Shown one piece after another: positions 1-64,000 of a stretch of DNA of 64,000 nt. How positions within the stretch are numbered: position 1 is the stretch's first letter; the number at the start of each line of letters is the position of its first letter. The notes under the pieces are model-generated. The model saw only the letters and a list, made by a program, of their open reading frames with translations, had not been told where the DNA came from and did not search any database. The DNA comes from Callorhinchus milii. Taxonomy: Eukaryota. The position numbers were made by a program, and so were the translations under genes. Location of the stretch: NCBI RefSeq assembly GCF_018977255.1, contig NW_024704742.1, forward strand, positions 132,558,001 through 132,622,000, in the 5' to 3' direction.

Positions 1-1116
1 TTCTCAGCGTGTAGGCTTCAGAGTGCAGATGGGCAGCTCTTTATGGCTTTATGGCGCTGTCAGTGCTTGTCCCGAGCAATAAATATATTCTGAAATTTAT
101 AGGTCCATGTAAATTAGACCCAAATTAATTCAGACATTGATGGCAGGTTCAGAACTTTCAAAGTACCTTCTATCTTATTCTTGACTACTCTTTACAGCTG
201 TTCAGCTTGGAAAATAGGATTTAAAGATTCTGCTCTGTTACATAATAGTGCAGTAGCTTTTTGACTCCTGTGAGCAGAATGTTAACTAACTTGGTTTGTG
301 GCATTATACTTTTAATGGTACCTTCCGTGTCTGTTATGAATATCTATTTTCCTCTTGTGATACTGACAAGTTCCTGGGAACTGTTCAAGGTTACAAATAA
401 ATGAAATAGTGTAATTTTTATAGCCTTCTCTATGTAGATTGAAGAAGTAACATTATTAGGGTTTTTTTTTCATTTCATTTAACATTGTTAGGGGATTTTT
501 ATTGTTTCGCCGACAAATATATAGTCAACACTTTATAGTATATTCTGTGAAGCGCTTTGAGAGGTCTAGAAGATGTGAAAAGAGCTATATCAAATGCAAG
601 GAATATTATTATTATTTTAAAGACCGAGCATGTGGGAGGGACAGGTTGCTCAGAGACTCGGGAGAGGGGACTGTCCAGAGTGATGGACAAATGTTGCAAA
701 CGGAAGAGCCAGGCAGGAATCTATATTCAGAAACAGAGGTGTGAATACATTTAAGGGGAACTCCAAAGATAGAGACAGCATGAGGTAGTTTCGCAAAGGT
801 AGAGGGTGGACAAAATGAATTGTGGAGGTATCAACAGAATTAAAATAATTTGTTCCTTCATGTCCACTTTATTATTAATAATCCTCAACAATTGTCAGCA
901 ACTCTGCTGGAATAGTGGATGAATTATTAAAGTGAACAGTACATTTTCACACCTCTTCTACACAAAAATCTTTATCTACAAAGAGTAATATGCCATGACA
1001 AAGATTATGCATCTGTAAGCTTGTGATAGATTTAGTTATTCATCAGTATATCTCTGCCATTTTTGAGAGGGAGAGTACTTTTATGAGAAAGATACAGAAA
1101 GAATAGAGAAGCAGAA

Positions 1117-1434
1117 AATAATAATAATTATAATCCTTGCATTTGATATAGCGCTTTTCACGTCGGGAGGACGTCCCAAAGCGCTTCACAGAACACACTG
1201 TAAAGTGAATTAACTGTATATTTGTGGGCGAACGCAGCAGCCAATTGCGCACAGCAATGTCCCACAAACAGTCGTAGATTGAAAATGACCAATTTATTAT
1301 TGTTTTTGGTTTTGGAGGGATTATTATTAGGCTCTGTGTGGAGTAAGGAAACTTGCCCAAGGTTTCGCCCTGCCTGGAATTGAACTCAGGTCTCTCACTT
1401 GCAAAGCGAGTGCTCTAACCACTGAGCTACAGGA
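1117..1434 (-). mobile_element. tRNA-derived CORE-type SINE, young internally deleted subfamily
   Basis: A/B-box head (gtagctcagtggttagagc...gagttcaattcc), CORE-like ccttgggcaagtttccttactcc, L2-like tail ending (TTA)n. Confidence 0.9.
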
Positions 1435-4400
1435 AAAGTTATAGAAGTCTCAAATGATACCCATTAATTTCTAGTTCCATGTTCTATGTTTTTAGACAGA
1501 TATGACAGCACTAAGATAAAGGAGGCTGTTACTCTTGATTTTTTTTTTGGTCTACCGTGTGTCTGACGCATCCGGAAACCGAGCTCCATGCATCCCACTT
1601 ACACATGGAAATTTCAGAGATATTTATTGGAATGGAATGTGCACTTTCTCTTAGGAGGGACGCATCCTGCTTACCTAATTCAAGAGTGTTAGGTGCAGGT
1701 TGACAAGAGGCAAGGCATAAGGACCCAGAGTGTGTGTTGATGTGACTGCTGGATTCTAACCAGCTAAAACCCGGTTGGTTAGCTTGCCTTTGCAAGCACT
1801 GTCTGGCAAGCAGTCCTGCTGTTTGTCCATCTAGCTTCACTCTACCTATTGGGGCTTTGACTTGCAGGGGAAACAGGAGCTGAATGAGAAGAATCCCTGC
1901 CCCCTCTGATTATTTTAGTATCATATTCCATAAAGGTAGTAGGTAGCTGACAAAGGAAAGCCAAATGCTGTATGTAATTATTGTCCTCTTCCAGCTTTCC
2001 CAGTTTCAGTATATAATAAAACATATCCAATTTGATATAGTGCTTTTCAACAACAACTTGCATCCTCCGGGTGGGAAAGAAATCTGGGATGCTACCCTAT
2101 GTGAAGGGCGCTGCGCCTTTCGTGCAAGTAACATCTCGGAGCGCTTTCCCACCAGGAGGACATCCTAAAGCACTTCACAGGATTTTACTCTAAGTGGAGT
2201 AATTGTATTTGTAGGTAAATGTGGCAGCTCAATTACACACAGGAGTGTCCCACAAACAGACAATGAAATGAATGACCAATTTTATTTTGGGAATTGTTGT
2301 CCAGGGCCATGGTGACCTACAATGTCCACCTGAGTAGGCAGACGGGACTTTGGTTTAACATCTCATCTGAAGGTCACCACCTCAACAATGCACATTCAAG
2401 TTTACTGGTTGACTTAAGTGAGAATCCAATTGCGACTAGTCGTATTGTGGCTATAAAAACAGTGAGGAAATCAAGTATGTGTGTGTGCATGCATGTGGTT
2501 TTCTCTTTCACTGCCTCTCTGTGTGGTTGTGTGTGTCTTGTCTAATTCTGCACTTGCCTGAATCAGATCTCTCGCCACCCCTTGCTGCCTGATTACAGTC
2601 TGCTTGAGTAAATCACTTACCTGATCAGTTCACATGCAACTAAAACATTTTTGCCAACATGCCAGCCAGAGTTTGCATAAGCATACATGTATGGAGTCCA
2701 TGTTTAGTTACGTGTTGTTCTATTGTAGTCACTTTTCCCAGCATCAGGTTAAAGTAGCAGCATTGCAATATTAGCCCTTGTATTTTGCACATATTTATCG
2801 CCTTTTTTGTATGTAGTGAAATGTTTGATAAGGCGTGTTGCTGTTGAAGCTGGAAAATTATGTATTGTTCTGATTCTACCTATGATAGGTGGGAAGAAGT
2901 TGTCATTATCTGAGGGTACTACTGTACCTCTTCCACTGATAATAGATTAAATTTAATATGTAATCACAATTAGGCAGTGTTTTCAAACAGTGAAGGCTTT
3001 ATTTTGGTCAGCTGGGTGTCTTGACGGATGCCAAAACCCATCACCATGCTTAATGTTGATGGGTTTCCCATTGTGTAAGACAACCAGCTGTGAGCCATAT
3101 GCTAAAAGTCCTGTGGTGTTAGCATTTTATTTTTAGTTGGAACCTTCCAAAGTTTATTTTCTATTTGAGATCAGGATCGTTAATTAGCCATTATTTCCTT
3201 TAAAAATCCTGGCAGTAATTAGTGATTTACTTTCACCTTTGAAAGTATTAACTAGCAGTTGTGTTAATGATCTCCTGGTGAGAGTGGGAAGGCTGAGGCG
3301 GTTTTCGTGTTTCTCCATCAGAGCCAGTATTCCTTATCATTCTGACTTTGTATAATCAGGGTCATTATTAGGTGTTGGGTTGTGCTGGAGAAGGTAACTG
3401 AGGAGGACAATAATTGGGTTATATTTCTCTACCGCAAACTATAATAATAGCCAGCTCCACTACCCATAGCAATGAGACATGTAAACATTGAAAAATCAAT
3501 GTGTAGATTTTTCCATTTTACTTTTTCATTAGATCTTTGGTGTACAATATTTTGACGTAACACTGGTTGTAGTTTGGGGTTTATTTAGTAATAGTAATAA
3601 TAATAATAATAATAATCCCTCCAAAACAAAACAAAAATAAATTGGTCATTTCCAATCCATGACTGTTTGTGAGACACTGCTGTGCGCAATTGGCTGCCGC
3701 GTTCCAGAGCAGGGAGCGGACAGGTCTGCATGAAATTAGCAGGTCACAGAGGTAATATATAGCAATATATCAACCCTAAATGGTTATCTATAACAACAAC
3801 AAAATTGCATTTATATAGTGCCTTTCATGTCAGAAGCATGTCCTAAGGCGCTGGGACTATGCCTTGAAGAGCAATGAAGGATTGTTTTTCTACAGATATT
3901 ATTTGACAGTAAATCTTCAATAAATTAATCGCTGATTTGATTTGTTTTGTAACATATTTGAATAAAGAAATGTCTATGTCCTAATGTGTTACACGTAGAA
4001 GAACAGATATCCAGCATTGTGATACATTACTGCAACAAAGCCTGAGTGTTCAATAAAATGATCCAGCTGCATCACTACCTGTAAAGACTTGCTTTGCTGT
4101 GTAAAGGCTTTAAAAACTGTACAAAGTGTTTGGAGATGTCCTCCATACATGTCAGGTGCTATATAAATGTAAATCATATTGTACTTAATGTATAGGCTCC
4201 CTGTTGCGGAACAAATCAAGTTCAAGATTCTCACTCAGCTACAAATCACTCAATGCCCAGCACCTCCTTACCTCTCCAACTTGCTCACACCCCACTCCTC
4301 TTTCCAGACCCTTCGCTCAGCCGGCTGTGGCATTATGACTGTCCCTTGTTTCTGCTTTCCAACCCACTCCAACTACCATGGATTCAGCCACTACCCCTTA

Positions 4401-6917
4401 AAACTCTGGAAATCCCTGCTTCAGCGTCTCCATCTTTGCCCATCTTCAGATCTCACCTGAAGATCTTCCTCTTCAACCAAGGCCGCCATGCCTGCAGTCA
4501 CCTTCTTTTTCTCCCTAGGACGGCATCAAACTCTGCCACTGCTAAGCCCTCTGAGATGCTACTTTCTGTGAACTGTGCTATATAAGTGCAACTTGTTGCT
4601 TTTTACATTGAATGTAGTGAAACTAAAGGAGAATAGAGAAAGAGTTCAATAAAGGGTTAGAGTCAGATACGTTCCAAGTATCACTACCAACAAGTTACAC
4701 TTATAATGCACTTTTCATGTCGAGAGGACGTCTTCACACAACTGATTGGGAGCCTGAGCTGGGGGAGGGGAGGAGAGATGAGCGGCTCAGCAGTCCAGAG
4801 GGAGGAGGGAGTGGTTGGTGAAAGAGGGTGATGTTGCATAGATTAAGGAAGTTCAAACGAGTGAGAGCCCGGATGTCGGTTGAACGATTATCAGGGGTAG
4901 AGCAAGAGAGCAAGACACTCCATGCGCCTGAGATGAGTAATCACTGGGAGTAAGTAGGAGAATCTTGACCTTTTTGGCATTTAGGTGTAGAAAGTTAGAA
5001 CTCATCCTGGACTTGATGCCTGACAATCAGTCAGAACCGCCAGAATGGTCCTGGAATTGAGGGTATAGGCAGAGATATTGAGTAAATGGCATCTGCATTT
5101 ACATAGAAGTGGACCCATGCCTATGGATGATGTCACCAAGAGGGAGCATATAGATAGTGAAAAGGAGAGGTTAGATGAGGGAAAGGGAGAGAGGAGAAAG
5201 CAAAGCATAAGAAAGTAAACGAGCACGAGGAGGAGGACAGTAATTGAGTTGACAGTAATCTAAAGCAAAATACAATTATAGCTAACTTACCTACCCATGA
5301 GCAATGAGAAGAGTAAACACTGGAAAATCAATATGCTTTTTATAACTTTATCATGATGCCTCTATACATCAAAATAGAAAGTTTATGACCTAATATTTCC
5401 TCACTTTGAGAACGTCATAGCTGGGAATTTCATATGAGAGCAAGGGAAAATATGAGAGGAATATTGATATTTACAGTGCCTCACTGAAAAATACCTGTGT
5501 GTTATAGCGTAGATTAGATATACTAAATATAATACAAACAGTGATCTCTGATTACAAGTCTCCACTATGCTGCAACACTAATTAAAATAGCCTTAAAATA
5601 TGAAACTCCTCTGTAATCTGTATTATGGCAGATATGCCAGGCTCCATTGGCTCCCTATCACCAAATGGATTGATTTCAAGATCCTCACACTAGTCTTCAG
5701 ATCCCTTCATGGCCTGGCATCGCCCTACCTCCGCATTGCTCCCTCCGTGCCCAACTTCAAGTTGCGCTTGAAGACCTTCCTCTTTGACCGTGGTTACCTC
5801 CACCCAGCTTGGCATCGTGCTCCGCTACTGTAAAGCGCTCTGGGACGCTGCCCCGTCTGAGGGGAGCTACATAAATACAAGTTGTTGTTGTTGATGTGCT
5901 TTACATTCCTGGTTTGATATTTAGCACAATTAGAATTTTAAGGCGATGTAAACTACACTATCAACTTTGTGGTGTTCCTGATACAGATTTATCTAGACTT
6001 ATTTGTCAAGCGTAAGGCATCTTTTTATGACTCATAGTTTAAAAATTAGCCCACAAAATACATAGACAAAACCACATACTGTGAAGTGCTCTGCAACATC
6101 TTGACGACATGATAAGGCGCTGTATCAAATGCAAGGATTATTATTAACATAGAAAATAAATGGTATCTCAGCAGTATAAAAGTGCTTCACACATAATTTC
6201 TGCCAAGTGCAAGTGACTGATTTGGTAGGCAGATGCAGAAGCTAGCAAGGTCCCATCCTTGAGTTGAATGATCAAGAATTTGGAGGATTATTGGCCAGGA
6301 CACTAGAAAGATCTCTCTTTTTTTGAATAGGCGGCATCTTTATTGTCCATTTGAAAAAGGGTAAATAGAACCTCAGTTTAATATCTCATCTGAAAGATGG
6401 CACCTCCAACAATTTAGAGGCAGCATTTGCCAGTTACTACAGTAAACTAAAACCCCAACATAAAGCCCTCTGATGTGACAGTTTAGGACGCTACCAACAA
6501 AGCAAAGTTGAAACACATGATGTTTAGGTCACTCATAGAAGAAATGTTCATGCTTCAGTAACATCAGTGACTAGACTCAGTTAGTGAAGGGCTGCACTCA
6601 CAGAAAAGGAATTAAAATCAGCTTTCTTTATCAATGCTGTTTAGCTGACATTCACATTCCAGGACTGGCCAAAGGAAAGCTGATCCTGGATTGATCCTGG
6701 ATTGATCGCCACAGTCCAATCCTCATACACTATTCAAAACATGTCCCCAAATACAATTGGTCATTCAATTCATGACTATTAATGGGACATTGCTGTGCAC
6801 AAATGGGAAATACAAACAAAATACACAGTCACCACACTGCAGTAAATCAAGGAAAATGCTTTAAGACATCCTTTTCATGTGACAGGTGCTGTATCAAATG
6901 CAAGGATTGTTATGATA

Positions 6918-7280
6918 TAATAATAATCCTTGCATTTGTTATAGCGCTTTTCACATCTTCTAGACGTCTCAAAACGCTTCACAGGATATACTGTAAAGTG
7001 AATTGACTGTATATTTGTGAGCAAAACGCGGCAGACAATTGCACACAGCAGTGTCCCACAAACAGTCGTGGATTGAAGTGACCAAATTATTTTTTTTTTT
7101 AAGAATTATTATCCCTGGGAAAGCGATCTGCCAATCGACTAACAACCAGATTCCTACTTGCTGCTAGGTAAACAGGCGTGTGGAGTAAGGAAACTTGCCC
7201 AACATTTTGCCCTGCCGGGAATCAAACCCAGGTCTATCGCTTGCGAGGCGAATGCTCTAACCATTGAGCTACAGGACTCC
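6918..7280 (-). mobile_element. tRNA-derived CORE-type SINE, full-length form
   Basis: Head ggagtcctgtagctcaatggttagagc, complete central segment, caaatgcaaggattatt tail. Confidence 0.9.
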
Positions 7281-7434
7281 ACGAATATACTGTATCATTT
7301 CAGCACCTTGGGATGTCCTCCCGACGTGAAAGGCGCTATACAAATCTAGTCTTGTATTATTATTAGATGAGCACAGGTGTTCACTAGCTAAGTGTGAGGC
7401 TGGAATGAATCTTTTTCTTCTTTGAAACATCATA

Positions 7435-7585
7435 GATTTTTAAAAACTAAAGGGATTAAAGGATATGGGGATAGGGTGGATAATTGGAATTAGGTTAGAA
7501 GATCAGCCATGATCTTATTAAATGGTGGGACAGGCTCGAGGGGCCAAATAGCCTACTCCTGCTCCTATTTCTTATGTTCTTATGT
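7435..7585 (+). mobile_element. CR1-type LINE 3' end
   Basis: gatcagccatgatcttattaaatggtgggacaggctcgaggggccaaatagcctactcctgctcctatttcttatgttcttatg, the chondrichthyan CR1/HER1-type tail. Confidence 0.75.
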
Positions 7586-8696
7586 CATCTGTTCTTGTTA
7601 CCTAATCCAGCTAAATCATGATCATTCACAACTGGATATAGATATGTGAGCCAGAGCAAGATTCCTCTTTCCCAGAGCACAAAGCAGTAATGATGTGTTG
7701 TTTGGAGTTGATTAGGTATTTAGATATTTGACTTTTACCTAAACGAGCCACGGCAGATACATGATTGTAGAATTCTTCAATTGACTTGTCATGCCAGTTA
7801 TCTCATCACTTGATCCATGTTAATTCAGTCCAACTAAGTATCTCCTCCGAGTAAGCTTACTGTGCTATCATAAGGATTCATAGTTTTTATTCCAAAATAT
7901 CGATCCAGTTTATGGTCAGAAAAAGGATGTCAAACTTGCTCAGAATTATGTACCAGGTTTCAACTTTGAAAGAAATTACTGCTTTTCAGTCATGTAATTG
8001 TGATTATTTAATCCTGTGTTGCGAAGACTCTCTCTCATTTAATCCCTTTTGATGTATTTCTGAAGTGCTGTTCGACTTTTTTGTAACACGAAAGGCTATA
8101 TAAATGCAAATTGTTGCAAATATCCAATGTTATGATTCGAAATGTTGTGAAGTGTTAATGTTTTATTTCCTCAAAATATCATAATCCACCTTTGTGGATC
8201 CTTGCCTCAAGAATCATTCTATAAATAGAAGCTGAAATTCCTCGCAATAGGAAACAATTAATAGCTGGGGAAAGGGCATCAAAGCAGATAATGAGCACAA
8301 GACCTACAAGGGAAAGATCATGACAAAGCCTTAATAAGAGGCAGAGAGGCGGAAAGATCCTGGGGATCACGACCCAGCAAATGAGCGACAGAACTACAAA
8401 TTACCCTTGTTAGAGAGTAGTAATTAGCAGAGCGTTCGAGGAGGGTAGAACTGCTTAGGTTTGGGTAATCTGTGCACTGTCAATTTCTTGAGAGTAAGTA
8501 TGTTGGTAAAATAATTAAAAAGGAAAACAATTTTGAACATGTGTTTTCACTCCACTTAAAACGGTTTCATTACAGTAATTGATATATGTGTGTGACACTG
8601 AGGCTATTATTCCCTCCGCATTCTTTGTGAACAGAGAGGGAATAATAATCCATACTCTAAAGGTCATTTGGCAGCTTGCTCCAAGGTGATGTAATG

Positions 8697-9201
8697 CAGA
8701 ACATCCAGAATTTTGTAGCTCGTGTCCTCTCCTGCACCAGGCTCTGTGATCCTATCACCCCCACCCTTGCCCGGCTCCACTGGCTCCCAATCCTGCACAG
8801 GATAGAGTTCAAAATCCTCACCTTCAAGGCCCTCCAAAGCCTTGCTTCTGGGTCCTGCTAAGCCTTTTTCAGTCTGCCACTCAGCAGGCTCCACCCTGCT
8901 CCACATCCCCAACCTGGGCCATCTCACCATTGGTTGTCGGGCCTTCAGGCTCTCTGCCCTCACTGTTTGGAACTCTATCCCAAATTCCCTTCTTCGCCTT
9001 GATCCCTCCCTTGCCTCCTTGAAGGCACATCTCAAGACCCTCCTCATCAACCGTGCCTTCGGACACTCTCCTACCCCTACCCTCCCTTGCTCTCCAGCCC
9101 TCCTGATCCCAACCCCCTGCTCGGGTCCAATCCCTGACTGTCCAGCGCCTTGGGTCGTCCTACCGACGTGAAAGGCGCTATACAAATGTAATTTGTTGTT
9201 G
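8697..9201 (+). mobile_element. L2 3' fragment
   Basis: QNIQNFVARVL...LHWLPILHRIEFKIL and L2 tail. Confidence 0.85.
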
Positions 9202-12001
9202 TTCTGAGCCAATGTTCCAGGACATTGCTGATGATAGACCAGCCAGCCTGGCTTATTGTCAGGACTTGGAGGGGTAGACTAGCCTTGGGAGCAGGGATTT
9301 CTCCCCCTCAGATCCTGATAACTGAATAAATAGGCAGGTGCAAGGGCAAGCTGGACAAGTACCAGGAAGCCTTCCAAACAGTGCTCTCAATAGGAATCCA
9401 TGTGGTTTTATCTGGTTAAACTCTAAGTTACCCCCAGCATATACTCTGGGCTGCCGACCTGGAACCCCAGAACCAAGCTTCTGGGACGCTACCCTGCTTG
9501 AGGGGCACAATATCAATACAAGCTGTTGTTCTTGAAGGTGTTGTTCCCTAGACTTGGCTCTTGCCTAATACTCTCAGCAAATAGGTACATTCTATTCCAG
9601 ATACAGGAACATTTCCATATGTAGTTAGCATCTTTCTCAATCTGGTTTGCATACTCTTAAGCATAGTGGTGGGTTTCTGTATGTGTTAGACACCTGCTGA
9701 CCAAAAAGGTACAGGGTGCCACATCCGCCCACAAATACAAAGTCACTTCCCTTTATGGTAATGTCCTAAGAAGCACTTTGAGGTGTTTTGGTAGATTCCC
9801 TAAGTGATAAGAAAAATGCAAATTATTATTTCATACACTATATGAAAGATATAGGTTGAAATAAATAATTTAGAAGCAGTTTCTTTTAAGAATTATATTT
9901 TATAATAAGATTCATTTTATAATAAGAAGTTTGAGATTGAAAAATCTCAGAGCACTTGACAGATAATTGCTGTGAAATGAAGATGTATTTTGTAGGCAAA
10001 CGCAACAACCAATTTGTATACAGTCAGTGATGCCCCACAAACAGCCATGAAGTTAATGAGCAATTTATCCTGAGAATCGTTAGTCAGCATACCTGCAGAA
10101 ATTCCCTTCCCTTTATGAATTCAGCATCTAATCTGAAGTACGGCACCTCCGACACTGTAGCGCTCCCCCAGTGCTGTGCTGGAGTGTCAGCCTAGACTCT
10201 GAGCTGAAAACCCTCACCATGGGGCTTCAACCCACACCCTCTGACTCAAATGCAAGAGTACTACCAACCGAGCTAGTAAATATGATTCAAGACGTTTCTA
10301 AAAGTTGGTTAGAAAAACTGAACAATAAGCAAACACACTGCAGGCTTTATAAATCAATTCACATAACGGAATGCCTGTTGAACATATATCACTTATTGTG
10401 TGGCCAGCACTAGGTAAATTATGCTAGATTGTTGCTGATATATCTGTAATGAGATTATGATTAAATTCAGTCTCAGTCTATTTTATCCTATATTTCACAT
10501 TACGTCATTACCTGAAATGCTTCAAAACTGTTTTATATGTTGATTTCTCTCTGCAGTTGCCTTTGATAAAGATTTTTAAAGAAACTTTAAAAAGTACAAT
10601 TTTTATATTCCAATTGCCTCATGAATTTTAAAAATTATTTTATATAAATGTCTTCAGTCAAGTAAACTGCCCTTTTTATTGCAGAAATATATCACCGTTC
10701 TCTACGCTCTCTGAAGCAATTAGCTGGCAGCATTATTCACAGGACATTTCACACACAAAAAACAGAATGCCTCTGAAATCATTCTGTTAAACTGACTGCA
10801 GTGAGAATCTGACAATGCAATGTATTGAGTTTGCGATGATATGTTGAGACTGGAAAATATCAGTAGGGAGTGGGGGATGCGGGGAGGAAGCTTATGAATT
10901 AGGCTGCCTTTGATTTATTACTATCTACTCAATGTCTCTTGGCCTGAAACATTTCTGCAGTGCATTGCAAGATTCTATATTGTCAGTAAAAGGAGACTAA
11001 AATGGTTTCTGAAACAAATAATTTAATTAAATGTCGTTAATTTTGGGGTTATTGTGAGTGGTTTTCAACACTCGCTGATTGTCATTCAAATCAGTTGCTT
11101 GAAGCAGTCTCCAAAGCTGGAAGGAATCACTGAGCCCAGCAGTGTATAAGCATTTGGCAATGACCCAAACTGAGTGTTTGATGTAGAAAGGCTGACCAGG
11201 AAACGACCAGTGGTCTCGACAATGTTTTAGCTTCTTACAACAGTGATTGATTCATTCAAATACACGTTTTGCCATAACAGTTTTTCAGTACGATACATTT
11301 TCAAAGTGTCATATCATATTGTGTTGCAAGGCAGCAAATGCTAGCTGACGAATCAATGTGCTTCATTGAACCTGTGCAAAGAAAATAACAATGTGTGCAA
11401 ACTATTCTATTTCATTAGTAAGTAAGCATGGTGAGCTAGAGGATGAGTACACAGGATGCAGGCAGATTCAATCCCTGCAAAAATGCTGTTTAAGCGCTCT
11501 GAGACGCTGTCCTGTGTGAACATGCTGTACAAGTGCATGTTGTTGTTGCTTGTTTCAGTCACACTGATGTCAGAGAACTATTAGGAGTTCAGTAAAAAAG
11601 CACATTCCTTCAAAACAGGTGGTAGGAAAATAGGAGGGAACGTGATCTCTGAATTTGTAGTGATTGGTGACTGATCTTCACACTTGGATTGTGTGTTTGA
11701 ATCTCATTGAGTTCACTCTCTCTTGTGCATGTTATTGAGCATCTTGTAATAGCTGAAGCCTGGGAACAGTCATTCCATCCACCTTCCCTCATGTTATTAT
11801 TGATTGAAAATTAACAGAATGTACAGTCATTCACTTTACAGTATATTCTAAAACGCTTTCAGATATCTGAATGACGTTATAATGCACTATATCAAATGCA
11901 AGGATTATTATTATTATAAAATATGTAGAACCTTTTTTTCCCACCAGCAGTGCAGCCAAACTCTGTATTGATCTCAACATATATCTCCCTTTCCTTTAAA
12001 G

Positions 12002-12103
12002 GCAAAAAAAGGACAAGAGGTAAAACGAGGACCTGACGTGGAAATAGCCAAGCTGAACAAGTTATTGAACCTGGTTAGAGACCCTGACATAAAACCTAAG
12101 TGA
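12002..12103 (+). CDS. DNAI1: Last coding exon of dynein axonemal intermediate chain 1 (partial gene; upstream exons lie left of the window)
   Basis: Pyrimidine tract and acceptor (ctccctttcctttaaag|) followed in phase 0 by [33 protein letters not shown]. This closely matches the recalled human DNAI1 C-terminus ([32 protein letters not shown]). It lies tail-to-tail with ENHO, as in human. Confidence 0.92.
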
Positions 12104-12200
12104 TCACCACTATCTGTGAGGACCTTTTAACACACATTGAGGCAACACTGTAGCTTTAATTGCTATCATTTTGAATGATAAAAGCATAGAACCTGTCACT

Positions 12201-12206
12201 AATAAA
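12201..12206 (+). terminator. Putative DNAI1 polyadenylation signal (AATAAA)
   Basis: AATAAA about 100 nt after the DNAI1 stop, followed by T/GT-rich sequence. Confidence 0.6.
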
Positions 12207-15200
12207 AGTTTTGTTGTTGGAAAAAATCTGTTAAAACACCAAATAGTTATAATGTTATTATATTTTCCTCTTATGAACAATAGAAAACTGAAGGCTTTGC
12301 TGAAATGATAGTTATCTTCCCTTAATGTATTTGGCAAATAAAAATATGTATCACTTTTATTGCCGTGATTCTTCAGGGTAGTTAGATCTATTTCTATTCT
12401 ATTTCGTATCACAGACACCAGCGAGGAGAAAGCAGAGAAATTGTGTTTATTTTTCAAAATTGCATTTTTCGGGGAATTGAGGGATGAACTACAGAAACAC
12501 ACTTGACACAGATCTCCTTTCCCACACGCACCATGTTGAAAATTATTAAAAAGCAGAAGGGCAGTGTGGTGAACTGCCTGAGAAAAATAAGAAAAATATA
12601 GGGTTATTTCTGGTGCAGAGACTGAAGCAGTTTTCACCATCTGAATCTCTACTATAGTGGCATCATTTATTTTACTGGAGAAAGCTCCTCAAGGTTTCAA
12701 GCGGCAATTTTGCTTCTAGACACCAAAGCTAAAGCCCAAATTATACTGATTATAACCTTGATTCAGAATCATTTTCACGTTCACTCAATGACAAGAGGTT
12801 CAGTAGGAACATGGGGTAATAAACTGAAACTAAACACATCTGGTGTAAGGGGAGGGGAGAGGTCCTGTTGCTTATATCACTCGGTACCTGCAAAATACAC
12901 ATTCTGATGGTCTTTTTCTCGAAAAAAAACTACAAATCTTACAATTATAAACCTTGCACATTATAAACTGGAATTATTTTTGTTGTTGAGATGTGTTTTG
13001 GATACCCAGCATTCATTAAGAAACCCCAACCCCCCCCCCAATCAAATATTACATGGCACCCTGCAAAGTAAAGCTCCCTCTATTCTGTGACCTAACCCCA
13101 GCTTATAGTATCAGCTTATTACACCAGTCCTGTACTAGTTTTTGTGGCTTGAGACACTGATTGCCAATTTGTGATGAGTTGTAAGAAAATTGTGTACTGA
13201 TTCAAAACTCCGCCGCCCAAATACTCACCCTCACAAAACTCCGTACCCCCATCACACCAGTCCTTGCCAGGCTCCACTGGCTCCCAATTACCGAACTGAT
13301 CGATTTTAAAATCCTCTCACTCGTTTTCAAATCCCTTCATGCCCTCGCACCTCCCGACCTGTCCTACCTGCTTACCCCCCACTCCACCATCCGCTGCCTC
13401 CACTTGTTGGCTCTGGAACAACTATTTGTCGCTCGTGCCCTCCGCTCCGTGCTTTCAGCCACTACGCCCCGAAGCTCTGAAACTTCCTCCCTCAATCCCG
13501 CCACCTTGCCCCCTCCCTCACCACTTTAAAATCCCTCCTAAAGACTTTCCTTTTTAATCGTGCTTACAGTCACCTCCCCCTCCCTCTCCCCCTGGCTCAG
13601 GGTCACTCTGCTACTGTCAAGTGCTCCAGGACACTCACCCTTGTGAAGGGCATTATATAAATGTAAGTTGTTGTTGTTGATACACTAGTGTTGGGAAATA
13701 CTAGGTTCAGACTTAAGAAACAAGTGTCAGGCAAACATGTTTATTAAAGGTTTGGTTCAACCCAAAGTCCCAGGCACAAATGTAACACAAGTACATTGTC
13801 ACAACTACCTTGAACATTCAGTTCCTACTAATCCAGAACTCCAGCTGAAAGCACTGCAAATACATAGTCACTGCACTCTACATCCTTTAAACACTATGTG
13901 TCATTCTGACGATGTGATAAGGCACTGACTGCATCAATTGCCAGGAGTATTATCATTATAAGTTACCTTAGTGGCATCTCCCTACCTCTCCGACCTACTC
14001 TCTCCTCATTCCACCACTTGACTGGCACCAGCCTCCTCGTCCCTTGCACCGTCCGCTCCACCATTGGAGGTCGCACCCTCAGCCACTACGCCCCGAAGCT
14101 CTGGAACACTCCCTCAATCCCTCCGCCTTGCCCCCTCTCCCCTTTTTCAAGTCCCACCTGTGCTTTTCCGACTGTACTTTACGGTCACCTCCCCCTAACC
14201 CCCGGCTCGGAGTCAGACTCCACCACTGTTTAGCGCTCTGAGACGCTACCCTGTGTAGAGAGTGCTATATAAGTGCAAGTTGTTGTTGTGTCTCTAATCA
14301 GCACAAAATCAACCAATTTTTCCATGCCAACTGTTCTCTATCACAACATAACTTACATTTATATAGCACCTTTCACGTTGGAGAGATGTTACAAATCGCT
14401 TGACACTGCTGAACTGGGGATGAGGGGAGAGCTGAGGAGAATAGGGGACGGGAAAAATGACCAAAGGCACAGTGGACAACACCCATTGTGCCTGCGAGAG
14501 AATGATTGGGTATCAGGAGAGTGGGGGACTGACTGACTGGGTTAAAACGGAAGAACAAGCGATGGCGTTCAGTGCCAATAAATCCAAATTACAGCAATAG
14601 CCATTGCTTTCAGGAGAGAAGAGAGATGAAAATTCCATCCCTCCTTTTCTCACCTGCCCCCTCCCCCCAAAAAAAACTCACAAATGATACAGTATCTGGA
14701 CCCACCAAAAGAAAAGATTACCTTGATACATCTGAAGGCAAGAGAAGAATGCTGCCTGTGAAGATGCCGCTTTAGCTGTCACTGTTCACTGTTGTGTTTG
14801 TGGTAGATAACAGTCGGCAGGGAGAACATTGGTTGATTTTGTGCCCACTAGGGACACTAAGGTAATTTATAATGTCAATATTCTCGCCAATTGATTCATT
14901 GCCTTATCACATCATCAAAATGTAACATTGTGGAATCCTGTAGAATATTGGTTAGAGCACTCGCCTCACACTGTTCACAACATCACAAAATTGGTTTGGA
15001 TAAAGAAGGTTCTTCGGCCTATCTGATCTCATCCTTCCAGAACACTCACCCTCTCCGATCTTCCCATCACAGCATCAAGCTGTTTTTTTCTACGAGTTCA
15101 ACCACCTCTCCTGGCAACCTGTTCCAGTCATTAATTACCCTCTGGGAAAAGAAAATCTGTATCTGTCTTGAAATTGCCCTTTGCAACTCTAAACCTGTAT

Positions 15201-16954
15201 CCTAATATTCTTGGTGCATCCTAAAGTGTTGTCCTGGGGTTTCCTTTTCCAATCCCTCTATGAGGTCCCCTCTGAGATGTCAGCTCAGGAATGAAGAGCT
15301 CCAGCTTGTCCGATCGTCACTCAGCCAAACCTGGAGTTAATTTCTCTCTGCCTGGTCTGTATGGACATTTCCTTGAGCAATAAGGCCATATTGCAAACCA
15401 CAACTGCTCATCCGCGTGTAGGTTTGCACATACACAATTAAGTGATGCTCTCTGGTGCTGCCGCTTCATCTTACCCACAGTGGGAAGACAATGAATCCCA
15501 CAGAACTGTACGCTCAGTACATGGAGCGAGCAGCTCTGTGACACCAATATGCTATCTATCAGATTGTTTCTATATTTAAATGAATTAACATTGTTTATTT
15601 CCCCAAGGTGCCTGGCAAATGATGGAGAAATGCGTTTCACACCGGGTGGGGAGATAAGAAGAAAAGATAAAATTAGTAAGTGTTGGATATCCAACAGCGG
15701 GTCAAACGACACTTAAAATAGAAAAGAGTCATTCAAATTTCGACCAAATCTCTTCACCAGAAGCAGAACGGAGGCTGGAAGAAGCCGTTTTGTATATAGG
15801 ATGCAGGAGAGGAACTTGGAGCTTGACCAGGCAAACATATATTGGAACAAACTTTAAAGATGGAAATACAGTAACCTCCTGAAAACTGGTCACTCCAAGG
15901 AAAAAGGGCTCAATGACGAGTTATCCCGAGTGGCGAGTTAGGCACATGTATAAATACATAAATGCAGCCGGCATATTGCGATGTTCAATTGACATCATGA
16001 CTTAAGCGGTAGTGACAAGTGAAGCCAGGGTTTAGTTATCAGGAATTTACTGCATTATAGCTTTGCCAAAGAGGAAGTGGGTAAACTCATCCTCGTCCAG
16101 TGCTGGGCTGTATAGACCAGGAAATTGTTGGTTAAAATACAGCCTGTGCCAAATTACCTTCTAACAGTGTCAAGAGCTACAATTAAGATCAGTATCGTTG
16201 CTGAGGTGAAAATCAATGGGTTTCTGCTTCTGATTGTTCTGCAGAGACTGCTACTGAAAAGAGTGTGGATGCTAATAATCTTCGCATTTGACGAGAGTCT
16301 TGTCAAGAGTTCTCACAGAGCTTCACAGGCTATACTGTAACTGTATTTTGAGGGGGAACACGGCAGGTAACTTGCGCACAGTAATATCCCACAAACAGCC
16401 ATGGGTACATCTGTGATACCATCATTACCCTAATTATTAGGCTCGACTGACTCTCCGGGGCATTGTTGGGGGAGCTATTAGCAAATTGGTTGCCATGCTT
16501 GCCTACAGAATGCACAGTCACTACATTCCACACTAAAATGCTGTAAAGCACTTATTGACGTGATGAGGGGCTATATCAAATTCAACAATTATATTATTAT
16601 TACAGCTGAACATTGTGCAAACACCCATTGCCAAAACATGAACAAAGGCCACTTGAGTGAGTTGATGAACCTTAGCAACAGCAGTAAAGAGGAGTTAATT
16701 ATCTTCAAGTGCGGAGGAGGAAGAGAAGAAAAGCGAATAGAAATGTATAGAAACTTTCTGCATTTTCACCCCATTTACCTCATGTCCATGCGACTGCCTG
16801 ATTTTCTAATCGGACAGAAAATATAAATTACTTTTATTTTAAAATATTTTATCTCAACGTGTGACATTTTCGTTTGCCCACCTAGATTATTGCGCCCATT
16901 AAATGCTTCTATGGTCATTCTTCAACAAAAAATATACGTAGTGGATAATACTCC

Positions 16955-17258
16955 GCCTGTGGCGTATTGGTTAGAGCACTCGCCTCACAAGCGAGAGTAC
17001 CCAGATTCAATTCCTGGCGGGGCAAAACCTTAGGCAAGTTTCTTTACTCCACACACTTCGTTTTACTGAGCAGTAAATAGGATCCCAGTTGTTAATCGAT
17101 TGGCGGATCACTTACAGTGGGTAATAAACCCTTAAAAAAAATTGGTCACTCAATCCACAACTGTTTGCTTTGCGCAATTAGCTTGCACAAAATAAGTGTT
17201 TTGAGATGTCTCAACGGCTTGATAAAGCACTACGTCAAATGCAAGCATTATTGTTGTT
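16955..17258 (+). mobile_element. CORE-type SINE, diverged
   Basis: Same head, body and tail as other copies. Confidence 0.8.
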
Positions 17259-18059
17259 CATAATAGTGAAACTTTTCATTTTGATGTAGTGAACTTGCTT
17301 TTCAAGTTCCAACCATGTATTAGAGTGTTCTTCAAGTGTTTATTGAACAAGGTGCCAACTCATTCCTAGCCTTAGGCAATATCCATTAATTGACTGGTTG
17401 ATTTGCACAAGGCTACGCAGCTAACCCATTCCGATATCTGACTGACCAGTGCCTTGGGACGTTCTCCCAACGTGAAAGGCGCTATACAAATAATATTTTA
17501 AAAATTTGTAACTTAATAATTTTCTTGAAAATAGTTATTTCTCCTAATTGGGGTTATATTATCACACTATCTCTCCATGCTATCTCCAAAACGCCCCTGG
17601 AAATGTTTGCACTCACTGTGTAAATTATGCTCCTGGGTCCATTTCTCCCCCCACTTCTCAGTTACCCTCCCCTCCCTCAGTCACCTGTGAGAACTGCCCT
17701 GAGATTTCATCCCAAAGTGAAAGGCATTTACTAATGTAAACTGCTACAGCAGTTTAACCTCTACAGAAGTCCAAAGTGTACAATATCAACTTGCATTTGT
17801 TCACATGGGGTAGCATCCCGGAGCACTTAGCGTAGTGTGGTAGTTTGAGCACTCGTCTCGCAAGTGTGAGGACCTGAGTTTGATTCCCGACTGGGGCAAA
17901 ACCTTAGGCAAGTTTCCACATGCCTCTGTTTACCTAGCAGTAAGTAGGAACCCTTCCTTCTTTCAAAGACCTTCCTATAAATACTGGAACTAAGTCAGAA
18001 GGAAATTGCCCTTTGTAGGATCCCTGACACAAAGAGGCAGGAGGCAGAGATGCACGACA

Positions 18060-18240
18060 TTGACAAGCTCAGTGTCCCAGTTTACGTTGGGTCGATTGAA
18101 GTCCCCATCAGTGCTACCTTATTTTTCTCACATAGATTAGCATACAGTCCGAAATGGACTCCTAATATTAGCATACAGTTCCGAGTCGTTCTCCCTGATT
18201 TGGCCAGGCGGTCGATAGCAAACCCCTTAGTCTAGCCTTT
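18060..18240 (-). mobile_element. CR1-type LINE endonuclease (APE) fragment
   Basis: Minus-strand translation gives GVCYRPPGQIRE and MGDFNRPNVNWDT, typical CR1 ORF2 endonuclease motifs. Confidence 0.75.
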
Positions 18241-18491
18241 TCCCTCGTTGAACACAACTAACCAGAAGATTTTGTACCATATGCTCCAAGCACCAACAAG
18301 CCACGCTTGAAGGGGGACTTGTAAGCATTGCAGATCAGACCCGTCAATGGAGTGAATGTCTCCCTAGGACAATAAACTGTATAGGATCTAATCCCCTTAT
18401 CTCCCCACTACCAGACAGCAGCTGTCTGTCGCTCACAGTGAAAAAAGGGGGGGACAGAAAACAGTAGCGAGTGCATCAATAGATATATATA

Positions 18492-18501
18492 TTTATTTAT
18501 T
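18492..18501 (-). terminator. Putative ENHO polyadenylation signal (two overlapping AATAAA)
   Basis: Plus-strand tttatttatt equals AATAAATAAA on the minus strand, followed by a U/GU-rich downstream element (ctgttttctgtcccccccttttttcactgtg). Implies a 3' UTR of about 1.85 kb. Confidence 0.5.
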
Positions 18502-19904
18502 TATATATAAATACTGTACTAGAAAAGAGATCAAAAGTGCAATTAAAGGTGGAGACAAGAGGCAGAAGGACAGCAAATTAACAGTGAATTATATAAGGTG
18601 ATCAAAGACAAGATTTTTCACCCCACCGCTCCACTAATTTGCTTTATACAAAGCTAAACAAACCCCCAGCAGGGTCTTGTGATCAGAGACATGTCAGGTC
18701 CCTGGTGTCACGCATTCTGGAAGCACATAGTCTGGAATCCGACAGCTGAACAGAGGGGAGAGGTGGGGGTGTGAGTCACTTTGTTACTGCACTTTTGATT
18801 TAATACTCTGGCATAAGGCATGTTGTAAATTACTTATTCGTCATATTCTGTGAAAACGATGTCTGAATCTTATTGCCATAGGTTGTTCATATATACAGTA
18901 TGTACACACACAAATACACTTTTTTTTAGATTGAAATAAAAACACCTTTTGACTGACTGGTCTCTTTAACAACAGCTCTCCTCCCATGTGGGTTTCTGTC
19001 CAGATTTCATTGCCTGACACCAATCGATCCCCTTTCTCCCCTCCTCCCTCTAGGCCCTGCCGGTAAAGCAAATCATCCCTCTAAAAGGGATTAATTCCCC
19101 ACTCGCTCAAATCCACAATTGCTTTCGCAAAGTGGCATAAAGTCTCTTGATGAAATGACTTGATCCTTTCAGTCGATGCTGCCTCTCTCTATCTCTCAGG
19201 GTTTGGGTGAAATTCCCACCTCATTCCAAGGGTCAGAGTCTGTCCCTTCTTACCCCCACCATCAAACTCCCTGTCCCTTCCTTACTACACACCCCCACCT
19301 CAAAGAAAACCCCCTTGCCGTTCATCTTAAATTTTTCCTCATTAAAAAAAAATGAGTCATTCAATTCACGACTGTTTGTGGGACAATGCTGTGCACAATT
19401 GGCTGTTGTGCCTTGGGATATCCTCCCGATGTGAAAGGCGCTACACAAATGTAATCTTGTTGTGTTTCACCCACAAAATACAGTCAACCCACTTTACAAT
19501 ATATTCTGTGAAGCGGCACTTTCAATGATGTGATAAGGCGCTATATCAAATGCAAGGATTATTATTATTATCTATCGACCCCTCTCCTCTGTCCTCTCCT
19601 ATTTTCCTCTCCCCTTCTCAACCTCAATCTGGTCATATTGGGCGGATTTCACACCCAATTGGGTGTTGTTATTTCTGTGTCAAAAAATACAGGTTGGGCA
19701 GGTACCTCATTTTTTAAAAATTAATTTAAACTGCAAAATGTGGATTTTTTTCCCTTTGAAATCCTTTCCTTATACAGTTTCAAAAAGCAGTAAAACCTAA
19801 ATTGGCTAGTCTGCTTACCCAATACATAATATTAGGCTAGTTGCGGGAGTTAGTATTTGGCTGACTTTGGGCTACAGAGTGTATTGTAATTTAACTCTAC
19901 TACA

Positions 19905-20232
19905 ATAGAGTCCCGCAAGTGAGAGGACCTGGGTTCGATTCCCAGGTGGGGCGAAACCTTAGGCAAGTTTCCTTACTCCACCCGCCTCTGTTTACTTAGA
20001 AATAAATAGGAACCGGTTGTTAGTCGATAGGCAGATCACTATTCGTGGGGGAAAATCCCTCAAAAAAAATTGTCACTCAATTCACAACTGTTTGTGGGAC
20101 ACTGCTGTGCGCAATTGGCTGCCGTGTTTTTCCCACAAAATACACAGTGAATCCACTTTACAATATATCAGGTGAAACGCTTTGAGACGTCTCAACCACG
20201 TGATAGGGCGCTTTATCAAAGCAAGGATTTAA
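19905..20232 (+). mobile_element. CORE-type SINE (antisense within predicted ENHO 3' UTR)
   Basis: gacctgggttcgattccc B-box, CORE-like segment and tail. Confidence 0.85.
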
Positions 20233-20338
20233 TATATATAATAGTAATCTTTGCATTTGATATATCTCTCTATAATATATATAGATAGAGATTATTTAAT
20301 ATCATTTCTGGCAAACCCTGACTTCCATATTCCCTGCA

Positions 20339-20530
20339 TCAGACCTTGAGCAAGCAATTTTCCTCGCCTTTGGTTCGTTTCTGCCCGTCCGCCAGGCTGG
20401 ACGCCTCCTGAGGGGTGGAGGGGGTCTTGCAAGCTTTGTACATCACAGCGAGGAGCAGAGCCATGAGCACTGACAACATGCAGTTCAGGACGATAGCGAC
20501 AATCGCTGCCGTGGACAAATCAGTGCTCAT
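20339..20530 (-). CDS. ENHO: Adropin (energy homeostasis associated) orthologue, 63 aa, whole CDS in one exon
   Basis: MSTDLSTAAIVAIVLNCMLSVLMALLLAVMYKACKTPSTPQEASSLADGQKRTKGEENCLLKV. Residues 1-34 align without gaps to recalled human adropin (MGAAISQGALIAIVCNGLVGFLLLLLWVILCWAC), and the C-terminus EENCLLKV resembles human EGSYLLQP. ATG has a purine at -3 and sits 31 nt after a strong acceptor. Syntenic with DNAI1 and RPP25L. Confidence 0.88.
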   Translation of the reverse strand: MSTDLSTAAIVAIVLNCMLSVLMALLLAVMYKACKTPSTPQEASSLADGQKRTKGEENCLLKV

Positions 20531-20561
20531 CCCTGCGAATCCACAGACAATTTCAGATATC

Positions 20562-20610
20562 CTTTGGAAGGAAAGAGAGGGAGGGAGGGAGAGAAAGAGA
20601 GAGAGAGAGA
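20562..20610 (-). other. Splice acceptor of the ENHO coding exon
   Basis: Minus strand reads a long (CT)-rich pyrimidine tract ...ttccttccaaag|gatatctg; the exon would start at 20561. Confidence 0.7.
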
Positions 20611-21264
20611 GGGGAGGGAAAGAGCAACCGAAAGGCGAAATGTGTCCAGTCTTTGTAGGAAGGCGTTTTTTCTTTATATGTATATATATATATATATAAA
20701 AAGTTTTCTTCTTTTCGCCCCCTCCTCTCCCGTCTCCCTCCACCCTCTCCTTTCCTCTTTTCCAGCAAGCTTTCCCCTGCCGCTTTGTCCAGCCAGCTCG
20801 GACCACACTATCTATACCCCTTTCGGGCTTTGGCTTGCAGGGTCAACAGGAGCTGGAAAGGTAACCAAGAAAGTCAGAGCAAAAAGTGGATCCACCAGAG
20901 AGGCAGAGGGGGAGATAGACCTTGAGACAAGTCCATTGGGTTCTCATTGCTGAGAGCAAAAAAACATGAAGCAATAAAACGACTTTCTCTCTTTTCTTTC
21001 TCTCTCTCTCTCACTCTATCTCTCTCTGACACACACACACACACACACTCACTAGATGTTCATCTCTCTTCCCCTCCTTGTTGCATTCAAGCCACGAGCA
21101 CAGATTTAAGTAGAGGATCAAATCCCAATGGGGTTGTTGTTGGTCCTTGGTCCAAAATTGGATGCAGAAAAGCAACAGCCCAGTATCAGCAGCAGAGAGA
21201 GAGAGAGTGGTTGAGTTCTTTCAATTCCTCCTCGATCCCTTCCCCTTCTCTGCACTGATCTCAC

Positions 21265-21426
21265 CAGACAATCTCGAAATAGTATCTATAAATACACACA
21301 GACACACAGACACAGTGTATATACAAATCCAGGGAAATCTCCAGATGTTCTCCCAGACTCCAAACAGAGTGAATGTCCAGCAGATCAGATCAGCCCACAA
21401 CCAGGTCACTGCAAGTCTTCTCCACC

Positions 21427-21461
<35 letters not shown>

Positions 21462-22100
21462 CTTTCTCTCTCCTCCTCCTCCTCCTCCTCCTTCTTCTTC
21501 TCCTCCTCCTCCTCCAGCTGCTGCTGCTGCGTTGTGTCTTCTTCCAAGTCCAGGCGAAAGCAAATGTGCTCCCACTTCACTTCTCTCGTGCTTTCACTTC
21601 GCTTTTTTGTTGTTGCATCTGCTGCACTTTGGGGGGGAGGGGGTGATCTGGGATGGGGGGGTGGGGGGGGTGGGTGGGATGGGGGGGGGTTTGGTCGAGG
21701 GTAGGGCGAGCCTTCAGCAGTTAGTTTGCAAAGAGAGGCTTCCCCCACATTGCACCCTTCATTGGGTACCCAGTGGGTTTGGTGCTGAGGATGGACTGGG
21801 TGGTGGGGTTGGGGTGGATGGGGTGGGGGTGGGATCCAGGCTGGAGAGAGTGAGTGGTGGTAGAGAGGACCAGTCTCTCTCTCTCTCTCTCTATCTGTCT
21901 GCTTTGCTCTTGGCAATTGAAAGCTCCTCTCACAGGCTTACAGTCTCACAAGCTGGATCCCTAGTTAAACCCTCCCTCAATTCCCTCTCTCTCTCTCTCT
22001 CTCTCCTCCTCCTGGAGGTGCTGGTGGGTTGGTAAAGCTGACAAGTGTTATTATCACTCCTCCTCCTCCTCCTCCTCTTCACTCTCCATTGGCCAAAGCT
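21265..22100 (-). promoter_or_regulatory. Candidate ENHO promoter and non-coding first exon
   Basis: CCAAT on the minus strand at 22088-22092; candidate donor ctg|gtgaga at 21265/21264; region free of SINE/LINE insertions and rich in simple repeats. Human ENHO also has a non-coding first exon. TSS not determined. Confidence 0.4.
21427..21530. repeat. Compound microsatellite (CT)n-(CCT)n-(CTT)n-(CTG)n
   Basis: Directly visible. Other simple repeats at 20570-20620 (GA), 20680-20697 (TA), 20985-21050 (CT/CA), 21873-21892, 21985-22012, 22057-22080, 29680-29712 (CA) and 42070-42110 (CA). Confidence 0.95.
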
Positions 22101-22231
22101 CCTGTTATTGACATCCTGCTGCAGAGAATTGACACAAGTATCTGACAGCTCATTTGTCACTGCGTCTGTTAATCACATTTTGCTGCAATTGCAATCTTTT
22201 TTTAATTAGAATCCCCCCCCCCGGCAATTGA

Positions 22232-22565
22232 TAATAATAATAATAATCCTTGCATTTGATATGGTGCCTTATCACATTTCCGAGACGTCTCAAAGCGCTT
22301 CACAGGATGTACCGTAAAGTGAATTGACTGTGGGCAAAACGCGGCAGCCAATTGCGCACAGCAGTGTCCCCACAAACAGTCGTGGATTGAAGTGACCAAA
22401 TTGTTATTGGTTTTTTTAAGGAATTATTATCCCTGGAAAAGCAATCAGCCCATCGACTAACAACCGGGTTCCTGCTTACTGCTAGGTCAACAGAAACGTG
22501 CGTAGTGAGGAAACTTGCCTAAGATTTCACCCAGGTCCTGTGGTTTGCACTAACCACTACGCTAT
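22232..22565 (-). mobile_element. CORE-type SINE
   Basis: Tail (TTA)n, body and degraded head. Confidence 0.8.
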
Positions 22566-22724
22566 GGGACGCCACAATATAACTCCTATCCTCCTTGGGA
22601 GAGGAGAGGGAATTGTGTATGTGGGTGCTGTTGAGGGGGAGGTAAGTGGGGTCTCTTTGGAGCTGAACTGTTTGGCAGAAAGTCAAAATCGAGTCCACCT
22701 TCGGTGGCGGTCTTGGTAGTCCGG

Positions 22725-23085
22725 TTCCTGAGCCAGGCAGGTCCGCATTATTCCAGGGCACTGCTGATGACAACACAGCCAGACTGGCTCATCGGCAGAA
22801 CCTGGAGGGGCATACCAGTCACTGAGAGCAAGGATTGCTCCCATTTAACTCCTATTAACGCTGCAAGCCAAAATAGGGTGGTCCTCGCTGGACAAACAGT
22901 GAGAAAGCTTGCAAGATAGCGCTCTCAACGGCAAGTTATGCAGTTTTAGCTGGTTAGACTCCAGCACTCGTGGTCCCCCAAACCTCGGCTCTTGCCAACC
23001 TGCGCTTAATGCTCTCCGGAATTAGGGAAATTACAGACACGGGGAAATGTCCATGTGTAGGTGGCATACAGAACGCTCAGTTTGA
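22725..23085 (+). repeat. Unclassified old interspersed repeat (other copies 1540-1905 -, 9203-9480 +, 24711-24860 +, 27420-27630 +)
   Basis: Shared colinear blocks gagcagggatt / ctgcaagccaaa / ctggacaa.cag / gttttagctggttagactccagca / atttccatg.gtag.tgggatgcatgga. Confidence 0.75.
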
Positions 23086-25911
23086 TTTGAGTACTCTTAA
23101 GTGTGGCAATTGTTTTCCAAATATACTGTAAACAAGGTAGAAAATTTGCACAAAACAATCTCCCACAAACAGCTGTGAACTGAATCTGGACGATTGTTGG
23201 CCCAGAGACAAACCTGGTGACTCCCTTCTTCCTTTTTGGTATCTTAAATATGCACTTGAATGGGCAGATGGGATCTCGGTTTAATGGACCCTGCCTCTAT
23301 TTGGCAGGGCATTCCGCATCCCAACAACCCTCTCCAGCAAGGAATGGGAATAGAATGGTTAGCTGCAGTGGAGCAGGAGGAAGGACTTAAATAACCTGCT
23401 TCTGTGATTTCCATGGTTCTACACTCTCAACTCACAGGCTGTGCTGACCCTCCAATGGAAAGCTAAGGGTACACCGCATTGTTGGAAGTGTCGTTCTTAG
23501 GATCAGATATTAAACCAAGGCCCCGTCTGTTTGTTCAGGTGGACATTAAAGATCCCAAAAACTTCAAAAAGAGAAGGGAGTTTCTGCCAGTGCCCTGGCC
23601 AACAATCCCAAATATAATTGTTTTTTTCTGATAGCAGAGAGGAGAGTGCGGACAGGGAGCTAGGGACAGGGCAAGGGTTAAAAGTATCAGAATGTTGGCA
23701 ATAGTGGAGTAAAACCAATACAATACAAACAGAGCAGAGCATTCAAGTCATGATGCTAAATCTTCATTTCGCTGACTTTCATCTGTTCTTCATCAAGGAT
23801 TCTCCTTTGTATTGAAAAGGACGTTTGCTCAGTTTCTGTTCCCAGACACTTCATTCTTCATTGCCCAAGCCGAACACCTACAAACTTTGTTGCATTCACA
23901 CACTGTGACTTAAACAGTAAATTGTCTTGTCATGGGGACTTTGATGTTCGCCAGTACAGACAGCCTGGATGTTAGCTTAATGTCTTACCTAAAGCACAGT
24001 ATCGTGTCCCTGCATGTCCTTCATGCCCTCGGTTCCACCATTGGCGGCTGCACTTTCGGCCACTGTGACCTGAAAATCTTCCTCTATCGCTCCGCCTTGT
24101 CCCTCTTTCTCCATCTTCAGAGTGCACGTGAACACCTTCCTCTTCGACTGTGCTTACGGTCACCTCCCACCCGGCTCGGTGTCGTGCTCTGCCACAATCA
24201 ATCGCTCTGAGACGCTACCCTGCACGAGGGGCGCTATATAAATGCAAGTTGTTGTTGCATCTCTGGCAATGCAGTTCTCCCCTTAGGGCTGCGTTGGGGT
24301 GTGTTTTGCAGCTGTACGAATGATGCGGAAAGTGTGAACGAAGGGCTGTCGTGGTTTGCAGATGTTACAGATGTTCTTATTCACTTTGTGGGTTTGTGGG
24401 ATGCTCGCAGAGATTGAGATTTAATGAGCCATTGGTGCTTGAGGAGTTGCATGGGGACTCGAAGTACGAGATGCCCCTGCACGAGATGCACGGTGAATGG
24501 TGCCTTCTGTGCCGCCAGGGCTATTCCAAGCCTGACCAGCGCAGATCACTGGCTTCCAAAAAGCCATTTCTCGGATCACAGCTAATGTGCTCAGGCACTC
24601 AACCAGCTTCTCCACATGAGAGATCTGTTCTCAAATAAGGAAACTGTTTCCACTGGCGGGTGGGTCGGTAACCAGAGGAGACAGATTTAAGACAATTGAT
24701 TTAAGATAAAAGCAGGATGAGTCCCTCCAGGGAGAGAGTGCGCATTCCATTCCAGCAATCTATCTCTGAAATTTCCATGCGTAGGTGGGATGCATGGATT
24801 TGTCAGCTTGGTTTAGATAGTGCACATGTGTCAGACACCCGGCTGACCAAAAAAAACACCCAAAACAATTTGACTTCAGGAAACTCCGAAATGCAACTTG
24901 ATTGAATAAAATCGAGAAACAAAAGGAATTTGTTTAATAATACAGTAATGGGCTTTCTAAGGTTTAAATGTACTTTCCGCAAAATCCTGTTGAGAAAATA
25001 AATGATAGTTAAAATGGATTAAAAATAAAATTGGCAACTGTGCTACTTGCCCAGCTAGGGCCATGCTTTGGCTTGAATATAGGGTGTGGGGAAGTGAGCC
25101 TTTGTATCCAGTGGTAGAGATGGCTCCAATGGTCCATGACATGACTTCAAAATTGTAAGTTCTCAGCTGTTAGAGGGGCTGTGCTGTTGTTCACAGATTG
25201 GCTTCCACATTTGCTAGAAACACAGAGTCAATAGCCAGCTACAACAGCAATAGCAATAAACCTTGCATTTGATACAGTGGTGTGTGGCCATTTCTCCACA
25301 AAATACACAGTCATAGGAACATAAGAAATGCTGGACGATAAAAAGACCAAGGTCCATCTAGTTCACCTTCCAGGCGGTCGCATGCACATATTTCCTATGT
25401 ACTATATCCCATAATGTTATTTCTTAAAAGAAAGCTATTGAATTTGGGTTTGAAGGAATCAACATTTCCTGCTTCAACTGTCTTACTGAGGAGCCTGTTC
25501 CATAGGTTTACAATTCGCTTACTGAAATTGTTTTTCCACTATATATATGTAATATATATATATATTTAATGGGCATTTCTCTCACAAAATATACAGTCAA
25601 CCCGCTTTACAAAATATTCTGTGAAGTGCTTTGAGACGTCTGAATGATGTGATAAGGTGCTATATCAAATGCAAGGATTATTATTATATATAAAGTTACA
25701 ATCAGCCAAATAAATAAAAAAAACAAGGGCATTGAAAGATGCTGGGATGCAGAGTTTAAAAGGCCCTCCTGGCAGGGAGGAGGGGAGGCGGTTGGGGAAC
25801 TCATCTATATTAATGATGGATGTATATTCTCTTTTCTCCAATTCAATAACAAACAGCTAAAAATAATTTAAAATAAAACCTGCCTCTGATTCCAACATAT
25901 TACATATTTGT

Positions 25912-26232
25912 GGAGTCCTGTAGCTCAGTGGTTAGAGCACTCGCTTTGCAAGTGAGAGACCTGAGTTCAATCACAGGCAGGTCAGGGCGAAACCTTGGGC
26001 AAGTTTCCTTACTCCACACGCCTAATAATAATCCCTCCAAAAACCAAAAACAATAATAAATTGGTCATTTTCAATCTAAGATTGTTTGTGGGACATTGCT
26101 ATGCGCAATTGGCTGCCGCGTTCGCCCACAAATGTACAGTCAATTCACTTTACAGTGTGTTCTGTGAAGCGCTTTGGGACGTCCTCCCAACGTGAAAAGC
26201 GCTATATCAAATGCAAGGATTATTATTATTAT
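25912..26232 (+). mobile_element. CORE-type SINE, young internally deleted subfamily
   Basis: Near-identical to copies at 1117, 42895 and 55457. Confidence 0.9.
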
Positions 26233-26504
26233 TACAACTTTACAGTAAAACACTGTGAAGCGCTTTGAGATGGCCTCCCTGAAGCGATAGGCATTGTATC
26301 AAAATTAAGGATTAGTATTGCACCATTGAGATGTATCAAAATGCTTCACAGGATTTTAATGTGAAGTGCAGCAATTGTGGATATGCAGGCAAACACTTCA
26401 ACCAATTTGTGAACAATGTCCCACAAACAGCCAGGAAGTAATGACAATTTTTTTTTACCTGGGGCACTGTTGGCTAGGATGCAGGAAAAACTATCATCAT
26501 CATC

Positions 26505-26940
26505 ATAATAATGATAATCCTTGCATTTGGCATAGCACCTTATCACATTGGAAGGACATCTCAAAACACCTCACATAAATTTTGGAATGACTGTGTACCT
26601 GTAGGCAAACACAGCAGCCAATTGCACAAACAGCTATGAAATGAATGACTTACTTTATCTGGGAGTTTGTTGGCCAGGACACCAGGAGAAACTCCCTTCA
26701 CTTCTCGAATGGTGCCGTAGGACCTTTAACATTCACTTGAACAGGCAGATGGGACCTCAGATTAACATTTCATCTGAAGGACAGAACCTCTGGCAATGCA
26801 ACACCCCTTCCAATACCCCCCCCCCCCCCCGCCCCCCAACTGCATTGGAGTGTCAGTTTAGATTGTGTGAGTCAAGTCCTGACGTGGGATTTGAATCCAC
26901 AACCTTCTGACTCAGAGGTGAGAGTGCTACCAACTGAGCC
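26505..26940 (-). mobile_element. Deu-domain SINE (AmnSINE/SINE3/SacSINE-like central domain), near full length
   Basis: Minus strand: tRNA-like head ggctcagttggtagcactctcacctctgagtcagaaggttgtggattcaaatccc, Deu-like ccttcagatgaaatgttaatctgaggtccc...gaagggagtttctcctggtgtcctggccaa, then the shared SINE tail. Confidence 0.75.
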
Positions 26941-28697
26941 AGTATTGCCTTGGGATCATTTTGACATTCATCCGGGCCGGGGTCCCTGTGCAGTGCTTTG
27001 AGGTATGATGCCATTCGACACCAAATGCAGGCAAATCTGGGTGAAATGAGTTGTTCAGCTTGTGGCTGTTTATGGGGCCTCGTGGGTGTAAATATAGTCT
27101 CCGTGTTACAGACGCTCCAGTTGACAGTAATTATTGCAAAGGGCTTGCAGGCATTTTGACACGATAAGCAGGAACTATACAAATGTCTTTGCTTTACAGG
27201 CTGTCCTTGCTGAGCGATCATTAAATCCTATCCTCCAGCACAGGATGAGAACCAGCTTAGTCATTCGCCCTGAGTTCAATTCAGTCAGGGTTTGTGGCAG
27301 ATTTTTGGCTGCTAGTCCATGAATACCATTAATTTAGAGTCCACTCATATCAGGCCTCAGTTGTCTCTTTCTCTCTCTTTCCCCCCTGTATTGTGGAGGT
27401 TTATAAGGTTGAATTTCATCTCACTGAGAGCAGGGATTCTTTCCACTCGGATCCCGTTACTGCTGCAAGCCAAAGCCCTAATGTGTAGGGTAGTTCCAAA
27501 CTGGACAAGCAGCTGGAAGATTCCCAGACAGTGCTCCCAATGATAAATTATAGAGTTTTAGTTGGTTACACTCCAGCAGTTAGCCCAATGCACATGCTGA
27601 GGTCACCAAGCCCCTCCATGTTCTGCCAAGCTATTGTCAAAGATATTCCAGTCCCGCCTTCCTGTTCAGGTGGACAATAAAGATCCCACAGCATTATTTT
27701 GCCCCCACCATCTGGAACTCCATCCCACAGTCCCTCTGCCTCGCCCCCTTCCTTGCCGCCTTCAAGACCCATCTCAAGATCCTCCTCTTCGATCATGCCT
27801 TCAGCACCCTCTAATCCCTACCCTCCCCGCCCTTCACCCCTCCTGATCCCGACCACCAGCTCGGGTGCGGATCCCTGACCGTCCAGCACCTTGGGAAGCC
27901 CTCCTGACGTGAAAGGCACTGTACAAATGTAATTTGTTGTTTGTTTGTGGAACGAGGCAGGCTGGAGTACTGTGAAGCAGCCTGATTCAGGCGCTAGACT
28001 ACTGAGCCCACCAGAGAATACACTCAATTCCAGTCTTCCAGCACTAGCCATGTTACCTTGGAGCCTCCTCAATCCGAGGCAATCCTGCTTACCTCCCTGC
28101 CTTGGGGAAAGGAGGGAATTTCAAATCAGATTGTAACAACAACCCACAAATAAGCAATGGTATATGTTGTGCTTCTTCACACAGAGGATGGTGAGAATGT
28201 ACAACGCACTCCCTGAGAATGTGGTTGAAGCAGAAAGCATTAACTTAATTTAAGAGGAAACTTGATGCAAACATGAGAGACAAGGGACTACAGGTTAAAG
28301 ATGAGACATCTAGGTGTGGTTGACGCTGGTGGGGAGTATAAATACAGGCACAGATTAGTTGAGGCAAGTGGTGTTTTTAGGTACCATATGTAGTTCTATG
28401 TAGTTCTGTGTAGGAGTACCATAAAATAACACTTGATTTTGATAGGGCATTTATTACTTTAAAGCTTCTCGGTGCAACCAGCTAATATGCAGCACATTGA
28501 TCTTGCTCAGGTCAATTTGCAGCACAGAACTCGAGGGCTTGAAAAATAAAGAGCATATCTGGATACGAGAGATTAAATGGCGGTAGCAGATTTCACAATC
28601 TGTTCCCACCATCTTGAATCACAATGAATCCTATGGAAGATTTAACATGACATCTTCATGGCTCAGGCAGTGGGCTAAGGCACACATGAACTCTAAG

Positions 28698-29075
28698 TAA
28701 TAATAATATAATAATCCTTGCATTTGATATAGCGCCATATCACATCAATGAGATGTCTCAAAATACTTTACAGAATATACTGTAAAGTAAATTGACTGTA
28801 TATTTTATGGGCAAAACGCGGCAGCCAATTGCACATAGCAGTGTCCCACAAACAATCGTAGATTGAGTAACCAAATGATTATTATTTTTTTTGAAGGGAT
28901 TATTACCCCCGAAAAGCGATCTGCATTGACTAATAACTGGGGTCCTACTTACTGCTGAGTAAACAGAAGTGTGTGGAATAAGGAAACTTGACTATGGTTT
29001 TGTTTTGTCTGGGAATCAAACCCAGGTCCTCTCGCTTGTGAGACGAGTGCTCTAACCACTATGCTACAGGACTCC
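28698..29075 (-). mobile_element. CORE-type SINE, full-length form
   Basis: Head ends ...gctacaggactcc; full body; tail. Confidence 0.85.
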
Positions 29076-30303
29076 ACATCCTTCTGACTCAGAGGCGAGT
29101 GTGCTACCAACTGAGCCAGGCTGACACTCTCTGACTGATTGACTGACAAGAACATTCAGTGTTCCTCCCAGAAATAATGCTCAGAATGTCTCCTGCAGCT
29201 AAACTTGACCTTGTGTACAATGAGTGTGTTGGGTTCTGTCATTTCCATCTGACTCGGGACTTAGATTTATCTCTTCCGTTTAGTCCAGGTTCTGGGTGCT
29301 TGAGTGATATAAAGTTTCCCTTGTTTGTTTCCCACTCACCCAGCATGTAGAGACAATTGCCTTCTTATGCCTTCTTATACCAAGCATTCATACCATGCTT
29401 TTCACCCACAAAATACAATTCAATCAATTCAATTTACAGTGTATTCTGTGAAACGTTTTGAGACGTCTCAATAATGTAAAATGCGCTATATCAAATGCAA
29501 GGATTATTATTCTTGTTATTATTCACTGGGAAAAGGATTCCTTGTCACGTCCCAAAGGATCCCCTGCATCACAAGCACATTGAGGGGAAGATCTCTGTGC
29601 AAGTAAAGCTTTTTAGAGTAGATGAATGTGGTTGCTTTTTCATGAGAAGCTCTGTTTCATATATACATACATTCACATGCGCGCGCACACACACACACAC
29701 ACACACATACATACGGTGATGAGTTTCTGGATGCATAAGATACCGACTGACCAAGGAAAATCGTACCCACAAATTATTGTGTGGATTGCATAGGGCATCG
29801 GTTCTGGGTTGTGATGGACAGACAATAGGAATGTTTTCTTTATCCTGAGGATAGCAAATAACTGAAAGGGTTTATCAGGTACAGGCCAGGACTCAGAGAC
29901 TCATTAAAGTAGCTATTTGATGCTGTGACGTGACAACAGTAGTGCGAGGTGGAGGTGTGGAGTTCCAGAGAGTGTGGGCAGAATGGCTTTGCTCGCCTGC
30001 TGATGATGGGGCGGGGGACTTGAAGCAGGCTGGTTTGAGGTGAGTGGAGGGAGGGGTTGCACTGGTAGGGTACAATGGTAGGATGGGAGGGGTGGTGAGG
30101 TCATGGAGAGATTTGAACGTGAGCACTAGGATCTTGAATTCGATCCAAAGGGGGATGGGGATCCCAATGGAACAAAGTGAGAATGGGGGAGGGGGGTGGC
30201 GGTGGGGGTGGTGATAGTCTCTCAGAGTTTGATGCAGGAGAAGACATTGGCTGCAGAATCCTGCAAAGAAGAGATAAAGTAAGGAGCAAAGTGATTGGAA
30301 TTA

Positions 30304-30730
30304 CAACAACAACAAGATTCCATTTATAGAGCGCCTTTCACGTCGGGAGGACGTTCCAAGGCGCTGTACAGTTGGGTCAGGACCCGAGCAGGGGGGAAAT
30401 GGTCAGGGTGAGGGGAGGGAAGGGAGGGGACGAGGAGGGGTAGAGAGTCGAGAGGGGAGCTGAAGGCACGGTCAAAGAGAAAGGTCTTGAGACCGGCCTT
30501 GAAGGAGGAAAGGGAGGAGGCGGCGAAGGCACTGGGGGATAGAGTTCCAGAGCCTCGGGGCTGAGAGGCTGAAGGTCCGGCCACCGATGGAAGGGCGGCT
30601 GGGGCGGGGGATGTGGAGCAGACCGGAGCCAGAGGAACGGAGGGCAGGTAGGTAGGGGGATAGTAGGTCAGAGAGGTAGGAGGGAGCAAGGCCGTGAATG
30701 GCCTTGTAGGTGAGGATGAGGATCTTGAAT
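30304..30730 (-). mobile_element. L2 3' fragment, young subfamily
   Basis: Same sequence family as the 58383 and 59391 copies. Confidence 0.9.
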
Positions 30731-31924
30731 TGTTTTTCTTTAGGGTGGGAGGGAAAAGGGGAGACTTTGGATTGAAGGAGCTTTAATAGAGTGGTGAAAT
30801 ATAACGCAATCATTCCCTAGTTTGGTAAAGTTATTCATTTTCGCGGCTCGGAGCTGAGTAACTGCAGAGAAAAAGATTAATTTGACAAGTTTATATAATG
30901 AACACAAGAACATTTGAAATTGCTGCAGAACATTGGGTGGAATAACAAGAGGAGCCCGTTTGAAAGCCATGATAATGGGGATGTGCGTTTTATGAAATCG
31001 ACCTTTGTGGTTGCTTACAGTGCATAAATGCCCAAAGTCTGCATTGTGTGCAAGCCCAGAGGTCTCATGTGGACTAACTAATGCATGCAGTACTTTACGC
31101 TGATTCAGCCTCTGATGGTTAACTCTTCATAGGAAAGTCTGTTTGGAAGAACGTAAGGAAGGGCAGAACAATGGAACAAGACATCACAATAATAACAATA
31201 ATAATATTAATAAGATAAGGTGATTATTATTATTATTAACCTTGCATTTGTTATAGTGCCTTTCACATCAGAAAGACGTCCCAAAATTCTTCACAGGCCG
31301 TAGTGTAGAGTGGAGTGACTGTGTATTTGTGGATGAAATGCCCACCGCCAGTTTCCACACAGGAATATCCCACAAATAGCCATGGAGTGAGTTACCATTT
31401 TTATTTAAGGGATTGTCGGTCAGGACACCATGAAATTTACAGTATGGAAGAAAGCCAACCGCCCCATTATATGTTCCATTAACCTCATTTTGTTGCTTGC
31501 TCCTTCCCCTCCTTCAAAACACCTCTTTGACCTCAATTCTGGTCGTCAGACTCCACCACTGTCAAGTGCTCTGGGACCTTACCCTGCATAAAGGGCGCTA
31601 TATAAAGGCAACGTGTTGTTGTTGTCTTTCCCCTCCCACCCCCCGGTTCCCACCCCCAGCACGGGTGTCCGTCCAGCGCTGTCAAGCGCTTTGAAACGTC
31701 CTCTCGATGTGAAAGATGCTGTATAACTGTAAATTGTATTGTTTTATCCCGTACATACTCCTGCAAATTACTCCTTTGTAACATTATAATAATAATCCTT
31801 GCATTTGATACTGCGCCTTTCACGTTGGAAGAACATCTCAAAGCACTTCACAGGATATACTGTAGATATCATCTTAAGCACTGTGATAGGCTTTTGCATA
31901 GGTGCATAGGACTCCTTCTACGTA

Positions 31925-32234
31925 GGAGTCCTGTAGCTCAGTGGTTAGAGCACTCGCCTCATAAGCGAGAGACCTGGGTTTGATTCCCGGCAGGGCAAAA
32001 CCTTGGGTAAGTTTCCTTACTCCACACGCCTGATAATAATTATTCAAAAAAAAGATAATAAATTGGTCACTTCAATCCACGACTGTTTGTGGGACACTGT
32101 TGTGCGCAATTGGCTGCTGCGTTTCGCCCACAAATTTACAGTCAATTCACTTTACAGTCTATTCTGTGAAGTGTTTTGAGACGTCTAGAAGACGTGAAAA
32201 AGCACTATATCAAATGCAAGGATTATTATTATTA
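31925..32234 (+). mobile_element. CORE-type SINE, internally deleted, older tail variant
   Basis: ggagtcctgtagctcagtggttagagc head; lacks the central segment; tail gagacgtctagaagacgtg. Confidence 0.88.
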
Positions 32235-35200
32235 TAGGTCAGCCGCCCGCTTTCAATAAAAACACTCAGTTCTCATGGGGGAATGCTCTCTATTTATCTA
32301 AGGCTGGATTATACTAGAGTGTTTTTCTACAGGTGCGTGCTGATGCGTTTTTTTCTGAATGATACAATACCCCTCACAGCACCCAAACAGACCCGGTTTC
32401 CCTCTAACCGTTTGAGAGGTTAGTTTTTCTTAGAAAAAAAACATTGCAAATCTGAATGTCGCAAATAGCACATTTTGCAGCTAACGTCATGTGTCGAATC
32501 TCCCTGCTGATCCACAAAGTTATAAAAAGAATTAAAAAGGGATGTGAAAGAACACTGGCCTCTCGGTGGCTTTAAATCATAACAAAGACACCTATACTGG
32601 TGTGCGACTCAGAGAGAAGCACTAATCTCTGCTGTATGGTTCTTAGGGGTGTGAGAACCCATTATCAGCTGTTACTCTCTTCAGAGAAAAAACCTTTGTT
32701 TTCAGTCAGTGGGTCTGACACATTGCATTATATCCCGTGAAGCGCTTTGGGACATCATCCTGATGTTTAAGCCCTCCGCGAGGCTACCATGCGTGAAGGG
32801 CACTACATAATGCTGTAAAACATAATAATAATGCTTGCATTTGATATAGCACCTTATCTTGTTGTTGAGATGTGTAAAGGGGTTCACAGAATATATTGTC
32901 AAGTGTATTCTGTGGGCAAAATGTGGCAGCCAATTACGCACAGTGTCCCACAAACAGCCATGGATTGAGTGAACAATGTTTTTCTTGGAGGGATTATTAC
33001 CCCCGGAAAGCAATTCGCTAATCGATTAACTACTGGGTTTCTACTTACCACTAGGTAAACAGAGGCTTGTAGAATAAGGAAACCGAGTCCTCTTCCTTGC
33101 GAGGCAATTGTGCTAACCACTATGCTATAGACTTGAGAAGCACTCTGGGACATCCTACTGACGCAAAAGGCGCTGTATTAAATGTAAGAATTATTATTGT
33201 GAAGATTATTTACCAAGATATGTCCCATCTTGAGACTTTTCCGGAGATAGTCTGTCTGGGCCACTAGTCCCCAAAGAGAGGAATGACATTGAGAAGATGT
33301 GAGAGGTTTGTAAGGTTGAATGCTCTGCTGTAAAACAAGGAAGCTTGCCATTAGATAAAGCTACTTCCTTTGCTTGTCAAGCTCCCCAACCTGAATATTA
33401 ATGGCCCTGGGCAGGGCAAAATCTTAGCAAGTTTCCTTACTCCACACACCTTCGCTTACCGAGTGGTAAGTAGGAACCTGGTTGTTAGTTGATTGGCGGA
33501 TAATTATTTGGTCACTCAATCCACGACTGTTTGTGGGACACTGCTGTGCGCAATTGCCTAACATGTTTCGCCCACTAAATATACAGTCAATTTACTTTAC
33601 AGTATATTCTGTAAAGCTCTTTGAGACATCTCAGCGACATGAAAGGCGATATATCAAATGCTATGATTATGATCGTGATTACGATTATTATTATTATTAT
33701 TTATAAATGGAATCTTGTTGTTGTTGTTATTAGTCTTTTAAGTCTTGCCTTAAAACCTGTGGAGTCATTTGAGACATCTCACCGACGTGATAAGGCTCTG
33801 TATCCAACACGATTATTATTTTTTCTGCCTTGGGGGAGCCAGGGACCACTGTACATCCTGTCATCTGGGGCTGTTTGAAGGATACCTCCACAACATCCCA
33901 GCCTGGTCTTCACCCACTCAGAACATACAAAGTTGTAAAATAGCTCAATTCACTATCAGCACATTACAAAAAAAATCTGGGGATTGAATGTTAAAATCTG
34001 CTTCAGGCTCTCTTTGCTCTTCAGTGAGCTGGTTAAGTATTTTTAAAATGCCATTTCCGACTGTCTTCTTGACATCTTTTGCAACCATTACAATATGATT
34101 AATAATAATAATAATCGTTGTATTTGGCGTAGCGCCTTTCAAGTCATGAGGATGTCTCGAACCTCTGCACCCGATTTACAATAACAACATATTACACTCG
34201 TATAGCGCCCTTCATGTCGGAACGATGTTCCCGGGCGCTGGACAGTCAGGGTTTTTTGGACGTGGGATCAGGAAGGGTGGAGACAGGAGGGTTGGGGGTA
34301 GGAGGGTGGCCAGAGGCACGGTCGAAGACGGTACTTGAAGGAGGCAAGAGAGGCGATGAGGCAGGGGGATTTTGGGATAGAGTCCAGAGTGTGGGAGCAG
34401 AGATAACCAATGCCAACCAATGCCCGACAACCAATGATTTACTGTGAAATGTGATCACCATGTAGGTGAACGCAGCAGCCAATTTTAATAATAATAATAA
34501 TAATAATAATCCTTGCATTTGATATAGCGCTTTTCACGTCGGGAGGACGTCCCAAAGCGCTTCACAGAATATACTGTAAAGTGAATTGACTGTATATTTG
34601 TGGGAGAACGCGGCAGCCAATTGCGCACAGCAATGTCCCACAAACAGTCGTAGATTGAAAATGACCAATTTATTATTGTTTTTGGTTTTGGAGGGATTAT
34701 TATCTCACAGTAATGTCCCACAAACAGCCATGGAGTGAGTGACCAATTTTATTTGGTGGATTGTTGGTAAAGACATCAGGAGAAATTCCCTTCTCTTTCG
34801 AATAGTGCTACAGGATATTTAACATCCACCTTAATCGACAGATGGGACCGCAGTTAAACCTCTCATCTGAAGGATGCCATCTTCAGCAATCCAACAGACC
34901 CCAGCACTGCATTGGAGTTCAGCACAGACTATGTATTATATGAAAAAGTGCACGTTTTGCCCACAAACTAAATGGTTAATTCACTTTACAGTATATTATT
35001 TAAAGCGCTTTTAGATATCTCAATTACATGATAAGGCGCTATATCAAATGCAAGGATTATTATATATTATAAGACAACAATTATTATTATTTTTCCAGGC
35101 GAATAGTTTACACACAGCGATGTTCTACAAACAGCCATGAAGTGAATGATCAATTTTTTCTGTGGCCAGGACATCGGGACTTATACCACCTTTCATATCG

Positions 35201-35399
35201 GGAGGTTGGATTCAAAGTGCAAGGCAGGATTTTAACTCCATTAAATGTGGGAGAACGATTTGATTTTAAAATAGCCTAATGGGAAGCTCCTGGCACTTCA
35301 TTTGAGGATGAATATCAAGGACTCAGAGAGAGGCAAGTTCAATGGGATAAGTTGAGGGATGAGAAGCTGTACTGAGCCATACTCAGTGTTGATTCCCGC

Positions 35400-36460
35400 A
35401 ATGTAATGGTTAGAGCACTCGCCTCGCAAGTGAGAAGAGTTGTGTTCAATTCCTGGGCAGGGCAAAAGCTTAGGCAAGTTTCCTTACTCCACACACCTCT
35501 TTTTAGGTGTCTTGTTCAACCCTCAACTGTCTTTTCTGCCCCACATTCAAGCTATGACCTGCTCTGCCTTCTCTCACCTCCGTAACATCGCCCGACTCCG
35601 CCACTACCTCACTTCTCAGGGCGCTGAAACTCTTGTTCATGCCTTCATCACCTCCAGGCTCAACTATGCAAACGTCCTGCTTGTCGGCCTTCCCAACTCC
35701 TCCCTCCACAGGCTGCAGATAATCCAGAACTCTGCAGCCCGTGTCCTCTCCCGCACCAAACTCCGTGACCCCATCTCCCCTATTCTCGCCGACTCCATTG
35801 GCTCCTTATCCTTCAGAGGATCCAGTTCAAGATCCTGGTCCTCACCTACAAAGCCCTCCACAGCCTCGCCCCACCCTACCTCTGCAACCTCCTAACACCC
35901 TACCAACCCGCCCGTTCCCTCCGCTCAGCCGGCTCAGGTCTGCTCCACGTCCCCCGACCCACCTGCCCAACCATTGGCGGGAGAGCCTTCAGCCATTCTG
36001 CCCCCAACCTCTGGAATTCCATCCCCCAATCACTCCGCCTCGCCCCCTCCTTAGCCTCCTTCAAGTCCCGCCTCAAGACCCTCCTCTTCGACTATGCCAT
36101 CGGCCACCCCCCAGCCCTCCCAGCTCGGGTCTGAAATGCTGTACACTGTCCAGGACCTTGGGACGTCCTCCTGACTTGAAAGGAACACAAATGTAATCTT
36201 GTTGTTGTTGTTTACCTAACAGTAAATAGAAACTCAGTTGCTAGTCGATTGGCTTTCTGGGGCTAATAATCCCTTATATAACAAAAATGTGGTCACTCAA
36301 TCCACGACTGTTTGTCAAGTGCTGCTGTGCACAACTTGCTGCCGCGTTCCGCCCACAGAATACACAGTTAATTCACTTTATAGTATATTCTGTGAAGCGC
36401 TTTGAGACGTCTCAATGACATGATAAAGTAGTACATCAAATGCAAGCATTATTGTATTAT
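35400..36460 (+). mobile_element. CORE-type SINE interrupted by a 5'-truncated L2 LINE (L2 about 35503-36210)
   Basis: SINE stops at ccacacacctct and resumes at tttacctaacag after the L2 (TTG)n tail. The L2 part encodes HLRNIARLR...VHAFITSRLNY...LQIIQNSAAR. Confidence 0.85.
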
Positions 36461-37545
36461 ACTCAGGTCTCCGAGACACTACCCCGCATGAAGGACACTA
36501 TATAAACGCAAGTTGTTGTTGTCGTACAAGAGAAGGTGGGGCTGTCTTCACTAAAATCAGAGAATTTGGTCGGTCTGACCATCCGCCTTTTATCACTAAA
36601 ATAAAATTGAGAGCGCAGATAATCCCAGGCTTTCAAATAACAAGAGACCACGAGAAAATAGATTGTAGCAGATTATGTAACTTGGATTGCAATCAGTGGG
36701 ACAGATGTATAATTAACCCAAACCTCGAGGGAGATTAGTGAATGGAAGAAAGATCTTTCCTATTGATTAGTCAGTAAATGGGACAGACATCAGCAGCGGT
36801 TAATGCTTTGTTGATTGTACTCACTCTATGGCTGTTTGTGGGACATTGCTGTGTACATATCAGCTGCTGCATTCTTCCACAAAATACACACAGCCAAACC
36901 ACTTTACAGTATTTCCTGTGAAGTGCTTTCAGTCTTCTCGAGGGCATGATGACATTATATCAAATGCAAGAATTATTATTATTTATTATTCTTTTGGGTG
37001 AACAATCCCTATCTTTCTGATCCGTTTGTAATCCCACTCTCCTGCTCACTCCCCCACCCCTGGCACACAGCTGGATGTCCTCCGCCCTCTCTGAACCATC
37101 ATCAGTGGCCGAGTCTTCAGTCATTCTATTCCTCAACCTCGGGAATCCCTGAACCTCACCTTCTCTCTTTATATCCCTCTTTAGAACCTTCGACTGCGCC
37201 TATGGTCAGTCTGTTCCCGCTTCCTTCTTACTCAACGTATAACTCTGCCACTGTGAAGCACTCCAAGTCGTAATTCTATGCGCAGTAAATTATATCAACA
37301 CAAGTTGCTTCGTGAAATGTCTGAGAATCAGATCGAAAATCGCAATGTGAAAATGTTGGAATTTCTCACAGTCTTAGACCATTAACTTACAATTATAGAT
37401 TTTGAAGGATTTTTCTATTGACATACAGTGCCTTTTCACATCAGAAGGATAACTCAAAATGCTTCTCAAAAGCATGTGTAATGTGTAGTGACTGTGTACT
37501 TTGGAGGCGAATGCAGCATCCAATTGGCACACATCAATATAAAGA

Positions 37546-37910
37546 CCTGTAGTGTATTGGTTAGCACGCTCACCTCGCGAGGAAGAGGACCTGGGTTCGA
37601 TTCCCAAACTAGGCGAAACCTTAGATTGGTTTCCTTACGCCACAGTCCTCTGTTTACCTAGCAGCAAGTAAAAACACAGTTGTTAGTGAATTGGCGGATC
37701 GCTTTCCAGGGGTAATATTCCCTTCAAAAATAAGTTTTAAAAAATAATAATTTGATCAATCAATCCACGACTGTTTGTGGGACACTGCTATGTGCAATTG
37801 GATGCTGCATTTCATCCAGAAAATATACAGTCAATTGACATTACAGTATATTCTGTAAAGCGTCTCAACGACGAGATAAGGCGCTATATTAATTGCAAAG
37901 ATTATTATTA
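37546..37910 (+). mobile_element. CORE-type SINE, full-length form
   Basis: Head, body and tail recognisable. Confidence 0.85.
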
Positions 37911-38309
37911 CTTAAATTTTCCTCCTAATCCGCCTGCTGAAATGTAACAGCTCTGCCTCGCTCCACAGCTTTAATTGCTTTTGAAGGCAGAAACAAAAAA
38001 GATCCACAGGCAAACCGAACTTGACTTCAACCAGTTAGCAGACAGGCTGATCACTCGTCTCACAGGATCAATGATTTTGCATGACTAATTAGCGTGAACA
38101 TCTGGTAATGGGAGTTTGAGATAAACAAATGTGATAGTCTTCATCAGTGTCAATTATCACATCGTGGGAATTTTCACTGCCTTTGATGGGTCAAACGGTC
38201 CTGTGTGAAAGCTCTCCCCCAACATCTTCAGCGGTAGTTGAAGGCAATCAGAGCACTCGGGACAAAACTAGATTGGATTATACTGGGTAACGAGTTGTTC
38301 TTTTTATTT

Positions 38310-38708
38310 ATACTTGCATTTGATGTAGAGCTTTTCACAGCAGGTGGTTTATCTCAAAATATAGCGACGTGTATTTGGTAGGGAAACGCAGCACTGACTT
38401 TCACAAGCAATATCTCACAAACTGTTACAAAGTGAGTGACCAATTTCTAACTGGGGGGATTGTTGGCCAGGACACCGGGAGAAAGTCTCTTCTCTTTACG
38501 AATGGTGCCATTGGATCTTTAACATCCATCTGAACAGATAGAGGGGGGGACTGTTGCTTAACGTCTCATCCAAAGGACGGCATCTCCAACAATGTAGTGC
38601 TCCCCCAACACTACACTGGAACATCAGCCTAGAGTTCAAAGGCTCAACATGGGGCTTGAATCCACAACCCTCTGACTCACAGGCGAGAGTGCTACCAACT
38701 GAACCAGG
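38310..38708 (-). mobile_element. Deu-domain SINE
   Basis: Same head, Deu domain (cgtcctttggatgagacgttaa...cccggtgtcctggccaa) and tail as 26505-26940. Confidence 0.75.
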
Positions 38709-39779
38709 CAATAAACCTAGAGCCATAAAATTTACAGCACAGAAGAAGACCTATTATGCCTGTGCTGGCTCTTTTAAACAGCAAACCATTTATCTGCCTT
38801 TTTCTGCGTGTAGTTTACTCCTTTTTAGATATCTACAATAACAACAATGACTTGTGTTTATATAGTGCCCTTCAGTGTCTCGCAGCACTGACAGCTATCT
38901 TGGTCTCTTTTGGAAGTTAACATGGATTCGACCTCAACATCCATCCCAGCAGTGCATTCTGTATCCTAACAACTCTCTGCCTGTAAAAAGATTTCTCGTC
39001 TCCAACAGATAATAAAAATGTGACAAAGGGAGAGAGAGGGAGATCACCTCAGCCTTTTCTAGAGTGTTGACAGGAATGAAATAAGCATGACAAGTACAGA
39101 AACAGTATTGAGTCCCTGCCAAGCACCAGCAGTTCCCACAGTCTCTGCGGAGTTGGAAAACACACTGGGATTTAGTGCGATACCATTAAGCAGTAAAATA
39201 AGTTCTTCTTTAGATAGGATGAATAGCTTCTACGAATTGCTGAGAAATCAATTATGCAGGGCTTTCTCATTTGTCTTCAGTACAGAATGGAAGGGAGATT
39301 CATTAGCAAGTGAAGAAGAAACGCTTATTAAATCCTTTTCACCCATTTTCTATTTTTCTTCTTACTTTTACATCTGGTTGGTCGCAAGCCTAGCAAACCG
39401 GTTCTCTGCTCAATGACAAGAACTGGCATTTATTTAGCGCCCCCCGCGCAGGGTAGTGACACAGAACACTTGACAGTGGCGGAGCACAATGCAAAGCCGG
39501 GAGGAGGGGGAGGTAACCGTAAGCACGGTCGAATAGGAAAGTCTTCAGGCGTGACTTTCATAGGGAAGGAAGGGGCAAGGCGAAGGGAGGAAGAGTTTTC
39601 CAGAGTTTTGGGCTGTAGTGGCTGAAAGCAAGGCCACCAATGCTGCAACGGCGGGCACGAGAGACATGCAGAAGGCTGGAGCCAGTCAAGGGAGGCAGGG
39701 AGTTGTGTGTTGGGGGATACGTAGGTCGGAGAGGTAGGGAGGCGGATAGAAAGGGCGTAGAAACATAGGATCTCAACCG

Positions 39780-40060
39780 ACATTCAATAAGATTGTGGCT
39801 GATCTACCTCAAATCCAATTACCCACCCTTGCCCCATATCCCTTAATATCCTGACCTAATACATATCTCTCTAGCTCAGTCTTGAAATGTGAACAGATCC
39901 AACATCCACAGCCTTTTGGGGGAGAGAGTTCCAGATTTCCACTGCCCTGTGGGTGAAAAACTTCCTTCTAATTTTATACCTAAATGGCCTAGTTCTAATT
40001 TTAAGATTATGCATCCCTTGTTCTGGATTCCTCACCGGAGAAAATAGTCTCTCTGTATCT
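39780..40060 (-). mobile_element. CR1-type LINE 3' fragment
   Basis: Minus-strand RKFFTHRAVEIWNSLPQKAV and CR1 3' UTR. More degraded CR1 pieces near 14985-15330, 25315-25530 and 28170-28410. Confidence 0.75.
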
Positions 40061-40948
40061 GAAGGTATGAAGGGATTTGAAGACACCTGTGAGGATCTTG
40101 AAATCAACAACAAGATTACATTTGTATAGCGCCTTTCACGTCGGGAGGACGTCCTAATCGATCCATTCGGTGGCTAGGGAGTCAGTGGAGCTTGGCTAGA
40201 ATTGCTGTGATGGGGGCACGGAGTTTAGTGCTGGTGAGTATGTGGGTGGTGGAGTTTCGGATTAGCTGAATTGTGGATAGTGGAACTGGTGAGACTGGCG
40301 AGGTGGGCAGAATTACAGGAGGTCAGGGACCTCGCTGTTCCCGTAAACTTAGAAGTTGTAAGGGTTTCTAGGTAATAATATAATAATCCCTCCATTTGAT
40401 ATAGCGCTTTCCATGTCTTCTAGACGTCTCAAAGCGCTTCACAGAATATACTGTAAAGTCAATTGACTGTATATTTGTGGGCAAAACCCAGCAGCCAATT
40501 TCTCACAGCAGTGTCCCATGAACAGTCGTGGATTGAGTGACCAAAGTATCTTTTTTTAAATTTAAGTAAGGAGGAATGCTGCATTATTGCTTCATGCATC
40601 ATTTATTTTGCTTGCTCTCGGTTTAATATCATCGCGTCAGCTCTTCCAGTTTCAGTCAGAGGACAAAGAGTACAAAGGGTTTGCTGTCCGCTTTCAAACA
40701 TTCACTCACTACAATGTTCCAGTCTCTAGAGGCCCTGAAAAAAATCCACAAGCTACTGCGGCTTTGACCCCACAGTTATTTTTAAGAACAAAATTCGCCT
40801 ACAAAATACACGGTCACTGCACTTTATTAATAATGATTACAATTATTAGTAATGATAATAATAATCCTCACATTTGATACAGGGTCTTTTATGCCAGGAG
40901 GCTGTCTCAAAGCGCTTTGCAGGATACAGTGGAAAATGCAGTGACTCT

Positions 40949-41291
40949 GGAGTCCGGTAGCTCAATGGTTAGAGCACTCGCCTCACAAGCGAGAGACCTG
41001 GGTTCGATTCCTGGCAGGGAAAAACGTTGGGCTTATTTACTCCACTCACCTCTGTTTACCTAGCAGTAAGTAGGAACCCGGATTGACGGATTGCTTTTCC
41101 AAGGGTAATAATTCCTTAAAGGAAAAAAAATTGGTCATGACTGTTTGTGGGAAACTGCTGTGCGCAATTCGCTGTCATGGTTCACCCAGAAAATATACAG
41201 TCAATTCACTTTACAGTATTTTCTGTGAAACTCTTTGAGACGTCTCGAAGATATGAAAAATGGTATATGAAATGCAAGGATTATTATTATT
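40949..41291 (+). mobile_element. CORE-type SINE
   Basis: ggagtccggtagctcaatggttagagc head through caaggattattatt tail. Confidence 0.85.
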
Positions 41292-42075
41292 TTGTAAGCG
41301 AATGCAGCAACCAATTTGCAAACAAATCTCCCGCAAATGGCCGTAAAGTGAATGACCAATTTTATTTTGGGGATTATTGACCAGGACCCCGGAATTTTTT
41401 TTTCGAATAGGGCCCCAGGGTCTTTAACATTCACCTAAACAGGCAAGAATGCGGTTTAGGCGGGGAGGTGGAAGGCGGAGGGATTGAGGAAGAAAATTCT
41501 CTAACTTCAGGATGTAGTGGCTGAAAGCATGGCCACCGATGGTGGAGTGGAAGGGATGAGGGGGTTGTGCAGAAGGCCAGAGCCAGCTGAGTGAAGGAGA
41601 CAGGAAGGGGAGCGGTGTGTGAGAAAGTCGGAGAGGTAGGGACATTCCAAGGCATTAAATGATTTGTAGGTGATTAATTTGGACTGAGCCCTTAAATGTG
41701 AGACAATTTACAATTATGAAGAAGTTGACGTGTTGCTAATGTAGAAATTAAATGGTCTTTTTAAAATTCCATTTATCAGTCCACTGGGTACAGATTCATT
41801 TCACCGTACTGAAAGGAGAGGGGAGCTCAGTGGAGTGTTCTTGGAGGCGGACTGGTGACTAGTTTGGCAACAATAGATAATTATTTGATTTGGGGAGGAC
41901 AAGTTTGCAGGGCAGTGGGGAGAGAGTGGGGGAGTGGGATTGAATTGGATAGCTCGTGTGTGCTGTATATTTCTCTGATTCTGTGAACAAAATGTTGGAA
42001 TGGAGTCAGCCCTCTTGTTATTCCAGTTCCTGGCCCCTCCCAACCTAATCCCCCTCCTCCCCACCACACGCACAA

Positions 42076-42113
<38 letters not shown>

Positions 42114-42387
42114 CTTCCCTCCCAAACTGTCAGTTTGCGCATCCCAATGCATTCGGACAAACTGTTATCTGAGGAATCTAGAGAGTGTGTCATGCAGTGT
42201 TAGCACGGCACTTACTGTAATGTTAAGTAGGTAATTGAAACACTTTTTTCACTGGTATCATTTGTCAGATAAGGCTGAGTACAAGTCTGCTAGAAGAATG
42301 AATTTAATATCCGCTGAACTCCAGCCCTGGAACCCCAGGACTTGGGAGACAGAGGTCGTATTTGTGTTGAGGAATTCCACATCATAT

Positions 42388-42771
42388 TAATAATAATAAA
42401 ATAATAATAATCCTTGTATTTGATATAGCGCTTTTCACGGCTTCGAGACATCTCAAAGCGCTTCATAGAATATACTGTTAAGTGAATTGACTGTACATTT
42501 GTAGGTGAAACGCGGCAGCCAATTGAGCACAGCAGTGTCCCACAAAAGGTCATGGATTGAGTGACCAAATTATTATTGTTTTTTCTTTGAAGGATTATTA
42601 TCCCCAGAAAAGCGATCTGACAATCGACTAACAACCAGGTTCCTATTTACTGCTAGGTAAACAGAGGCGTGTGGAGTAAGGAAACTTGCTCAACGTTTCG
42701 CCCTGCCGGGAATCAAACCCAGGTTTCTCGCTTGCGAGGTGACTGCTCTAACCACTGAGCTACTGGACTCC
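42388..42771 (-). mobile_element. CORE-type SINE, full-length form
   Basis: Complete head, body and tail. Confidence 0.9.
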
Positions 42772-42894
42772 AGTATTTCCTATTTAGTTCCAGGACACAA
42801 CAAACTAAATGAGAAAAAATGGCTTGTACAGTCAATTCAACGCTTTGAAAAGAGAAGGGAGTTTCTTCCGATGTCCAGCCAACATCACTCACAT

Positions 42895-43211
42895 GGAGTC
42901 CTGTGGCTCAGTGGTTAGAGCACTCGCTTTGCAAGCGAGAGACCTGAGTTCAATCCCAGGCAGGGCGAAACCTTGGGCAAGTTTCCTTACTCCACACGCC
43001 TAATAATAATCCCTCCAAAACCAAAACAATAATAAATTGGTCATTTTCAATCTACGACTGTTTGTGGGACATTGCTGTGCGCAATTGGCTGCCGCGTTCA
43101 CCCACAAATATACAGTCAATTCACTTTACAGTGTGTTCTGTGAAGTGCTTTGGGACGTCCTCCCGACGTGAAAAGCGCTATATCAAATGCAAGGATTATT
43201 ATTATTATTAT
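42895..43211 (+). mobile_element. CORE-type SINE, young internally deleted subfamily
   Basis: Near-identical to 1117-1434. Confidence 0.9.
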
Positions 43212-44549
43212 AAGATTGGTCCCTCAGTCTATGGCTGTGTGTGGGATATTGCTGTGCGTGCAAATTGGCTGCCGGGTTCGGTTGCAATTTACACAGTCAC
43301 CACACTTTACTTTTCCCTGTGCACCATTGGTGGCCTCTCTGCCTCCACCCTTTGGAAATCCATCCCACAACCCCTTCGCCTTGCTCCCTCTCTTGCCTCC
43401 TTCAAGGCATGACTCAAGACCCTCGTTTTTGACCGTGCCTTCAGCCGCCCTCCTACCCTCCTAAGACAATAATCTTTCAAGAAAAAAAACAATAATGGTC
43501 ATTTCAATCCACGACTGTTTGTGGGACACTGATGTGCGCAATTGGCTGCCGCATTTCACCCACAAATATACAGTCAATTCACTTTACAGTCCATTCTGTG
43601 AAGCGCTTTAAGACGTCTAGAAGATGTGAAAAACGCTATAACAAATGCAAGGATTATTAGCATTATTATTACCTCTCTGCCCTGTCTCATCCCAACCTTG
43701 CACCCCCCCAAGCTTGGGTCCTGATTCCCCAGCTGTTGAGCACCTTGGGATGTCCTCCCGACCTGAAAGGTGTTTCACAAATGTAATTTTGTTGTTGTTC
43801 TGAAGTGCTTTGAGGTGTTACATGTAACCCTAATATGTGGGGGGGGGTCCTGCCTGGATAAACAGGGGGAAGCTTCTCTCAGTTATAACAATTCTTGCAT
43901 TTGATATAGCGCCTTTCACATGGGAGGACGTCTCAAAGCGCTTCACGGGATTTAGTAAAGTGCCGTATTCTATGAGGAAAACTTATGTATGGAGTTGGCA
44001 TGTATGGAGCAATTACCTGAACTGCGAGCTGAAGTCCTGATTTGGGACTTAGAACTCAAACTTTCTGACCTTAGAGGCAGGGGGGAGCAAAGTACAAAAG
44101 GGAACTAGACAGATATCAAAAAGGAGTAAATTGGAGGGGAAAAGACAGGTGATAGGTTTGTTTTTTAAAAGAACCAGCGCAGATAAGATGGGCCAAATGG
44201 CCTTGTTCTGTGTTGTAAATTGTTTGGGTTCTTTGGTTCTAGAATGGAGCCAAGCCAACACTAGATGCCAATAATTAAACAGGATGTATATATCTATCTG
44301 AATCATGATGTAGAGTGCATTGCACTTCCTCAACTTCCTAGCATCTTATGTTTCAATAAAGATTGCAGCTCAGAACATTTCTATCTTGGACAGTTAATGG
44401 GACCAGAAAAACGTGAATTTAATAAGAAAGTGGGAAGTGATCCATTTCTCTATTAAAAACATTTTGCAAGTTTCATTTGGGAAAAATGTGTTCTGTGAGC
44501 TGGATGAATGTATTTGGTTAATAGCAAAGTGCTTTACATTTAATGATCA

Positions 44550-44853
44550 TAATACTAATCCTCGTGATGTAGCGCTTTTCATATCTTCTGGACATCTTAA
44601 AATGCTTTACAGAATAGACTGTAAAGTGAATTGACTGTATATTTGTGGGCGAAACGCAGCAGCCAATTGTGCACAGCAGTGTCCCACATACAGTCGTGGA
44701 TTGAGTAACCAAATTATTATTGTTTTTTTCAGTGAGGGAGTATTATCAGGCATGTGGAGCAAGAAAACTTGCCTGAGGTTTCGCCCGGCCAGGAATCAAA
44801 CCCAGGTGTCTTGCTCGCGAGGTGAGTGCTCTCACCACTGAGCTCCAGGACTC
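44550..44853 (-). mobile_element. CORE-type SINE, internally deleted
   Basis: Head, short body and tail. Confidence 0.8.
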
Positions 44854-44997
44854 TCAACTTTGAAACATTTGAGCTCACAGATTAAGATGCTTCAATCCAT
44901 ATCTCCTCCACAATACTCTGGAGGAGATACACTTTCCTTGATAAATTCACCTAAACAGGCAGACGGGACCTGGGTTTAATGGTTCATGTTTATTGTT

Positions 44998-45383
44998 GAG
45001 TCCTGTAGAGTATTGGTTAGCGCGCTCATCTCGCAAACGAGAGGAGCCGGATTCAATTCCTGGGTGGGGCAAAATGTTAGGCAAGTTTCCTTTCTTGACA
45101 CACCTCTGTTTTACCTAGTAGTAAATAGGAACCCTGTTGTTAGTCGATTGGTGGATTGCTTTCCGGGTGGTAATAATTCCTTAAAAAAATAATAATTTGG
45201 TCATTCAAATCCACGATTGTTTGTGGGACACTGCTGTGCACAATAGGCTGTCCTGATTCGCCCACAAAGTATACAGTCAATATTCACTTTCCCGTATATT
45301 CTGTAAAGAGCTTTGAGAAATCTCAATGACGTGATAAGTTGCCAAATCAAATGCAAAGATTATTATTATTATTATTATTGTTA
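44998..45383 (+). mobile_element. CORE-type SINE, full-length form
   Basis: Head, body and (TTA)n tail. Confidence 0.8.
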
Positions 45384-47337
45384 TTCCATCTGAAGAGTGG
45401 CACCTCTGACAAGGCAGTGATTCCCCAGCAGTGCATTGGATTGTTAGTCAGAGATCAAAGTCCTGACATGAGGCTTCAACCCACAACCTTCGGACTCGGA
45501 CAAAAGTTTTACCAATTTGCCAAACTATCATCAACTAGTAGAACAGGCTTTGTTGCCTTATGATAAATTTGCTTGGCATGATTATATTTTTTACAATGAC
45601 TAACGTTTTATTAGCTTTCTTCCGTTCCTCTGCTATACCTCATTCACTGTAATTCAGTATTTCCAAGTGCCGGAAATAAACCTTTTTGTCTCTGTGGATG
45701 TTAATTTACTGGGAGGTCTTCAACTCCTATAATGGAGAGTCAAAACGTAAATCTGAAAACTGCACGAGGACTCAGCCTTTATGAATTAATAATGTTTCCC
45801 AGATTCTCTCATTAATTCCATCCTGACAGATGAGAGGTCAGGCCTCGCATATTTAGATTGAGAATGAACATGTATCTCCTGCAAAGAAAAGCAACATTTA
45901 TTATTTTAGATTCCGACCTTGCCTTTCTCCTCGTCATAGTCACTTAGTTTGGGGTTTAAAAATAAACTGGTGGTGATGGACGGTGAGTCCAAAAGCACTT
46001 TGGTACGCTACCCTGCATGAGGGGCGCTATATAAATGCAAGTTGTTGTTTTTAAAAGAATACAGGACCCATGCACTACTTTTAAACTTCACAGGATGCCC
46101 TGTACAATGCAGTGACTTGTGCATTTTGTGGGCAAATGTGGTAGCCGCCAATTTGCACACAGCAATGTCCTACAAACAGTCATGAATTAATTTACCAGTT
46201 TTATTTGGGGGATTGTTGTCCAGGACACCGGGAGAAACTATTTTCTCTTTTCAAATCGTGCCACAGAATTTTTAATGTCACCTGACAGACAGCTGGGGCT
46301 TCAATTTAAGGTTTCATCCGAAGGACAGCATCTCTGACAATGGAGCACTCCCCCAGCTTTGTAGTGCTGTGTCAACCTAAACCATGAGCAAGAAGTCCCA
46401 ATGTGGGGCTTGGACTCATAACCTTCTGACTCAAAGTCTAGCTGAGATTCAGCTAAAAATAGGGAACTGAGTATTCTGCGAATAACAAAAAACTTGCATT
46501 TGATACATCGCCTTATCATATCGTCAAAATGACTCAAAGCACAGTTTTGCTTAATGTGTAGTGACTTTGTGTTCATAGTGAATGTGGCACTCAAGCACTG
46601 GCTCTGGATTGGGGAGGTTCATTTCCATTGCCAGTTTCTCATTGATGGAAAAATGCTGTATTTCTTAACAGATTGGATGCGATTACATGATCTGTTAAAA
46701 ACATTGCATTTCCCATCCAATACTTTGCAGTGAGTTATTTACAATAATGATGGTGACACTGAGCAGCCATTGTTATTAATAATAATAATTCTTACACTCG
46801 GCACAGCGCTTTCATGATGGGAGGAAGTCCCAAAGTGCTTCACGGGATATACTGTGAAGTGCTGTGATTGGATGTTTTGTGGATGAAGAGCAATGTGCTT
46901 CAAGACACCTCTAATGTATAATTCATCAGTCAAATGTACCTAAAGTCCATTTAATAAGGTAATTGTATCTCTTAAAGCATTGCAGTGGAGAGATAACAAA
47001 TGGAATAATTCATTATAGAAGATTTGCACTTTAAAATAATCAACTGATTTATACAAGTAAAGACATTTTGACATATTATTGATAATTTGCAGAAATCTAA
47101 CTTATAATGAAATGTGGCTCAAGAATTCAAGGAGGGAGACTGTGAATGCCTGATAAGATATTTCTTCTCAAAGGCTGTATAAATAGATCAGTCTAGGATG
47201 ACACACCAACGCAATAATGTAAGAAGTGCCATCGTTAAACTGAAGTCCCATCTGCCTGTTCAGGTGGATGTTCAAAATCTCATGTTACTATTTAACAAGA
47301 AAAATGGGTTTGTCGTGGTGTCCCCCCCCCCAGAGAT

Positions 47338-48775
47338 ACAACAACAAAAAATTACATTTATGTAGCAACTTTCAAGTCGGGAGGACGTCCCAAGGCGCCG
47401 GACAGTCAGAGTTTTGGACCCGAGCTGAGGGTCAGGATTGGGGAGGGCAGGGGTGGGTGCAGGGAATCGAAAGCAGAGGGGGGTCTTGAGATGGGTTTTG
47501 AAGGAGGCAAGGGAGGGAGCGAGGTGGAGGGACTGCAGGGTGAAGTTCCAGAGGGTGGGGGAAGAGTGGCAGAAGGCCCGCCTGCCAATGGTGGGGCGGG
47601 TGAGGCGGGGGACGTGAAGTAGGCTGGAGCCCGCTGAGCGATGGGAGCGGGCAGAATGGTAGGGAGTTAGGAGATCGTAGAGTTAGGGGGGGAGTAAGGC
47701 CATGGAGGGCTTTGAAAGTGAGGACCAGGATCTTGAACTGTATCCTCTGTGTGTTGGGAAGCCAGTGGTGTCGGGCGAGGATGGGGGAGATAGGGTCATG
47801 GAGCCTGGTGTGGGAGAGAACATGGGCTGCAGAGTTATGGATGATCTGCAGCCTGTGGAAGGAGGAGTTGGGGAGGTTGACAGGCAGGGAGTTTGAATAA
47901 TCAAGCCTCCTGTTATGAATGTGTGTATGAGGTTTTCGGCAGCCTGCGGTTTGAGACATTGGTGAAGCCGGACGATGTTGCGGAGGTGGGGGAAGGCAGA
48001 GCGGGCCATGGCACCAATGTGGGGTAGAAAGGATAGTTGAGGGTCAAACAAGATGCCAACGTTCCGGACTGGCTTAGCAAGTTGGAGTGTGCATGGATGG
48101 TGATGCTGTCAGCGCCTGAGGTGAGGAGGTGCTGACGGGAGCCAATAAAGAGAGCCTCGGTCATGTTGATGTTCAACTGAAGAAAGTTAGCTCGCATCAG
48201 GACTTGATGTCTGACAGACATTCTGTCAACACAGCAGTGGTCCTGGAGTGAAGGGTGGAGGCAGAGAGGTACAGTTGGGTGTGATCCGCATACATGTGGA
48301 AGTTGACCCCATGTCTGAGAATGATGTCACCGAGAGGGAGCATATAGATATTGAAGAGAAGGGAACCAAGGACAGAGCCCTGAGGAACGCCGCACAAGAT
48401 GGTGCGGGGCTAGAAGAGAAACCGTTTGAGGAGATGAAGTGGAGGCGGTGTGAGAGGTATGATGTGAACCAGTCAAGGACAGAGCCATGAACGTTGAGGT
48501 GAGAGGAGAGGTGGTGGATGAGGATAGAGGGGTTGATGGTGTCGAAGGCAGCAGATAGGTCAGGGAGGAGGAGGAGGCAGAGAGAGCCCTGGTCTTAGAT
48601 GGACAGAATATCATTTGTTACTTTGACCAGGACTGTTTCTGTGCTGTGGGCGGCATAGAAACCCGATTGGCGGGATTCACGAAGGGAGTGGTGGGAGAGA
48701 AAGGAGCGAAGCTGAGAAGCAGTAACTCATTCCAAGACCTTGGAGAGGAAGGGGAGGTTGGAGATGGGGCGGTAA
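47338..48775 (-). mobile_element. L2 (LINE2) retrotransposon, 5'-truncated, disrupted RT
   Basis: Minus-strand motifs [47 protein letters not shown]; frameshifted; 3' (TTG)n tail. Confidence 0.92.
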
Positions 48776-50439
48776 TAAAAAGATAAATTGTTCACTTGCT
48801 TCGTGGCTTTTGGTGAGACATTGCTATGCGCAAATTGGCTGCTGCATTCACCCACAAAACACAAAGTCACTACACTGTAAGGTATCTCCGTGAAGCAACA
48901 ACAACAACAAAATTACATTTATATAGCGCCTTTGATGTCAGGATGATGTCCCAAGGTGCTGGACAGTCAGGGGTCAGGACCTAAGCATGGTAGGCAGTGC
49001 TGGTCATGGCACGGATGTGGGGGAGAAAGGACAGTTCAGGGTCAAACAAGACACCCAGGTTCCTTACTGGCTTAGGTGCAGAGGTGCTAGCCCGAGCCAA
49101 TTGGAAGGGCCTCGATCTTGCTGAAGTTCAGTTGGAAAAGTTGTCCCTCGTCCAGGACTTAAGATGTCCTCCTGAGGTTAAAATGTTTTACCAAAGGGCC
49201 TTCTTCATCCGAACTAGTCTTGTGACATAAATGGGAATTGTATTGTAGATTCATCACCAGAAAGAGATTGAAGTCACACGAACTGTGAAGTACAAAAAGC
49301 CCATTGATTCACTTTATGTTCCGATGCTTGCTTCATCCTTCAATCCAGATCATCTCAATTTAATGGGGCGATGCGCTATTTTGGTCATAGTTTTATAGAA
49401 CTCATTCCCTGCAGCTAATATTAATGTCGACCTTATCATATTAGCAGAAATCAGATATCATGACAGAGAGAGAGAGATTGTCAAGCCACTGAATTATTCA
49501 CAGCAGTGAGACAGTCTCTGAATTAAACATATGCAAACCAGCCCAACAGAATGGGAGTTTTACAAACGACCTGAAATAAATAGGGACGGAGAAACAGATT
49601 GGTGCTCAGGTGAGCATATTTCAGGGACATAAATAAATTTTAAAAAATTGAACTCACCACAATTCCTGATGCTGGCAGTACGGGAGAAGCTTGCTGGATT
49701 AATTGATTGTGTTTCCCTGATGACTGCATCTAATGTGGAATGTTCTTGTTCTTGCTCAGTTGGCTGCTGAAATCAAAACGGGGCAAATTTGGCCCCAGAG
49801 ACAAAATGCCTCATCTGGGGACTATCCCCACATATTGGGAACATATTGTCACCCTATGGTACTCTGTCCCGGGTTAGAGGGTTAGAGGGTTGGTGGGTTA
49901 AGACCCACAAAGGGACTTGAAACTCAGTGTCTGTGCTCACATTCCAATGCACTGCAGATAAAATTGATCATTCACTTCACGGCTGTTTGTGGAAAGTTGC
50001 TGTGCACTAATTGACTACACACAGAGGCTCTCCGTGTACAAAGCAAAAAGGACTTTGGAGGCATCCTGATGCAAGTCAGCTTTTTTTAAAAAAAAGTGCA
50101 GGAAGCTAAAATGTCTGACTTCTGGGTCATCGGGTCACTGCCCACAACACTTTCTGTTTTTCGCCTGCAGAGGAAACTTGGTATATCATTGGCAACGACC
50201 TAATGACCTGAAGGTCGGCCATCTTAAAGCAAAAGCAAGAGAGTGAGCTACGTGCATTCGAAGTGAATGGAGACCACAATGCAACTGCATCATCACCACA
50301 TTCACTTCAGGTGCACTTGGCACTGTACTTTGCTAAGGCTCTTCAGCCATAAACGTACAACACAGAGGGAACTTTATAAAGATATATAAAATGCTGGATG
50401 AGAAAGTAAACCCAGTACAATACTTCCCTTCATAGAGTC

Positions 50440-50785
50440 ATGAAGTGTATTGGTTGGAGCACTTGGTTCAATTCCCGGGCAAAACCTTAGGCAAGTTTCC
50501 TTACTCCGCACACCTCTGTTTACCTAGCAGTAAGTAGGCACCCGGTTGTTAGTCGATTGGCGGATTGATTTTCCGAGGGTAATAATCTCTTCAAAAATAA
50601 TAATAATAATAATTTGGTCATTCAATCCACAGCTGTTTGTGGGACACTGCTGTGCACAATTGGCTGCTGCGTTTCACCCACAAAATACACAGTGAATTCA
50701 CTTCAAAGCATATTCTGCAAAGTGCTTTGAGCCGTCTCCATGATGTGATAATGCACTATGTCAAATGCAAGGATTATTATTATTA
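50440..50785 (+). mobile_element. CORE-type SINE
   Basis: CORE-like segment, body and tail; degraded head. Confidence 0.8.
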
Positions 50786-51563
50786 AGTTATGCCTTGGCA
50801 GTGAGACGAGAGAGCAAAAGCTCAGAGCTGTGAAGGGAAATATCAAGACAGATGCCCTTTGTTATTATTCTGATTTGCATTCACTTTGCATTTACCTAAA
50901 TTAATATCCATCTGCCACGCTGTGGTTTACATGATCCAGATTTTCCTGATTCCTACTTATCCTTCTCATTTCAGTCAATGTTGCCATCTGTCTGTTTTCA
51001 ACAATGAATCTATGTGCATAGATTCTCACTGACTTTTACTTTAAGGAGAGATACTTGTGTGCCCACCAGAGGTAAGGGAGTGAAGACTTTATGACATAAT
51101 AGGAGACCATCAGTTTGTGTCAGTATTTGCTCCTCCAAAAAGTCATCCATCCTAATCTCTATACACAGCAATGCACATACACAGTAACACAGATGCAAAT
51201 ACACATACACATACCAATATACACCCACAGCAACTGATTCTGTGAGGGTCCTTACTCCTTGTCGTACTTGCAAAATTTAGTAATGCTTTCGTACTAAGTG
51301 GCCTCTGCTTTCCTAACCCTGTCAGTGTGAATCCTTGCTCAAAGGTGTCTCACCGAGTCAGAATTAGGCACTCAAACAGGTATTCCCAGATAACTCCAAT
51401 GCACGTTAACTGGGATGTCTAATTGGGGTCTGCTCGCACTGCCAGAACTCCGAGGTCGTCAGCTACTCTCTGAGTGCTTTACTCCTTTTCTTGTTTTAGA
51501 ATATTACAGAGACTCGAGGATACATTCAGTAATAACATCTCTTTACTAAGACCCAGCAACCCT

Positions 51564-52075
51564 ACAACAACAACAGCAAAATTACATTTGTAAAGTGCTT
51601 TTTACGTCGGGAGGGCATCCCAAAGCCCTGGACAGAGTTACGAGTCTGAGCTGGGGGTCAGGATTGGGGAGGGTGGAGGGTAAGGGTGGGGAAGCACGGA
51701 GATCGAAAGCAGCATGGTTGAAGAGGAGGGTCTTGAGATGGTTCTTGAAGGTGGCGAGGGAAGGGATGAGACGGAGGGACTGTGGGATGGAGTTCCAGAG
51801 GGCGGGGGCAGAGTGTCAGAAGCCCCGCCCGTCAATAGTGGGGGGAGCGAGCAGGATGGTAGGGGGTTAGGAGGTCGCAGAGGTAGGGGGGAGCAAGACC
51901 ATGGAGGGCTTTGAAGGTGAGGACCAGGATCTTAAACTGTATCCTCTGTGTAATGGGAAGCCAGTGGAGTCGGGTGAGAATAGGGGTGATAGGGTCACGG
52001 AGCTTGGTGCGGAAGAGGACACGGGCTGCAGAGTTCTGGTTGATCTGCAGCCCTATGGAGGGAGGAGTGGGGAGG
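51564..52075 (-). mobile_element. L2 3' fragment
   Basis: QNSAARVL...LHWLPITQRIQFKIL and tail. Further L2 pieces near 4195-4600, 4690-5240, 5636-5892, 13200-13680, 13980-14290, 24000-24258, 27705-27943, 29940-30260, 34180-34400, 39420-39770, 48896-49160, 52242-52630, 57280-57540 and 63005-63350. Confidence 0.85.
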
Positions 52076-53609
52076 AACTCTAGACTACCTTGCATATAAA
52101 AAATAACAACAATGGGATCAAATATAACCAACACACATAACTATAACTAGCAGCACAATACTATATTAGTCTAACGTAATTTAAACCAACCGTTACAGTA
52201 ATCCTGTATATGTCAGTACGTGCCGGATGAAGACAGAGACACACAACAACAACTTGGATTTATATAGTGCCCTCCACGCTGGATGGCGTCTCAGAGTGCT
52301 TTTCAGTAACGGATCCCGAGGCCAAGCCAGGGGGAGGGGGAGGAAGGTGACCAAAGGCGCGGTTGAAAAGAAAGGTCTTCAGGAGAGATCTGAAAATGGG
52401 AAGGGAAGGAGCGAGACGGAGGGAGTGAGAAAGGCAGTTCCAGAGCCTCGGGGCATAGTGGCTGAAGGCACGACTGCCGAGGGTGGAGCAGAGGACTCAG
52501 GGGACGAGGAGGAGGCCAGATGCAGAGGAACGAAGGCAACGGGTACTGTTTTGAGGAGAGAGGAGTTCAGAGAGGTAGTGGGGTGCAGAAGAGTGCAAGG
52601 ACTTGAATACAAGGGTGAGGATCTTGAAGTCGAGGAGGGCGTTAGAGTAGTCCAGCCGAGAGGTGACACGAGGCACACCAAGCTTTGCTTTTGTATAGGC
52701 GCATGGTTACACCCATTGTATGATGCGAAGTGCGAGGGCATTTGACTTTCCACCCTGCTTGTTAACTGCTTGTCAAGCAAGTAACCATGAGCCCAGATAT
52801 CGTTGCAACTTGGACACCTCATGTATGCGGTTTGCTAAGTCTTTGGCAAACAGTTTCTGAAACTAAATCTTTTGCAAGCATTTTCTTAACCAGAATCTAA
52901 TTAAAGGGACATGCCTCCCCATTTCCCTTAAATAAAAAAACGATATATATATTTACATATTACTATGGATTGCAAAAACAGTGTAAACCGTGACAATGCA
53001 CACAACCACACGTGAGGTCTTAAATATCCACCTGAACAGGCTGACAAGACCTCAGTTTCATCTGAAACACAATATCTCTGACAATTCAGTGCCTCGCAAA
53101 GACTATGTTTAAAAGTCAGCCTAGATTGTGAGGAGCTCAACTTTTGTTCCGATTTTCACATAATAGGCTTATCTGCTACCTGCTTATCTCTCTGGTTACA
53201 GGTTGTCCTTTTTATCTGTGAAATATGCTGTTCTTGTTTTGTTTCTAACCAGATTAACAACCTATCTCATGTTTTGGAGCGGTGCAGTGGAATTTGGCCT
53301 CTCTGTTGAGATTTCATAACTGCAGATTTTGCAGCTCAAAATACCCCAAATTCATGTGGGTTATAGGATTATAGTGAGTTCCGCTTGTGTTTAGCTGTCG
53401 ACTGCTTTCAGTGAACGTCCTTTCCTTTGGATATTATTTATCTTTAGTTCCGACTGCCTTTCTTTCAAAGCATTTAACAATGATCATTGTTGCAATATTT
53501 ACTCCTGTACATTCGTGAGTGAGTGCGCACTTATGTGTTTGTGACTGCGCGTGTTTATATTGGTAAGCATTTGTGTTTGTGAGAGTGTGCGTGTGTATCT
53601 ATTGTGTGG

Positions 53610-53920
53610 CTGTCCTTCGGATGAAACATTAAACCAAGGTCCTGTCTGCCTGTTCAAGTGACATTAATGATTAATGGCAATATTCGAAAAAAAAAATATT
53701 CGAAAAGAGAAGGGAGTTTCTCTCTCACAGTGTCCTGGCCGACAATCCCCCAAATAAAATTGGTCACTCATTCCATGGCTGCTTGTGGGACATTGCTGTA
53801 TGCAACTGGCTGCCACATTTCGCCTACAAAATAGTCAATCCACCTTAGTGTGACGCACTTTGAGATGTCTCAACGACGTGATTAGGTGGTATATCAAAAC
53901 CAAGGATTATTATTATTATT
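53610..53920 (+). mobile_element. Deu-domain SINE, 5'-truncated
   Basis: gtccttcggatgaaacattaaaccaaggtcc...gaagggagtttctc...gtgtcctggcc followed by the shared body and caaggattattatt tail. Further fragments near 2150-2390, 6170-6420, 9950-10270, 23490-23610, 34710-34920, 46085-46440, 61290-61500 and 63640-63845. Confidence 0.75.
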
Positions 53921-55434
53921 GTTTGTGAGTGCACAAGTGAGTACGTGGGTCCATGTGTAAATATGTATATAACTCAATGTGTCTATTGCCTATGTGTTTA
54001 AGACTGTATTCCTGACCTTTACACTCACATCCCTCCTTTCAGCATCTCTGCCCCTGTTCTCTGGAACTCCATCCCAGAGATCCTTCACCTCCTCACCACC
54101 TCGTCACCTTAATACCTTTCTTTTCAAACGTGTTTTTGGTTACCTTTCTCCTCTTCTTCCAGTCACCGCCCCCACCCACCCCACCCCCAGATCCACCTCA
54201 GCTCAGGTGCCCAGTCAGTTGTGTGAAGGGCTTTGGGATAGGGAATTTCCTCACACCATCCTACAAACAGCCAAACAACAATAAGAAACAGATAGGGAAA
54301 CAGAAGCTCAGACCCATTCTAGTAGACTTAGTGTGATTATGTGATTCACGGTAATAATAATCCTTGCATTTAATACTGCACCTTCCATGTCAGGAGGACG
54401 TCTTAAAGCGCTTCATGGAATTTTACTGTCAAGTGCTGTGACTGTTTATTTTGTAAGCGAATGATTCATGCATTGTCAGAAATGCTGTTTCAGATAAATC
54501 CACCTGAACAGGCAGACGGGACATTGGTTTAACGTTTATCCGAAGGACAGCAGCTCTGACAATGCAGCGCTCTCCCAAAATTGTATTGGAGTATTGGACT
54601 TAGGCTGAGAGTTTAAAGTGCCTTGGGTAACTAAATACTTCCTGGTATCTGTCCTGAAGTTGCCCTCTGCAACTCTAAACTTGTGTCCTCTTGTTCTTAT
54701 TGCTCTGGACATGTCCCAGACTTTGCCAACTATGGGGATTCACAATTAGCCCATTAACTGTTCCTTTTAAGGTTTCCAATTCTGCCGCAGAGATAAACAA
54801 TAACAAATTATATTTCTAAAATGCCTTTCCTGTTGGGAGAACATTATGTAAATTATAGCGATATTAATCATTGCATTTGATACTGCGCCTTCCATGCCAG
54901 GAGGATGTCTCAAAGCGCTTCATGGGATAACATGACCTCAGTGGAGTAAAGAAAACATTTTCCTTATTAGGATTCAGCAAGGGTTTTCCATTCCTGGATG
55001 TGATCGTGAGGTCTCTGCTGGAAGGCCAAGGAGCAAGGACAGGATCAAGCTGTGATTGTCACGTCCAGTGGTCGAGAAGTCCAGCAACAACAAAATTCAA
55101 CAAAATTACATTTGCTTAGTACCTTTCACGTCGGAAGGGCATTCACAGGAATAATGGCTGCGTGTTTTATTGGCAAAGTTCCAGAGCAACCAACATCTAT
55201 GGAACCATGCCCAATAGAACAAAAAAAGGGAGTCAAATTACTTCCGGAGAGGAAAATTGGCAGAAGGTTACACTCAGATATGAATGAAAACAATGACTTG
55301 ATCACTACTGCTTATGCAGTGCAACAACGTGGGAGAAGAGGGGCTGAGTGGTGCAGTCCTTTCAATTCTGAAAATTCAAACTAGGTCGACAGAACAAAGG
55401 TTTTCCCATGTATAGATAGGCGTCGACTATTTTT

Positions 55435-56100
55435 GGAGTTCTGCAGCGCAGTTGTTAATAATAATAATCCTTGCATTTGATATAGCGCTTTTCACGTCAG
55501 GAGGACGTCCCAAAGCGCTTCACAGAACACACTGTAAAGTGAATTGACTGTATATTTGTGGGCGAACGCGGCAGCCAATTGCGCACAGCAATGTCCCACA
55601 AATAGTCGTAGATTGAAAATGACCAATTTATTATTGTTTTGTTTTTTTGGAGGGATTATTATTAGGCTCTGTGTGGAGTAAGAAAACTTGCCCAAGGTTT
55701 CGCCCTGTCTGGAATTGAACTCAGGTCTCTCACTTGCAAAGCGAGTGCTCTAACCACTGAGCTACAGGACTCCACTTGCCTCACAAGCAAGAGGACCTGG
55801 GCTTGATTCCCGGGCAGGGCGAAACCTTAGGCAAGTTTCCTCACTCCGCACGCCTGTTTACCTAGCAGTAAGTAGGAACCCGGTTAGTCGATTGGCGGAT
55901 CGCTTTCTGGAAGGTAATAATCCCTCAAAGAATAATGTGGTCACTCGATCCACAAATGTTTGTGGGACACTGCTGAACACGATTAGCTGCTGTATTTCAG
56001 CCACAAAATACAGTCTGCTTTATGATACATTCTGTGAAGCCCCTTGAGATGCCTAAACAACGCAATAAGGTGCTAGATCAAATGCAAGATTAATAATAAA
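55435..56100. mobile_element. Older + strand CORE-SINE with a young - strand SINE (55457-55773) inserted in its head
   Basis: ggagttctgcagcgcagttgtta (head) | young SINE in reverse | cacttgcctcacaagcaagaggacctgg (head continues). Confidence 0.8.
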
Positions 56101-56391
56101 TATACTTAATGAAACGAATACTGTCATTTCCTCTCCTGTTATTCTGGATGGTTCAAAGTCAAAAATATCTGGTCTGTGAAGTTGATGCTAATTTAGTTAA
56201 ATCTCCTCAGAACAGACCCAGACAGGAGAGAGCAAGCAGATTTAGTACATTAAAGATGCTCTTTGTCAGGCCGAGGGGAAGATCAGGCCGAGGGGGAAGA
56301 GATATTCTTTAAGAAAGCATTACAGCTGACCCGTGATGCAATTGATCTGGAAGCTGCAATGTGAAGAACTCAATATTCCAGCAATATTTTA

Positions 56392-56660
56392 ACAATAATA
56401 ATCCTTGCATTTCATATAGAATATATTGTAAAGTGAATTGACTGTATATTTTGTGGCAAAACTCGGCAGCCAATTGAGCAAAGCAGTGTCCCACAAACAC
56501 TTGTGGATTGAGTGACCAATTTGTTAGTGCTTTTTTTTCTTGAGGGATTATTATCAGGCCTGTGGAGTAAGAAAACTTGCCCAAGGTTTTGCCCTGTCGG
56601 GAATCGAACCCAGGTCTCTTGTTTGGGAGGTGAGTGCTCTAACCACTGAGGTACAGGACC
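56392..56660 (-). mobile_element. CORE-type SINE, internally deleted
   Basis: Head, short body and tail. Confidence 0.8.
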
Positions 56661-58382
56661 ACTGAGCTGCAGGCAGGACTCCATTGTAGCTCAGTGGTTT
56701 GATATGTCTCAAATATATTTAAAAAAAAACATTTCTCAAAGAGCTTCACAGGATTTACTACAAAGTTTATTGACCGCATTAAGTAGGCAAACGGGGCAGC
56801 CAATTTGCTCGCAGCAATGTCCTACAAACAGCCCTGAAGTGAATGACCAATTTTATTTGGGCGATTTGTTGGCTGGGACACCTGGAGAAACTCCCTTCTC
56901 TGAAGTACAACACCTCTGACAATGGAGCTCCGTCCTCTGATCACACAAACCCTCACTTATATCCACAGGAAATAAATTTAGTCTTATTCAAGCAAAGATA
57001 CTAAAACGTATTCAAATATTTAAAGCCAATTCACTTTACAGTATATTCTATGAAGCGCTTTGAGACGTCTCAAAGACGTGGTAAAGCGCTGTATCAAATG
57101 CAAGGATTATTATTATTTATTATAAACTTAAATATTCCTCAATTAGGCCTGCACTAAAAAACTAGGAGTGAGTTAGTTTCCTCTAGTTGGGAAATTTGAA
57201 GCCCATGTGAGGAGAAATTCCACCTGGCTCTAGGATTTACTCGATCAGGGCTCCCTCTGCCTCCTCGTCCTACTTGACCTCTCTGCTAAGCGCTCTGAGA
57301 CACCGTCCAGCGTGGAGGGCGCTATATAAATCCAAGTTGTTGTTGTTGCTTTCGACACCGTCCACCACTCTATCCTCATCCACCGCCTCTCCTCTCACCT
57401 CAACCTCCACGGTTGGTGGGCGAGCTTTCCGCCACTCTGCCCCCACCCTTTGGAACTCCATCCCGCAGTCCCTCCACCTCGCCCCCTCCCTTTCCACCTT
57501 CAAGACCCATCTCAAGGCCCTCTACGACCGTGCTTTCGAGAATCATTATCCCCAGAAAAGCGATCCACCAACTGACTAACAACCAGATTCCTACTTACTG
57601 CTAGGTAGTCGTGTGGAGTAAGGAAACTTGCCTAACTTTTGCCCCGCCTGGGAATCGATTCTAGGTCCTCTCGCTTGTTAGGCGACTTCTCTGATCACCA
57701 AGCTACAGGACTCCACAAGAAGTAGCATTTTAGAATGTCAGGAATTTAAAATTTTTTGGTAACTAGTCAGCTGTGAAAGCAGCTCTTGCTGTGAAAGGAG
57801 CCATACCAAATTGTAAAAACATTGTTAATTCTGAAGTTGGTATTCAGCACATTCCTTTGAAGAGCTGACCGAAAAACAATTTCAAAAGTAAGATTGGAAC
57901 TGACAATTTGCCAAACTCTGAATGCTCGAAAACAGGAGGGAGAGTAAAATCTTAGATTCGGGTAGAATGTTCTCCAAAACAGCCAAAACAAACTTAAAAA
58001 AAACCACACACCTACAGCCTGGCTTTTCGTCCTTGACAAGAAGCAGATGAACGTTCTATTTTGGGAGAACTGAAAACATTAGGTATCAGCGACTTTGAAA
58101 CTGGAGTAATTTTTCTCTATGTTCTTATTATGTTTCCAAATTATGGTTATTTTTAAAAAAATCCAGAAACACTGACACACTCCCCCCCGCCCCCCCTCAC
58201 CCTCGCGTTAGACGACGTTGAGCGAATCAACAACAACTTGCATTTATATAGCACCCCTTACGCAGGTACCGTCCCAGAGCACTTGACAATGACTCTGAAC
58301 CGGGGAAGAGGGGGGGGTGACCGCAGACACGGTTGAATAGGAAGGTCTTCAGGTGCGACCTGAAAATGTGCCACATTGCTGT

Positions 58383-58875
58383 AACAACAACAACAACAAG
58401 ATTCCATTTATAAAGCGCCTTTCATGTCAGGAGGACGTCCCAAGGCGCTGCACAGTTGGGTCATGACCCGAGCAGGGGGGAAATGGTCAGGGTGAGGGGA
58501 GGGAGCGAGGAGGGAGGAAATGGTCAGGGTGAGGGGAGGGATGGGAGGGAGCGAGAAGGGGGAAGAGAGTCGAGAGGGGAGCTGAAGGCTCGGTCAAAGA
58601 GAAAGGTTTTGAGACCGGCCTTGAAGGAGGAAAGGGAGGAAGTAAGGCGAAGGCACTGGGGGATAGAGTTCCAGAGCCTCGGGGCTGAGAGGCTGAAGGC
58701 CCGACCACCGATGGTAGGGCGATTGGGGCGGGGGACGTGGAGCAGACCGGAGCCGGAGGAACGGAGGGTACGGGCAGGTAGGTAGGGGGATAGTAGGTTG
58801 GAGAGGTAGGAGGGAGCGAGGCCGTGAATGGCCTTGTAGGTGAGGATGAGGATCTTGAAATCAAGGATGAGGATC
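58383..58875 (-). mobile_element. L2 3' fragment, young subfamily
   Basis: [20 protein letters not shown]...APRLWNSIP and (TTG)n tail; near-identical to 60086-60563. Confidence 0.9.
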
Positions 58876-59390
58876 TTGTAAGCGGGACATTGTTGTAAAC
58901 ACTGTCTCTTGGTTGAAACATTAAACTGAAATCTGATCTGTCTGTTCAGGTGGATGTTAAAGATCTCTATTGACACTATTCAAAATGAGAACGGGTTTCT
59001 CCACACAGATCACCCCTGTGATCACTTAAGCACTCGATGGGACATATTCACAAGATTGGTTCACATGAAGGAAACTCTTTGGTCCATCTGACTCTGCGGC
59101 ACTATTTGAAGAGAAGGGAGTTTTATCAGTGTCATTGGCCAAATAATCCTCCAGATAAACAACAACTTGCACTTATATAGCCCCCTTCACGCAGGGTAGC
59201 GTCTCCGAGAGCTTAACAGCGGCGAAGCCTGACTCTGAGCCGGGGGGGGGGGGGACAGGGAGGTGGCCATGAGCACGGTCGAAGAGGAATGCCCATAAAA
59301 TTGGGCATCCACTTCATCAGTGTGTGTGGAACATTGCTGTGCGCAAATTGGCTGCCGTGTTTGTCCACAAGCAGGCCTCAGAGTAGATTT

Positions 59391-60563
59391 CCACAAACGG
59401 CTTTTCCTCCAGCCCCCGCACTGTCTCGTGCGGTGTCCCTCAGGGCTCTGTCCTCGGTCCCCTCTTCTTCACCCTCTATATGCTCCCCCTCGGTGACATC
59501 ATCCGCAGACATGGGGTTAACTTCCACATGTATGCGGATGACACCCAACTCTACCTTTCCCCCTCTACCCTCAAATCCACGACCACCGATGTCCTGACAG
59601 TCTGCCTGTCTGACATCGAGTCCTGGACGAGAGACAACTTTCTTCAGTTCAACGTGCGTAAAACTGAGGCCCTCCTGATTGGCTCACGTCAGCGCCTCCG
59701 CACCTCAGGCGCTGACAGCATCAGCATCCAAGGCTGCACTCTCCACCTCTCAAAGCCGTCAGGAACCTCGGGGTTCTGTTCGACCCTGAGCTGTCCTTTC
59801 TCCCTCATATCCACGCCACAACTGGCACCGCCTTCCATCACCTCCGAAATATCACCAGACTCCGGCACTACCTCACCCCTCACGCTGCTGAAACTCTGGT
59901 CCATGCCTTTATCATCTCAAGGCTGGACTATGGGAACTCTCTCCTCGCCGGCCTTCCCGGCACCTCCCTCCACACTGCAGGTCATTCAGAACTCTGCAGC
60001 TCATGTACTGTCCCGCACCAGGCTTCACGACCACATCACTCCCACCCTCGCTCGCCTCCACTGGCTCCCCATCCCCCAGAGGGTCGAATTCAAGATCCTC
60101 ACCCTCACCTACAAGGCCATTCACGGCCTTGCTCCCTCCTACCTCTCTGACCTACTATCCCCCTACCTACCCGCCCGTACCCTCCGTTCCTCTGGCTCCG
60201 GTCTGCTCCACGTCCCCCGCCCCAACCGCCCTACCATCGGTGTCTGGGTCTTCAGCCTCTCAGCCCCGAGGCTCTGGAACTCTATCCCCCAGTGCCTTCG
60301 CCGCCTCCTCCCTTTCCTCCTTCAAGGCCGGTCTCAAGATCCTTCTCTTTGACCGTGCCTTCAGCTCCCCTCTCGACTCTCTTCCCCCTTCTCGCTCCCT
60401 CCCATCCCTCCCCTCACCCTGACCATTTCCTCCCTCCTCGCTCCCTCCCCTCACCCTGACCATTTCCCCCCTGCTCAGGTCCTGACCCAACTGTACAGCG
60501 CCTTGGGACGTCCTCCGGACGTGAAAGGCGCTCTATAAATGGAATCTTGTTGTTGTTGTTGTT
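59391..60563 (+). mobile_element. L2 (LINE2) retrotransposon, 5'-truncated, young subfamily
   Basis: [38 protein letters not shown] with frameshifts; tail gggacgtcctccggacgtgaaaggcgctctataaatggaatc(ttg)n. Confidence 0.93.
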
Positions 60564-62350
60564 GTAGATCATGTATCAGACACCGCTGACCAAAATAAAA
60601 ATAGGACTTGGGTGGTACATGACGTTACTAGCCGACTCTTACGGGATGGTGCCCCCCACCCCTCCTAACCCCAACCACCAACTCAGGTGCGGATCCCTGA
60701 CTGACCAGCGCTTTGGGACGTCCTCCTGTTATGAAAGGCGCTACACAGATGTAATTTGTTGTGATTTGGGTTCATGAACTCGGGAGCGTTATGTTATAAC
60801 AAAGTGGTCAGTGTTTCCAGTTTATCAGCAATCCCCCAGCATTGCACTGGAATGTTAGCGCAGATTATGAGCTCAAGCATACAATGTAAGTGAATGAACT
60901 TATTAACGGAGGCACACAAAGCACCATTTTATAGAGGGCCATTTCATCTTGTTGACGTGACATGTCTTCATTTCAAACCAACAAAGAGCAATATTTACAA
61001 ACACTTCTCTTGCGGTTTCAGTAACATTTAATCTTGCTAAAGCGCAGCAAACTTGTTCCTTAACGAATGCTGGCGTTTCCTCGTCCCCATTCGTAAACAA
61101 AATGACCAGTAATAAAACATCCCACATCATTAACCCCTGTGGCTGCAGTATATGTCCTATTTTTGATGTGGGTGCGCAGGACTGAAGTAAGACATGAAAC
61201 AGACTGCTGGAAGTTAAATTGCAATTTCAAACGGGATTGTATTTATCACTGTAACTTTCAATTGTTCAGTACTTAGCACTCCCCCTTCCAAGAGAGAAGT
61301 TTGGGGTTTCAAGCACCACATCAGAACTTTGAACTCATATAGTCTAAGTTGACACTCCAGCACATTGCAGGGGAACGCTGCATTGTTGGAGGTGCTGTCC
61401 TTTGGATGAGATGCTAAACCGGGGTCCCTGTTCAGCTGGAAGTTAAAACTCCCACAGCACTATTTGAAAAGAGAAGGGCGTTTCTCCCGGTGTCCTGGCC
61501 AACAAAAAATTGGTCTTTCACTTATAAGTCTGGAGTTCAGTGGTTCATACTGGTTTAACTTAAGTGAAAGAAGGAAGCACATGACAAAATTCTAGTGCAG
61601 TAAACTCTCATTAAGAGTATAAGGAATTTGTACACAGCCAGACCGGGCCTGAAACAGAATTTAAAAAAATCTGCAAGCCCTCGCGCATGTTGACTCCCGC
61701 TGTTCCACTCTCCTAACGCACGGCCCATCGCCCCGGCTTGCTGACCTTCAGTGGTCAGGCAGGGTTATCCACTTTAGCTTAGTTTGATACACACGAATAG
61801 AAGGTAGCTTATTTGCTAAGCTTTTGCTCCTGGGATTCAAACAATTAAAAAAAATTGGCATTGAAAAAAGCCAGCGCTGAAAAAAGGCCCACATCAAAAA
61901 GGCAGTAAATGGTCTTTACCTGCATGGGAATTACACCTAGCCAGTAAATCTGGCTTGCATCTATCTCCCTACTGCCACCATCAATTGGTCTGGCCAACCG
62001 GGGGTTGGGGGGGTGGTGGTTAATGCAATACACAAGCTTTTTGAAACCTCGCTAGTCATTTATCTCTTTTGGGACCACAAAAGGAGTCATTCATCAACAG
62101 GCAGAAGGCAAAACACAGACGAAGCAGCTGTAATTTACATACATTACATATGTACATTGTTTCTAGTGGCTGAATGTCAGGGATTCTTGTGAAGCACAGG
62201 GACACCCAGTGTACAGTGTGTGCAAACACACTGAGGGTGATATTTAGCACAAATAAGAAGATGGTCCATGAGACTTTTTTAAAAAAAAAGCAAATTGAGA
62301 ATTGTTCTTTATGGTACACATTTGTCCATTTTGGCTCTCTCCCCCTGCCC

Positions 62351-62914
62351 TCAGCTTCTGGCTTTCTTGGGTATTTCTCCCTTTCCCGATCCTGGCTGCT
62401 TACTGCCTTTCCCTGTCATGCCTCCTCCACCTCCTCCTCTCCTCTTCTTCCTTTGAACCTGCGCCTCCTCCTTTAGCGAATTAATCCACAGAGCGTCGAA
62501 GGACCCGGGCGCCTGGTAACCCGGCTCGCTCGGGTCCAGACTGTCTTTGGATAGCAAGACCCAGATGGCAGGGAGGTTTCTCTTCACGGTTAGACTGTCT
62601 AACCCTGCCTCGGTGGCGATGGGATCCCACAGCTCCTCGACCTGTTTGTAAGACAGCTTAGTGATCTGCTGGAGTCCCTTCAGCCTTCTCTTCATTATCT
62701 CCACACAGGTGATGGCTTTACTCACCGCTCTGCCAGTGCCGGTGAAAAGCATCACCCTGGTGTCGTCCGATTCCATTTTCCCAATGGCGTAGCCCATCAG
62801 GTTTCTGATTTTGCTGCCTTCTTTCACCTTCATTTCAATTATATCCTTCGGGAGGTTGGTGAATGGCAGTTCTGTTGGCAGTTCTGTGATTTTGGCTTTC
62901 TGGTAGTTTTCCAT
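62351..62914 (-). CDS. RPP25L: Ribonuclease P/MRP protein subunit p25-like (Alba-domain protein), 187 aa, single coding exon
   Basis: Motifs MKVKEGSKIRNLMGYA, FTGTGRAVSKAITCVEIMKRR and LLSKDSLDPSEPGYQAP are characteristic of RPP25/RPP25L. Acceptor ttcaaacag| at 62948/62947 lies upstream of the ATG. Synteny with ENHO/DNAI1 favours RPP25L over RPP25. Confidence 0.93.
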   Translation of the reverse strand: MENYQKAKITELPTELPFTNLPKDIIEMKVKEGSKIRNLMGYAIGKMESDDTRVMLFTGTGRAVSKAITCVEIMKRRLKGLQQITKLSYKQVEELWDPIATEAGLDSLTVKRNLPAIWVLLSKDSLDPSEPGYQAPGSFDALWINSLKEEAQVQRKKRRGGGGGGMTGKGSKQPGSGKGEIPKKARS

Positions 62915-63852
62915 TTCAAGAGCTTTTCACCGCTGGCTTCCGAGGCCCTGTTTGAATTCAATGAACAAATGTTTAAAGTATATCGTCTGGGAATGTAAAA
63001 GATACAACGCAACATATAGCACCCGTCACAAGGATAGTGTCACGGAGTCCTTAATAGTGCCAGAGCTTGACACCAAGCCGGGGAGAGGGGAGATGACAGT
63101 AGGCATGGTCAAAGAGGAAGGCCTACAAGTTTGATCTGAAGATGGGCAAAGAAATGGCAAGGCAGAGGGATTGAAGCAGAGAATTCCAAAGTTTAGGGCT
63201 TTCTTGTTGAAAGCACGGCCACCGATGGTGGAGCAGAGCGGAACGAGGGCTGTGCAGAAGGCCGGAGCCAGGTGAACTAAAAGGGCGGGTAGTAGAATGG
63301 GGTGTAAGTGGATCGGGGAGGTATGAAGGTGCCAGAGTATGAAGAGATGTTATGACAGGTCAAGACTTGATTTCCCACGATTCAATGCTAAATACAGTCG
63401 TGGCGTTACGAGTTAGATGATTTACATAGCATTTAGGATTATTTGGGGTCAAGAAACTGTTACGATTTAGCCGTTTATCTGATTTATAACAAACAAATGC
63501 AAATAAATCAAAGCATTTTTTGATAGGAAACCGAATGGGACTTGGGTGCATGTAAAGCGCTCTGAGACGCCGTCCGGCGTGGAGGGCGCTATATAAATCC
63601 AAGTTGTTGTTGTTGTTGTACGGCGAGTTCAATTTTAATGGCGAGGTCTCGTCTTCCTGTTCAGATGGACATAAAAGTTCCCATAGCACTATTCGAAAAG
63701 AGAAGGGAGTTTCTCTCTCCCGATGTCCTGGCCAACCAATCCCCCAAATAAAGTTGGTCATTCACTCCACGACTGTTTGCGGGACATTGCTGTGCTCAAC
63801 TGGATGCCGGGTTTCACACTTAAAACAGCCAATTCATTTTACGGTATGAAAC

Positions 63853-64000
63853 AAGAACAGAAGTCGCTGGGAACACTCGGCAGGTCAGGCAGCATCTGTG
63901 GAGAAAGGAAAGTGAGTCAACGTTTCAGGTCCACGACCCTTCGCCAGAGCACGTCATTCCTGACAAAGAGTCGTGGAAGGTTGACTTCGCCTTCCTTTCT
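63853..64000 (+). repeat. Palindromic repeat abundant in cartilaginous-fish genomes (possibly Penelope-associated), truncated by window end
   Basis: gctgggaacactcggcaggtcaggcagcatctgtggaga...aacgtttcaggtc resembles a repeat I recall from shark genomes; class assignment uncertain. Confidence 0.5.

Follow-up and report, generated by a model that had tools for sequence, protein, structure and literature searches.

A 63-residue adropin-family protein with a conserved acidic dileucine tail and a predicted N-out/C-in orientation

The open reading frame at positions 20339-20530 on the minus strand of the window, by which is meant the whole stretch of 64,000 nucleotides that was analysed, is on the evidence of its sequence a genuine member of the adropin (ENHO) family. 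The features that its 63-aa product shares with the other non-mammalian adropins make it reasonably probable that these proteins are single-pass microproteins, with the N-terminus outside and the C-terminus in the cytosol (N-out/C-in), and that they carry a dileucine signal of the type recognised by AP adaptors. Since 2014 there has been debate over whether adropin is a secreted or a membrane-bound protein, and its receptor is unconfirmed. Both published models place residues 34-76 outside the cell, whereas the family alignment points to a tail inside the cell with a sorting signal. The parts of the coding region are as follows.

20339..20530, minus strand: adropin (ENHO) family ORF, 63 aa, a single uninterrupted coding stretch.
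20510..20530, minus strand: N-terminal segment M1-T7, with no Lys or Arg and one Asp (D4), predicted to lie on the luminal or extracellular side.
20441..20509, minus strand: hydrophobic helix A8-M30, with a conserved face of A9, A12, I13, N16, L22 and L26, from the alignment and AlphaFold2.
20417..20440, minus strand: juxtamembrane segment Y31-K32-A33-C34-K35-T-P37-S38, recognised by its conservation, with basic residues and the candidate palmitoylation site Cys34 (codon 20429-20431).
20366..20416, minus strand: variable linker T39-G55, predicted to be disordered (conservation 0.41; pLDDT below 50 for residues 40-55).
20348..20365, minus strand: acidic dileucine motif E56-E-N-C-L60-L61, ending two residues short of the stop; the family form is E-x-K-Y-L-L.

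The residues on which the first-pass annotation had built its argument, namely D4, the hydrophobic stretch A8-M30, Y31-K32-A33-C34-K35 and the terminal E56-E-N-C-L60-L61-K-V, are all present in the product. The interval that it had given for the motif, 20339-20362, begins at E57 and so leaves the codon of E56 (20363-20365) one codon outside. No in-frame ATG lies upstream of the ORF within its open frame. A chance ORF was also considered as a reading of 20339-20530 and was rejected.

Membership of the family becomes visible with sensitive searches. No Pfam family model matches the ORF product, and a word-based search with the 63-aa protein as the sole query gave the self-match only. An exhaustive phmmer search with the same protein returned 15 relatives with E values of 6e-7 to 6e-4, including P0006 (E 9e-6), in whose cluster 24 of 27 members (birds) are called adropin. 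Named adropins were matched at E 1e-28 to 1e-23 by a profile that includes the 63-aa protein; the profile search gave 210 proteins, and the 120 listed are from teleosts, birds, lizards, snakes and a turtle, many of them without a name. A third search, directed at mammals, amphibians and sharks, found 27 proteins with no named mammal among them, together with five further sauropsid-type proteins and one unrelated match (P0164, E 0.86), and no named mammalian sequence occurs among the matches listed in any of the homology searches. The family profile matched none of the solved structures searched (best E 0.14). Over its whole length the protein is about 32-49% identical to 87 of 88 aligned relatives and 26% identical to the remaining one, and the alignment places the core S6..AI..N16..L22..L26..A33-C34 in it at fixed spacing. 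In a quick tree, in which most forks are unresolved, it forms the longest branch of the family; this branch lies outside the teleost group and would suit a vertebrate that is neither teleost nor amniote. With the known adropins (human, 76 aa; bird, reptile and teleost) it shares the helix, A33-C34, the ExxxLL tail and the single coding stretch, but it is 63 aa long and has N-C in place of the K-Y found inside the family motif. The nearest language-model look-alikes are TMEM52, SMIM36, stannin, SMIM3 and SMAGP/glycophorin C, which resemble it in having a short N-terminus, one helix and a short tail; their scores of 0.84-0.89, being below 0.9, make them leads only, with no sequence homology shown.

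The family counts given below refer to 131 non-mammalian clusters at 90% identity, drawn among the matches listed and including the 63-aa protein; 32 redundant cluster members and the unrelated P0164 were left out. By rough sequence signatures the clusters comprise 80 of teleost type A, 24 of teleost type B and 25 of sauropsid type, together with P0004 and the 63-aa protein. Since the clusters are related to one another the counts are not independent, and amount to about five lineages plus human rather than 131 trials. The start was taken as the farthest Met within 15 residues because many records bear extensions from ORF calling. Motif positions were tallied in 126 tails anchored on K/R-A-C, which places P0160 and P0163 outside, and a match starting with E was preferred, which leans the tally slightly towards the motif; the count of Cys34 over the 131 clusters was made without this anchor. 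Conservation scores are weighted values over 89 aligned sequences. Human adropin, the sole mammalian sequence in the comparison, was compared by eye from its printed form. At least two adropin types occur in teleosts (P0083/P0116/P0149 and P0049/P0069/P0137), both of them in Esox, Astyanax and Electrophorus; one of the two is a supported clade in the quick tree, and they are probably paralogues from genome duplication.

At the locus itself, the ORF is covered by contigs of four public runs from one organism, and they show a single amino-acid variant, A47T in the linker (runs X2 and X3). Two further features were recognised in the window.

17926..21421, minus strand (from the ORF): candidate transcript with a leader of about 0.9 kb and a trailer of about 2.4 kb, its approximate span taken from the contig depth of run X1.
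62351..62926, minus strand: RPP25/RPP25L-like gene (Pfam Alba, E 6e-15; PDB RNase P p25, E 1e-33).

The depth in run X1 is 91-225 over 17926-21421 as against about 3.6 at 23634-24434, with no clear contrast in the other runs, and because the RNA status of run X1 is a guess its support for a transcript is weak. The leader (20531-21421, minus strand) is rich in microsatellites and contains five upstream ATGs, one of which opens a 34-codon frame at 20843-20947 that is in phase with the main ORF and stops before it. A pyrimidine tract and an AG immediately before the ATG resemble a splice acceptor; the contigs of the four runs are unspliced here, and none of the 15 joints listed matches. The leader could reflect translational control or a retained intron. 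The RPP25/RPP25L-like gene, which is intronless and has a Gly/Lys/Arg-rich C-terminal extension, is the sole protein gene besides adropin that was recognised in the window and lies on the same strand, 42 kb from the adropin ORF. Its presence fits the human neighbourhood, where the order is DNAI1-ENHO-CNTFR-RPP25L, with CNTFR between ENHO and RPP25L. No exons of DNAI1 or CNTFR were recognised by Pfam or motifs among the 199 of 439 repeat-free frames scanned, the CNTFR interval 20600-62300 included, which is a weak test. Multi-copy DNA occupies about 28.6 of the 64 kb (for instance 47300-48600, 58400-60460, 19840-20230 and 22230-22560), and among the repeats are decayed LINE-like fragments of reverse transcriptase and a short interspersed repeat with a terminal (TTA)n.

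What, then, is the hydrophobic segment of adropin: a signal peptide that is removed or an anchor that is kept? In the 63-aa protein A8-M30 is a run of 23 uncharged residues with a mean Kyte-Doolittle value of 2.67, and a 23-residue run from position 8 is uncharged in 130 of the 131 clusters. AlphaFold2 gives a single helix over residues 7-34 that is continuous through 33/34, with a pLDDT of about 95 for residues 11-30, and the spacing from N16 to C34 is fixed in 129 of the clusters. The alignment shows no variation at S6, N16, L22, L26 and A33 and next to none at A9, A12 and I13. Conservation is 0.76 for residues 5-33, 0.88 for 34-38, 0.41 for 39-55 and 0.84 for 56-61, such that conservation is higher in the supposed signal peptide than in the middle part of the supposed hormone. 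A face of polar and small residues lies in the N-terminal half of the helix (20483-20515, minus strand); it is made up of the invariant Asn16 with S6, A9, A12 and I13, and its composition suggests oligomerisation or a membrane partner.

Cleavable signal peptides possess a positively charged n-region, a short h-region, a polar c-region and small residues at -3 and -1. In adropin the net charge of the N-flank is zero or negative in 127 of the 131 clusters, the residues at -4 to -6 of the proposed 33/34 cut are hydrophobic, and position -3 is Tyr in 95 clusters, the 63-aa protein among them, and Cys in the other 36. The combination of Tyr at -3 with hydrophobic residues up to -4 disfavours a signal-peptidase cut at 33/34 in most members; the 36 clusters with Cys at -3, and human adropin with them, do accord with the cut rule. 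Neither the 63-aa protein nor most of the family thus has the make-up of a cleavable signal peptide, and what is found instead is that of a type III signal anchor, whose one long hydrophobic helix lies close to the N-terminus, with no separate signal peptide. The helix is very probably retained as an anchor.

The textbook account, in which residues 1-33 are a signal peptide, the protein from residue 34 to the end is secreted and the C-terminal hexapeptide is a receptor epitope, has to be weighed at this point. Invariance of Ala33 accords with it, as does Cys at -3 where this occurs, and many peptide hormones conserve just a short C-terminal core. Its experimental basis is mammalian: reviews describe secretion from HEK293 cells and in the mouse, adropin immunoreactivity of blood and a synthetic 34-76 peptide that is active (PMC10828274, PMC9369016), immunogold label is reported in islet secretory granules (PMC11432804), and secreted and/or C-out views are repeated elsewhere (PMC7036858, PMC11674490, PMC11790448, PMC12274323, PMC12733331). 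Yet the account would make a signal peptide of the best-conserved long segment of the protein, 23 residues without a positive n-region and mostly with Tyr at -3. There is no conserved KR/RR processing site, with KR or RR in 9 of 124 tails and any dibasic pair in 47 of 124, the C-terminus is variable, and the pairing with GPR19 was not reproduced, a systematic screen being reported in which adropin did not activate this receptor (PMC6838683).

The cysteines bear on the same account. Of 124 full-length tails, 82 have no Cys other than Cys34 from this residue on, so the internal disulfide that the first-pass annotation attributes to the secreted model cannot be general; the pair of Cys residues that a disulfide-bonded 34-76 hormone calls for is no general feature of the family. 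Where a second tail Cys is present it lies at +5 or, in the 63-aa protein, at 59. The first-pass annotation is to be corrected in that the tail of the 63-aa protein does hold this second Cys, C59, although it occupies the position of a Tyr in 119 of 126 anchored tails and not that of human C56. A C34-C59 disulfide common to the family was rejected. Taken together with the features of the helix, these observations make the textbook account quite improbable. Cys34 is flanked by K/R32 and K/R/Q35, with a further Cys at 31 in 36 of the 131 clusters, and this context makes it a candidate juxtamembrane palmitoylation site.

The orientation of the anchor is addressed by the residues on either side of it. 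Cys34 is kept in 130 of the 131 clusters, as had been anticipated from the single sequence, the exception being a Phe in P0160, and both K/R32 and A33 are found in all 131. There are more Lys and Arg residues in the 15 positions after the helix than before it in every cluster; the charge difference, with the N-terminal amine counted, is positive in 123, zero in seven and -1 in one, with a median of +2. Under the positive-inside rule the basic flank of a membrane helix faces the cytosol, and the bias after the helix in 131 of 131 clusters therefore predicts N-out/C-in. This type III orientation is likely for the 63-aa protein and the other non-mammals, with the cytosolic position of the tail predicted from the charge bias only. 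Sauropsid-type adropins begin with M-G-x-x-x-S in 21 of 25 cases (P0006, P0012 and P0115 belong to this type), as does human adropin; the 63-aa protein and the teleost adropins lack this start. M-G-x-x-x-S is an N-myristoylation pattern, and a possible N-myristoylation in amniotes would complicate an N-terminus that lies outside.

The argument from basic residues thus stands for all 131 non-mammalian clusters but not for human adropin. The human juxtamembrane segment is printed as C31-W-A-C34-H-S-R followed by two Asp, such that a single Arg and two Asp are found among the 15 residues that follow L30 and the charge difference is about -2, below that of every one of the 131 clusters; the more positive C-flank, seen by count of Lys and Arg in all 131, is by eye not shared by human. 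W32, H35 and R37 stand where nearly all of the clusters have K/R32, K/R/Q35 and P37. As far as the one human sequence tells, it is the mammalian form that stands apart from the family, and it does so just where the orientation and the proposed cut are determined. With two juxtamembrane basic residues lost the human orientation is less certain, and for mammals the balance tips only slightly towards N-out/C-in.

These charges probably explain the published prediction, in which human residues 1-9 are cytoplasmic and 30-76 extracellular (PMC9369016, PMC11335353, PMC11790448). Membrane-bound adropin is attributed by reviews to Wong 2014 (PMC9369016, PMC11335353), staining of the plasma membrane is reported (PMC9369016), and membrane residence is also remarked upon in PMC10828274. 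Endogenous adropin of mouse brain is described as requiring detergent for its extraction and as running at about 17 kDa, compared with 14 kDa for synthetic 34-76; adropin is also reported to bind NB-3/contactin-6, a membrane-tethered surface ligand (PMC8633041). In proposing an N-out/C-in membrane protein the first-pass annotation was in line with the charge bias and the motif, while the membrane-bound state had already been published with the opposite predicted orientation. That opposite orientation, a type II anchor (N-in/C-out) in all vertebrates whose extracellular tail binds NB-3/contactin-6 as in the Wong 2014 model, has the published prediction, the membrane staining and the NB-3 interaction on its side; it is nonetheless very unlikely, given that the orientation is a prediction from the mammalian sequence according to the review (PMC9369016) and that the charge bias is the reverse in 131 of 131 non-mammalian clusters.

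A division between lineages has to be taken more seriously. Fish and sauropsid adropins would be N-out/C-in, and those of mammals, with K32 and K35 lost, partly or wholly N-in/C-out, the tail being exposed or shed as a ligand; this departs from the preferred reading for mammals only and would reconcile both literatures. The human charge difference near -2 against a median of +2 elsewhere speaks for it, as do the mammalian linker, which is 13-15 residues longer and contains C56, and the fact that all of the secretion data cited are mammalian. Set against these are the human E, Y, L, L, Q and P, which are as in birds, so that a tail turned to the other side would have had to retain this motif for a different function, and the human uncharged segment of about 27 residues, a longer uncharged segment favouring N-out insertion; moreover, one mammalian sequence lies behind the comparison. 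The division, in the sense of mammals being mainly C-out, is a possibility held with clearly less than even confidence.

To return to the N-out/C-in reading, its second support is the end of the tail. The strict pattern [DE]xxxL[LI] is present in 106 of the 131 clusters and a relaxed form, with M/I/V variants, in 119, so that the conservation proposed for ExxxLL is upheld in teleosts, sauropsids, P0004 and the 63-aa protein; by group the strict motif occurs in 62 of 80 teleost A, 20 of 24 teleost B and 22 of 25 sauropsid-type clusters, and in the remaining two. In shuffled tails it arises at a mean of 2.0% across the family, and when the tail of the 63-aa protein itself is shuffled 2000 times it arises at 2.85%, or at 0.4% within four residues of the end. 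Among the 12 clusters without the relaxed motif, Glu is lost in seven, the second Leu is lost in two, and the tail is of another kind in three. These three, P0005, P0007 and P0162, lack the normal tail after the linker, which may be due to a frameshift, a splice variant or prediction error. The set that the first-pass annotation took to be conserved, namely the transmembrane segment, Cys34 and ExxxLL, is therefore real but too narrow, as S6/A9/A12/I13/N16, P37-S38 and the Lys and Tyr of the motif belong to it as well; its range, given as the jawed vertebrates, is covered for teleosts, sauropsids and the 63-aa protein by a sample with no named amphibian, shark or marsupial.

The surroundings of the motif are those of a dileucine signal, which sits in an unstructured tail at a distance from the membrane. 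AlphaFold2 gives no secondary structure after residue 34, and from Cys34 to the first Leu there are 21-31 residues, with 26 in 68 of 126 tails. The LL is followed by two residues in 45 tails, three in 71, one in a single tail and five or more in nine, a variation easier to square with a motif inside the tail than with the fixed end of a peptide. As alternative tail signals, GGA-type DxxLL (0 of 124 tails) and YxxPhi (3 of 124) were rejected.

The motif is, however, richer than a plain AP signal requires: in the 126 anchored tails E is found in 121, K/R in 124, Y in 119, L/M/I in 124 and L in 123, so Lys/Arg and Tyr are as conserved as Glu. This raises the alternative that the tail is cytosolic but that E-x-K-Y-L-L serves ER export, polarity, a degron or contact with a partner rather than AP binding. 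The seven Glu-less clusters that retain the Y/H-hydrophobic core, and a published localisation at the plasma membrane, are also in its favour. On the other hand the most divergent member, the 63-aa protein, retains E and LL at the exact spacing although N-C has replaced K-Y, and in human adropin the Lys is Ser while E, Y and LL are kept across a remodelled, longer linker. The common denominator is thus E-x-x-x-L-L, the pattern bound by adaptors, and with the near absence of the other two tail signals this makes a non-AP role unlikely. The human comparison rests on the printed sequence, with C34, C56 and the end E69-G-S-Y-L73-L74-Q-P (PMC9369016, PMC11335353). It agrees with the human features that the first-pass annotation had given, including the difference of 13 residues in length from the 63-aa protein.

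Known cargo offers a comparison. In mucolipin-1 the C-terminal E573EHSLL directs AP-2-dependent uptake that is promoted by palmitoylation at Cys565-567 (PMC5297682). The likeness is one of working only and consists in a membrane protein that bears EExxLL close to its C-terminal end, with Cys residues ahead of the motif; mucolipin-1 is an unrelated multi-pass channel with its Cys residues some 6-8 residues before the motif, whereas Cys34 lies at the membrane edge, 22 residues before E56. LIMP-2 (DERAPLI) and other AP-1/2/3 cargo with [DE]xxxL[LI] share the consensus and the short C-terminal tail, and for these the cytosolic position and adaptor binding have been demonstrated, where for adropin both are inferred. 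Given the N-out/C-in orientation, it is fairly probable, by analogy with mucolipin-1, that the motif would be an AP-type sorting signal and that Cys34 would be palmitoylated.

The proposed course of events is then as follows. The one long conserved helix would remain uncut in the membrane, inserted with the short N-terminus outside and the basic C-terminal tail in the cytosol, where Cys34 would be palmitoylated. The E-x-x-x-L-L of the tail would be captured by clathrin adaptors, AP-2 at the surface and AP-1/AP-3 inside, so that the protein would move in cycles from the plasma membrane to endosomes or lysosome-related vesicles and back. With just seven residues outside, the helix face around Asn16 might, speculatively, be the working surface; its residues S6, A9, A12, I13 and N16 would then bind a partner membrane protein and carry or regulate it en route, and the Lys and Tyr of the motif might provide a second layer, as a ubiquitin or phosphate switch or for a second binder. 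In its strong form the proposal extends to all vertebrates including mammals: there would be no peptide hormone, the helix face would hold a partner and the palmitoylated dileucine tail would drive endosomal passage. That human adropin ends in E..YLLQP as in birds, after a rebuilt linker, is simplest to understand if the tail has kept its side and its partner. This strong form is put forward tentatively, at somewhat less than even confidence.

What appears to be new here is the orientation together with the sorting signal, the gene, the type of signal and membrane residence being known. No earlier proposal of a dileucine signal or a cytosolic tail for adropin was found in the literature covered, key primary papers lying outside that scope, and evidence relevant to the sorting signal may already exist in proteomic data sets such as palmitoylomes and lists of lysosomal or interacting proteins. 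The assignment of such a signal to adropin, reversing the published orientation, appears strong for fish and sauropsids and less certain for mammals, and the published topology prediction should be treated with caution as it rests on the mammalian sequence, the odd one out of the family. The matter is of consequence to a large clinical literature in which plasma adropin is measured and animals are dosed with synthetic 34-76. If the N-out/C-in reading is true, the supposed hormone segment would be on the wrong side of the membrane. If the strong form is true, what is measured in plasma as 'adropin' would be protein that is carried in vesicles or has leaked, or else a cross-reaction of the antibodies, and the lack of a receptor would be explained by a clathrin adaptor being what adropin naturally binds.
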